From: Candidatus Thorarchaeota archaeon | GTDB lineage: Archaea; Asgardarchaeota; Thorarchaeia; Thorarchaeales; Thorarchaeaceae | DNA length: 32,000 nt | Assembly (NCBI GenBank): GCA_008080745.1 | Contig: SHMX01000001.1 | Coordinates: forward strand, 450,001 to 482,000 | Direction: 5' to 3' | In this document: piece by piece, positions 1-32,000 of the stretch | How positions within the stretch are numbered: the first letter of the stretch is position 1 | Layout of the letters: every line of letters starts with the position of its first letter | Translations under genes and position numbers: made by a program | Notes under the pieces: generated by a model | What the model saw: only the letters and a program-made list of their open reading frames with translations | The model's database searches: none | Told to the model about the DNA's origin: nothing

Positions 1-2024
1 AAATGCTGGGCACCAGTAACGCCGTAAGACGCATTGACATAAACTTTCAACGCCTTTTCAACAACTTTGTACCAGTCACGGATTTTGGAATCAAGGGTCT
101 TATCTTTACTTTTTGATTTAAACCAGTTCACACGAGTGTCTCTGAAAAATCCAATTGTTTGGCTGATCATTCCAGTTCGCTCTTTGCAGATCCAATGATT
201 GGTTTCAGGAACACGATTATCGGTACGATTCTTGCATGATTCATGTGAACAGTCTACGGTCTCGTAGCTGATATTATGACGTTTCATGATAGTGGGATAC
301 AGACTGGCAAAGTCAAGCACAGTGGCATTGAAGTGCACTCCTGCAATGGGTTCGATTACAATCGCACCCTTGAAGCGCTTATCTTTAATCATCGCTTCCG
401 TGTGTGCCTCGGTCGATTTCGTACTCTCGATATCCTCTTGTCGAGGAATGAGATAGTTATTGGTCCGATGAACTTGTCGAAAGAGTGACTGAATCCACGA
501 TGAGATTCCAAAGCGTGTCACGTCTTCCATGGAGAGGCGAGAGATACGCATAAGCAGGATAATCAGTCGGAGAATGAGATTTTCATCATACTGGGTTATC
601 TGCAAGGTAATATTTGCATCGAGCCAGCAGTAGTGAGCAAGTTCATAATAGGGTAGTTTTGAGATATCTGTGCTCAATTCAAGTTTACCAATATCTAGTA
701 ATCCCTGAGCAATGCTATCAAGATTATTTTGTTCGTAGGCTCCAGAAAGAGCGTAGAGTCGGATAGAGGGGTTCTTGAGAAAGCGGTATAGGTCGATATG
801 GATTCCTCTCTGGAGTAGTGCAATATCGCGTCCCAAATATATCGGACAGTGTTTTTGCATATCGATTTTCAATCGTTCTGCTCGATGATACAGATAATTC
901 AGGTCGAATGCATCGCCTACAAAGGTTAAGAGGATTGGATAATTGTCGATGATTCGGAAAGTTTCAAGAAGCATTTGAGCCTCATTTTCAAAGAATACAA
1001 CGTCAAAATCCTCTGGATAATCAGGCCCTTTCTCTCCTAGAGGTATATTGTCCCGTTTCAAGACAAAGCACTTGTTGTAACCCTCATTATCTGAGAGACC
1101 GATAGCTGTTACCGGATAAGGTGCAGTATTTGCATCCGGTATGCGATTCTGTACAGGAGTATAAACCTCTATGTCCAAAGCAATTCTTCGGATATCAGGT
1201 ACTTCAGTGAAAAACATGGGAGCATAGGTATCAAGAATATCCTTGAACATCTCCTCATCAGCAAACATATCCTTGAATTTCTTGAGGATCTCCGAGTCTA
1301 CATCGGGAGGGGAGGGGGTCAATGAACCATTTTCAATTGAATAGGATAATCCAGGAACCAAGTCGAGATCATAAGTGTAACAATTTCTGTAACGAATATT
1401 TGCCTCCCAAGCACGACTAATGATAGTGCCATCAGGGGCCCGATCTACTAGCATCTCTCTGATAGAACCAGCATGACCGCCAATACTTAGTGGGTCCTCA
1501 GCGATTACTTTAGTCATCAGTTTCTCTTCATCTCGTAAGAGGTCTATGACTTTCACGGATTTCGTTTTGAAGGGGCCTCGAAAGCTTTGAAGTCTAAGAT
1601 CAACTGTTTGAGTGGTATAATCGGTATAGCAATAAGGTTGATGGCCCGTATTATCAAACCAGAAAAATAATTTCTTTTCTAATGGATCATACAATCGAGC
1701 AAATGCTTTCTTTTGAGGCCCGGCATAATCAACAGATAAGAGAATAGAGGGAGAGAGATCTCGAGGTTTATCACGATCTCCTGTCCGGAAGTCCAGACTT
1801 GTTTCATCAAACTCCATCTCTTCAGGAATCTCCTCCTCATCTCGATCCATTATAACAACAGTAGATGCATCCTTAGTTGTCTTCTTCTTTTCAGAGGTGG
1901 ATTTTGGTTCTGTACGCTCAGTTTTTTGAGGAGGGGATCTATCTTCTTTCTCCTCTGTTTCAAAAAATGTATCAAGGGTCTCTTGAGCGCCATCAGGTTC
2001 TTCATTATCCTTTACCAAATCCAC
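1..2024 (-). CDS. polB1: Family B DNA polymerase, PolB1 (Dpo1-like); 3' part runs off the window start
   Basis: Manual minus-strand translation from GTG at 2024 (in-frame TGA just upstream). Motifs: SVDYAGPQKKAFARLYD..FDNTGHQPY (Dpo1-like N-terminal domain), ExoI RIALDIEVY, ExoII TFVGDAFDL, ExoIII HYCWLD, motif A VLDFASLYPTIM, motif B KALKVYVNASYGV. Absent from the ORF track, presumably because it has no stop inside the window. Confidence 0.96.
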   Translation of the reverse strand, partial: MDLVKDNEEPDGAQETLDTFFETEEKEDRSPPQKTERTEPKSTSEKKKTTKDASTVVIMDRDEEEIPEEMEFDETSLDFRTGDRDKPRDLSPSILLSVDYAGPQKKAFARLYDPLEKKLFFWFDNTGHQPYCYTDYTTQTVDLRLQSFRGPFKTKSVKVIDLLRDEEKLMTKVIAEDPLSIGGHAGSIREMLVDRAPDGTIISRAWEANIRYRNCYTYDLDLVPGLSYSIENGSLTPSPPDVDSEILKKFKDMFADEEMFKDILDTYAPMFFTEVPDIRRIALDIEVYTPVQNRIPDANTAPYPVTAIGLSDNEGYNKCFVLKRDNIPLGEKGPDYPEDFDVVFFENEAQMLLETFRIIDNYPILLTFVGDAFDLNYLYHRAERLKIDMQKHCPIYLGRDIALLQRGIHIDLYRFLKNPSIRLYALSGAYEQNNLDSIAQGLLDIGKLELSTDISKLPYYELAHYCWLDANITLQITQYDENLILRLIILLMRISRLSMEDVTRFGISSWIQSLFRQVHRTNNYLIPRQEDIESTKSTEAHTEAMIKDKRFKGAIVIEPIAGVHFNATVLDFASLYPTIMKRHNISYETVDCSHESCKNRTDNRVPETNHWICKERTGMISQTIGFFRDTRVNWFKSKSKDKTLDSKIRDWYKVVEKALKVYVNASYGVTGAQH

Positions 2025-2117
2025 TCACATCTCTGTAGTAATAGAAAACTCTTGATAAGGACTTCCCAAAATACATTATTGTAGTCACTCAAACATCAAT
2101 AGTATTGTGGTGAAGAT

Positions 2118-2549
2118 ATGGTAAAGTCCATTGTTACGAGACCAAAGAGAATCATTGTAGGTAGACTAATGCCTGGTGAAGATGTATTAGAAACTGTGAA
2201 ACATCTTGCCATAGAACACGGAATATCCTCAGGCCAAATCAATCTTATAGGAGCTGTTGGGAGTGCCCATCTTGGTTATTTTGATATGGAGGAGAAAGAA
2301 TACAAATCATTCATGCTAGAGGAAGACCTCGAGGTAGTTTCCTGTATGGGAAATATTGCCCATCACCCCGAGGGACTTATTGTACATGCTCATATGATCG
2401 TCGCTAATGAAGAGGGAAGATGTTATGGAGGACATCTCATGAGTGGTACTAAAGTTTCTGTAACCATTGAGGTAGTAATTATCGAAACCGATGAAACCCT
2501 CACTCGCGCAAAGGATAGCAAGACTGGACTAAATCTCCTAGATCTGTAG
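2118..2549 (+). CDS. PPC/DUF296 domain protein
   Basis: GRLMPGEDV, IGAVG, HAHM and CYGGHL are DUF296 motifs; 143 aa stand-alone domain. Confidence 0.9.
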   Translation: MVKSIVTRPKRIIVGRLMPGEDVLETVKHLAIEHGISSGQINLIGAVGSAHLGYFDMEEKEYKSFMLEEDLEVVSCMGNIAHHPEGLIVHAHMIVANEEGRCYGGHLMSGTKVSVTIEVVIIETDETLTRAKDSKTGLNLLDL

Positions 2550-2552
2550 TTT

Positions 2553-2984
2553 TTAACTAGCTTTAGAGATTTTCTTTGCAATTTGTGCTAATTCGTCTGG
2601 GTTAGCCATTTCCTCCCTATAATCATCAGGAAAACGAAAACCAAAATTAGCACCTCTATTTCGCGGAATGACATGGATATGTAGATGGGGTACTTCTTGA
2701 CCAGCACCAGAACCATTAGCGATGGTATTTAGTACACCATCCGGGTCGAATGCGTTATTCACCATTCTAGTCAAGTCAGCTAATCTCCGAGCCATGTGAG
2801 CCAAGACATCCTTGTCCACGTCAAACATATTGGTGTAGTGATCTTTTGGGATGAGCAGACAATGTCCCGTATTCAGCGGATATATGTCCATAAAGGCCAT
2901 GACTACATCATCTTCGAACACTTTTGCAGAGGGAATTTCTCCCCGTACAATCTTACAAAATATACAGTCTTCAGAGGTTGTCAT
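2553..2984 (-). CDS. hit: HIT family nucleotide hydrolase
   Basis: DCIFCKI N-terminus and histidine triad HLHIHVIP. Start moved to the Met of MTTSEDCIFC (track ORF begins at 3017). Confidence 0.95.
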   Translation of the reverse strand: MTTSEDCIFCKIVRGEIPSAKVFEDDVVMAFMDIYPLNTGHCLLIPKDHYTNMFDVDKDVLAHMARRLADLTRMVNNAFDPDGVLNTIANGSGAGQEVPHLHIHVIPRNRGANFGFRFPDDYREEMANPDELAQIAKKISKAS

Positions 2985-3092
2985 GGATGAAAGGAAGTAA
3001 AGTATGAAAATAAACAATTCGAGAGACAGCCATAATGCTCATTAGAGGACTTCACACTAAAGGTGATAGATAAATTCAGCAGGTGAATTCCC

Positions 3093-4268
3093 GTGAGTGG
3101 AAGAAGACGGCTAATCTATTTTGACACGACCCAAAATGAGCGTGGTAGACTTGATACCACATATTCGGAACTTGGAAGTTTTCTTCGAGACCATGATTTT
3201 GATGTGGAACCGTATACCGAATTCATGATTCTCGCAAAAAAAATAGAAGAGGCCGACGTGATTGTCTTTGGATGTCCTAATAGTTCAAAACTAAGACCTG
3301 CTGAAATCGACGTTCTGAAGTCTTTTGTACAAAAAGGAGGCGGACTCATGCTATTATCTCTCTCGGGAGGAGACCGGGGATTAATGAATAATATGAGTCA
3401 GGTGTCAAAGGAATATGGAATCACCTTTGAAAATACTGCAATAAAAGATGAGAGAAATAATGCCGGGCTTCCAACTATGCCCTTGATTACTGATATTGAA
3501 CCACATGTCTTGACCGAAGATGTCACCGAGATGCTGTATCCCTCCGGTTGTAGTCTCAGTACCTCAGGAAAGGCTGTTGTGATTGCTAAGACATCTGACA
3601 TGGCCGAACCATCATCAGAACCCATCATTGCAGCGGCGGAACACGGAAAGGGACGGGTTCTTTGCATTGGAAGTTATGAAATATTCAGAATAGGTGGGGG
3701 TCTCAAGCATGATGGTAATCGTACTTTTGCTCTGAATGCATTTAGATGGTTGGCTGGCGAAACAAGATTAGCCCGACCAAGTAGAGTTGCAGCTGCTCAG
3801 GAATCAGCCCAGGAAGGGACTGAAACTGTTACATCAGCAATGTCCGAAGAGGTTGAGAAGACTTTACGACGTCTTGTAAATGCGGTATTTGACCTTCAGA
3901 AAGATATTGCAAAGGCAACAGAGAAAATAGATACCGTTGAAAAGAATATCGAGATGCTGCGCGATCAGTTCCAAGATTTTGCAGAAAAGACTCAGAAACA
4001 GCTGGGAATAATCATACCATCAAAACAGTTTCAGACTGCAGAAGAGAAGGAGTCTTCTGAGATAGAATCCGATATCAAATCATTGGAGAAGGAGATACGT
4101 TCGGTAAGACAACTAAGAGATCATGTTGAGGATCGCCATTCATCTGGAGCAATGAAACGCGATGTATATGATGAACAAGTAGAAAAGCTGGATATACGAA
4201 TAGAGAGTCTTCAGAAGAGAATTGAGGAAAAGAAAAAGAGTCTAGAAGAAATCAATGGTGAAGAGTGA
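3093..4268 (+). CDS. GIFT (GldG/IFT52-like) domain protein with C-terminal coiled coil
   Basis: N-terminal ~220 aa has a class I glutamine-amidotransferase-like pattern (DVIVFGCP..LRPAEIDVLKSFVQKGGGLMLL..GG, YPSG.SLS, GKGRVLCIGS, N..F..NAFRWL). The last ~150 aa is heptad-rich and charged. No signal peptide or transmembrane segment. Confidence 0.8.
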   Translation: MSGRRRLIYFDTTQNERGRLDTTYSELGSFLRDHDFDVEPYTEFMILAKKIEEADVIVFGCPNSSKLRPAEIDVLKSFVQKGGGLMLLSLSGGDRGLMNNMSQVSKEYGITFENTAIKDERNNAGLPTMPLITDIEPHVLTEDVTEMLYPSGCSLSTSGKAVVIAKTSDMAEPSSEPIIAAAEHGKGRVLCIGSYEIFRIGGGLKHDGNRTFALNAFRWLAGETRLARPSRVAAAQESAQEGTETVTSAMSEEVEKTLRRLVNAVFDLQKDIAKATEKIDTVEKNIEMLRDQFQDFAEKTQKQLGIIIPSKQFQTAEEKESSEIESDIKSLEKEIRSVRQLRDHVEDRHSSGAMKRDVYDEQVEKLDIRIESLQKRIEEKKKSLEEINGEE

Positions 4269-4270
4269 AC

Positions 4271-5848
4271 TCATGCCGTCATTTCGTATCGTTCAGGATA
4301 AATAGTATTTTCAATTTTTTTCTTTATTTCGTCCATTCGAGAAAATACCGAACTAAATCTAAGATGCAACAGTTTTGAAACCCAACCAAAAGGTGCAATC
4401 AAAATACTCCAGAAAAGTCCCACTTTTGATGCTAAGGCATATCCTAAGGTTATGATAATAACAGCAAATAGATAAATCTCTCGTGGAGGAATTAGAATAA
4501 ACAGACTCAGTGCAATTGGCAACCAGAACATACTGAACGAAAAGGACACATGCTCTTCTTTGCTTGTCACCATCTCTGTTGACGATAGAATTGAGAAGAA
4601 TGGTGCCATTAGCACGAAATAATATTTGAAAACACCACGAGGTCCAGCTAGGTATACCCACAGCATCATAATCAAGGATAGGAACAGCAAACGTCGAAGA
4701 TATACATTGATTTGTGAGTTATCACGGGGTTCTAAAAACATGAGACCAGCAATTAGAATTACTCCAAAGTACAAAAGAAATCCATAACGTATAATCTCAT
4801 TCATCAGTTCTGCTACTTCAGGTAAACCAGCCATTACTGGTAGGTATGGCAATGTAATCGGAGTACCATATCCAGGAGGTTCTGTAAATGGAGGTTCTAA
4901 TGGAAATCCACCCATTGCCAACCGCATATAATCCAACATATAGGGTTGCGAGATAATGAATGGTAACATTATTGATCCAACAAAGATCAGCACGATTAGA
5001 GTGTATTTGATAAAACCAGGAATGTCCAAAGTGGTATTGATTTCATCAATTATTCCCGATGTGCCTTGAGCTTCTTCAGTTTCTCCAATAGGCATTTGTT
5101 GTTCTTTTTTGGATTTATCGGATTTCCCTCTTATCAGAAGAAAGGCAATCAAAGGGAATCCGAGAAACCACGCGGTCTGTTTGAAGAGTGCTGCAACTAC
5201 AATCAACAGGGTTCCAGCTAGTTTATTCCCACGAGTAAGCATATAGAAACCCATGAAGAAAAAGAAGACAAATGGTGCAGGGTTCATCCAAAGGAATACT
5301 GAATGATAAAGGACGCTAGGACTGAGCAGATACGTAAAAGCAGCCGCTTCTCCAACATGACGGTTATCTGACAATTCTCTTCCAATACCATAGACTGGAA
5401 AAACAGTCAGATAAGAGAAGATTACCAAAAGAAATCCAATACCCCAATTATCCACAGGAAGCATTATACCCAGTGCATAAAAAAGTGCAGTGAGCGGGGG
5501 AAAGATGTACAAGCCATTCTCATTGACGTACCAGCCAATTTCACGGTATCCGAAATCAGGTGTGTAAGGCATAACACCGTCAAGCATATTGTGACCCCAG
5601 TGAACATAGTAAAAGCTATAGTCCGAATAGCCTTCAAATTGATACGATAAGGTAAAGCCGAAGAGTGAAAATTCGCCTTCACCCAACCAAACACTTCTAA
5701 AAATCCACAGGGATGTATCCAGATAGTCCTCAAGAGCGGCAGAAAATACTGACTGATAGACGAATACGCCAAAAACGAGAATGGCAATAAAAATACCATA
5801 TTCGTTGACAAATCGAATGACGTATCTGGGGTATCTGGATAGATTCAT
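4271..5848 (-). CDS. Multi-pass membrane protein, probable GT-C fold glycosyltransferase (GT87/mannosyltransferase-like)
   Basis: About 11-13 hydrophobic segments, first loop with YSDYSFYY..G.MPY..F and YIFPP, and a KQ motif (ALFKQTA). Confidence 0.7.
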   Translation of the reverse strand: MNLSRYPRYVIRFVNEYGIFIAILVFGVFVYQSVFSAALEDYLDTSLWIFRSVWLGEGEFSLFGFTLSYQFEGYSDYSFYYVHWGHNMLDGVMPYTPDFGYREIGWYVNENGLYIFPPLTALFYALGIMLPVDNWGIGFLLVIFSYLTVFPVYGIGRELSDNRHVGEAAAFTYLLSPSVLYHSVFLWMNPAPFVFFFFMGFYMLTRGNKLAGTLLIVVAALFKQTAWFLGFPLIAFLLIRGKSDKSKKEQQMPIGETEEAQGTSGIIDEINTTLDIPGFIKYTLIVLIFVGSIMLPFIISQPYMLDYMRLAMGGFPLEPPFTEPPGYGTPITLPYLPVMAGLPEVAELMNEIIRYGFLLYFGVILIAGLMFLEPRDNSQINVYLRRLLFLSLIMMLWVYLAGPRGVFKYYFVLMAPFFSILSSTEMVTSKEEHVSFSFSMFWLPIALSLFILIPPREIYLFAVIIITLGYALASKVGLFWSILIAPFGWVSKLLHLRFSSVFSRMDEIKKKIENTIYPERYEMTA

Positions 5849-5880
5849 GATAAGGCTTCGGGGTCTTAGCGATTAATACT

Positions 5881-7977
5881 TTATGCGTCACCGCGAGTCA
5901 AAATAGCGGTACTACCAGAACCCGATTTTCGAATCTCAATAGACGGAACACCACTCCAATCCTGGACATCGGTATGAGTAATCAAGAGGATTTGGTCAAA
6001 CCCTTGGTCGTTTTCGAGGCTGGATACAACAGAATGTCTCCTATCCTTATCTAGACCCCCAAGAGGTTCATCCAGCATTACACAACGTACCCGTGGTGCA
6101 ACAGCAGGACTCTCCTTAAGGGGACGAATACGACTCATAGTTTTACTAATTCCTAAACGTAGCCCTAGACTGATAGCTGTCCGATCACCATAACTCAACT
6201 GTACGGTCTTCTTGCTCGCTTTATCCCTTTCGTCCCAGATTTTCAAAGCAAGACCAGCACCGGAACGTCCAGTTGCGGGGGTGGAATCCAAATCAATACT
6301 GGTATATTGGTCATTTGTGAAGGCACGAACGTAGGGATTTGTAGCCCCTCGAATGATACCAATCAAACGTTTCTGAACAGCATAGTCTGCAATGAAACCA
6401 TTGACAAGTTTTCGTCGAACATATTTGGTGTGGTCACTTAGCTGTTTCAAAGATTCAATCTCAGCACCAATCTTCTCCATAAGTACAATTTCTTGCTTGA
6501 GTTCTTCGATCTTTTGGTATTCTTGCTCTATATTTTTACTAACTGTTTCGCAATCTTTCTTTGCAGACCTTAATGTCGTCCCTAAGACTGCGATTTTACG
6601 TTCTAATTCGGATATTGTCTGTGCGCTATGTTTCTCAAGAAGTGACTCGATACTCTTGATCTTCATTTTCTTGCATAGCTCTGAAAATTCCTTTTTTGTT
6701 GCATCGAGTTTATCTTTTGCTTCTTCAATCTCTTGATTTTGTTGTTTGGCTCTATTTACTGCATCAAGAGCTTTGTTTGAAACCCGTAATTTTTCATCGA
6801 TAGACCGAATCTCAGACTCAAGTTTCTTTCTTCTCTCTTTGTATTCCTTTATTTTGTCAATACCAGTATCGATAGTAGAAGCATATTCTGCGACAATCTT
6901 TTCTCGTTCTTCAGGAGAGAGGGGATTAGAACAAGTGGGACATTCGGTTGATTCTGGGTCTTCGCATGCAGCTTCTTCTAGTGTACGAATCTTTCGTTTC
7001 AGGTCTCGTTCGGTACCATTTATGGCACCAATCTCCAAATCAATCTTAGAGATTTGTTTTTGTTTTTGTTTTCTCTCATCCTCAGTTTTTTTAATTCGCT
7101 TCTCCAAAGATTCTGATCGAGCCTCAATTACTTCGGTCCCGGCTTCCGGAATTCCAGCATCAATTAAGTCCTTATTCCTTCTCTTTTGAGCCTGTTCGTA
7201 ATCGCGTTCTAGCCGTTCGAGCTTCTTAACTACCTCTGATACTGCAGCTAAATCATCAGATTGAGGTAGTGACTTGAGAAGCTTCTCCGTTTCATTAATC
7301 TCCTTAGTCCGCTCCTTGAGACTTTCTTGATACTGTTTTATTCGAGAGGTTGCGTCAGCAATCTCTTTCTCTATCCGTTCAGGATTGACATAATCAGATT
7401 CTAGAGCATTGATTCTAATATCTAAGTCAGACTCCAATCCAGACAATTGCCCTGTCATCTGATCAAGTAATTCTATATTATACACTTTGACGATTAGGTT
7501 TCGTAGAGTTGTCGGCGTAGCGTTCGCAATCTCCCCTACTTCACCCTGTTTCACCATTAGTGTGCTTTCAGCCTGATTCAGTTCAATGTTAAGAATTTCT
7601 TCCAGTTTTCCAGTTACGGATTGGCTTTTGTCGGCTATTCGTTTCCAAGAGGTTTTCTTTCTAATATAGAGCACGACTGACATTCCATTTGCAGGATCAT
7701 AAGAACGGTCTATCTTGTATCTAATCCCAGCAACTTCAAAGACAAGAATAACTTTACAGAAGGAGGATGAAAAACTGATGAGTTCCTCGTTCTTAAGACG
7801 CACTGCACTGGAACCCCACAGAGCCCAAAGAATAGCTTCAAAGAGAGATGATTTGCCTGTGGAATTAGGTCCTTTAATGATTATGAGACCGTCTGGGAGA
7901 TCACTTCCATCATCCGGTAATTGAAGACTCCTGAAGGGTTTGAAATTCTGAATTTCAATGCTGAGTATCTTCATCAT
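5881..7977 (-). CDS. rad50: Rad50/SbcC-family SMC-like ATPase
   Basis: Walker A GPNSTGKSS, Q-loop MVKQGEV, central zinc hook CPTC between coiled coils, signature variant LSYGD, Walker B/D-loop VMLDEPLGGLD, H-switch LITH. Overlaps the mre11 stop by 4 bp. Confidence 0.92.
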   Translation of the reverse strand: MMKILSIEIQNFKPFRSLQLPDDGSDLPDGLIIIKGPNSTGKSSLFEAILWALWGSSAVRLKNEELISFSSSFCKVILVFEVAGIRYKIDRSYDPANGMSVVLYIRKKTSWKRIADKSQSVTGKLEEILNIELNQAESTLMVKQGEVGEIANATPTTLRNLIVKVYNIELLDQMTGQLSGLESDLDIRINALESDYVNPERIEKEIADATSRIKQYQESLKERTKEINETEKLLKSLPQSDDLAAVSEVVKKLERLERDYEQAQKRRNKDLIDAGIPEAGTEVIEARSESLEKRIKKTEDERKQKQKQISKIDLEIGAINGTERDLKRKIRTLEEAACEDPESTECPTCSNPLSPEEREKIVAEYASTIDTGIDKIKEYKERRKKLESEIRSIDEKLRVSNKALDAVNRAKQQNQEIEEAKDKLDATKKEFSELCKKMKIKSIESLLEKHSAQTISELERKIAVLGTTLRSAKKDCETVSKNIEQEYQKIEELKQEIVLMEKIGAEIESLKQLSDHTKYVRRKLVNGFIADYAVQKRLIGIIRGATNPYVRAFTNDQYTSIDLDSTPATGRSGAGLALKIWDERDKASKKTVQLSYGDRTAISLGLRLGISKTMSRIRPLKESPAVAPRVRCVMLDEPLGGLDKDRRHSVVSSLENDQGFDQILLITHTDVQDWSGVPSIEIRKSGSGSTAILTRGDA

Positions 7978-9302
7978 GGAACCTCCTCTGACAAAGTATC
8001 AAGTGTGAGGCGTTCATCTTCCTGAGCAGCAGCAATTCTCAGAGCACGAACGGCAATCTTGGTTAGTTGTTCGGGATTGAATTTTTCATCAATCTCCAGG
8101 GTTTCAAGATAGGCTTTGAAGTCCGCCTCTGGATCCTCAATAAGGTATTCGGATTCTATCTCAGGATACGCAGGAGAAACGAAATCCCTATCACTCTGTT
8201 TGATAGTCCAGACTAGTTGTACAAGGTTATACTTAGAATCAGAAGATAGCAAATTTAGTCGGAGAGATTCCATTGCCATACCGAGGTCAATACTACCAAA
8301 CCTTGGGGATTCGCCATCAAATACAATTCGAACTCTAGCGGCAGTCTTAGGGTCCCATTCTCTCTCTAGTCCAGCATTCTTGAGAAGTACGGTTACTTTT
8401 TCAACCACTGTTTCAACTGTATCATCATTCTCAATCTGGATTTTTTCATTCAGGACAATTCGCTCGAAATCAAGTTTTCTTTGTACTACGATGGGGTCCT
8501 CTCCAGCTTCGATTTCGACCAGCAGGTAACCTTTATCGTGTTTAACCTCATCGAAGCGCCATCTTTCTGGACAGCCAGCGTACCATGCTTTCTTAGAATA
8601 GGAGTGCTGTCTATGGTCATGGCCTAATGCAATGTAATCATAATCCATACTAAACATCGAGGGGAATAAGGTCCGATCGAGGTCCATTCCATGTGCTACC
8701 GCTACAGAGGGTTTGTTTTTATTGGGTCGCTGATAAGACGTTATCCAGTCATTGAAATCAGCGAGCAAATCAGATGATTCAAGAACATTATACTCTATAA
8801 ATGGAAAACAAAAGACCTCCAGATTTTCATAAGTGTACTTCAGAGGGATTTCGTTTACTAATGCAGCTTTGAAATCTTGTTGTGTTGCTACATCAAGACC
8901 AGGTATCGACATCTTGAGTGTATCAAGCAAGGATACATTGAGTGACCGCCAAATACCATGATTTCCCTCCAGAATAAGAACAGGGATTCCCGTATCTCCA
9001 ATGAATTCTTTGAGAACACGAATTACTGTCTGTTCTGCCATTGCCGGAGGGTGAGTAGGATTATTCTCCCAGGGAGAATTGTAGAGGTCTCCAGAATGAA
9101 TAACCAAGTCAACAGGTGGGTCCTCCTGTGCAATACGCTGGAAGAGTTCTTCGAATCGCTCATAGAAATCATGCTCAAGCAATCTTGAACGCATCTCAAT
9201 ACCCCATACATTATGCTTGACACCCTGTCGGAATTTAGTTCCAAGATGTGTGTCAGATATGTGAGCAATTCGTGCCATCATTCTCGGTTCCTCATAACTC
9301 AT
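7974..9302 (-). CDS. mre11: Mre11/SbcD-family nuclease
   Basis: Phosphoesterase motifs HISDTHLG, HSGDLYN, EGNHG, VAHG, ALGHDH and YAGCPER..F.E..KG; lies between herA and rad50. Confidence 0.92.
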   Translation of the reverse strand: MSYEEPRMMARIAHISDTHLGTKFRQGVKHNVWGIEMRSRLLEHDFYERFEELFQRIAQEDPPVDLVIHSGDLYNSPWENNPTHPPAMAEQTVIRVLKEFIGDTGIPVLILEGNHGIWRSLNVSLLDTLKMSIPGLDVATQQDFKAALVNEIPLKYTYENLEVFCFPFIEYNVLESSDLLADFNDWITSYQRPNKNKPSVAVAHGMDLDRTLFPSMFSMDYDYIALGHDHRQHSYSKKAWYAGCPERWRFDEVKHDKGYLLVEIEAGEDPIVVQRKLDFERIVLNEKIQIENDDTVETVVEKVTVLLKNAGLEREWDPKTAARVRIVFDGESPRFGSIDLGMAMESLRLNLLSSDSKYNLVQLVWTIKQSDRDFVSPAYPEIESEYLIEDPEADFKAYLETLEIDEKFNPEQLTKIAVRALRIAAAQEDERLTLDTLSEEVP

Positions 9303-11058
9303 GCTTTACTTTTTTCTTAGAAGATTTCCCCTTGTACCTATCCATATCCCGTTCAAAAACGTCGTCAAAGAGGGGGATTTTGACTGGAAGAGGTAACTCA
9401 CGATAAGAGGCAGTAAGAAGAGCCTCACCTCGTGACATAACACGAAATTCGTTTTCAAAACCAGTGATATTAACACTTGCGTTCTCGATACAAGCTTTGA
9501 TTTCTCGTTCATTTCCCAATCGCAGATTTATCTCTGTATTCATCTGGCTCAAAATAACATTATCCAAAACGCTGACCTGTTGACTAACTACAAGGAGCCC
9601 AATATTGAATTTACGTCCTTGACGAGAGATATCTTTGAATACAGATTGGCCACGCATAAGTCGTGGATTGAGAATGGATGGAGCCTCTTCTACCGTGATT
9701 TGGATAACTGGCAAATAACGAGGGTCTCGAACGGGACTGTCATCTGCAACTCCACCCACACCATAGAAAGATCTGGCGCTCTTCTTAATTGACGAAAAGA
9801 AGCTATTGGGAAGTCTGCTCTGTGCCTGTCTTTCGAAATCACTTAGATTTCCACTACTTTTAAGTGCTCTTCGAAGGTCGGATAGGGTACGAGTGACGAT
9901 AGTAGTAAGGAGAAATTGTTCCATATCGCTCATGAGACTGGTATTAACAACCAGAACGCGACCAGACTCCATTGCACGATAGATATCACCTAAAACCGAT
10001 TGGCCACTTTTTATGAAAATAGGTGAGCGTTCAACAAATTTTAGACGTCTTTTAACCGCTCGAAGAGTTCCTTTCGTTGTGCCAATATCATCTTCTTCCT
10101 CATTCATGGTGATGATTGTATCTATCCAGTTCTCATGATGAATAGAATAGACCTGTTCAATGAAGGCGTACATCTCCGATGAGAACTCCATAATTGAATA
10201 GAGATCACGTGGCTGAATCTCATTCCAGAGTATTCTGATATCACGTCCATATCGACGAATTTCCTTTTGTGTTGCTGATAGATGCGTAGTGAGATAGTAG
10301 AAATCACCGATGAGAGAGCTGCGCGTGTTTTGGTCCATACTCTCGATGATATTCTGAATACCATAGTTATCAACACCTTTTGCAAATTCATCGTGAGGAT
10401 CGATACAGAAAGCAGATATTTTTGGGAGGTCTTCTTGGGGATTTGTCACGGCTTCTAGATTAGTGTCAATAAGGGATTTGATTAGGACCATCATCAGGTT
10501 ACTCTTACCAGCTCCGGTTGAACCAAAGATTCCAACATGCATGGCAAGATATTTACTCGGCATCATTATTGGGACATCTAGAGTCCCTTCACCAATCTGA
10601 AGGTCGCCGACATATACTTCTCCATCGGTTTGGCTTCCTAACATCTCTTGCACTACTTCATCAGATGTACCAGCAATCGGACGGTATACGTGAGCTAAGT
10701 GATCAGGCAATCTGCGAGGAGAACGGAATTTCCATTCATCTTTGATTTTTTCAGCATATCCAAGCATCTTGCCATCTACAGAAAGTAACATATTACGTTC
10801 TATACCTGAAAGATAAGCATCACCCTCAACCATCAGCGTGCCTGCAACTCGAGCCATATCATCTACCTGACGAAGATAGTTCTCAAGGCCAAGTACTCGG
10901 AAAAAGAAGACTCGTTCATGACCATCACGTTGGGAGTAAATCATGAATATTTCTCCAACACTCACATCTCTGTTATTTCCCATGATTCCAAGCATGGTCT
11001 GATTTCCAACGCCAACGCGTCCATATAGTTCTCCAAGGGTGTCTTTATCAATTCGCAT
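9292..11058 (-). CDS. herA: HerA/FtsK-family ATPase (bipolar helicase/translocase)
   Basis: HAS-barrel-like N-terminus, Walker A GSTGAGKS, Walker B ITVEEAP, RQGRKFNIGLLVVSQQ. Start placed at ATG 11058 downstream of a GGAGG RBS (track ORF begins at 11076). Confidence 0.93.
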   Translation of the reverse strand: MRIDKDTLGELYGRVGVGNQTMLGIMGNNRDVSVGEIFMIYSQRDGHERVFFFRVLGLENYLRQVDDMARVAGTLMVEGDAYLSGIERNMLLSVDGKMLGYAEKIKDEWKFRSPRRLPDHLAHVYRPIAGTSDEVVQEMLGSQTDGEVYVGDLQIGEGTLDVPIMMPSKYLAMHVGIFGSTGAGKSNLMMVLIKSLIDTNLEAVTNPQEDLPKISAFCIDPHDEFAKGVDNYGIQNIIESMDQNTRSSLIGDFYYLTTHLSATQKEIRRYGRDIRILWNEIQPRDLYSIMEFSSEMYAFIEQVYSIHHENWIDTIITMNEEEDDIGTTKGTLRAVKRRLKFVERSPIFIKSGQSVLGDIYRAMESGRVLVVNTSLMSDMEQFLLTTIVTRTLSDLRRALKSSGNLSDFERQAQSRLPNSFFSSIKKSARSFYGVGGVADDSPVRDPRYLPVIQITVEEAPSILNPRLMRGQSVFKDISRQGRKFNIGLLVVSQQVSVLDNVILSQMNTEINLRLGNEREIKACIENASVNITGFENEFRVMSRGEALLTASYRELPLPVKIPLFDDVFERDMDRYKGKSSKKKVKHEL

Positions 11059-11072
11059 GTGAATTCCTCCAA

Positions 11073-12431
11073 TCATAGATTGTAATCTGCACGATATGGT
11101 TCTGTTTTAACCGAGTCCAACTTCATTTCAATCCGAACATCTCTACATATCTCTCGAGCAAGTCTCAGATCCTCATAACTAAGTTTACATTGTTCATGTG
11201 CTAATGCCAGCGCTACAGGATATCCGTACCAACGAGCGTCTCGGGACATAAATTCCAGTTCGCGAAATAGTGCCTTCTCGTTATTTCGAGTTGCTACTGG
11301 GTCATCCTTAACAAATATAGTTTCTAGCCACCATATCCTATCGAAATCAATTCTAGAGGGACGATTATCACGAGAGAAGCTGAAAAGGTACGGCACTGCA
11401 AGTCTGGGGGGGATATAGGTGCGATCTTCGTAGATGTGTAGACCACCACCAGGATCACTGCTACACGGGAGATGACAGAACCATTTTGCTCCTTCGCCAA
11501 AAACATCACGCGCCATTTTGGCAATCTTATGTGCGAAGGGGATTGTATGATTCTTACTTACCGCACAGAGTATGACATTCTCTTTTCTAGCTAATGATGC
11601 AAGCTCTCTGAGCATGAATCCACTGGGCATTGATGGATACTTGAATACGTGATGCATGAACACCGACATTGCCCCATCAAGCATCACATATTTCGGCATG
11701 AATTTGCTAGTAAGAATGTTATGAGCGGCTGCGTATTCTGATACCTTTCGGATTTCCTCATGAACAATGGGATTTGTTAATATTCGCTCACGAGATATCA
11801 GCGAGGATATATCTTTGAGGCTGGGTACTCGTCGTTCATATTCAGTCCCAGTAAAATCCGAGTAAGCAGAAATGGACCCACCACTATGATCTTTGAAAAA
11901 GGGTAGGACCAGATTAGCTATATCCTTGACGGGATATACCTCTGCCAGTGTTTCAGCCAATTTTTTGGATGCATCATATCGAACACCAGAATGCCAATGT
12001 GTTTCCAGATGAGGCTGTTCTCCCAGCTCCTCCTCAATAAGTTCAGTCCGTATCGGTTCGAAGACTTGTTCAGCCTGTGTATTGGTGTTGACCAATATAG
12101 ATGCGGTGCTAAAGAGATGAACACGTACATCATCCAATAGCATGAGATTATCAGTTCCTGAGCCATCTATAGCTGCAACCAAGAAATCCTCATCTAGGAG
12201 GACATCAGGAGGATAAGGATCTACGGTTGACAGAAGTTGGGTCTTAATCCGTTGCTCATCTTTTGCAAACTCTTCCTCATCTCTTCGGTCCTGTTGGTTC
12301 TGAATATCTGTAAAGAGTAACTTGAGCTTCTTTCGAAACTGATCTGTGAGAATTTTTTCGAGCATGGTACCCCTCTCTGAGACAGAACTGATTATTCGTG
12401 GTTCATTCTCAATGATTGTGTATTGCTCCAA
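11073..12431 (-). CDS. nurA: NurA-family 5'-3' nuclease
   Basis: AAIDGSG, VMLDGA, VSKNH and C-terminal GYPVALALAHEQCKL motifs; TTG start; immediately upstream of herA. Confidence 0.88.
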   Translation of the reverse strand: MEQYTIIENEPRIISSVSERGTMLEKILTDQFRKKLKLLFTDIQNQQDRRDEEEFAKDEQRIKTQLLSTVDPYPPDVLLDEDFLVAAIDGSGTDNLMLLDDVRVHLFSTASILVNTNTQAEQVFEPIRTELIEEELGEQPHLETHWHSGVRYDASKKLAETLAEVYPVKDIANLVLPFFKDHSGGSISAYSDFTGTEYERRVPSLKDISSLISRERILTNPIVHEEIRKVSEYAAAHNILTSKFMPKYVMLDGAMSVFMHHVFKYPSMPSGFMLRELASLARKENVILCAVSKNHTIPFAHKIAKMARDVFGEGAKWFCHLPCSSDPGGGLHIYEDRTYIPPRLAVPYLFSFSRDNRPSRIDFDRIWWLETIFVKDDPVATRNNEKALFRELEFMSRDARWYGYPVALALAHEQCKLSYEDLRLAREICRDVRIEMKLDSVKTEPYRADYNL

Positions 12432-12609
12432 TCATAAAAACATAACACTCGGAATGACAGAGCAGGAAAATCTAGCGCCTTTTATTAAGATAAGTTAGAT
12501 TTAGGAGTTAGTTTGCAATTTCCTTTTAAGGAACGAAACTAACGGTTTTTCAACAGCAAGTATTCCGGCTCGTTGGTGACCGCATGCGAGAAGGAGAAGT
12601 GGTTGAAAT

Positions 12610-13314
12610 TTGCTAAAGATAAAATTCTTGGGACATACAGCATTCGTGTTTGAAACAGAAAAGACATCACTGTTAGTTAATCCTGTCTTCGTTAATGATG
12701 AGCCAGTGGTTCCTGATGATTTAGACGTAAGGTTAATTGCAGTCACAAATCACTTGGATGAAACCATAGGAAATGCTGTAAGCATCTCGAATTTGGCAAA
12801 ATCCTGGATACTGGGAAATACTAAGACCATTGAGAGGATTAAAGCTAAAGGGGGTAAGCCGTGGCTTCTTCATCCTTTAGAGTATGAGGTGCCTTATGAA
12901 ATTCCTGGGTTGAAACTCACTCCTTTTCAACTTCATCGAACGATTACAAATGATGAAGGTGAAACCGAGCGTGTTGATAATATGGGACTATTCATAGAAA
13001 TGGGGCAAATGAGAGTTAGTTATCTAGGCGATACACTTGTTAGAGGACCCTTTGGTTCAATTGAATCTGACGTATTAATTGCACCTGTTGGTGATCAGGG
13101 AGTATTTCCTGTTAAGGATGCAGTTAGTCTGTGTATTGACTTACAACCAAGAATTGGAATTCCAATGGGATGGTCAAGTCAAGAACAGATATCGAAATTT
13201 GATAAATACATTGACCAATTCGGCCAGGGGACAGTTTCAATCCCTATAAAACCCGCTCAAGAGCTCGACCTATATTGGGCTGCTGGTAACGAATTCAGAT
13301 ACGAACTACATTGA
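12610..13314 (+). CDS. Metallo-beta-lactamase-fold protein (UPF0173/UlaG-like) with a degenerate metal site
   Basis: KIKFLGHTAF start, YLGDT, DVLIAPVG and IPMGW follow the UPF0173 pattern, but THxHxDH is replaced by TNHLDET. Confidence 0.8.
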   Translation: MLKIKFLGHTAFVFETEKTSLLVNPVFVNDEPVVPDDLDVRLIAVTNHLDETIGNAVSISNLAKSWILGNTKTIERIKAKGGKPWLLHPLEYEVPYEIPGLKLTPFQLHRTITNDEGETERVDNMGLFIEMGQMRVSYLGDTLVRGPFGSIESDVLIAPVGDQGVFPVKDAVSLCIDLQPRIGIPMGWSSQEQISKFDKYIDQFGQGTVSIPIKPAQELDLYWAAGNEFRYELH

Positions 13315-13388
13315 TATTCAAAGATGTATACCACTTCTTAGAAATCAGACAGATCCTTACAGCCGGACTTGTTTATGGGTGATCAAAA

Positions 13389-15179
13389 TTGAGTGAAGAT
13401 AATGAACACAAAACTGTCGTCATCGACCTTGAGGAAACCGAAACTAGCAGAATCGGTGAACTCAGCGATTTAGAGGCCAGTGAAGCCTCAGGTGTACTGA
13501 GTGTGAACAATGTATCAGAGTCAAACAGAATCTGGAATGTTAGAGTGCTTTTAAACGATAGTCGCGCTAAAACCAGTTATTCCGAGGACATATTGCAAGC
13601 TGGTGAGATCGATACTGGTGGAAAATGGGAGAGTCAATACACCATTACAATTGATAAACCAATTCTCACCTTGACCGAAGTCTATGACACTTGTAAAACT
13701 GTAGATACTGAAGCACCCCATTGGGCATATGTCCATGGGAAAGATAATCCTGTGAAAATCACCATTGTTGTGAAAAACGAAACCGATGGTCAAATGGATA
13801 ATATCATTCTAAACAAAACAATTCCAATGGAACTGACAGATATCAAAATCGAGAGTACAAAATCGGGAGTTGCAGAATATGATGAGGGAACTCGACAGAT
13901 TGTCTGGAAGGATTTCATCATCTATCCAAATGAAGACTCACAGATTATTATCACAGGAACTGGGAATGTTGATGACGTTGATCCCAAGAGTGCAGGGGAG
14001 ATAGTAGTTACATACAGAGCTGAAGGACAACAAAGATCAGGTCTAAAGCCAGATATGACCGCCCTAACCGAATTTCTTTCGGGAATCGACACTGCTGAAA
14101 CACAACCTAATCAGTGGGAGGTCACGCTTGAATGTGGAAATGAGAGTGACTTGATGGTTAGATTGGATGAAGCTGCAGTCATTCTAACACCTGAAGATGG
14201 GGGAGAAGAGCGTAGAATGATTGACGAAAAACCCGAGGCAAAATTAGCCCCGGGAGAAGAGTGGAGTTCATCATTTCAAGTTGAGAGTAAATCACCACCA
14301 CAATGCACTCCAGAGGTGACATACACACCTATGCGAGTAATCACAAAGAGAGTTCTTGGAACAGTTGAAAAAGTTCCACAGACCATGCCTGTGTATAAAA
14401 TAGACTATAGCAAAACCTTTGATCCCCCAGAGGTCAACAGCTTCGATAAGACTCCAGTTGAAGTTGAGATTGAGGTAAAGAATGCAGGTACGGCCAGATT
14501 AAATGAAGTCACAATAATTGACAATTTGCCAGATGATGTAATGCCCCCAAAGGCTGAGCATGTATCAATCTGGATACGTGGAGAAGAATATACAGGAGAA
14601 TATGAACTGGTTATAGACCCTGAAGATCAGAATCCAGAGGTACCACATCAAATAACGATACACATCAAAGGGCTGAAAGATTCTGTTGGAGAAGTCCAAC
14701 CAGGCGAAACTGTGAAAGTCAACTATGCGATTATGGCATGGAGAAACAGACCAGAGAAAGAATATCCATCGCCAACACACTGTAAGGCAAACATATTCCC
14801 GCCAGGTCTTGAAGCAGAGATTGCTAGTCCGGAAGATGGTCATAAGCTCGGTATTGTCTACAAGAAGAGAAGAATCTCCGTCAAGAAGGCAATAAACAAA
14901 GGAGCAAATCCTGGAGAATACACCGTTGTACTCATCGTTGAAAACAAAGGTGAGGTTACAGTTGAAAATGTCGAAGTCGCTGATTGGATTCCTATGGGAT
15001 TCGAATTCGTTTCCGTTGATCCAGCAGAAGAAGCACCTGAACTAAGTAATGTTGCTGATGGTACAAATATGACTTGGAAATGGACCAGAATGAATCCAGG
15101 TGACAAGACCAAGCTACGAGTTAACGTTCAGGGCGAAGGCGAATACGAACGTCGGGAGCCCAATGTGACATCAGACTAA
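13389..15179 (+). CDS. Acidic all-beta protein: mu-homology-domain-like N-terminal half plus DUF11-like Ig repeats
   Basis: TTG start preceded by a GGGTGAT RBS. Repeated V.I.V.N.G...L.NV.I.D.LP beta-sandwich motifs. N-terminus VVIDLEE-x18-SG..LND resembles adaptor mu subunits. No signal peptide or transmembrane helix. Confidence 0.6.
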   Translation: MSEDNEHKTVVIDLEETETSRIGELSDLEASEASGVLSVNNVSESNRIWNVRVLLNDSRAKTSYSEDILQAGEIDTGGKWESQYTITIDKPILTLTEVYDTCKTVDTEAPHWAYVHGKDNPVKITIVVKNETDGQMDNIILNKTIPMELTDIKIESTKSGVAEYDEGTRQIVWKDFIIYPNEDSQIIITGTGNVDDVDPKSAGEIVVTYRAEGQQRSGLKPDMTALTEFLSGIDTAETQPNQWEVTLECGNESDLMVRLDEAAVILTPEDGGEERRMIDEKPEAKLAPGEEWSSSFQVESKSPPQCTPEVTYTPMRVITKRVLGTVEKVPQTMPVYKIDYSKTFDPPEVNSFDKTPVEVEIEVKNAGTARLNEVTIIDNLPDDVMPPKAEHVSIWIRGEEYTGEYELVIDPEDQNPEVPHQITIHIKGLKDSVGEVQPGETVKVNYAIMAWRNRPEKEYPSPTHCKANIFPPGLEAEIASPEDGHKLGIVYKKRRISVKKAINKGANPGEYTVVLIVENKGEVTVENVEVADWIPMGFEFVSVDPAEEAPELSNVADGTNMTWKWTRMNPGDKTKLRVNVQGEGEYERREPNVTSD

Positions 15180-15198
15180 TCATATTAGATCGCCCATG

Positions 15199-15229
15199 AG
15201 AATTGAGGGGTGAAACACCCCACAATTCT
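15199..15229. terminator. Hairpin between convergent genes, possible bidirectional terminator
   Basis: AGAATTG-A-GGGGTG-AAA-CACCCC-A-CAATTCT inverted repeat within the 55-bp gap between two stop codons. Confidence 0.55.
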
Positions 15230-15234
15230 ACATT

Positions 15235-15585
15235 TTATTCAGAAATAGCTTCTTTTTCTAGAGCACTAATCTCTTCACGAGTTGCTTCAAGTTCCTTATC
15301 AATATCTTCCAGAGGGATGTAATCATCATCTTCCTCAAGATGGGTATCGAGGGTATACATTACTTGAAATCCAGCTAGTGTCTTATGCAGAGCATTAGCA
15401 GTTTCAAGTATGGCACTTCCCAAATCTGCTTCCTCCATCTCGCCATTTGTTTCATGCCGGTAGATGAAGTCATAAGCCCCTCGAATGGGGGTAAAACCAA
15501 GTTCGAGTAGCTTGTTAATTACTGCTGCAGGAGATGCACCTTCACTATTGAACCATACTGATACACGAGTTACATAATTTGGCAT
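15235..15585 (-). CDS. Small conserved-looking archaeal hypothetical protein with acidic C-terminal helix
   Basis: MPNYVTRVSVWFNSEGASP..V...L.ELGF.PIRGAYDF.Y; GAGGT RBS upstream of ATG 15585. Confidence 0.65.
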   Translation of the reverse strand: MPNYVTRVSVWFNSEGASPAAVINKLLELGFTPIRGAYDFIYRHETNGEMEEADLGSAILETANALHKTLAGFQVMYTLDTHLEEDDDYIPLEDIDKELEATREEISALEKEAISE

Positions 15586-15672
15586 GATTGTATACCTCAA
15601 ATCTTTAAGACAGATTGAATCCCATTTGTTTTCCTTTAAGCCTTTTCTGAGCAGCCATTTTTAGCCAAATCG

Positions 15673-16764
15673 CTACAAATGGCTAACTAAGGATATATCT
15701 TCGTGGGTCAAAACATGTTCCCACAGATTCCTGCAACCACAAGAAAGATCATCAAAGACATCTAAATCTTGGCTAAGAGAAAAACTTCGAATCGCCTGAA
15801 TAATTGACGAATCACATATTCCACAATTATGAGTACCACGAGATTTACCAGCAGCAACAGGGTCGCATAAGATAGGGATAGTGTGGTTTACCTCCTTGCG
15901 TGCTTGTTTCAGAATCTCCACAACCGTCCAGAGCCAAGGTGGTCGATAGTCACGAGACCTCCATAATCGTTCAACAAGAGTATAAGATTGAACATTGACT
16001 GGATTGATAGAGGCAGTGGTGATACCCATCTCAGCTGCTTTGATGATGGTCGAAACAGAATCTAAAAGAGCATCTCGCTCTGTAAGAAATGGAGGTTTTA
16101 CCAGCACATATGCACGAATCCCAATCCCATGAGTCTTACATATTTCGAGTGCTTCTTGAAATTTATCCAATGTGAAACCCTTATTGATACAAAGAGAGCG
16201 TACCTGGTCATTTGTGCTCTCCAACCCAATCCCAATCTCTATTTTTCTATCGCCTAGAATGGATTTGACCTCATGCATAAGAGAATCTGACACATATTCA
16301 GGTCGGGACTCCAGTACAACTTCTTCTATTCTCTCATCACGGCCGATTTTCTCAAGAATTGCTTTACGAGCAATTATTGACACCTCACGAGTATCAAGGA
16401 AACTACCACTAGTGTAAATCTTGACTGAATATGGAACTGGTTTCTCTTCCAGCTTTCCTAGTGCTACTTCAAATTGTTGAATCAATTGCTCATGGGTGGG
16501 ATGTTCCTCAGTACCATCCAGAAGATAACTGCACATGGTACAGCCTCCAGCTTCACTTATCGCATGTGAACAACCGACTGTAGCTAGAACTACAGAGAGG
16601 GCATAACCCTGCCGACCCTTGATCATTGCAGGAGCGATCCATTTTGCAGCAGGTACGCTAAGATTTCTTCGTTGTCGTCGTTTTATCGAGTCCTTTCTTG
16701 CCTTCTTGGCGAGATTAGTTATTGCATCCTGCAAAATGTCCAGAGTCAAATCCATAATTCTCAC
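15673..16764 (-). CDS. raSEA: Archaeosine biosynthesis radical SAM enzyme RaSEA
   Basis: TVGCSHAISEAGGCTMCSY (C-x9-C-x2-C), KIYTSGSFLD, ESRPEY, IGIGLES, YVLVKPPFLTE, YRPPWLW; overlaps arcS by 4 bp. Confidence 0.9.
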   Translation of the reverse strand: MRIMDLTLDILQDAITNLAKKARKDSIKRRQRRNLSVPAAKWIAPAMIKGRQGYALSVVLATVGCSHAISEAGGCTMCSYLLDGTEEHPTHEQLIQQFEVALGKLEEKPVPYSVKIYTSGSFLDTREVSIIARKAILEKIGRDERIEEVVLESRPEYVSDSLMHEVKSILGDRKIEIGIGLESTNDQVRSLCINKGFTLDKFQEALEICKTHGIGIRAYVLVKPPFLTERDALLDSVSTIIKAAEMGITTASINPVNVQSYTLVERLWRSRDYRPPWLWTVVEILKQARKEVNHTIPILCDPVAAGKSRGTHNCGICDSSIIQAIRSFSLSQDLDVFDDLSCGCRNLWEHVLTHEDISLVSHL

Positions 16765-18671
16765 TTCACCTTATGTCGAAAAGTAATAGCGTGCCCGTAG
16801 TCCAGTTCACACATTTCTCTACCGGACATCTCACTCCTTCCCACAGCTACAACATTGTCATCCCGGTTCAATACAATCACTTCGTCACCTGGACGGATAT
16901 TGGGATCTGCACTCTTAACACCAACAGCAAAGAGTGCTCCACCACGTACTTTTTCTCCCTCAAAACGAGCCCAATATCTTCCTAAGGGCTTTAGTAATTC
17001 TCCACCAAAAAGAGTGAGAGACAAGACACCATTCTCAGATACGAACGCACAGGTCTGTTCTTTTCCAATCTTGCTGACTACCATTCGATATAACTTACCC
17101 TTGATCTTAGATTCCTCAGGAATCAATAGTGACCCTGCACCAGTTCCAAATTGAAAATCAGCAGTAGCTCGAAGTGTGTCTTCAAGTTCAGTGGAGTGAC
17201 CTTTTTCCAGCGGTATACCTTCCTTCAACTCTGTAAGTTTTTCTGATAGACTCTGAAGAGAGGATCTACGAGTTGGAGAACCTACGATATTCGTGTAGAT
17301 AATATCCTGATCAATCTGGTCTTCTACTTGCTCGACTATAGCACGATAACCACCAGATGCATGAACAAGAACAGGAACAGAAACATCAAACTTTGAAAGA
17401 TGATCCACTAGTGCATTTGCTGCTATCTCTAATTCTTCCGCATCCCATTTACCAGTGACAGGAATGTCGTAGTTAGCAGCTGGATATGCCCTTTCAAGCT
17501 CACGGGGAACTAATGCAATGGGTGATGTAAGTATAGTTTCAGCAATTTCGTGTTTTGCAGACCCTAGAGCGGAATCAATAGCGTTACGAAACCGTTTATG
17601 AGACCTCGAATCAGAGTAGGGTTTTCTTGCTGAACAGGGTAAGAGAAGAATTGCTTTTTTCTGTGAGGGGGGAGTATAACGGATTCGAACATAGTCCCTG
17701 AATCTCTTGACTGTAGGAGACCAGTATGATTCTGGACCAATAAGTGGAATAACCCCTGAACCTATCGTTGGAGTAAATTCTTCGAGATAATCATAGAATG
17801 TAGAACTTATTCGCCTAGTAAATCCAGCGAGATTGGGGGTTGCGTGGGTCATGCTCTCAACTAACCAACGTAAAAGACCTCTATTAGACAACTCGATACA
17901 TTCGGACAAGAGGATACGATATTGTTCAGAATTATGCTTAAAGAGAACTTTGTACCGTTCAGACTCGGATAAATCACTTAGTGAAACACCATTACAAGCT
18001 GGACAAGAACAGTATCGTTCGTCATAATGCTCTCCAAATTCTTCTGTAGAGAGTTTCCATAGACGTAGATCTTTGGACGCAGCTTCCTCAGCCCGACTGA
18101 TGTCAATTAGATCAAATCCAAGATAGACTAACAATGGTAATAGAGATAGATCGACTCTGCCCAAAGCAAGGGTCAACCACGAGAGAGGAGTAGATATTCT
18201 CAAATCTACAGCGTTCAAATCATTTTGTCCTAAATAACCATCAAACTGAAATGCAACGGAACGAATTCCAAATGTTTTTGCTCTACTCAAGAATTCTAAA
18301 TATGTATCGTTGGTAAGGCCAAAACTTGTTCTTACAACTGCCCGTTCTTGGAAGCTTTCATCTTTTGAATCAAGTAAATCCAATTGATGATCAAGCAAAG
18401 TCCGATGTGCATCTCTACCAAAGAGTGATGAATTTGGAAGAGACGGAAGAATAAGTGGTTCAGGTCCATCGGGAAGTGAAATGTCATTAGTTAGAGATGG
18501 GAGAATCTTGAGAGATACGGCTTTGGAAGCCAAGTCTCTACCAACCACTTCAAAGGGTAATTTTGTGTTAGGACCAATTAGGAGAGGACAGACAAATCTA
18601 CTATCACCAACCTCAAGTTCTCCTTTGCGTATTGGGCCGTCATGTCCCTTATCAATCAGAAATCTAGTCAT
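16761..18671 (-). CDS. arcS: Archaeosine synthase subunit ArcS (TgtA2) with C-terminal PUA domain
   Basis: Degenerate TGT barrel with CSCPAC...HN zinc motif, LLPCSARKPYSDSRSH, TSPIALVPRELE..YPAA.YDIPVTG.W, PUA signature FAVGVKSADPNIRPGDEV. Confidence 0.92.
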   Translation of the reverse strand: MTRFLIDKGHDGPIRKGELEVGDSRFVCPLLIGPNTKLPFEVVGRDLASKAVSLKILPSLTNDISLPDGPEPLILPSLPNSSLFGRDAHRTLLDHQLDLLDSKDESFQERAVVRTSFGLTNDTYLEFLSRAKTFGIRSVAFQFDGYLGQNDLNAVDLRISTPLSWLTLALGRVDLSLLPLLVYLGFDLIDISRAEEAASKDLRLWKLSTEEFGEHYDERYCSCPACNGVSLSDLSESERYKVLFKHNSEQYRILLSECIELSNRGLLRWLVESMTHATPNLAGFTRRISSTFYDYLEEFTPTIGSGVIPLIGPESYWSPTVKRFRDYVRIRYTPPSQKKAILLLPCSARKPYSDSRSHKRFRNAIDSALGSAKHEIAETILTSPIALVPRELERAYPAANYDIPVTGKWDAEELEIAANALVDHLSKFDVSVPVLVHASGGYRAIVEQVEDQIDQDIIYTNIVGSPTRRSSLQSLSEKLTELKEGIPLEKGHSTELEDTLRATADFQFGTGAGSLLIPEESKIKGKLYRMVVSKIGKEQTCAFVSENGVLSLTLFGGELLKPLGRYWARFEGEKVRGGALFAVGVKSADPNIRPGDEVIVLNRDDNVVAVGRSEMSGREMCELDYGHAITFRHKVK

Positions 18672-18681
18672 GTTATCATCT

Positions 18682-21324
18682 CTACACTAACGGTTGATAG
18701 CCCATGTAATTGTCCGTATCTACCGAGGTCTCAGCATGTTCTAATATCCTCTTTACACTATCTAAAGCTCCAAATCGGAACAACGGTCTATTGTTATTTC
18801 CACATTGATAGGAATAGGTACAGAGTGGACATCCATCCACAGTTTTACAGTCACATTGCTTTAGTATGATTTCAGTACGTTCCAGAGCATCGTCAAATCG
18901 TTTGAAAAGCAGCTTTGATGCTCCATTACCGCCCGGGCTACCATCATATACAAAGATAATTCCAGAGTCACCCATCGATACTCCACCTATTTCACGGGTG
19001 CCACCTCCTGTAAGCATGTCACTAGACTCAATCACAACATGCTCCAATGCATGAAAAGCTCCACCATAAAGCTCAGCAGGACCCATTACTGGTCCCTCCA
19101 GTTGGGTCATTTTTCCAGCAATGTAGTCATTGATTGGCTTGACAGGTTCTGGTGCTCGAAAAGCAAATCCACGGGTCTTGAAGCTATACTCTATCGGAGC
19201 TGGAATGTCCAACCGTTCTAACACAGTACCAGAACGAGTTTCTCGTTTCACATACCCATATACAGTCTGTGTCATTTCTAAGGTACAATAAAGCATCTTC
19301 AATCCAAGTAATTCTTGTTCCTCATTTACACTGAGAATCTTTGGAAAAGTCTGATAGAGAGGACGAGTGTGGAAAGAACGATCTTGAAAAGGAACCACCT
19401 TTGCTCGTCCAAGACCAGAAGTGTACTTGAAATCCACTGACATGAAATTCTGTCCACCATGAAGATATATTGCACCAGGATGTAACTCTTGGGCAGCCAT
19501 GGGCATTGAGCGCTCTCCTAATGTCTTACGGTCAAATTTGATTTGAACAGTATCACCAATTCCCCGTATGCTATAACTTCGCCATTTCTTCTGTGCTTCA
19601 TCATAATTTACCACTCGAATATTACCCTTAGAGTCTATCTTCAGTAGCCCTTCTTCAACCAGTTGGTCTAGAGTCTTTCTTTGCTGAGGAAAGGTATCAA
19701 TATGCAATTTTCCACTAAAAGCAGCTGCAATAAGCTGATAATAACTAACAACTTCATTATCTGGTTCCATATATGCCGCATCGATATCCGTGAAATACTT
19801 GTCAGGTTTGTGCTTGTAAAAGGAAGATATAGGATCTTTTTCTCGAAGAGCCAGTATAGCTACACTCTCCTGTCCTTTTCTTCCCGCTCTTCCAATTCTT
19901 TGTGTCAAGCGAGTTATAGAAACAATCATGCTGACTACGCTATCTAAATCACCAATATCTATCCCTAATTCAAGGGTAGGAGTTGACACTAGGATTTGTA
20001 ATTCTCCAGACTTAAATTGATTCTCAACTTTAGTGCGATACTTTTTGGGAAGTCCTGCTCGATGCACCATAGAACGAACACCGATGTCACGAAGTAACAT
20101 ATTCAATACTTCAGCTTCTGAATGGGTATTCCCGAAAACCAATGTCTTGAACCCCCCACTTCTCAGCATTTGAACTAAGTTAACTATCATGCGATACTTA
20201 CTTCGAACCTCGGGATAGTACATCATGAAATGAATGGGGCCTCTTCTTGCTGATGCGGACTCGATGAGATGTGTATCAACATCGAATAAAAGATCTGCAA
20301 ACTCCTTAGGGTTAGAAATGGTAGCTGAAGCACCTATTTTTTGAAAATCTCCACACTCAAGTTCTAGACGCTTGAGGATATAGAAGATATTCGACCCCAT
20401 CGAACCAGTATACAGATGAATTTCGTCCAATACAACGTATTTTACCGTTCTAAGAAGGGGAATAAGCTGGGATCTTGCATATCCAAGATGGTAATGAAGA
20501 ACATCAGGGTTAGTAAGAAGTAAATCAGGTGGGCAATCATATATCTTTCTTCGAGCATGTTGAGCCACATCACCGTCAAATATTGCCACGGTCAGGCTTG
20601 ATTGCTTACACATCTTCTTGATTTTCTCATATTGATCTCGTGCTAACGCCTTGGTAGGATAGACCAAAAGAGCTCGAACGCCTGGATTCATGAAGCTCTC
20701 TTGGATGGTTTCTGTTAACTTCTGAATGATTGGAAGGATGAAGCCCTCTGTTTTTCCCTGAGCCGTTGGGGCTGCAATGACCACGTTTTCACCTGATCTA
20801 ATGGCATCAAATGCCTTCTCTTGAAAGAGATAGAGATTATCGATTCCTTTGCCCTTCAGGTATTTCTTAAGCCGTCTGGAGATTAAAAGGTCGTCCAGTG
20901 GGCATCCATACTCGGCATCGGTAGCAGGCATGAATTCATACTTAACTAGATAATCTATGCCAGCGTCAAGTATGGAAGAGATTCCATCCGGAATAGTTGA
21001 TAAATCAGCACCCCCTGCCCTCACTGCTTTTTGTATCTCGGTCTTGGTTTGAACACGTCCTCGACTGTGTTGTTTCTTTGTTTTTCTTCGCGATGGTTCT
21101 GATTTGGAGGATGTTATTTTTCTTGTAGTTGTCGGTGTAATATCACCAGATTGAATGGCTTTTGTGTATGCATCATACGCATCAAACAAGTCGGTGTTTC
21201 TTCCACCAATAGAGAGTTCAGCACCACATCCCGTGCAAAGAACCGTCCATACTGGTCCTCCGCGTTTTATATCCAATTTTGAGCCGCATTTTGCACAATG
21301 TAGTACTGGCACATCAATCACCAA
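18682..21324 (-). CDS. SF2 DEAH helicase, Hrq1/MrfA (DUF1998) family, with an extra N-terminal zinc ribbon
   Basis: Q motif LYLFQ, APTAQGKT, DEIH, SATI, TPTLELGIDIG, QRIGRAGR, HALEH and C-terminal C.C..GCP.C...QCGNNN; N-terminal CAKC..CTGC. Confidence 0.9.
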   Translation of the reverse strand: MVIDVPVLHCAKCGSKLDIKRGGPVWTVLCTGCGAELSIGGRNTDLFDAYDAYTKAIQSGDITPTTTRKITSSKSEPSRRKTKKQHSRGRVQTKTEIQKAVRAGGADLSTIPDGISSILDAGIDYLVKYEFMPATDAEYGCPLDDLLISRRLKKYLKGKGIDNLYLFQEKAFDAIRSGENVVIAAPTAQGKTEGFILPIIQKLTETIQESFMNPGVRALLVYPTKALARDQYEKIKKMCKQSSLTVAIFDGDVAQHARRKIYDCPPDLLLTNPDVLHYHLGYARSQLIPLLRTVKYVVLDEIHLYTGSMGSNIFYILKRLELECGDFQKIGASATISNPKEFADLLFDVDTHLIESASARRGPIHFMMYYPEVRSKYRMIVNLVQMLRSGGFKTLVFGNTHSEAEVLNMLLRDIGVRSMVHRAGLPKKYRTKVENQFKSGELQILVSTPTLELGIDIGDLDSVVSMIVSITRLTQRIGRAGRKGQESVAILALREKDPISSFYKHKPDKYFTDIDAAYMEPDNEVVSYYQLIAAAFSGKLHIDTFPQQRKTLDQLVEEGLLKIDSKGNIRVVNYDEAQKKWRSYSIRGIGDTVQIKFDRKTLGERSMPMAAQELHPGAIYLHGGQNFMSVDFKYTSGLGRAKVVPFQDRSFHTRPLYQTFPKILSVNEEQELLGLKMLYCTLEMTQTVYGYVKRETRSGTVLERLDIPAPIEYSFKTRGFAFRAPEPVKPINDYIAGKMTQLEGPVMGPAELYGGAFHALEHVVIESSDMLTGGGTREIGGVSMGDSGIIFVYDGSPGGNGASKLLFKRFDDALERTEIILKQCDCKTVDGCPLCTYSYQCGNNNRPLFRFGALDSVKRILEHAETSVDTDNYMGYQPLV

Positions 21325-21524
21325 TTATCTAAGTTTCGCATGAAACAAATCTTATCAAAGTTTAGCACTGACAGTTCGTTATTGATTGTTGCATTAAATA
21401 ATCCTATGAAGAAGGAGAAAGTAGCAATACGGTTTTTTGAAGTAAAAATAAGAGATAGTCACCAGAATAACACTTAATCGAAAAGAGGTACAAGCATAAA
21501 CCACTGATTTGCGAGGGACCTTCA

Positions 21525-22583
21525 GTGGAAGAAAATAAATTAGCTAGTCAAGCCATCATTGAAAAAATTGACAAAATAGTTGATGCATCAATAGCCTGTC
21601 AGTGGAAAGATGATTTGGAGATATCCAAAAGATATTCAGAACCGCTCATCAAGAGATGCAAACAAGACATTGCATATCATTTGGAATTTCTTGCTACTGC
21701 AGTTCGCATTGAAAGCCCATCGATTTTTAGTTCGTATCTAATCTGGGTAAAAGTACTGTTTGCCAATCTCAAGGTCCCAGAAGCAGAATTTACCAAAAAT
21801 CTAGACTGCATCAAACGAGTCCTTCCCAAATATATTACAAAAAAGCTGGCAAAGATAGCTATAGAATATATAGAAATAGGATTGAAAGAATTTTTCTCTG
21901 CAAGTTCATCCATTCCAACACTAATGGGACCTGATGCCCCAATGGCGGCTATGGCAACACAGTATCTAAACTCGCTGTTGAAAGGAGACCGTCGTGCTGC
22001 TAGTGCAATGATTATGGATGCCGTCAAAGAGGGTACAGCTATCAAAGACATCTATCTCAATATCTTTGAGAGAACCCAACAGGAGATAGGGCGACTTTGG
22101 CAAATCAACCAGATTAATGTTGCACAGGAGCACTATTGTACTGCTGCAACTCAATTAATTATGGCACAATTATACCCATTCCTGTTTAATAGTGAAAAGA
22201 AAGGACATACTATGGTGGCAACTTGCATCTCTGGAGAGCTGCATGAGATTGGTGTTCGCATGGTAGCGGATATCTTCGAGATTGACGGGTGGAATACATT
22301 CTATCTTGGTGCAAGCACACCCATGCAAGATATCATTCAAACCATAATTGATCGAGATGCTTCATTACTGGCTATCTCTGCAACCCTTCCAACTAACATT
22401 CCAAAGGTACAAAATCTAATAGATGCAGTTCGTGCAAGAGAAGATTTGGGACATGTCAAGATACTTGTTGGAGGGCGTCCATTCACGATGGATACCAAAC
22501 TCTGGAGAAAAGTAGGTGCTGATGGAACTGCAATGAATGCAGAAGAGGCCGTGATAGTTGGAAACAAACTGGTAGGAGAATAA
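21525..22583 (+). CDS. Cobalamin-binding protein with an N-terminal phycobiliprotein-like globin domain (photocobilin/CarH-like sensor, no DNA-binding domain)
   Basis: Residues ~1-125 are helical with RYSEP..RCKQDIAYHL; four-helix cap with W192-x9-E202-H203; Rossmann domain GELHEIG (H240), YLG, LAISAT, ILVGGRPF, GADG. Confidence 0.85.
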   Translation: MEENKLASQAIIEKIDKIVDASIACQWKDDLEISKRYSEPLIKRCKQDIAYHLEFLATAVRIESPSIFSSYLIWVKVLFANLKVPEAEFTKNLDCIKRVLPKYITKKLAKIAIEYIEIGLKEFFSASSSIPTLMGPDAPMAAMATQYLNSLLKGDRRAASAMIMDAVKEGTAIKDIYLNIFERTQQEIGRLWQINQINVAQEHYCTAATQLIMAQLYPFLFNSEKKGHTMVATCISGELHEIGVRMVADIFEIDGWNTFYLGASTPMQDIIQTIIDRDASLLAISATLPTNIPKVQNLIDAVRAREDLGHVKILVGGRPFTMDTKLWRKVGADGTAMNAEEAVIVGNKLVGE

Positions 22584-22586
22584 TAT

Positions 22587-23783
22587 ATGAGTCGTATAGA
22601 AGATTCGAGAGGGTTTGTTGTCATCGCTAACGAAGATGGACAGATTACACACATTTTACGTGATGATATACATATTTTTGACGAATATGACTCACTGCCA
22701 ACTCTCTTAGAATTAATGGATTCTGAGAGTGTATCAAAAGCAGAGTCATTTCTCTCAGCCATTCGAACAGAGAAGGCAATATACGGATGGGAGATGAATC
22801 TTGTAATAGATGGAAAGGTAACTCTAGTTTATTTTGTGGGGGCTGCTCATCAGAATGAAATTCTTCTCATTGCTTCTACAGACCCATATGGAACCCATAG
22901 TTATTTTGATGAACTCATTAGAATCAACAATGACCAAGTAAATGCCTTTCGAACTGCTCTAAAAGATGTCTTTCTAATGTCTACATCGGAATCAGAGCAA
23001 GTTGAAGAGATGTACACTCGATTCATGCAGCTCAATAATGAGCTAGCTGCCATGCAACGAGACCTCGCAAGAAAGAACAGAGAATTGATAAAACTCAATG
23101 AACAAAAGAGTAGATTCATCGGAATGATGGCACATGATCTGCGAAGCCCTCTCACATCCATTGTACTATTGAGTGATTTTGTCCTCTTGGGTAGTAAAGA
23201 ACGATTAGCATTAGATGAAATTGAAGCTTTAGAGCAAATAACTAAAATGAGCAAATATATGGCGAATATAATCGGAGACCTACTTGATCTATCGGTCATC
23301 GAATCAGGTCACCTAACTCTGAAGAAAGAACGAAAGTCGATAGCGGAGTCAATACAGCGTTGTGTGAAACTAAACCAGTTAATCGCAGATAAGAAAGAGA
23401 TTACGATTATTTTTAGACAGGAAGGTGATATACCTGAGCTAATGATGGATGTTTCCAAGATAGATCAAGTAATAAATAATCTGATTAGTAACGCCATCAA
23501 ATATTCGCCCGAAAACACCACCATAATAATCACTCTTTGGAGTCAAAATGGGAAGGTAATTGTAGATGTTGCGGATGAAGGGCAAGGTATTCCCAAAGAC
23601 GAATTGGGCCAAATCTTTACACCATATGGTAAGACAACTGCTAAGACAACTGGCGGAGAGAAAAGTATAGGACTTGGACTGATTATTGTCAAAAAGATTG
23701 TTGAAGCCCATAAAGGGACAATCATGGTACGGAGTGAACCTCAAAATGGGGCCACATTTTCTTTTACAATCCCTATTGAATGA
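22587..23783 (+). CDS. Cytoplasmic sensor histidine kinase (PAS-like, coiled coil, HisKA, HATPase_c)
   Basis: H box MAHDLRSPL, N box NLISNAIKY, G1 DEGQGI, F box IFTPY, G2 GGEKSIGLGL; no transmembrane segment; starts 3 nt after the upstream stop. Confidence 0.95.
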   Translation: MSRIEDSRGFVVIANEDGQITHILRDDIHIFDEYDSLPTLLELMDSESVSKAESFLSAIRTEKAIYGWEMNLVIDGKVTLVYFVGAAHQNEILLIASTDPYGTHSYFDELIRINNDQVNAFRTALKDVFLMSTSESEQVEEMYTRFMQLNNELAAMQRDLARKNRELIKLNEQKSRFIGMMAHDLRSPLTSIVLLSDFVLLGSKERLALDEIEALEQITKMSKYMANIIGDLLDLSVIESGHLTLKKERKSIAESIQRCVKLNQLIADKKEITIIFRQEGDIPELMMDVSKIDQVINNLISNAIKYSPENTTIIITLWSQNGKVIVDVADEGQGIPKDELGQIFTPYGKTTAKTTGGEKSIGLGLIIVKKIVEAHKGTIMVRSEPQNGATFSFTIPIE

Positions 23784-23861
23784 CATTGGTATATCCAAAG
23801 GGTTTTAAGCATTTGTGCAAAAATCATGCACAGACGCCCCCTACCACGGGAGATGGATAAT

Positions 23862-24215
23862 ATGGTAGAAGAAATTAAAGCAGACGAACTTGAGAAAATT
23901 GTATCGGAAAACAAAGTAGTCTTTCTGGACTGTCACGCTACTTGGTGCGGGCCTTGTAAGACACTTAGCCCAATTCTTGAAGAGTTAGATGAAAAATTTG
24001 CCGAGAAAGGACTGAAGGTAGTTAAGTTGGATGTTGATCAAAACAGAGAATTCAGCATGACCCATCAGGTCACTGGTGTACCCAGTGTTTTCGTATACAG
24101 TGAAGGAAAGCAAGTAGTATTTGACGATGGCAAGGGTCAGAAGATGGATAGATTAGTGGGAGTAATGCCACCCGAAATCTACTCACAGATAGCAGAAGAA
24201 CTCTTGACAGCGTAA
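23862..24215 (+). CDS. trxA: Thioredoxin
   Basis: WCGPC active site and GVP cis-Pro loop; start placed at MVEEIKADE (track ORF begins at 23826). Confidence 0.93.
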   Translation: MVEEIKADELEKIVSENKVVFLDCHATWCGPCKTLSPILEELDEKFAEKGLKVVKLDVDQNREFSMTHQVTGVPSVFVYSEGKQVVFDDGKGQKMDRLVGVMPPEIYSQIAEELLTA

Positions 24216-24317
24216 ATAATTATGTTCAAAGCACCAAAGGGATACCGTCTCTTTGGTCATTCTCTCTTTTTCCGGAATTACTAGTAACATTCATAGGTCT
24301 TAGCGTATTCTGTTTTC

Positions 24318-24686
24318 ATGGTTACCATGGTAAAAGATGTAGGTCCTAAAGAAATCGAAGATATAATCAAAGACACGAGGCTTGTGTTTGTTGATTGTTG
24401 GGCTCCTTGGTGTGGTCCCTGCCGAGCACTTGCACCAGTTTTAGAGGAGTTGGAAACGGAATACGAAGATAATCCAGATGTAAAAATTCTAAAGTTAAAT
24501 ACAGAAGATCATCGTAGTTACGCAGTAGAGAAACGAATTACTGCAATTCCCTGTGTTCTTGTCTTTTTAGATGGAAAACCAGCAAGCTTTGTAGACCCAT
24601 CAAGTGGAAAAGAGGAGAAAACAGATAGATTGATTGGTCTTGCAGGACCAGAGCGATACAAAACGGTAATTGAGAACTTATTATGA
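24318..24686 (+). CDS. trxA: Thioredoxin (second tandem paralogue)
   Basis: WAPWCGPC and AIP loop. Confidence 0.93.
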   Translation: MVTMVKDVGPKEIEDIIKDTRLVFVDCWAPWCGPCRALAPVLEELETEYEDNPDVKILKLNTEDHRSYAVEKRITAIPCVLVFLDGKPASFVDPSSGKEEKTDRLIGLAGPERYKTVIENLL

Positions 24687-24690
24687 TAGG

Positions 24691-24710
24691 GGATTCCAAA
24701 AATGGAATCC
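24691..24710. terminator. Hairpin just after the second thioredoxin stop
   Basis: GGATTCCA-AAAA-TGGAATCC, a perfect 8-bp stem 4 nt after the stop; no adjacent U-tract. Confidence 0.35.
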
Positions 24711-24770
24711 ACCTGTAGACTTTATTAACCAGAGAGGACTCTATCATCTAAGACACAAGAGGTGCAATAC

Positions 24771-25295
24771 ATGCCCATTCTACCATACGGTGATAAAACT
24801 CCAAGTATTGATTCTGAAGCATATGTAAGTCCACAAGCAACTATTGTGGGAGATGTAGAGCTATCCAAAGGTGTTAGTATTTGGCCAGGTGCTGTTATCC
24901 GTGGCGATATGGCATCTGTAAGAATTGGCGAGTATAGTTGTGTTCAGGATAGTGTTGTCATCCATGCACATTCAGAAGATAACCCTGCAATTATTGGAAA
25001 CTATTCAATAGTCAGTACTGCATCTGTACTCCATGGAGTATATATTGGGGATTCCAGCGTCATAGGGGAGGGCTGCGTCATTTTTGATGGTGCGACCCTT
25101 GGTGAAGGTGTTATGATAGCACCAGGAAGCATTATTCCAGCTAATATAGTGATTCCACCTCGAAGTCTGAACTCTGGTGTTCCTGCATCTCAAATTAGGG
25201 AGATTTCAAAAGACGAAGTTGAAAAACAGAGAATGAAAGCTGAAACTATTTCTGATGTATTCAAGAAATTGAAGCAGTGGCAACGTACTATCTAA
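24771..25295 (+). CDS. Gamma-carbonic-anhydrase-like left-handed beta-helix protein
   Basis: P.I...AYV.P.ATIVGDV, IWPGAVIRGD, hexapeptide repeats, GVPA..IR; GAGGTG RBS before ATG 24771. One of the three zinc histidines is missing. Confidence 0.88.
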   Translation: MPILPYGDKTPSIDSEAYVSPQATIVGDVELSKGVSIWPGAVIRGDMASVRIGEYSCVQDSVVIHAHSEDNPAIIGNYSIVSTASVLHGVYIGDSSVIGEGCVIFDGATLGEGVMIAPGSIIPANIVIPPRSLNSGVPASQIREISKDEVEKQRMKAETISDVFKKLKQWQRTI

Positions 25296-25296
25296 A

Positions 25297-26430
25297 CTAA
25301 AAAGTTTCACGAGCAATATTGCTTAGATTACGACAACCTTCGTCAGTTACCTGAATCATCTCTGCTATTTTTAAACCACCGATATCAGAGTGGTATGTTG
25401 AGGGATGTATGGAGAAAATCATACCTTTTCTTAAAGCATGACCATTTTCTTTTGAGATTTGAGGTGGTTCTCGAAGGTCGAGTCCAATTGAACAGCCAAT
25501 AGAGGAAACAGCTGTTTTAGTATCTATCTCTTGATAGACAGCTTCTGCAAATTCGGAAATCTTCATACCAGTATTCATAATGTTTTCAGCATTCTCACAG
25601 ATAGTAACTAGGGTATTGAACAGTCTTCTTTGAGGTTCGGAGGGGGTTCCCAAATGTAATGTTCGAGCTAATTCAGCGAAATATCCTTTATGACTAACTG
25701 TGATATCAACAACAATGGGATCAGAGGCAGAAAGGCGCTTTCCGGAGGACTTCGCATATGGAAAAGCAATAGCTGAACCCGTGAGTACAGCTGCTCTGAT
25801 TCCCCGCAATTGACCTCCAGCATTTCTCATAGCTGCTTCAATTTCAACAGAAGCCTCATCTTCGGATTTGCCAGGAGCAATTATCTCGAAAGCAGTTCGC
25901 AAGCCAATTTCTGCAATCTTAACTGCCTCAATAATTGCATCAGTTTCTATAGAGTCCTTTACTTGACGGAGTCTCCAAAGAACTTTAGAGTAATCTGTAA
26001 AACCAGCCTTTGGGAGTATCCTTTTTACATAATCAAATTCATTAACTGATAGATAATCTTGCTGTAATCCAATCATGCCGGTACCGGCCTGAAGATCTTC
26101 AATAACAGACCTAATCATATCCCACAATTTTGGGCTGTGTGCGCCATGCCATTCCTGAAAATTCAACTCAGGTATGGTTTCTACGATAGCCATTATAGGC
26201 TCCGTTCCAAGACTTTCAATCTGATTCTCTGATAGGATAAGGCGAGGGGTTTCATCTTTTACAATCACACTTGCCACGGGTAGTCTTTGGTCTGGAATTT
26301 CATAACCAGTCAAATACTGAACATCAGGACCGTTGGTTATCACAATCGCATCTATTTTCTCATGCTGCATCGTCTGATGTACTTTCTCAAGTCGTTGTGG
26401 TGTGAATTGCATGATAGAACTTATCTCCAC
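25297..26430 (-). CDS. M24 (Xaa-Pro peptidase/creatinase) family protein with non-canonical metal ligands
   Basis: Creatinase-N domain (DAIVIT..PDVQYLTGY), LRQVKDSIE linker, pita-bread motifs GYFAELARTL, IGLDLREPP, GGLKIAEMIQVT. An alternative start is ATG 26412. Confidence 0.85.
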   Translation of the reverse strand: MEISSIMQFTPQRLEKVHQTMQHEKIDAIVITNGPDVQYLTGYEIPDQRLPVASVIVKDETPRLILSENQIESLGTEPIMAIVETIPELNFQEWHGAHSPKLWDMIRSVIEDLQAGTGMIGLQQDYLSVNEFDYVKRILPKAGFTDYSKVLWRLRQVKDSIETDAIIEAVKIAEIGLRTAFEIIAPGKSEDEASVEIEAAMRNAGGQLRGIRAAVLTGSAIAFPYAKSSGKRLSASDPIVVDITVSHKGYFAELARTLHLGTPSEPQRRLFNTLVTICENAENIMNTGMKISEFAEAVYQEIDTKTAVSSIGCSIGLDLREPPQISKENGHALRKGMIFSIHPSTYHSDIGGLKIAEMIQVTDEGCRNLSNIARETF

Positions 26431-26532
26431 AGTAGTACACGATTAAGGTGCAAACTTCTCGTATTGCCGATTTTAGTCCCCATTTAAGCTTCACGCCGAC
26501 GTCATAAAATAGAAATGATAAAGAAAGGAAAG

Positions 26533-26610
26533 TGGCGGGACCGTCCGGATTCGAACCGGAGATACCCAACTCCGCAGGCTGGTGCCTTATCCAGGCTAGA
26601 CTACGGCCCC
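26533..26610 (-). tRNA. tRNA-Arg(GCG), CCA encoded, no intron
   Basis: Acceptor stem GGGGCCG/CGGTCCC, D-loop AGCCTGGATA (G15, A20), anticodon arm CCAGC-CTGCGGA-GTTGG, T-arm TCCGG-TTCGAAT-CCGGA, ends GCCA. Confidence 0.97.
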
Positions 26611-26632
26611 ATTCCCTGCGAGTTCAAATCAA

Positions 26633-26640
26633 CTTATAGA
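26633..26640 (-). promoter_or_regulatory. TATA box of tRNA-Arg(GCG)
   Basis: TCTATAAG at -30..-23 from the tRNA 5' end, the same spacing as at the second tRNA. Confidence 0.6.
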
Positions 26641-26668
26641 CTCTTCGCTGTGGAAAGAATTGGAATTC

Positions 26669-26866
26669 TTATCGTGCTTGAATAAGATTCACTTCAGCAC
26701 GATTGTTTCTTTTTGTAATCCGTAAGACATGCTCAGATGTTTGTAGGATGAAACTTTCACCCTCTTCCAGATTCTCAAGAACAGGACGTCCCAGAGGGCC
26801 ATTGAGATATTTCTCGAATCGACAAACAACGGGAGGAGAGGGGGAAATCTCTTCTATTACGCTCAT
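26669..26866 (-). CDS. Small hypothetical protein (65 aa) between the tRNAs
   Basis: ATG start preceded by GAGGT; protein-like composition; fills the spacer on the same strand as the tRNAs. Confidence 0.5.
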   Translation of the reverse strand: MSVIEEISPSPPVVCRFEKYLNGPLGRPVLENLEEGESFILQTSEHVLRITKRNNRAEVNLIQAR

Positions 26867-26973
26867 TTCATTGACCTCAAATCACATAGAATAATCTCTA
26901 TGATTCATAATGTATTCATTTCAGGATTATTTAAGGTCCACACTGAAAATAAGGAATTGAGAGTTGCAGAATG

Positions 26974-27048
26974 CGGGACCGCCCGGATTCGAACCGGGGA
27001 TGACCAACTCCGGAGGCTGGTGCCTTATCCATGCTAGACTACGGCCCC
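26974..27048 (-). tRNA. tRNA-Arg(CCG), CCA not encoded, no intron
   Basis: Same cloverleaf as the GCG gene; anticodon arm CCAGC-CTCCGGA-GTTGG, T-arm CCCGG-TTCGAAT-CCGGG. Confidence 0.97.
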
Positions 27049-27070
27049 ATTCCAGTGGAGCTAAAAATAT

Positions 27071-27078
27071 CTTTAAAG
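27071..27078 (-). promoter_or_regulatory. TATA box of tRNA-Arg(CCG)
   Basis: CTTTAAAG at -30..-23 from the tRNA 5' end. Confidence 0.65.
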
Positions 27079-27116
27079 AATTGCTATCGGGTTTATTCGT
27101 ACTAGGATAACATATC

Positions 27117-27662
27117 CTAATCTGTAATTAGCTTGGGTTCTTTAATCCACCAAGCACCACGTTTTCCTCTGAAAATTCCTTGTTCAAAATGAAGAACCTC
27201 TTTTCCAAAAACTTCTTGGAATCTTGAGTTCAATCTATTCAGCCGGTCAAGAATAGTCCGACGTTTTGTTTCACTCCCTAACAGCCATTGTGCCAGTTCA
27301 GGGGTGGTGGCTCCCTCATATTGAAGAAGATGAGCTATAATCTTCCTATCAAGATCGTCTCTGCATATCTCATCGTTGGTGACATCATTGAAACCCCCTA
27401 GATACATGCTACTAGCTCGTTCTTGTTCTAGAAAAGTCACCCGTTCTTGAAGTGCGATTATATCTTCCAGCATTTGAGTTATAATAGGAGGTACATCTTC
27501 ATCTAATTTCCAGAGAAGACGCCATTTTACAGCATCCTCAATAAATCGTTGTCTACCACGTTCGCCAGCAATGAGGTCAATCTTTTCAAGAATATCATTT
27601 GATAGTCGTAATCTAATGCTAATAGAATCCTCATTCTCAATATCCGTCAAGGAGTACCTCAC
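27117..27662 (-). CDS. Putative DNA-binding protein: N-terminal ribbon-helix-helix, coiled coil, C-terminal winged helix
   Basis: ISIRLRLSNDILEKIDLIAGERGRQRFIEDAVKWRL has an RHH pattern; DDLDRKIIAHLLQYEGATTPELAQWL..RRTILDRLNRL..GAWWI has a wHTH pattern. Confidence 0.65.
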   Translation of the reverse strand: MRYSLTDIENEDSISIRLRLSNDILEKIDLIAGERGRQRFIEDAVKWRLLWKLDEDVPPIITQMLEDIIALQERVTFLEQERASSMYLGGFNDVTNDEICRDDLDRKIIAHLLQYEGATTPELAQWLLGSETKRRTILDRLNRLNSRFQEVFGKEVLHFEQGIFRGKRGAWWIKEPKLITD

Positions 27663-27779
27663 CCTTGTAATGTTAATAGAGAGTTCAAATGAAAAGTATT
27701 CCTCTTGTTTGATTCAGAATCCGACACAGTTATAAAAAGATTCGAGGGCATAGCACTGACACAGCAACGGTGAAACACA

Positions 27780-28091
27780 ATGGTGAACAAATTCAAGGCT
27801 ATCAAAAGAGAACGAGCTCGCCTAAGAAACGTACAGAATCCTCAACAAGTTGATTATAGAAGGATGAGAAAAATCCGGAAAGTGAAGACCAAATATTGGA
27901 AACTCAAGAAGAGGACCGTTGCAGCTGAAGCAGAAGTCCCACGAGAGAAGGCTGACAAAAAGAAGGAAAAGAAAGACAAGCCCAAGAAAGAGCCCGAACT
28001 CGAAGTTATTGATGAAGAGCTTGAAGAGATCTATTCCATAGATGAAGATGAACTTGAAGATGAAGAATTAGAAGATCTTGATGAGGAATAG
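27780..28091 (+). CDS. Small charge-segregated hypothetical protein (basic N-terminus, acidic C-terminus)
   Basis: ATG start with GGTGA RBS and an upstream TTATAAA box; K/R-rich first ~70 aa, D/E-rich last ~30 aa. Confidence 0.7.
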   Translation: MVNKFKAIKRERARLRNVQNPQQVDYRRMRKIRKVKTKYWKLKKRTVAAEAEVPREKADKKKEKKDKPKKEPELEVIDEELEEIYSIDEDELEDEELEDLDEE

Positions 28092-28201
28092 GTACACTCT
28101 CATTCATCACAAAGACAAAGAATAAGACCCACCCAGTACAATAGAATATAGTAGATTAGTCAGAGATATCTATCTCTCATTCGATTCTATGGGTGGTTAG
28201 A

Positions 28202-29017
28202 ATGACAAACCTTCGTGAGATAATAAAATACTTGGAGAATGTTGCACCCCGAGACCTTACCGTGGGAGAACACGATAGTCGAATTGAGATAGGTCCCCAG
28301 ACCGAGCAGGAACAACTCAATACCACTGTGAATCGGATCCTAATTGCCACATATCCATCAGGCAGAGTAGTTACTAGGAGTACTCAAGACAAAGCGAATC
28401 TTTTGATCACCCATTTTCCTATCTTCAGATATCCCTCAGATCAAATTTCTGGTTTGGATTTGGTACGAGTAAGATTGCTGGCAAAGAATTACATCTCATC
28501 CTATGTATTGGGTAGTGCCATTGTGGGAGCTAGAGATGGTTTGACCGACGCAGTGGTTGACGCTCTAGAATTGCAAAAATTACAAGAATTTTACACCATT
28601 GGAAAATATGTTGACGCCGCATCATTAGGAAGAATATGCCAAATAAATGAAAATATGAATCATTCTCGTTTTGCAGATTATGTTGCCATGAAGATGGAAC
28701 AGGAGGCAGTAAAATTCACTGGAGATCTGGATCGAAAAGTTGATTCAATCCTTGTTTGCCCTGGTCATTATCTGGGTATTCCTGAGTTGATTGCCGCAAA
28801 TCAAATGAACGTAAAGACCATTGTTACCAGTGGTGTCGCTCCAGAAACCAGATTGGTTGCAGCGGAGCAGGGACTCAATGTCATTGAACTGCGTGAGTTT
28901 GTTATGGAGGAACTCGGCATGAAAAGACTTCGTCATAGAATGAGTCTAGAATATCCGGAACTCAAGATAGAGTTTACGAGCTCGGAACCCGTATCAAAGA
29001 ATCTACGATATCGATAA
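28202..29017 (+). CDS. Nif3/YbgI (DUF34)-like protein with a degenerate dinuclear metal site
   Basis: LREIIKYLENVAP N-terminus, VNRILIA, LLITHFP, V..ILVCPG.., GLNVIEL...ME; GGGTG RBS before ATG 28202. Confidence 0.8.
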   Translation: MTNLREIIKYLENVAPRDLTVGEHDSRIEIGPQTEQEQLNTTVNRILIATYPSGRVVTRSTQDKANLLITHFPIFRYPSDQISGLDLVRVRLLAKNYISSYVLGSAIVGARDGLTDAVVDALELQKLQEFYTIGKYVDAASLGRICQINENMNHSRFADYVAMKMEQEAVKFTGDLDRKVDSILVCPGHYLGIPELIAANQMNVKTIVTSGVAPETRLVAAEQGLNVIELREFVMEELGMKRLRHRMSLEYPELKIEFTSSEPVSKNLRYR

Positions 29018-29021
29018 GCAC

Positions 29022-29903
29022 CTATATTCCCCTAATGAGAATGACATTTTTGTTCTTCTCAACGCCCACATGGTTTGCTACGGGAATACATTTTGTACGA
29101 AGAATATGAATAATAGGACAGGTAGGTTCTAATTCCGTCATGGACTCGTAATTGCCCATTCCTTTTGCTACAATTAGTTCAGCATTACTCAACAAGTCTT
29201 TGAATTCGTTAGAGGACCGTTCCAAATTCACCCCTATTGCTGCAGCGCCCGTTGCCATAACTTCGTCCGCACATTCATTCAATCCTACCTGTTCAGCATC
29301 GACAAGGGTAGCATCATTTAGAATTGGACCACTCTTAACCACTGCAATTACTTTCGGCCCTAGATTTTTGATTTCACGGATAAGAATCATATCTAAGACC
29401 ACCTCTCCAGCGTTATCATGAAGGAATACCACCTCTTTCGCTTCACTAACTAGAGATTTGAATTCTGCAATCTCATCAACAGCAAGATCAGCCTCAACGT
29501 GACTAATAATATCTCTAAGTTCGTCTAGACTGAAATCTCTACCAGACACATCAAATTCAATAGCATTTGCCGCTGCAGCTATGAGTGTTGCTTTTCTGAA
29601 TCGTGCATCTATATCTCCTGACTCATCGACAATTTCACTTAATTCAGAAAGAATGCCTAATGCCATCTCATTAGACTGAATTTTTAATTCGTGATACGGG
29701 TCTTTTCCAGTCATTTCTTGAACTAGAAGATCTCGGTCAGTCCCAATGTGAGAGGGAACGGAATGTTCGTCTAGATTCTTTGAAAGGAAGTCCAACATCT
29801 TTGCTGCAACTTGCATCTGCAATTCTGGGTCATCAGTGGCAAGTCGGGTCTGGTTTATGGCTCTTTCAAGTAAACAATGAACACATTGTAACGTCACTTT
29901 CAT
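29022..29903 (-). CDS. DUF89/ARMT1-like damage-control phosphatase
   Basis: CVHC N-terminus, DPY..LK..SN, AANAIEF, DNAGE, GPILNDAT..DA, KGMGNYE, KC..VA. Confidence 0.92.
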   Translation of the reverse strand: MKVTLQCVHCLLERAINQTRLATDDPELQMQVAAKMLDFLSKNLDEHSVPSHIGTDRDLLVQEMTGKDPYHELKIQSNEMALGILSELSEIVDESGDIDARFRKATLIAAAANAIEFDVSGRDFSLDELRDIISHVEADLAVDEIAEFKSLVSEAKEVVFLHDNAGEVVLDMILIREIKNLGPKVIAVVKSGPILNDATLVDAEQVGLNECADEVMATGAAAIGVNLERSSNEFKDLLSNAELIVAKGMGNYESMTELEPTCPIIHILRTKCIPVANHVGVEKNKNVILIRGI

Positions 29904-29959
29904 ACTAATCCCTCTGCGACAAGAAGAAAAAGAAGCTCCTGAAAAAGGGACCGGAAGCT

Positions 29960-29980
29960 ACTAGGAGTAGCACTCCTAGT
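29960..29980 (-). terminator. Hairpin after the tpiA stop followed by U-rich tracts
   Basis: ACTAGGAGT-GCT-ACTCCTAGT perfect 9-bp stem, with TTTTT tracts downstream on the minus strand. Confidence 0.55.
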
Positions 29981-29982
29981 CA

Positions 29983-30672
<690 letters not shown>

Positions 30673-30676
30673 CTAT

Positions 30677-30709
30677 CCTACCGAGCTGCTTGAAAGCAGC
30701 ATCGGCAGG
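30677..30709 (-). promoter_or_regulatory. Stable hairpin in the predicted tpiA 5' leader
   Basis: CCTGCCGA-T-GCTGCT-TTCA-AGCAGC-TCGGTAGG: 14 bp, one G-U pair, one bulge. Ends 10 nt before the ATG; TTATTAA TATA-like box at 30729-30735. Confidence 0.55.
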
Positions 30710-30752
30710 TGTAAGCGAACACAGCTGGTTAATAAGTTGCTATGATGCAGGC

Positions 30753-31370
30753 TTACCGAATGGTGCCAACTAAAAGCTTGAGGATAGGAACTCGAGCGTA
30801 TCCATTTCGATTCAGTTGACCGATTGGTTTTCGTAACTCAATCTTTACAAATTTTCCAGGTTCGCTATTCTTGTAGTATTGCATATAGATATCCGTGAAC
30901 TCGGAGAATGTTGCTGCGTTCAGTAGTTCTTTAACAACATCATTAGATATTCGAATGAATACATCTTCATCAGAAACGGGTCCAGAACCGAATTCCACTT
31001 CATCATTGGAAGGTTTACTGACATGGAAACGTTCACCCATAGCCATAAACTCAATTCTGAATTCATCTGGGCCTTCCAGACAGTCACAAATTGTGGAATC
31101 GTTGAACATGTACTTCAGACGATCAATGATTGAATCATGATAGGGAATAGTTCCTCCCCGTTCGGATATAGGTGTAACCACCTTTTCCGCAGGAACGTCT
31201 TCTTCAGAAGCGGATTCAGATTCTTCAGATGGAGCCGCATCGGTTGCTGACTCTGCACCCTCTGCTTCTTCGGTTTCCAAGTCTGCTTCTTCTGCCTCTT
31301 CAGCAGCTTCCTTCTCTTCCTCTTTCTTTTCTTCGTCTTCTTTATCGCGTCCCAGCAATCTTCTTAGCAT
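30753..31370 (-). CDS. Hypothetical protein: acidic disordered N-terminus plus a possible SCP2-like domain
   Basis: MLRRLLGR followed by ~60 E/A/S-rich residues, then an alpha/beta domain (FRIEF..GERFHV....EVEFGSG...EDVFIRISNDVVKELL). Confidence 0.55.
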   Translation of the reverse strand: MLRRLLGRDKEDEEKKEEEKEAAEEAEEADLETEEAEGAESATDAAPSEESESASEEDVPAEKVVTPISERGGTIPYHDSIIDRLKYMFNDSTICDCLEGPDEFRIEFMAMGERFHVSKPSNDEVEFGSGPVSDEDVFIRISNDVVKELLNAATFSEFTDIYMQYYKNSEPGKFVKIELRKPIGQLNRNGYARVPILKLLVGTIR

Positions 31371-31497
31371 TTTTGAGCGGTCTCCTTCAAATAATAAGTA
31401 ATGGACCGATATAACACTATATCATGTCGCATATACTCGTAAGTACTGTGATATTATGAGTATGTCTTCCTTGAAAAACATAATTAGAGTGTACACA

Positions 31498-31743
31498 CTA
31501 GCTGGTTGGAGTCATTTGAGACTTGCTCTCAACTGATGCTGCTTTTTCCAACTGTGCGATTAGAGGGAGTCCACCAGATTTCGTCCGAGTACCCCACAGC
31601 TCATCAACAAGAAGATCGCGTATCGCAATCCTAATCACTTCAGAACGGTTAGGATACATTCCCGCATTAATTAGCTTGTCCACGCCCTCGACATATGACT
31701 CAGGCATGCATATTGTGACTACTTTCAAAGTGTCTAGCACCAT
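31498..31743 (-). CDS. Ribbon-helix-helix (CopG/Arc/MetJ) regulator, CdrS-like
   Basis: KVVTICMPESYVEGVDKLINAGMYPNRSEVIRIAIRDLL. Start is ATG 31743 or TTG 31728; the track ORF's longer N-terminus is probably not real. Confidence 0.85.
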   Translation of the reverse strand: MVLDTLKVVTICMPESYVEGVDKLINAGMYPNRSEVIRIAIRDLLVDELWGTRTKSGGLPLIAQLEKAASVESKSQMTPTS

Positions 31744-31877
31744 CCACGTAAACAACATGAGCACTAATGAAATAGTGTCACTTCCCAGTATACATCTACG
31801 TAACACTCGGTCGTCATTAGGCAGAATTTAAGAAAGAATAATTCATGAGAGATACAAAATAACGGGATAGATTAGAG

Positions 31878-32000
31878 ATGGCAAAAGGAAAAAGCAAGAC
31901 AGGAAAAGTACGAGCTAGTCACATTCTAGTTGAAAAACATAGTCAAGCCCTTGATCTAATACGTCGAGTTCAAGAGGGAGAAGACTTCGGTGCACTAGCA
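31878..32000 (+). CDS. ppiC: Parvulin-type peptidyl-prolyl isomerase; 3' part runs off the window end
   Basis: Manual translation MAKGKSKTGKVRASHILVEKHSQALDLIRRVQEGEDFGALA contains the parvulin VRASHILV and GEDF..LA motifs. Confidence 0.9.
   Translation, partial: MAKGKSKTGKVRASHILVEKHSQALDLIRRVQEGEDFGALA

Follow-up and report, generated by a model that had tools for sequence, protein, structure and literature searches.

A widespread soluble Asgard archaeal protein with an IFT52-type GIFT head and a conserved C-terminal helical hairpin

IFT52 (OSM-6/BLD1), a core subunit of IFT-B1, is the backbone protein of the cilium-building machinery of eukaryotes, and intraflagellar transport is commonly derived from coatomer-like proteins. 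Its N-terminal GIFT domain is represented in Pfam by PF23355 and among solved structures by PDB entries 5FMR, 5FMS, and 8BD7 (chain B). To our knowledge, no archaeal relative of this IFT-B1 backbone protein has been described, the sole prokaryotic link so far being the distant bacterial GldG, and our literature search found no paper mentioning IFT52 together with Asgard or with one of the phylum names of that group that were searched. The N-terminal domain of IFT52 (IFT52N) is a docking surface devoid of catalytic residues (PMC4818760, PMC9753473), on which K130 and R204 (Chlamydomonas numbering) bind IFT-B2 (PMC4818760).

The window analyzed here is a stretch of 32,000 nucleotides from the genome of a Candidatus Thorarchaeota archaeon. 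It carries on the forward strand, at 3093..4268 according to the list of open reading frames and their translations, a gene encoding a protein of 391 aa, with a GTG start codon and a stop codon at 4266-4268. The original prediction, which placed a cytoplasmic GIFT-domain protein closely resembling IFT52 at 3093-3760, had recognized a real gene but covered only its N-terminal domain, as the reading frame extends to 4268; the resemblance to the IFT52 head is confirmed. The choice of the start codon is backed by homologs beginning with MSGRR and by a Shine-Dalgarno-like GGTGA read at 3082..3086 of the same strand, 6 nt before the GTG. An AT-rich GATAAATT was read at 3069-3076, within the 75 nt that separate the gene from the divergently oriented HIT gene. 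Neither a signal peptide nor a transmembrane helix was seen, since every 19-residue window of the 391-aa protein remained below 1.6 in a Kyte-Doolittle scan, which is a simple test; in this respect the initial description of the protein as cytosolic held up.

The protein consists of a head, a linker, and a helical tail. The head (aa 1-228; 3093..3776, forward strand) is a GIFT domain with a class I glutamine-amidotransferase-like alpha/beta fold, as indicated by the PF23355 match, PDB searches, and an AlphaFold2 (AF2) model with pLDDT of 97-98. It is followed by a low-confidence linker (aa 229-251; 3777..3845, forward strand; pLDDT 48-75), whose sequence and length differ between aligned family members, and by a long coiled-coil-like helix (aa 252-304; 3846..4004, forward strand), modeled by AF2 with moderate confidence (pLDDT 70-80). 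The protein ends in an antiparallel helical hairpin (aa 316-350 and 356-389; 4038..4259, forward strand), supported by the family alignment and pLDDT of 96-98. Across the family, protein length ranges from 330 to 570 aa.

Matches to the family were found in 266 of 301 Asgard genomes and in 86 of the 90 high-quality ones. At E ≤ 1e-3, 314 homologs were retrieved, with an identity of 63-100% among the 120 matches listed, and all named family members are Thor-, Loki/Prometh-, Hel-, Njord-, or Sif-archaeal. Both halves of the protein are under strong purifying selection: compared with a same-genus ortholog, pN was 0.08-0.14 and pS, which is saturated, 0.70-0.81, giving a dN/dS of approximately 0.03.

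The N-terminal domain truly belongs to the IFT52 type of GIFT domains and is a homolog of the IFT52 head. Three segments previously aligned with human IFT52 were recovered by HMMER against the solved mouse and Chlamydomonas proteins (query residues 49-118, 145-199, and 125-221), far above chance. With the single protein as a query, nothing in the PDB other than IFT52 chains (E 4.3e-10, 1.9e-9, and 2.8e-8) was matched below E 0.9, and the Pfam IFT52_GIFT model (PF23355) scored 57.4 bits against a cut-off of 27.2. The comparison with generic glutamine-amidotransferase-like folds, proposed earlier as a possible refutation, came out clearly in favor of IFT52: the family profile matched Chlamydomonas IFT52 with 105.8 bits (E 1.7e-29), whereas such folds reached 16 bits or less, the next PDB match scoring 15.6. 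The proposed Foldseek comparison likewise placed IFT52N first, the best match of the predicted model being 5fms_A (E 3.4e-19, TM 0.88, rmsd 2.1 Å), followed by a second tier comprising OST48 (E 1e-10), and mouse and human IFT52 stood at the top of a structure search of the AlphaFold Swiss-Prot set. Overall, the archaeal head and IFT52N agree in fold and in most motifs along some 225 aa, with 23-25% identity, TM of 0.88-0.91, and rmsd of 1.9-2.2 Å.

Further similarities concern the organization of both proteins, which are cytosolic and have a globular head followed by a flexible stretch and a binding module at the C-terminus, putative in the archaeal protein; glutamine-amidotransferase catalytic residues are missing from IFT52 and apparently from the archaeal protein as well. 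Only the head is common to them, however. In IFT52, roughly 25 extra residues separate the two halves of the GIFT domain, and the archaeal tail is a helical hairpin unrelated to the IFT52 C-terminus. The IFT52_central domain (PF23352), which runs through the TPR superhelices of IFT88 and IFT70, is absent from the gene, a whole-genome search yielding two sub-threshold 15-bit matches elsewhere; the IFT46-binding Itf52_C domain (PF21178) had no match at E ≤ 1 in the whole genome, and IFT46 (PF12317) had none at E ≤ 0.1 in this 98% complete genome. The suggestion of an archaeal precursor of an IFT-B core subunit was therefore overstated, given that the head alone is shared, while a precursor of the head domain is favored, although unproven.

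GldG/ABC_transp_aux (PF09822) and DUF4350 (PF14258), bacterial and archaeal GIFT proteins, belong to the same domain superfamily; their Pfam models remained below threshold on our protein (21.3 bits against 34.7 and 25.1 against 30.4, respectively), which, unlike GldG, has no signal peptide, transmembrane anchor, or neighboring ABC transporter. The lumenal GIFT domain of OST48/WBP1 and the glutamine-amidotransferase-like domain of S1P/MBTPS1 share the superfold (Foldseek E 1e-10, TM about 0.45), but these proteins are lumenal or membrane-anchored, and the family profile detects no sequence similarity to them (12.5 bits, E 0.56). DUF6421 proteins of Actinomycetota (PF19985) possess a cytosolic GIFT head as close in fold to the archaeal protein as that of IFT52 (TM 0.92-0.93), but they are bacterial, carry the head fused to a 430-aa DUF6421 domain, and their profile matches IFT52 more weakly (56.8 bits). 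Absence of membrane anchoring is not the distinguishing mark that it had been thought to be, because DUF6421 proteins, Asgard paralogs without transmembrane helices, and small bacterial GIFT proteins are equally close in fold.

The residues invariant in the Asgard family are G82, G93, D94, N100, G187, and G193, and those common to the family and IFT52 comprise the GG[DE]...N loop, P62, K66, E71, P173, and F198. The most conserved motifs, namely the GGD...N loop, the H138 motif, and the P173 region, align with or flank the conserved IFT52 patch with K130 and R204. In HMMER alignments, K130 falls in the unaligned middle segment beside the conserved histidine motif, and R204 is paired with E172. 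Several polar residues conserved in the family have no counterpart in IFT52 (D11, C61, S89, D119, C153/S154, and Y195), and they could mark a candidate ligand site.

The conserved tail hairpin, which carries the motif L..hE.+...SG.h....Y..Q..KL, is not confined to this family: it turns up in further proteins of Asgard archaea, among them the cytosolic domain of OST1/ribophorin I. The tail profile matched the PDB chain 8whn_A, the OST1 domain of Ca. Prometheoarchaeum syntrophicum MK-D1 (PMC11417166), with E 1.7e-4, as well as OST1-like C-termini in three Loki genomes. In hhalign, the tail matched the Asgard OST1 cytosolic domain with 88.4%, compared with at most 0.9% in 21 controls. The alignment spans the last 70 residues, where both have the motif L..LE....S.....h...Y..GKh....Y., and the VIA-align superposition gave Z 10.6 and rmsd of 1.8 Å over 72 residues with 19% identity. 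The tail hairpin resembles the last hairpin of the OST1 domain and is probably related to it. The architecture of OST1/ribophorin I, comprising a lumenal domain, a transmembrane helix, and a four-helix bundle, is otherwise missing: the archaeal protein is soluble, and a single hairpin follows its long helix, without any transmembrane segment. The tail module was also found in an unrelated 553-aa cytosolic protein. Pfam scans of ten family tails (the best 25 families for three of them) returned only sub-threshold coiled-coil families. SHOCT (PF09851) reached 15.5 and 12.5 bits in family members, against a cut-off of 27, with no match listed for the query protein, and this faint signal suggests that the tail might be a general oligomerization module. 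A two-copy complex prediction of the tail (aa 229-391) returned no verdict, at a score of 0.04. We also considered an ESCRT-I steadiness-box reading of the tail, which is not supported: Vps28 N-terminal chains matched only at E 0.36-0.76 (profile) and 0.64-0.83 (Foldseek), and Vps23_core, VPS28, and Mod_r were not among the Pfam families listed for the ten tails (the best 25 for three).

The relationship of the IFT52 head to the GIFT groups was assessed by phylogeny, using IFT52 sequences obtained with a degenerate DNA pattern in metagenome contigs and a subsequent protein search, as a word-indexed protein search with the family profile did not reach IFT52. The eukaryotic sample was mostly opisthokont, and the trees comprised GIFT groups other than the small bacterial GIFT proteins of Aquificota (aq_1776 type), Thermodesulfobacteriota, and Verrucomicrobiota. 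Maximum-likelihood trees grouped IFT52 with the Asgard core family, away from DUF6421 and from GldG, which formed a very long separate branch. The clade of the core family and IFT52 received an SH-aLRT of 98 in the first tree and UFBoot/SH-aLRT values of 81/99, 87/98, and 90/98 in three data sets, and in 88-99% of bootstrap trees the sister of IFT52 consisted of core-family rows only. In AU tests on the 73-row LG+G4 data set, however, no alternative placement of IFT52 was rejected, whether outside the core and near groups (p 0.26), with other cytosolic Asgard groups (p 0.39), with GldG (p 0.18), or with DUF6421 (p 0.25). Long-branch attraction is possible, because IFT52 sits on a long stem (1.5-2.0 substitutions per site) that joins the longest core branches. 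The phylogenetic check set out in the original prediction gave a divided answer: IFT52 lies beside the Asgard family in these first trees, but its placement is not statistically secure.

A different history would make the protein an ordinary member of the broad GIFT/DUF4350 superfamily without special kinship to IFT52; in it, IFT52 derives from a small bacterial GIFT protein or another Asgard paralog, and the observed similarity reflects slow evolution. Besides the AU results, such a history is consistent with several features of the comparison. Profiles of all four other GIFT groups also have IFT52 as their top PDB match, membrane-anchored Asgard GIFT domains outside the core family score as high as or higher than our protein on Pfam IFT52_GIFT (73-80 bits), and other Asgard GIFT paralogs are, in general, nearly as IFT52-like as the core family. 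In embedding and fold comparisons the small bacterial GIFT proteins come equally close to IFT52, and the embedding neighbors of IFT52 include bacterial clusters at an equal score. In Loki-type genomes, the top match of an IFT52 profile was a paralog. In the coded Asgard families f1, f2, f3, f7, f19, f21, and f27 and, judged by ORF length only, probably in f5, the top match was instead the core ortholog, which speaks for the core family. Also against this history stand the tree topologies with their bootstrap replicates, the isolation of GldG, and the advantage of about 30 bits that the core profile has on IFT52 over those of the other four groups (57-77 bits), and we regard it as a rather unlikely alternative, albeit one to be taken seriously. 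Among the sequences sampled, the Asgard core family has the strongest support for being the nearest kin of the IFT52 head.

Functional alternatives to a docking role are less probable still. The head could be a ligand-binding or catalytic module, acting for example on sugars or nucleotide sugars, as the conserved D11, C61, S89, D94, D119, H138, C153/S154, and Y195 lie at the C-terminal ends of beta-strands, and Beatson and Ponting (2004, cited in PMC4818760) first proposed a link of the GIFT domain to sugars. In Loki-type genomes, moreover, the gene lies 3' of a same-strand NTP-transferase (GMPPB/eIF2B-like) gene, with FGGY kinase genes nearby. We nevertheless consider this improbable, since the Cys-His-Glu triad appears to be missing from the glutamine-amidotransferase positions, the nucleophile elbow after the predicted strand 84-88 being Ser89 rather than Cys in our reading of the alignment against predicted strands. 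In addition, the Pfam GATase1_like (13.9 bits against 27) and ThuA models score below threshold, purified IFT52 did not bind sugars (PMC4818760), and the NTP-transferase neighbor is missing from Thor-, f7/f19-, and f27/f5-type loci. An accessory or scaffold role in DNA replication or repair, to which we give little credence, is suggested by the surroundings of the gene: in the source genome its neighbors are PolB, PCC, HIT, a multi-transmembrane protein, and Rad50/Mre11, and across Asgard families it adjoins the gene of the replicative PolB in three (f1, f19, and f7), a same-strand ATP-dependent DNA ligase in two others (f27 and f5), and Rad50-Mre11-HerA in Thor-type genomes. As orientations are mostly divergent or convergent, these neighborhoods are not operons; Loki-type loci have unrelated neighbors, the Asgard loci compared share no phylum-wide conserved neighbor, the protein showed neither a PIP box nor a DNA-binding domain, and housekeeping synteny inherited by descent accounts for the pattern equally well. 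Equally doubtful is a ribosome- or translocon-associated factor docking through the tail, a reading that draws on the profile and hhalign matches to OST1, whose Asgard cytosolic domain (8WHN) pulled down eukaryotic ribosomes (PMC11417166). Of the four-helix bundle, however, the tail has just one hairpin, and its fold is generic, the VIA-align score (Z about 10-11) being tied with those of CHMP4B, Snf7, and designed helical hairpins, while Foldseek found nothing below E 0.5. The occurrence of the module in the 553-aa protein and the SHOCT-like signal also argue against a dedicated ribosomal function.

We therefore lean, with moderate confidence, towards a soluble, Asgard-wide scaffold or adaptor, probably non-enzymatic, whose head is homologous to that of IFT52. 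By analogy with IFT52, whose head is cradled by the IFT57/38 coiled coil and the IFT88 TPRs, the archaeal head would serve as a protein-docking platform, joined by the flexible linker to the long helix and the conserved C-terminal hairpin, and the tail may serve as its tether to a binding partner or to other molecules of the same protein. As the core family is the best-supported closest relative, the IFT52 head was probably recruited from such an Asgard protein, with the IFT88/70- and IFT46-binding regions presumably added afterwards, in eukaryotes. Only tentatively do we propose the fuller account, in which the Asgard family combining GIFT and hairpin is the direct source of the IFT52 head, a core piece of IFT predates cilia, and the ribosome-binding domain of OST1 has the tail module in common with this family.

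If this is true, IFT52 joins the eukaryotic signature proteins with Asgard roots. The question of origin would also become testable, because orthologs occur in genomes of the Loki type (Promethearchaeota), to which cultured strains such as MK-D1 belong, and partners of the archaeal protein could reveal what the GIFT platform did before cilia. The tail common to OST1 may likewise point to a reusable helical docking element of Asgard archaea. No RNA data set was listed among the sequencing runs that contain the stretch analyzed here; the two runs are both of marine-sediment DNA and may represent the source sample.

On sequence and predicted structure, the product of the GIFT gene is best described as a putative soluble Asgard scaffold protein, in which a GIFT head resembling the N-terminal domain of IFT52 (IFT52N) is combined with an OST1-like helical tail. 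Together with its Asgard orthologs it forms an undescribed family (hereafter, the core family), currently favored, but unproven, as the closest relative of the IFT52 head; our literature search found no paper tying IFT52 to Asgard archaea. The gene (3093-4268, forward strand, from the ORF list and translation) encodes 391 amino acids and begins with GTG, a start that agrees with homologs, whose N-termini read MSGRR..., and sequence inspection placed GGTGA 6 nt upstream. The range originally given, 3093-3760, has the correct start but covers the N-terminal domain only. No 19-residue window of the protein reaches the hydrophobicity of a signal peptide or transmembrane helix, consistent with the earlier claim that it has neither. 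The DNA derives from marine sediment metagenomes, and the names borne by close homologs assign it to an Asgard archaeon of Thorarchaeota type.

The resemblance of the head (aa 1-228) to IFT52 is real and was confirmed by several approaches. IFT52_GIFT was the best Pfam family (57.4 bits vs a cut-off of 27.2), and the protein remained under the cut-offs of DUF4350, ABC_transp_aux (GldG), ThuA, and GATase1_like. When the single sequence was searched against all PDB sequences, IFT52 chains alone fell below E 0.9 (4.3e-10 to 2.8e-8), and the resulting alignments reproduced the three IFT52 segments given in the original prediction. A profile of 57 core-family members matched Chlamydomonas IFT52 (105.8 bits, E 1.7e-29) and mouse IFT52 (89.5 bits) in the PDB, the next chain reaching 15.6 bits. 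In the AlphaFold model, pLDDT is 97-98 across residues 10-220, and IFT52N crystal structures ranked first in Foldseek (E 3e-19, TM 0.88-0.91, rmsd 1.9-2.2 Å, 23-25% identity), followed by a second tier with OST48/WBP1 at 1e-10, below which came domains of GH42, ThuA-like, and GATase-like type; mouse and human IFT52 headed the AFDB Swiss-Prot ranking. The close likeness to IFT52 noticed from the sequence alone is borne out by Pfam, PDB sequence and profile matches, and Foldseek.

A Pfam IFT52_GIFT match is, by itself, not specific. Asgard GIFT proteins that are anchored in the membrane or have several domains do equally well (P0200, 80 bits; P0224, 73 bits), a three-domain secreted one reaches 102 bits in total, and IFT52 is also the best PDB match of four other GIFT-group profiles (57-77 bits vs 106 for the core family). 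Equally close in fold are bacterial DUF6421 proteins (cytosolic, from Actinomycetota) and protein-kinase fusions of Methanobacteriota, as are, by embedding, small bacterial GIFT proteins. Since at least some of these GIFT-headed proteins are cytosolic, the cytosolic state does not single out the core family. The GIFT domain is much expanded in Asgard archaea, as indicated by at least five more GIFT-domain ORFs of 645-1463 aa in the same genome (including G000:C1:295669, C1:292658, C5:172871, C4:35786, and C7:57542), whose Asgard relatives combine two or three tandem GIFT domains with CARDB/DUF11 modules and are either secreted or anchored in the membrane. Two crinoid proteins (P0252, P0276), from Anneissia japonica (LOC117112459, 1886 aa) and Antedon mediterranea (1889 aa), carry about ten tandem GIFT-like domains plus an IMPa_N_2 domain; their total scores with the Asgard core-family profile are 197-229 bits. 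As the animal scaffolds that carry them are large (268 kb and 31.9 Mb), they seem to be genuine animal genes, possibly of prokaryotic origin.

IFT52 sequences were retrieved by scanning metagenome contigs with a degenerate pattern based on a peptide that is conserved in both Chlamydomonas and mouse IFT52; this recovered an intron-free IFT52 transcript, which as a query yielded 1442 IFT52 proteins (best 120 listed). Maximum-likelihood trees (226-227 columns) combined 12-18 heads of IFT52 with 22-30 of the core family, nine other GIFT groups, and GldG; the eukaryotes were mostly opisthokont, the sample contained no small bacterial GIFT proteins, and the IFT52 stem was long. IFT52 grouped with the core family under C20 with 112 rows (SH-aLRT 98 in a quick search; UFBoot/SH-aLRT 81/99 in a careful one) and under LG+G4 in a reduced set of 73 rows (87/98), or 71 rows without two TIR-fused or unknown rows (90/98). 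The sister of IFT52 comprised core-family rows only in 88-99% of bootstrap trees and was never GldG, DUF6421, or an all-secreted group; IFT52 joined, with weak support, the longest core-family branches (Njord-labeled or two rows of unknown origin). In one tree its nearest neighbors were the proteins P0256 and P0239, the latter (L068:456-1661, on a short metagenomic contig) a fusion of a TIR domain with a GIFT domain of IFT52 type.

For the reduced set of 73 rows, AU tests rejected none of five constraints: a core family monophyletic without IFT52 (p-AU 0.36), or IFT52 placed outside the core and neighboring groups (0.26), with other cytosolic Asgard groups (0.39), with GldG (0.18), or with DUF6421 (0.25). 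When an IFT52 profile was searched reciprocally against 301 Asgard genomes, the best match was the core ortholog in Thor-type genomes, in several further families, and probably in one more, judged by ORF length only; in Loki-type genomes, a cytosolic paralog of 305-420 aa scored slightly above it. Descent of the IFT52 head from the Asgard core family is the favored, not a secure, reading of these comparisons. The proposed archaeal precursor of an IFT-B core subunit is accordingly an interpretation only partly supported: the trees favor it for the head, but the AU tests reject none of the alternatives compared, and the GIFT protein is not a full IFT52, with IFT52_central, Itf52_C, and IFT46 not found in its genome (98% complete).

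Both the IFT57/38 coiled coil and the TPRs of IFT88 cradle the IFT52 head, contacts that require K130 and R204 of IFT52 (PMC4818760, PMC9753473). R204 lies opposite E172 of the GIFT protein; the stretch with K130 is unaligned and adjoins the conserved His motif of the GIFT protein. Positions common to IFT52 and the core family are mostly Gly, Pro, and hydrophobic, together with a GG[DE]...N loop, K66, and E71; the polar residues D11, C61, S89, D119, C153/S154, and Y195 are kept in the core family and absent from IFT52.

A first search returned 314 homologs (E ≤ 1e-3), of which the 120 listed show 63-100% identity and are annotated as hypothetical or DUF4350 domain-containing proteins. Matches occur in 266 of the 301 genomes of the phylum (86 of 90 high-quality genomes), with clear orthologs (40-50% identity) in many Asgard families; among the coded families searched with the core-family profile, two have only weaker paralogs. 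All named members are Asgard (Thor-, Prometh/Loki-, Hel-, Njord-, or Sif-archaeal), and variation in the linker makes their length range from roughly 330 to 570 aa. Non-synonymous differences from a same-genus ortholog amount to 8-14% vs saturated synonymous sites, which argues that head and tail are both constrained. In two genomes of family f27, a single in-frame TAG lies inside the ortholog match (G280:C166:10831-11490 and G199:C144:4832-5491); the gene may be broken or the stop codon recoded, the latter reportedly occurring in some Asgard lineages.

The GIFT gene stands alone between a divergent HIT-family gene and a convergent 525-aa multi-transmembrane gene (4271-5848, reverse strand), beyond which lie PolB and a PCC-domain gene on one flank and a Rad50/Mre11/HerA-like cluster on the other. 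A Pfam search with the multi-transmembrane protein found no match up to E 0.01; in Thor-type genomes its gene always converges on the GIFT gene, and most of these genomes have two tandem copies. No phylum-wide conserved neighbor was found across the Asgard loci compared. The order is PolB, PCC, HIT, GIFT, multi-transmembrane, Rad50, Mre11 in Thor-type genomes; PolB, (PCC), GIFT, ARPC4-like in families f19 and f7; GPN-loop GTPase, NTP-transferase, GIFT on one strand in Loki-type genomes; and GIFT, ATP-dependent DNA ligase, and a protein of about 200 aa on one strand in f27 and f5. The recurrence of replication enzymes is notable and may reflect inherited synteny. In two Asgard families, the convergent neighbor is an ARPC4-like protein (ARP2/3 complex 20 kDa subunit; L032:5690-6262, forward strand, with equivalents in L035 and L036; Pfam 30.5 bits vs a cut-off of 22.2), and at L031:8147-10622 (equivalents in L044 and L046) the genes of the ligase and of the conserved protein of about 200 aa, which lacks a Pfam match, come after GIFT in the same orientation.

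In the AlphaFold model, a low-confidence linker leads from the head to a long helix (aa 252-304), followed by a predicted antiparallel hairpin (aa 316-350 and 356-389, pLDDT 96-98) with the conserved motif L..hE.+...SG.h....Y..Q..KL. In Pfam searches, the tails matched nothing beyond coiled-coil families below threshold and a faint SHOCT signal. A profile built from 28 tails matched one PDB chain, 8WHN (E 1.7e-4), which is the cytosolic OST1/ribophorin I domain from Prometheoarchaeum syntrophicum MK-D1. The hairpin is structurally generic: 8WHN superimposes on it (Z 10.6, rmsd 1.8 Å, 19% identity) in a tie with CHMP4B, Snf7, and designed hairpins, and Foldseek found no significant match for the tail. 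In three Loki-type genomes, the tail profile matched the C-termini of ORFs of about 610 aa with a signal peptide and transmembrane segment, OST1/ribophorin-I-like proteins (L065, L066, L067) bearing the motif at the cytosolic C-terminus. Aligned with three OST1 tails of this kind, the tail profile gave an hhalign probability of 88.4% and a score of 36.7 (reversed alignment, 11.1; 20 column shuffles, 6.8-14.8). We read the hairpin as a helical module shared among Asgard proteins; the motif also ends a 553-aa cytosolic Loki-type protein (L062:49-1707, forward strand, genome G207; 40 bits).

Follow-up and report, generated by a model that had tools for sequence, protein, structure and literature searches.

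Does an Asgard archaeon carry a receptor for light beyond the rhodopsins, and if so, which pigment does the receptor use and to what does it report? The question is raised by a gene in a 32,000-nucleotide stretch of DNA from a Candidatus Thorarchaeota archaeon (the window, by which we mean that whole stretch). A sequence-only reading of the window had proposed that this gene encodes a dual-chromophore sensor, in which a bilin-binding, phycobiliprotein-like globin is joined to a CarH-type cobalamin domain. That reading saw no HTH or enzymatic output domain in the protein, and supposed that it signals in trans.

A phycobiliprotein-type globin fused to a CarH-type B12 module

The open reading frame (Table 1) translates into the residues quoted in the sequence-only reading. 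Pfam, profile and structure matches confirm that its product, a protein of 352 amino acids, is a phycobiliprotein-type globin fused to a CarH-type B12 module, as had been claimed. In the N-terminal half, the Pfam family Phycobilisome (PF00502) matches residues 8-117 with E=1.3e-4 and 22.4 bits, just above the cut-off of 22.2, and this match spans profile positions 35-149 only. A profile of 47 N-domain sequences finds the C-terminal globin of SasPcob, a photocobilin (8J2W/8J2X), at 8.3e-8, and dozens of allophycocyanin (APC) and phycocyanin (PC) chains from 4.9e-7. In the profile alignments the family's K-C-x-Q-D sits on T-C-L-R-D of APC, which reproduces the alignment that had been drawn by eye.

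The AF2 model of residues 1-128 (pLDDT 94.2, pTM 0.88) contains six core helices and a short helix at 31-36. All 50 of its best Foldseek matches in the PDB are phycobiliproteins (APC, PC and smURFP; TMq 0.74-0.86, rmsd ~2-3 Å), which supports the globin fold. On the phycobiliprotein chains the profile matches start only near residue 35-40, and thus the X/Y hairpin of the light-harvesting subunits is absent: the domain has the 3-on-3 globin fold without the phycobiliprotein N-terminal helix pair. A light-harvesting phycobiliprotein was rejected as an identity, given the restricted span of the PF00502 match and a genome with no detectable ferredoxin-dependent bilin reductase (FDBR).

Table 1. 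Features of the sensor locus, in window coordinates
Feature	Position	Strand	Basis or remark
Sensor gene, photoglobin and CarH-type B12-binding module	21525..22583	+	Open reading frame, GTG start, 352 aa; Pfam
Photoglobin domain, residues 1-125	21525..21899	+	PF00502, profile matches, Foldseek
C45-K-Q-D48, photoglobin CXQD motif	21657..21668	+	Alignment; motif name in PMC10151467
Trp74, equivalent to SasPcob Trp296	21744..21746	+	Profile alignment; invariant in 120/120
Four-helix B12-binding_2 cap (G189xxW192, E202-H203)	21945..22184	+	Pfam, residues 145-216; SasPcob alignment
Rossmann-type B12-binding domain (G237xxH240, G262xxxP266)	22209..22553	+	Pfam, residues 230-343
Gene junction	22574..22589	+	AGGAG within sensor end, TAA 22581-22583, kinase ATG 22587
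Soluble histidine kinase, 398 aa, probable output of the sensor	22587..23783	+	HisKA 3.3e-12, HATPase_c 5e-27
PAS-like N-domain of kinase, residues 1-135	22587..22991	+	Recurs in downstream genes of related loci

In the C-terminal half, Pfam recognizes B12-binding_2 (E=2.9e-14) and B12-binding (E=4.6e-22). The best sequence matches of the sensor in the PDB are the photocobilins 8J2X, 8J2W and 8J2Y (1.1e-29, 1.1e-29 and 1.5e-25, query residues 141-340). The AF2 model of the full-length protein (pLDDT 94.3, pTM 0.89) superposes on the cobalamin-binding domain (CBD) of the Chloracidobacterium MerR protein (8JBS), on SasPcob, on AbPcob and on CarH; for the B12 part of SasPcob, the rmsd is 1.9-2.0 Å over about 206 columns, with 30% identity. 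Sequence alignments equate W192, E202-H203, D48 and W74 with Trp61, Glu71-His72, Asp270 and Trp296 of SasPcob, respectively, where the published numbering equals the chain index plus 6. In SasPcob, Trp61 and Glu71-His72 form the adenosyl pocket, while Asp270 and Trp296 are key biliverdin/corrin contacts, with Trp296 touching both ring D of biliverdin and the corrin (PMC10979010).

The signatures of light-responsive CBDs, according to SignatureFinder, are GxxW, EH, GxxH and GxxxP (PMC11796333). All four are present in the sensor, as G189-R-L-W192, E202-H203, G237-E-L-H240-E-I-G243 and G262-A-S-T-P266, and they are invariant in 120 homologues, as expected for a light-responsive adenosylcobalamin (AdoCbl) pocket. 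W192-x9-E202-H203 with H240 had been put forward as a CarH-type signature; the alignment to SasPcob and CarH and the invariance of these residues bear this out, and the signature match identifies H240, in G237xxH240, as the lower axial histidine. The Pfam search shows no HTH in the sensor, so that the statement that there is neither an HTH nor an enzymatic domain holds for the sensor protein itself. CarH/LitR proper was rejected as an identity, since there is no MerR-type HTH and the match to NF052513 reaches 61 bits, against a cut-off of 400, over the CBD only.

The globin pocket and the supply of bilins

A search of 5.8 billion proteins returned 2133 matches at E<=1e-5, and the best 120 of these 2133 are all full-length relatives, of 327-368 residues. 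Invariant among these 120 are D48, L56, Y71, W74, W192, E202, H203, H240, G243, G262 and P266. We count at least 583 species-representative genomes with a full-length relative; the carriers include Acidobacteriota, Chloroflexota, Verrucomicrobiota, Planctomycetota, heliobacteria, Methanotrichaceae and Methanobacteriaceae. The globin pocket, made up of Asp48, Trp74, His52 and Tyr71, is under strong constraint, and it probably either binds a ligand of the tetrapyrrole type or serves to clamp the corrin. The two residues that match the biliverdin-binding pair Asp270 and Trp296 of SasPcob, D48 and W74, vary in none of the 120 homologues.

The sequence-only reading had assigned Cys45 (codon TGC, 21657-21659) to the bilin-attachment position and Asp48 to the pyrrole-coordinating position. 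The assignment of Asp48 stands, as this residue aligns with Asp270 of SasPcob and is found in 120/120 homologues. That of Cys45 stands only in part: the residue does align with Cys81 of phycobiliproteins, but it is not conserved as a required attachment site would be, since among the best 120 homologues 84 have Cys at position 45 and 31 have Ser, the other 5 having Tyr, Ala or Thr. The residue is Tyr in Methanobacteriaceae and Ala in heliobacteria. The family motif, in which Cys, Ser or Thr stands three residues before an Asp on helix 3, is present here together with the hydrophobic residue of helix 4 (L78, in a column of Met or Leu). SasPcob has Thr at the position of Cys45, and binds biliverdin non-covalently and in a flipped orientation (PMC10979010).

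The host genome (3.16 Mb, 19 contigs, 97.98% complete) offers no recognizable source of biliverdin. Searches of it detected no haem oxygenase (PF01126), FDBR (PF05996), ABM/IsdG-type (PF03992), DUF2470/HugZ-type (PF10615) or HemS-type (PF05171) protein, and no ALAD (PF00490); the matches to HutW are ordinary radical-SAM paralogues, at 141 bits against a cut-off of 400. The proposed check for haem oxygenase and bilin reductase genes thus came out negative, while that for cobalamin genes was positive: a CobA-type adenosyltransferase (184 bits) is encoded, along with two methylmalonyl-CoA mutase genes, from which we conclude that the organism uses AdoCbl. A PduO-type transferase was not found in the same genome.

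The same pattern extends to other carriers of the subfamily. Canonical haem oxygenase (PF01126) is encoded in 7 of 50 other genomes that carry it, and 43 lack it, strict anaerobes among them. Nor does the residue at position 45 correlate with the enzyme, as genomes with haem oxygenase show 4 Cys and 3 Ser, and those without it 19 Cys and 16 Ser. These counts call into question whether biliverdin always occupies the globin, as has been assumed. In this organism the pocket residues are conserved, but in the absence of bilin-making enzymes the bilin half of the proposal lacks support, and it is doubtful that the globin holds a bile pigment.

The adjoining histidine kinase and the Asgard setting

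The supposition that the sensor signals in trans is supported by its downstream neighbor, and an output that the sequence-only reading overlooked lies nearby: a gene for a kinase with HisKA and HATPase_c domains starts with an ATG 3 nt past the TAA of the sensor, with AGGAG 8 nt upstream of this ATG. The kinase has its H-box at H183, the N box at 298, G1 at 330 and G2 at 362, and we saw in it no membrane segment or other known sensor domain. It is followed by two thioredoxin genes on the same strand, and the neighbors of the sensor are a helicase, the kinase and the thioredoxins. No response regulator is found near the sensor, all 8 REC domains of the genome lying elsewhere; among the candidate partners is a stand-alone REC protein of 146 residues at C6:110657-110992.

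The pairing of sensor and kinase recurs in a MAG of the same genus, in a Methanotrichaceae MAG and in Heliobacterium gestii. Among 80 named loci, a kinase core begins no more than 900 nt past the sensor stop in 56; likewise in 56 of the 80, a set that overlaps the former but is not identical to it, the first ~135 residues of the next downstream gene are homologous to the N-domain of the kinase (phmmer). Of these 56 N-domain loci, 50 have a downstream gene that begins no more than 50 nt away, and 25 have an ATGA overlap. The N-domain homologues are joined to HisKA, to HisKA_2 or to long PAS-kinase-REC bodies; because the kinase cores differ, the conserved companion of the sensor is the N-domain rather than a type of kinase.

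This N-domain has no sequence match in Pfam or the PDB (a match of its profile to an ABC-F protein in the PDB was discarded as spurious), and a word-index protein search returned the same-genus orthologue only. By structure comparison in the Atlas it resembles PAS-containing kinases, with TM values of 0.59-0.72. A Cys that is near-invariant in the PAS-like domain (51/56 homologues) is Ala in this kinase. A predicted complex of the sensor with the kinase N-domain scored 0.36, against 0.00 for the best of 3 controls, with at least 65% contact agreement among runs and a partner pLDDT of at least 69. Among 80 solved complexes, 58 reach the mark set for such predictions, as do 2 of 110 mismatched pairs, and scores of 0.60 or less that still pass it occur in only 7 of the 80 solved complexes and in both passing mismatches, so that the prediction lends weak support to a contact between the two proteins. 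We regard the adjacent histidine kinase as almost certainly the recipient of the sensor's signal.

Within the phylum the fusion occurs in 17 of 400 genomes, which belong to 12 of 85 genera and to 8 families. The Asgard copies are always open frames of ~350-383 residues. D48, W74 and the B12 signature are constant among them, and position 45 is occupied by C, S, Y, F, G or A. The nearest relative, with 71% identity and conserved synteny, is in a same-genus MAG labelled Candidatus Lokiarchaeota at NCBI. In an unrooted tree the window's family (f1) and f14 form a group made up of Asgard sequences only (SH-aLRT 91), and other Asgard copies sit with a Calditrichaceae sequence. There are thus at least two Asgard groups, and monophyly of the Asgard copies is unsupported; as the tree has no root, we claim no direction of transfer.

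The Asgard carriers are enriched for genes of photoprotection. Phytoene/squalene synthase is encoded in 10/17 carriers and 51/383 non-carriers, photolyase in 6/17 and 28/383, and one or the other in 13 of the 17 carriers; one-sided Fisher tests give 3e-5, 1.5e-3 and 2e-7 for phytoene synthase, photolyase and either gene, values that are overstated because related genomes are not independent. Family f14 also includes many genomes with carotenoid and photolyase genes in which no sensor was detected.

In five genomes from three families (G145, G146 and G150 of f14, G326 of f22 and G333 of f23) the distance between the sensor and phytoene synthase is 1.6-4 kb. In these three f14 genomes the sensor comes after genes for two UbiA prenyltransferases, a CrtD-like oxidase, CrtB and CrtI, and for an FAD oxidoreductase; a gene for a PNPOx-like protein follows it, and then one for a DNA photolyase. 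In G326 the sensor stands between HMG-CoA-synthase-like genes and a hydroxylase-CrtB-CrtI set, and in G333 it lies beside a kinase, 1.6 kb from CrtB. No carotenoid or photolyase gene lies within 5 kb of the sensor in any of 80 mostly bacterial loci, and thus the link is specific to Asgard lineages. That the fusion goes together with carotenoid and photolyase genes in Asgard archaea is a new observation. In one Asgard genus the PNPOx-like gene (PF12900) immediately precedes the sensor; it was dropped as a general bilin-enzyme partner, being restricted to that genus, bar one weak match.

The window's own genome carries a bacterioruberin-type carotenoid cluster, with CruF, a UbiA-type elongase (LyeJ), CrtD, CrtB and CrtI, on contig 6 and unlinked to the sensor, and no photolyase was found in it. 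The rhodopsin profiles PF01036 and PF18761 gave no match in this genome, nor in the controls. The window stretch was also found in only two DNA runs, both of one marine-sediment study that is possibly its source, and no RNA run was listed for it.

Alternative readings and comparison with known systems

The reading that we consider probable is that the protein is an AdoCbl light sensor of the photoglobin/photocobilin family that gates the co-translated kinase, with a likely photoprotective output. We infer cofactor binding, light response, kinase contact and regulon as follows. The C-terminal CarH-type module would bind adenosylcobalamin in the base-off/His-on form via His240, and the adenosyl group would be held by Trp192 and Glu202-His203. 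Green or UV light would cleave the Co-C bond, and a shift of the four-helix cap would alter the oligomeric state or the surface of the sensor, whose N-terminal globin may pack onto the corrin edge. The PAS-like N-domain of the soluble kinase would read this change, and the kinase would relay the signal to an unlinked response regulator, likely eliciting a photoprotective response. Against this reading stand the source of the genome, a marine sediment metagenome, as well as the missing photolyase, the unlinked carotenoid cluster and the lack of a nearby response regulator. The non-independence of the co-occurrence counts, the f14 genomes without a detected sensor, the weak pass of the complex prediction, and the Ala at the near-invariant Cys of the PAS-like domain also count against it.

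Would the sensor also use a bilin? In the original proposal, a bilin bound covalently to Cys45, as at Cys81 of phycobiliproteins, would act together with B12 and extend the response to red light. In the alignment with allophycocyanin, Cys45 and Asp48 do fall on the Cys that carries the bilin and the Asp that binds the pyrrole, CXQD mirrors the CXRD of phycobiliproteins (PMC10151467), invariant Asp48 and Trp74 match the biliverdin-binding residues of SasPcob, and SasPcob binds biliverdin and AdoCbl together (PMC10979010). Nonetheless we think this proposal unlikely, because Cys45 gives way to Ser in 31/120 homologues and to Y, F, S, G or A in other Asgard copies, because SasPcob binds biliverdin non-covalently with Thr in its place, and because the nearly complete genome encodes neither bilin-making enzymes nor ALAD. 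The rarity of haem oxygenase in the subfamily (7/50 genomes), the fact that Cys or Ser does not track its presence, and the finding that AbDPcob functions at ~20% biliverdin occupancy (PMC10979010) point the same way. A further version, to which we give about the same limited credence, is an Asgard B12 photoreceptor pathway that turns on carotenoid and photolyase photoprotection and has a globin pocket without host-made bilin. The pocket would then be filled by a second corrinoid or by a scavenged tetrapyrrole, or would stay empty and serve only as a corrin clamp, and the sensor would signal to the PAS-like kinase or to a direct partner.

A different role altogether would be that of a dark sensor of corrinoid availability, redox or oxygen, akin to the AerR/PpaA- or SCHIC-type regulators with a B12 fold. 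This would suit an aphotic, anaerobic sediment niche, the source being a marine sediment metagenome, a genome without photolyase, the two same-strand thioredoxin genes after the kinase, and the many strictly anaerobic carriers, methanogens and Anaerolineae among them. In addition, the organism lacks ALAD and appears to be a tetrapyrrole auxotroph, so that sensing the corrinoid supply would make sense. Yet the W-x9-EH adenosyl pocket of light-responsive CBDs is invariant, and AdoCbl bound in it would be intrinsically photolabile; the Asgard carriers are enriched for carotenoid and photolyase genes, physically linked to the sensor in three families; and the Pfam match to the SCHIC domain of AppA reaches only E=0.1. 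On balance, a dark sensor seems quite improbable. As for a corrinoid protein of methyl transfer, the name comes from relatives that are automatically annotated as 'methanogenic corrinoid protein MtbC1' or 'methylmalonyl-CoA mutase cobalamin-binding chain', and from partial NCBIfam matches to MtgC, MtbC and pyl_corrinoid (E 1e-14 to 1e-17). These matches score far below their cut-offs, however (62.9/370, 58.4/350 and 55/215 bits), no methyltransferase gene is near the helicase, kinase and thioredoxin genes of this locus, and the globin domain, the photoreceptor signature and the conserved kinase neighbor all argue against such a function, which we regard as extremely unlikely.

Were the prediction of an AdoCbl light sensor to hold, Asgard archaea would for the first time have been assigned a light-signalling system other than rhodopsins, and part of the lineage would be placed in lit habitats. 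The two-gene module, of a sensor and a soluble kinase with a PAS-like receiver, could show how stand-alone photocobilins pass on their signal. Should the pocket indeed do without host-made bilin, the photocobilin family would have a new chromophore logic in hosts that make neither haem nor bilins. The value of the locus thus lies in its Asgard setting, in the conserved PAS-like partner domain, and in the puzzle of the pocket ligand in bilin-less hosts.

The architecture itself is not new, as the sensor belongs to the photoglobin/photocobilin family, which has already been described. Photoglobins are a third family of non-haem globins, found in bacteria and archaea (Schneider 2022, PMC8717448). 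They are usually fused to B12-binding_2 and B12-binding, which stand before or after the globin; their loci are rich in two-component genes, and Methanoregula is among the aligned sequences (PMC8717448). Photoglobins carry CXQD where phycobiliproteins have CXRD (Rockwell 2023, PMC10151467). Two bacterial photocobilins bind AdoCbl and biliverdin, and the same authors list a structural group whose AdoCbl domain is C-terminal (Zhang 2024, PMC10979010). The novelty implied by the sequence-only reading therefore falls away, in that B12-photoglobin fusions, archaeal members and kinase neighborhoods are all in PMC8717448, and the group with a C-terminal CBD in PMC10979010. Its remark that no archaeal example had been characterized holds for the literature searched, in which we found no experimental work on an archaeal member, nor on one whose domains are arranged in this order.

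The modelled photoglobin WP_077839650.1 (residues 1-130, with C46, D49 and L80; PMC8717448) has an N-terminal globin like the sensor, and its C46 and D49 correspond to C45 and D48 here. The fusion to B12-binding_2 and B12-binding and the surrounding signal-transduction genes, two-component genes in particular, are common to photoglobins and this locus. Photoglobins are known by computation only, and the portions of PMC8717448 consulted mention neither Asgard members nor a carotenoid or photolyase link. The solved photocobilins, SasPcob and AbDPcob/AbPcob (8J2W, 8J2X, 8J2Y), likewise combine a CarH-type AdoCbl module and a globin in one chain. The domain order is reversed in this sensor, Cys45 takes the place of Thr in SasPcob, the output is a separate histidine kinase instead of a fused diguanylate cyclase or STAS/SpoIIE partners, and the host is an Asgard archaeon without recognizable bilin or haem synthesis.

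With APC and PC subunits and smURFP (PF00502), the sensor shares the globin fold and an aligned Cys-x-x-Asp chromophore motif at an identity of 12-19%. It lacks the N-terminal X/Y helices that serve trimer assembly in APC and PC, its genome has neither lyases nor bilin reductases, and its role would be sensory, not light harvesting. Lastly, CarH and LitR (T. thermophilus CarH 5C8D, Chloracidobacterium 8JBS) are alike in the AdoCbl module and W-x9-EH, and are among the top structural matches. They differ in that the sensor has no MerR HTH, carries an additional globin, and would signal to a kinase rather than directly to DNA. In several Asgard loci, the logic of light-induced carotenoid synthesis is like that of CarH/LitR, reached via a different output.

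Neighbourhood of the sensor and its kinase

The sensor gene lies 200 nt from a divergently oriented DEAD/Helicase_C gene, which is syntenic in the metagenome-assembled genome (MAG) of the same genus. On the other side, downstream of the histidine kinase, are two tandem thioredoxin genes, the first of which begins 42 nt past the kinase stop codon; the tandem pair is likewise found in the same-genus MAG. The kinase and both thioredoxin genes may be co-transcribed. If so, this arrangement would hint at an output related to redox or photo-oxidative stress.

The PAS-like N-terminal domain of the partner kinases contains a near-invariant cysteine (51/56). The residue at this position is alanine in the window kinase (residue 14, window 22626-22628), and threonine in its same-genus orthologue.

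Features in the window, in its genome (G000) and at the Asgard locus L100 (genome G145)
Feature	Location	Strand	Details
DEAD/Helicase_C protein, 880 aa	window 18682-21324	-	C-terminal MrfA-type Zn-binding domain (MZB); N-terminal zinc ribbon
Thioredoxin, first	window 23826-24215	+	same strand as kinase
Thioredoxin, second	window 24318-24686	+	same strand as kinase
B12-binding protein	G000:C17:1408-2112		
B12-binding protein	G000:C18:2451-3080		
B12-binding protein	G000:C18:4764-5360		
Bacterioruberin-type carotenoid cluster (L105)	G000:C6:18000-34000		CruF-like PF04240, UbiA, CrtD-like; divergent CrtB, CrtI
Light island (L100)	G145:C17:37000-50000		in gene order: UbiA prenyltransferase x2, CrtD-like oxidase, CrtB, CrtI, FAD oxidoreductase, photoglobin-B12 sensor, PNPOx-like protein, DNA photolyase

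Corrinoid proteins and tetrapyrrole supply

Three further B12-binding proteins are encoded in the same genome, one of them by a gene with an in-frame TAA. They share 25-27% identity with the B12-binding half of the sensor but lack a globin part, and they probably represent ordinary corrinoid proteins. A search of the whole genome (98% complete) for ALAD (PF00490) gave no match, which suggests that the organism is a tetrapyrrole auxotroph with salvage of haem and corrinoids.

Biliverdin is usually assumed to be the second chromophore of such sensors; for the subfamily with an N-terminal photoglobin fused to the B12 module, this assumption may be invalid. A canonical haem oxygenase is present in only 7 of the 50 genomes that carry this fusion (those behind loci L008-L086); heliobacteria, Methanobacteriaceae and Methanotrichaceae are among the carriers that lack it.

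Carotenoid genes and the Asgard light island

The carotenoid cluster of the window's genome is followed by genes for a D12-class adenine methyltransferase and an EcoRV-family endonuclease. At the Asgard locus L100, and likewise at L101 and L102, the photoglobin-B12 sensor itself lies within a 'light island'. In this island a co-directional gene immediately precedes that of the sensor and encodes a PNPOx-like protein of 166 aa (PF12900); apart from one weak match, a PNPOx-like gene beside the sensor is restricted to the Asgard genus with this island. This protein is a candidate pigment enzyme, because haem-degrading and biliverdin-reducing enzymes occur among PNPOx-like folds.

Follow-up and report, generated by a model that had tools for sequence, protein, structure and literature searches.

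The gene pair at positions 21525–23783 of the window (the whole 32-kb stretch that was analysed, C1:450001–482000) probably encodes a stand-alone photocobilin light sensor, A, and its cognate cytoplasmic histidine kinase, B, which would be controlled by light in trans. Gene A (21525–22583, plus strand) has a GTG start and specifies a 352 aa photocobilin-type sensor that stands alone, with a photoglobin followed by a B12-binding_2 domain and a B12-binding domain. Gene B (22587–23783, plus strand) has an ATG start and specifies the partner, a soluble sensor histidine kinase of 398 aa. The sequence-only reading had proposed the pair as an undescribed system. It is not one, since the sensor and its association with kinases are already covered by papers from 2021 (PMC8717448) and 2024 (PMC10979010); the pairing is widespread in bacteria and known from bioinformatics.

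Domain structure of A

The N-terminal domain of A (21525–21899, plus strand, residues ~1–125) is a photoglobin, i.e., a phycocyanin-like, non-haem globin. Pfam places a Phycobilisome-like globin at residues 8–117 with 22.4 bits, barely above the 22.2 cut-off, and precomputed PF00502 matches are present on many homologues. Residues 18–102 show a weak alignment (11 bits) to the globin domain of 8j2x, and residues 1–125 are all-helical in the AlphaFold2 model. Two further domains on the plus strand score above their Pfam cut-offs: a B12-binding_2 four-helix bundle (21945–22184; residues 145–216, 53.5 bits) and a Rossmann-type B12-binding domain (22206–22553; residues 230–343, 78.6 bits).

The four-helix bundle has the AdoCbl-photoreceptor motif W192-x9-E202-H203 (positions 22098–22133), and the Rossmann-type domain has E238-L-H240-E-I-G. 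The segment WQINQINVAQEH, which begins at residue 192, and ELHEIG at residue 238 are both invariant among 24 homologues. Photocobilins and CarH are reported to have the same W-x9-E-H and E/D-x-H motifs (PMC10979010), and H240 (22242–22244) is the predicted lower axial Co ligand. In the globin domain, D48 (21666–21668) and W74 (21744–21746) fall at the positions of Asp270 and Trp296, the biliverdin ligands of SasPcob, in a HMMER alignment to 8j2x; the numbering offset was verified on W61/E71/H72. Neither residue varies among the 24 homologues. As the globin alignment is low-scoring, D48 and W74 represent putative bilin ligands.

The top PDB sequence matches of A are the photocobilins 8j2x/8j2w (E 1e-29) and 8j2y. 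The AlphaFold2 model of A has a pLDDT of 93.8 and a pTM of 0.89, and a Foldseek comparison superimposes its B12 module on 8j2w at 1.9 Å over ~205 columns. With the whole model, Foldseek gave no alignment of the globin domain to photocobilins. The Foldseek alignment is sequential and the globin is permuted, so the structural match to photocobilins comprises the B12 module only. By its sequence characteristics, A is a member of the photoglobin/photocobilin family.

A CarH-type repressor assignment was rejected because Pfam finds no HTH domain in A, and the MerR-type N-terminus of CarH/LitR is thus absent; A matches the NCBIfam CarH model in its B12 part only, with 61 bits where the cut-off is 400. 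It is extremely improbable that A is an ordinary corrinoid methyl-carrier (MtbC/MtgC-like) that lies next to a kinase incidentally. Many homologues do carry names such as "methanogenic corrinoid protein MtbC1", and there are partial NCBIfam corrinoid-protein matches to A, but these reach 62.9 bits against 370 and 58.4 against 350, and again involve only the B12 module. A methyl-carrier would leave the additional N-terminal globin domain and the photoreceptor motif of A unaccounted for, as well as a kinase adjacency that is kept in most of 80 species, fusions included. Membership in the MtbC/MtgC/MtaC corrinoid proteins was rejected as well, with scores of 24–63 bits against cut-offs of 215–450 and no methyltransferase gene next to A.

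Gene B and the A/B junction

B consists of four segments, all on the plus strand. These are an N-terminal PAS-fold domain (22587–22886, residues ~1–100), a helical linker that is a candidate signalling helix and leads into the DHp (22890–23102, residues ~102–172), the HisKA (DHp) domain (23103–23309, residues 173–241, 46.7 bits) with the phospho-acceptor H183 at 23133–23135, and HATPase_c (23448–23777, residues 288–397, 95 bits) with the N-box at residue 298, G1 at 330 and G2 (GLGL) at 362–365. The H-box with H183 (HDLRSP), N298–N302, D330–G334 (G1, DEGQG) and G362–L365 are invariant in 33 homologues. B therefore has the H, N, G1 and G2 boxes that characterise HisKA-type sensor histidine kinases.

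The N-terminus of B has no match in Pfam, PAS families included, and sequence searches of the PDB give chance-level matches only (E > 1). The AlphaFold2 model of residues 1–132 (pLDDT 87.9) displays a five-stranded sheet (strands 9–15, 19–26, 64–74, 77–88 and 91–97) plus helices (40–43 and 46–62), with further helices at 102–112 and 116–131. The top 50 Foldseek matches of this model in the PDB are all PAS domains (E 1e-5, TM 0.55–0.7), and on the strength of the model the N-terminus is assigned a PAS fold. W68 and G85 are invariant and F55 is near-invariant. Residues ~139–172 form a conserved heptad-like stretch, LNNEL..QR.LA.KN.EL..LN (alignment A2, 33 homologues), and a coiled coil ahead of the H box is probable. 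There is no transmembrane helix in A or B; the maximum 19-residue Kyte-Doolittle means are 1.29 and 1.32, respectively. The sequence-only reading had described a kinase with no transmembrane helix, a PAS-like N-terminus and a long coiled coil before an intact H box, and this description holds, the coiled coil as a probable one.

The junction of the two genes (22574–22586, plus strand) is compact. The sequence AGGAGA (22574–22579) lies within the end of A, 7 nt ahead of the B start; it is followed by the TAA stop of A (22581–22583), the spacer TAT (22584–22586) and the ATG of B at 22587. The 3-nt distance noted earlier is thus exact, and the geometry fits translational coupling. Upstream of A, the sequence read directly gives an intergenic region of 200 nt (21325–21524), in agreement with the gap of ~200 bp reported before. 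It separates A from a divergent helicase gene and presumably contains the promoters of both genes; GAGGG is found ~8 nt ahead of the GTG start of A.

The helicase gene (DEAD/Helicase_C/MZB; 18682–21324, minus strand) lies outside the module and marks the left border of the site, with a DUF5591/PUA (ArcS-like) gene alongside it on the minus strand. Two thioredoxin genes (23862–24215 and 24318–24686, plus strand; together 23862–24686) mark the right border. These identities are taken from the Pfam labels of syntenic orthologues, and they bear out the placement of the pair between divergent helicase/archaeosine genes and thioredoxins.

Conservation of the gene pair

A survey with alignment A1 as the query covered 80 homologous loci, one genome per species, from at least 12 phyla. 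In 43 of the 80 loci a B-like PAS-histidine kinase gene is directly downstream of the A homologue, often with an ATGA overlap (gap of -4). A shorter histidine kinase that has no PAS domain is directly downstream in 11/80 loci, and in five of the 80 A is fused to a histidine kinase core in a single open reading frame. The PAS domain of B is found on another output in 9/80 loci; these partners comprise five GGDEF proteins, two kinases of other types, one with a further PAS only and one with no Pfam match. Only eight of the 80 loci have no such partner. An ABM gene just upstream is frequent in the bacterial cassettes.

The B-type PAS, as detected with profile A3, occurs in 4 of 201 Asgard genomes, and in all four an A homologue lies immediately upstream of it. 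The PAS domain of B belongs to a subtype confined to genes next to those of photocobilins. Its modular reuse on other outputs beside A makes control through the PAS domain or linker plausible. Contact between A and B through the PAS domain is not obligatory, since 11 cassettes have kinases that lack it.

Chromosomal site and origin

Within the Loki family the pair represents a 2.3-kb presence/absence unit at a fixed site that extends from the helicase to the thioredoxins. The helicase is kept in 60 of 61 family genomes, and the thioredoxins are directly beside it in most relatives. The pair is present in one genome and missing from another within a single genus. The co-conservation across phyla, the fusions of A with a kinase, the coupling geometry, the gain and loss as a unit and the exclusivity of the PAS type together argue for a functional two-gene module, with A the likely detachable sensor.

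The sequence-only reading had also suggested a horizontally acquired bacterial cassette. A recent acquisition of this kind is quite unlikely; neither phylogeny nor GC comparison points to it. It would agree with the patchy Asgard distribution of full-length A (~9 of 201 genomes), with the much greater frequency of the A family in bacteria and with the behaviour of the pair as an insertion/deletion unit in conserved synteny that varies inside one genus. However, the GC/GC3 values of A (0.40/0.34) and B (0.385/0.34) are like those of neighbouring genes, and A is most closely related to Asgard sequences. In the A tree, 77 rows on the bacterial side (76 from bacteria and one from a Methanotrichaceae archaeon) are grouped apart with a support of 91, and a single clade of all 10 Asgard A sequences is not rejected (p-AU 0.765). 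The pair occupies the same site, between the same flanks, in a genome in which A shows only 49% identity. The divergence of A relative to that of the helicase has a similar ratio in near and far comparisons (29%/15% and 51%/31%, respectively). Flanking proteins across the site are only ~70% identical.

Predicted complex of A and B

Complex prediction of A with residues 1–250 of B gives an ipSAE of 0.37, compared with 0.00 for the best of three controls; contact agreement between runs is at least 69% and partner pLDDT is at least 69. In calibration, 58 of 80 solved complexes and 2 of 110 mismatched pairs attain the same mark, and passes of 0.60 or less comprise only 7 of the 80 solved complexes plus both passing mismatches. 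A weak pass of this kind errs more often than not, except where the pairing was likely from the outset. The model weakly suggests that A and B may bind directly. The earlier proposal of a detachable sensor subunit thus gains from the co-conservation and the fusions, and its second part, binding at the PAS/coiled-coil region, fits the reuse of the PAS domain while the complex prediction for it is weak.

In AppA(SCHIC)-PpsR and AerR-CrtJ, a B12-binding or B12-like protein with a four-helix bundle and Rossmann domain directly binds and controls a PAS-domain partner. AppA (4heh/4hh3) is among the weak matches of A, and PpsR (4hh2) is among the fold matches of the PAS domain of B. The partners in those systems are transcription factors and there is no globin domain, whereas the present pair has a kinase and a globin. 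The resemblance may serve as a clue to the binding mode, as an analogy and not as an established homology of the complexes.

Proposed mechanism and nature of the signal

In the mechanism we favour, the photoglobin of A would lie against a CarH-type adenosylcobalamin-binding module, which here follows the globin in the chain, and A and B would share one transcript, with translation of the two probably coupled. In darkness, A carrying AdoCbl would keep B in one activity state by contacting the PAS domain or the signalling helix. Green light would cleave the Co-C bond of AdoCbl, and red light would produce the same cleavage via an optically coupled bilin, if bilin is bound. The resulting shift in the conformation or oligomeric state of A would alter autophosphorylation of B at H183, in whichever direction, and the phosphoryl group would be passed to a receiver encoded elsewhere. 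No experiments on any photocobilin-kinase pair were found in the searchable literature.

A whole-genome Response_reg search gives eight matches, the nearest at C1:440198. All are outside the window, as the sequence-only reading had it for the 32 kb, and no receiver domain is present within 31 kb of the pair. The eight receiver loci are C1:440183, C6:46237, C3:426686, C6:159911, C3:90009, C4:203364, C6:110639 and C1:244549. Candidate phosphoacceptors are five REC-...-HK proteins whose receiver is N-terminal, or the single 127-aa receiver. With an HMM derived from 17 N-terminal receivers that are linked to cassettes, six receivers of the genome score alike (55–64 bits) and none is singled out.

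Cofactor supply differs for the two presumed chromophores. A CobA/BtuR-type adenosyltransferase is encoded in the genome along with six further B12-binding proteins, so the host can make or handle AdoCbl; the PduO-type adenosyltransferase PF01923 was not found. Searches of the 98%-complete genome found neither a canonical haem oxygenase (PF01126) nor an ABM-type monooxygenase (PF03992), and a weak PNPOx-like match (27.9 bits) lies elsewhere in the genome. With both enzymes not found and an ABM gene often upstream in bacterial cassettes, bilin loading of A is doubtful here; the searches leave bilin synthesis in the host possible. The sample from which the DNA probably came bears the label marine sediment, a setting in which light may be scarce. 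Only two sequencing runs are listed with the locus, both of one study that may be the origin of the DNA, and neither is an RNA run.

B12-binding or B12-like domains in AerR/PpaA and AppA (SCHIC) report cobalamin, redox or oxygen. The same module might likewise respond to the form or availability of cobalamin, to redox or to oxygen in dark anoxic sediment, which we consider unlikely. The sediment label, the haem oxygenase and ABM searches and the AppA matches (E ~1e-3) favour such a signal, as does the fact that the three genomes with the pair at this site all have two thioredoxin genes beside it. The thioredoxins, however, are at the site in ~24 relatives that lack the pair, and their adjacency therefore predates or is independent of A and B. 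A also has the full W-x9-EH and E-x-H signature, which published work connects with light-responsive binding of AdoCbl, the Asp and Trp at the bilin-ligand positions are kept and invariant family-wide, and close homologues occur in phototrophs and surface-dwelling taxa, e.g., Heliobacterium and Chloroflexota. These features argue against a signal other than light.

A broader reading, which we hold tentatively and somewhat doubt, concerns the PAS domain of B. It may be an unnamed subfamily that acts as a dedicated docking/receiver module and links stand-alone photocobilins interchangeably to histidine kinases or diguanylate cyclases, which would make the pair a split photoreceptor kinase. The sediment Lokiarchaeon might then use AdoCbl alone, or put the module to a non-photic use as a report on cobalamin or redox.

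Relation to known systems

Schneider et al. (2021, PMC8717448) described the photoglobin plus B12 sensor and the association of its gene neighbourhood with histidine kinases. The architecture of A, photoglobin with B12-binding_2 and B12-binding, is the commonest there; the neighbourhoods contain mainly sensor kinases, response regulators, GGDEF, ABM and haem oxygenase, and archaeal members are noted. In the parts of that paper available to us, PAS domains are handled generically and there are no locus experiments. The dedicated PAS subtype, the arrangement of A ahead of B in which stop and start overlap, and the presence/absence site in the Lokiarchaeal family go beyond those parts, and some of this may be depicted in its figures.

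Biochemical and structural characterisation of the family, under the name "photocobilins", followed in 2024 (Zhang, PMC10979010; 8J2W/8J2Y), and a stand-alone photocobilin was shown to regulate a GGDEF-class enzyme in trans in vitro (PMC10979010). SasPcob from Saccharothrix syringae (8J2W/8J2X) is stand-alone like A, has a CarH-like B12 module and a photoglobin, and regulates an enzyme in trans through protein-protein contact. Both proteins have the W-x9-EH and E/DxH motifs, and the Asp/Trp bilin ligands of SasPcob are conserved in A. The identity is ~30%, for the B12 module only. SasPcob has the order B12 then globin and A the reverse, and both orders are recognised in PMC10979010. The SasPcob neighbourhood is STAS/SpoIIE and that of A is a PAS-histidine kinase. 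Unlike the SasPcob setting, A comes from an Asgard archaeon in which no haem oxygenase is recognisable.

AbDPcob (8J2Y) is a photocobilin-diguanylate cyclase fusion in which light raises activity more than 10-fold, and its module controls an attached or added enzyme. Five of the cassettes found here pair A with a protein that has the B-type PAS and GGDEF. The output of the present pair is, unlike that of AbDPcob, a histidine kinase on a separate polypeptide.

The pair represents a compact, soluble two-protein example of a photocobilin with a kinase from an Asgard archaeon. The comparison provides as handles the PAS subtype that accompanies the sensor, natural sensor-kinase fusions and a clean presence/absence site within a single family of archaea. 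Should binding and control by light be borne out, the pair would be a ready-made kinase switch for green or red light and a second kind of light sensing, besides rhodopsins, for Lokiarchaeia. If the signal is not light, it would be a dark function for the B12/globin scaffold.

In AbPcob a His replaces the bilin-binding Asp and biliverdin is bound poorly, whereas A keeps the Asp (D48). CarH/LitR (5C8D etc.) have the B12 module and photoreceptor motifs as in A, and the structures match. A differs in that it has a globin and no MerR-type DNA-binding domain, and its output is a kinase and not DNA binding.

Organisation of genes A and B

Gene A (positions 21525–22583, + strand) has a GTG start and encodes the 352 aa sensor. 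Gene B (22587–23783, + strand) encodes the 398 aa partner kinase. The TAA stop codon of A (22581–22583, + strand) is followed by TAT and then by the ATG of B; the sequence AGGAGA is within the 3' end of A, 7 nt upstream of this ATG. Pfam places a phycobilisome-like globin domain at residues 8–117 of A (22.4 bits, cut-off 22.2), B12-binding_2 at 145–216 and B12-binding at 230–343. In B, HisKA is at residues 173–241 and HATPase_c at 288–397. Neither protein has a hydrophobic stretch of membrane-helix length. Residues 1 to about 130 of B have no Pfam family match and no PDB sequence match. The AlphaFold2 model of this N-terminus from 38 homologues (pLDDT 87.9) displays PAS topology, and its 50 best Foldseek matches in the PDB are PAS domains. 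The sequence-only reading of this locus had described a split two-gene signalling module with a kinase that starts 3 nt past the stop of the B12 protein, lacks a transmembrane helix and has a PAS-like N-terminus. The ORFs and domains are as it described, and the pairing is conserved across phyla.

Relationship of A to photocobilins

Among solved structures, those nearest to A in sequence, 8J2W/8J2X and 8J2Y, come from the 'photocobilins' described by Zhang et al. 2024 (PMC10979010). In these, AdoCbl and biliverdin are bound in close contact, there is a green/red-light response, and enzyme activity is controlled (PMC10979010). The globin domain of A is of the 'photoglobin' type of Schneider et al. 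2021; in that paper, the fusion of photoglobin, B12-binding_2 and B12-binding is the commonest architecture (PMC8717448). A has the motifs W192-x9-E202-H203 and E238-x-H240, and W-x9-E-H and E/D-x-H motifs are common to CarH and photocobilins (PMC10979010). D48 and W74 align with the biliverdin ligands Asp270 and Trp296 of SasPcob (HMMER against 8j2x, numbering offset set on W61/E71/H72, ligand residues as named in PMC10979010). An alignment of 24 homologues shows no variation at any of these residues of A (W192, E202, H203, E238, H240, D48 and W74).

Modelled as a whole, A gives a compact fold with high confidence (pLDDT 93.8, pTM 0.89), in which the B12 module overlays 8j2w at 1.9 Å. The sole difference from the crystallised photocobilins is domain order, with globin first and B12 second in A; this order characterises one of three photocobilin groups (PMC10979010). 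Judged by sequence and model, A is a protein of known type, belonging to the photocobilin/photoglobin-B12 family. Database names of the kind 'methanogenic corrinoid protein MtbC1' do not hold for A; the NCBIfam models score far under their cut-offs.

The suggestion that this is an undescribed system is not supported: the literature describes the family in silico in 2021 (PMC8717448) and in vitro in 2024 (PMC10979010). A literature search found no experimental study of a photocobilin-kinase pair. Three points may be additions to the literature: the partner has a PAS subtype dedicated to it, A strictly precedes B and natural fusions of the two occur, and within a Lokiarchaeal family the pair has a clean presence/absence site.

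Conservation of the gene pair

A profile-based scan with one genome per species detected at least 586 loci, and the best-scoring 80 were kept. These are from Acidobacteriota, Chloroflexota, Verrucomicrobiota, Planctomycetota, Bacillota (including Heliobacterium), Thermodesulfobacteriota, Myxococcota, Bacteroidota, Calditrichota, Spirochaetota, Gemmatimonadota, Pseudomonadota, a Methanotrichaceae archaeon and an 'uncultured archaeon'. The loci were searched with two separate parts of B, the N-terminal domain and the kinase core. This neighbourhood survey bears out the conservation of the pair: 43 of the 80 best loci have, directly 3' of A, a B-like gene of about 400 aa with PAS domain and kinase core, frequently with a 4-nt ATGA overlap, and in 5 A is fused to a kinase core in a single ORF. 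The gene directly 3' of A is a shorter kinase without the B-type PAS domain in 11 loci, and has the B-type PAS domain with a different C-terminus in 9. In 2 loci the partner is truncated by the contig end, in 2 there is no room 3' of A, and in 8 A is without such a partner. The partners with a different C-terminus consist of five GGDEF diguanylate cyclases (one with an extra GAF domain), two kinases of other types, one protein with only a further PAS domain and one without a Pfam match. Since the B-type PAS domain is joined to varied outputs, it appears to be a module that accompanies the sensor regardless of output. The profile of this domain matched 4 of 201 Asgard genomes, each time directly downstream of an A homologue.

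The helicase adjacent to A is found in 60 of 61 family genomes. In about 24 of 29 inspected relatives, the genes that come next, some 150 nt away, are thioredoxin-1, thioredoxin-2 and one with a hexapeptide repeat. A and B are exactly between helicase and thioredoxin-1 in three genomes: that of the window, one from the same genus, whose A is 71% identical, and one from a different genus, whose A is 49% identical. A second genome of this different genus is without A and B. Compared with the family loci L107–L134, the presence/absence unit is about 2.3 kb (window positions 21325–23861). The neighbourhood survey, PAS modularity, Asgard co-occurrence and joint gain and loss show that A and B are a unit, a real, intact and well-conserved two-gene signalling module. 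The identities of its parts, their motifs and their genomic coupling are direct observations.

In one family genus the site between helicase and thioredoxin-1 holds an ORF of about 340 aa with no Pfam match, in the helicase direction (L116:420–1445, L118:432–1448 and L130:4248–5276). The block of thioredoxin-1, thioredoxin-2 and hexapeptide-repeat gene (window positions 23862–25295) is conserved family-wide in order and orientation, and a TTTTAAG about 55 nt upstream of the thioredoxin-1 ATG suggests that it has its own promoter. Heliobacterium mobile and H. chlorum (L056:7077–9119 and L069:7100–9142) have a cassette with a longer, 680 aa B-like kinase; as cultured phototrophs with the cassette, Heliobacterium species may be tractable hosts for the pair.

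Origin

As a recent event, the proposed horizontal acquisition of a bacterial cassette is not upheld. In GC and GC3, A and B match the genes around them. In an unrooted maximum-likelihood tree of 89 A sequences, with the 80 best-scoring loci as bacterial sample, A pairs with a Lokiarchaeota MAG protein (support 99), and the two are next grouped with the family member from the different genus and with a second Asgard family (support 88). On the opposite side is a group of 77 rows, 76 bacterial and one from a Methanotrichaceae archaeon (support 91). For several Asgard rows, composition is atypical and branches are long. A tree in which the ten Asgard sequences are all forced into a single clade is not rejected (p-AU 0.765) and has an even higher likelihood. 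Divergence of A compared with the helicase is 29% vs 15% for a near relative and 51% vs 31% for a far one, and these similar ratios are the pattern expected from vertical descent with losses. An ancient transfer, in either direction, is compatible with the tree.

The A homologue of the Methanotrichaceae MAG (L020:1324–2352) is among Chloroflexota sequences, apart from the Asgard ones, and its partner protein joins a HisKA_2 kinase to the B-type PAS domain. This cassette looks like a separate bacterium-to-archaeon transfer.

Proposed mechanism and cofactor supply

The evidence best fits a split photoreceptor kinase, in which A loaded with AdoCbl would bind B, probably via the PAS domain or signalling helix; light would cleave the Co-C bond and alter the conformation or oligomeric state of A, which in turn would alter autophosphorylation of B. 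This control is likened to that by a stand-alone photocobilin, which modulates a diguanylate cyclase in trans (PMC10979010). Inference here covers A-B binding, the nature of the signal, whether regulation is positive or negative, and the identity of the phosphoacceptor. Complex prediction of A with B(1–250) gave an ipSAE of 0.37 (best of three controls, 0.00), with at least 69% of contacts in agreement between runs and a partner pLDDT of at least 69. In the calibration, 58 of 80 solved complexes and 2 of 110 mismatched pairs attained this mark; only 7 of those 80, and both passing mismatches, did so at 0.60 or lower. The predicted complex is set apart from the controls but weak by this calibration, and adds little to the genomic evidence. 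AppA-PpsR offers a structural example in which a PAS protein is docked by a B12-like protein. AppA is among the weak sequence matches of A and PpsR among the fold matches of the PAS domain of B, and by analogy this docking may be a lead for the pair.

The main rival is a dark function, in which cobalamin form, redox state or oxygen is sensed and not light. The sequencing runs that contain the window DNA, from which it probably came, carry the label marine sediment metagenome, and this origin favours the rival. So is the lack of bilin-forming enzymes: no haem oxygenase or ABM protein is recognisable in the genome (98% complete), and the only PNPOx-like gene is a weak match. Against it, the photoreceptor signature of A is complete, and the neighbouring thioredoxin genes are at the same site in relatives without A and B. 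The genome encodes a CobA/BtuR-type adenosyltransferase and six other B12-binding proteins. It also holds several MtbC-like corrinoid proteins.

In a second Asgard family, a Pyridox_ox_2 (PNPOx-like split-barrel) gene immediately precedes the A homologue and shares its strand (L094:7152–7649, − strand; L096:3146–3628, + strand). An ABM monooxygenase is frequent at the corresponding position in bacterial cassettes (e.g., L032:5687–5986) and precedes A in 13 loci. The PNPOx-like split-barrel and ABM folds both include haem-degrading enzymes, so these upstream genes may supply bilin. ABM genes are also listed by Schneider et al. 2021 (PMC8717448). The A-B locus of the window's genome has neither a Pyridox_ox_2 nor an ABM gene.

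Receiver domains

The genome (3.16 Mb, 19 contigs) has 8 receiver domains in all, the nearest about 31 kb from the pair. A whole-genome search placed none of them in the 32-kb window, in agreement with the sequence-only reading. The receiver proteins include five REC-...-HK proteins with an N-terminal receiver, one 127 aa stand-alone receiver and one classical hybrid kinase. In bacterial cassettes, 17 of 34 same-strand genes downstream of B encode a protein with an N-terminal receiver, typically REC-PAS-HK; such a gene does not follow B at the window's locus. An HMM of cassette-linked receivers did not discriminate among the candidates in this genome.

The receiver protein nearest to the pair is a 976 aa REC-...-HisKA protein with an N-terminal receiver (contig C1, 440183–443113), about 7 kb before the window start. 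Its architecture is that of the usual gene after B in bacterial cassettes, and four similar proteins are elsewhere in the genome. On contig C3, a HisKA match (375913–376074) is inside a 404 aa frame with one in-frame TAG, which could mean that the kinase gene is broken, that the sequence has an error or that the stop is recoded.
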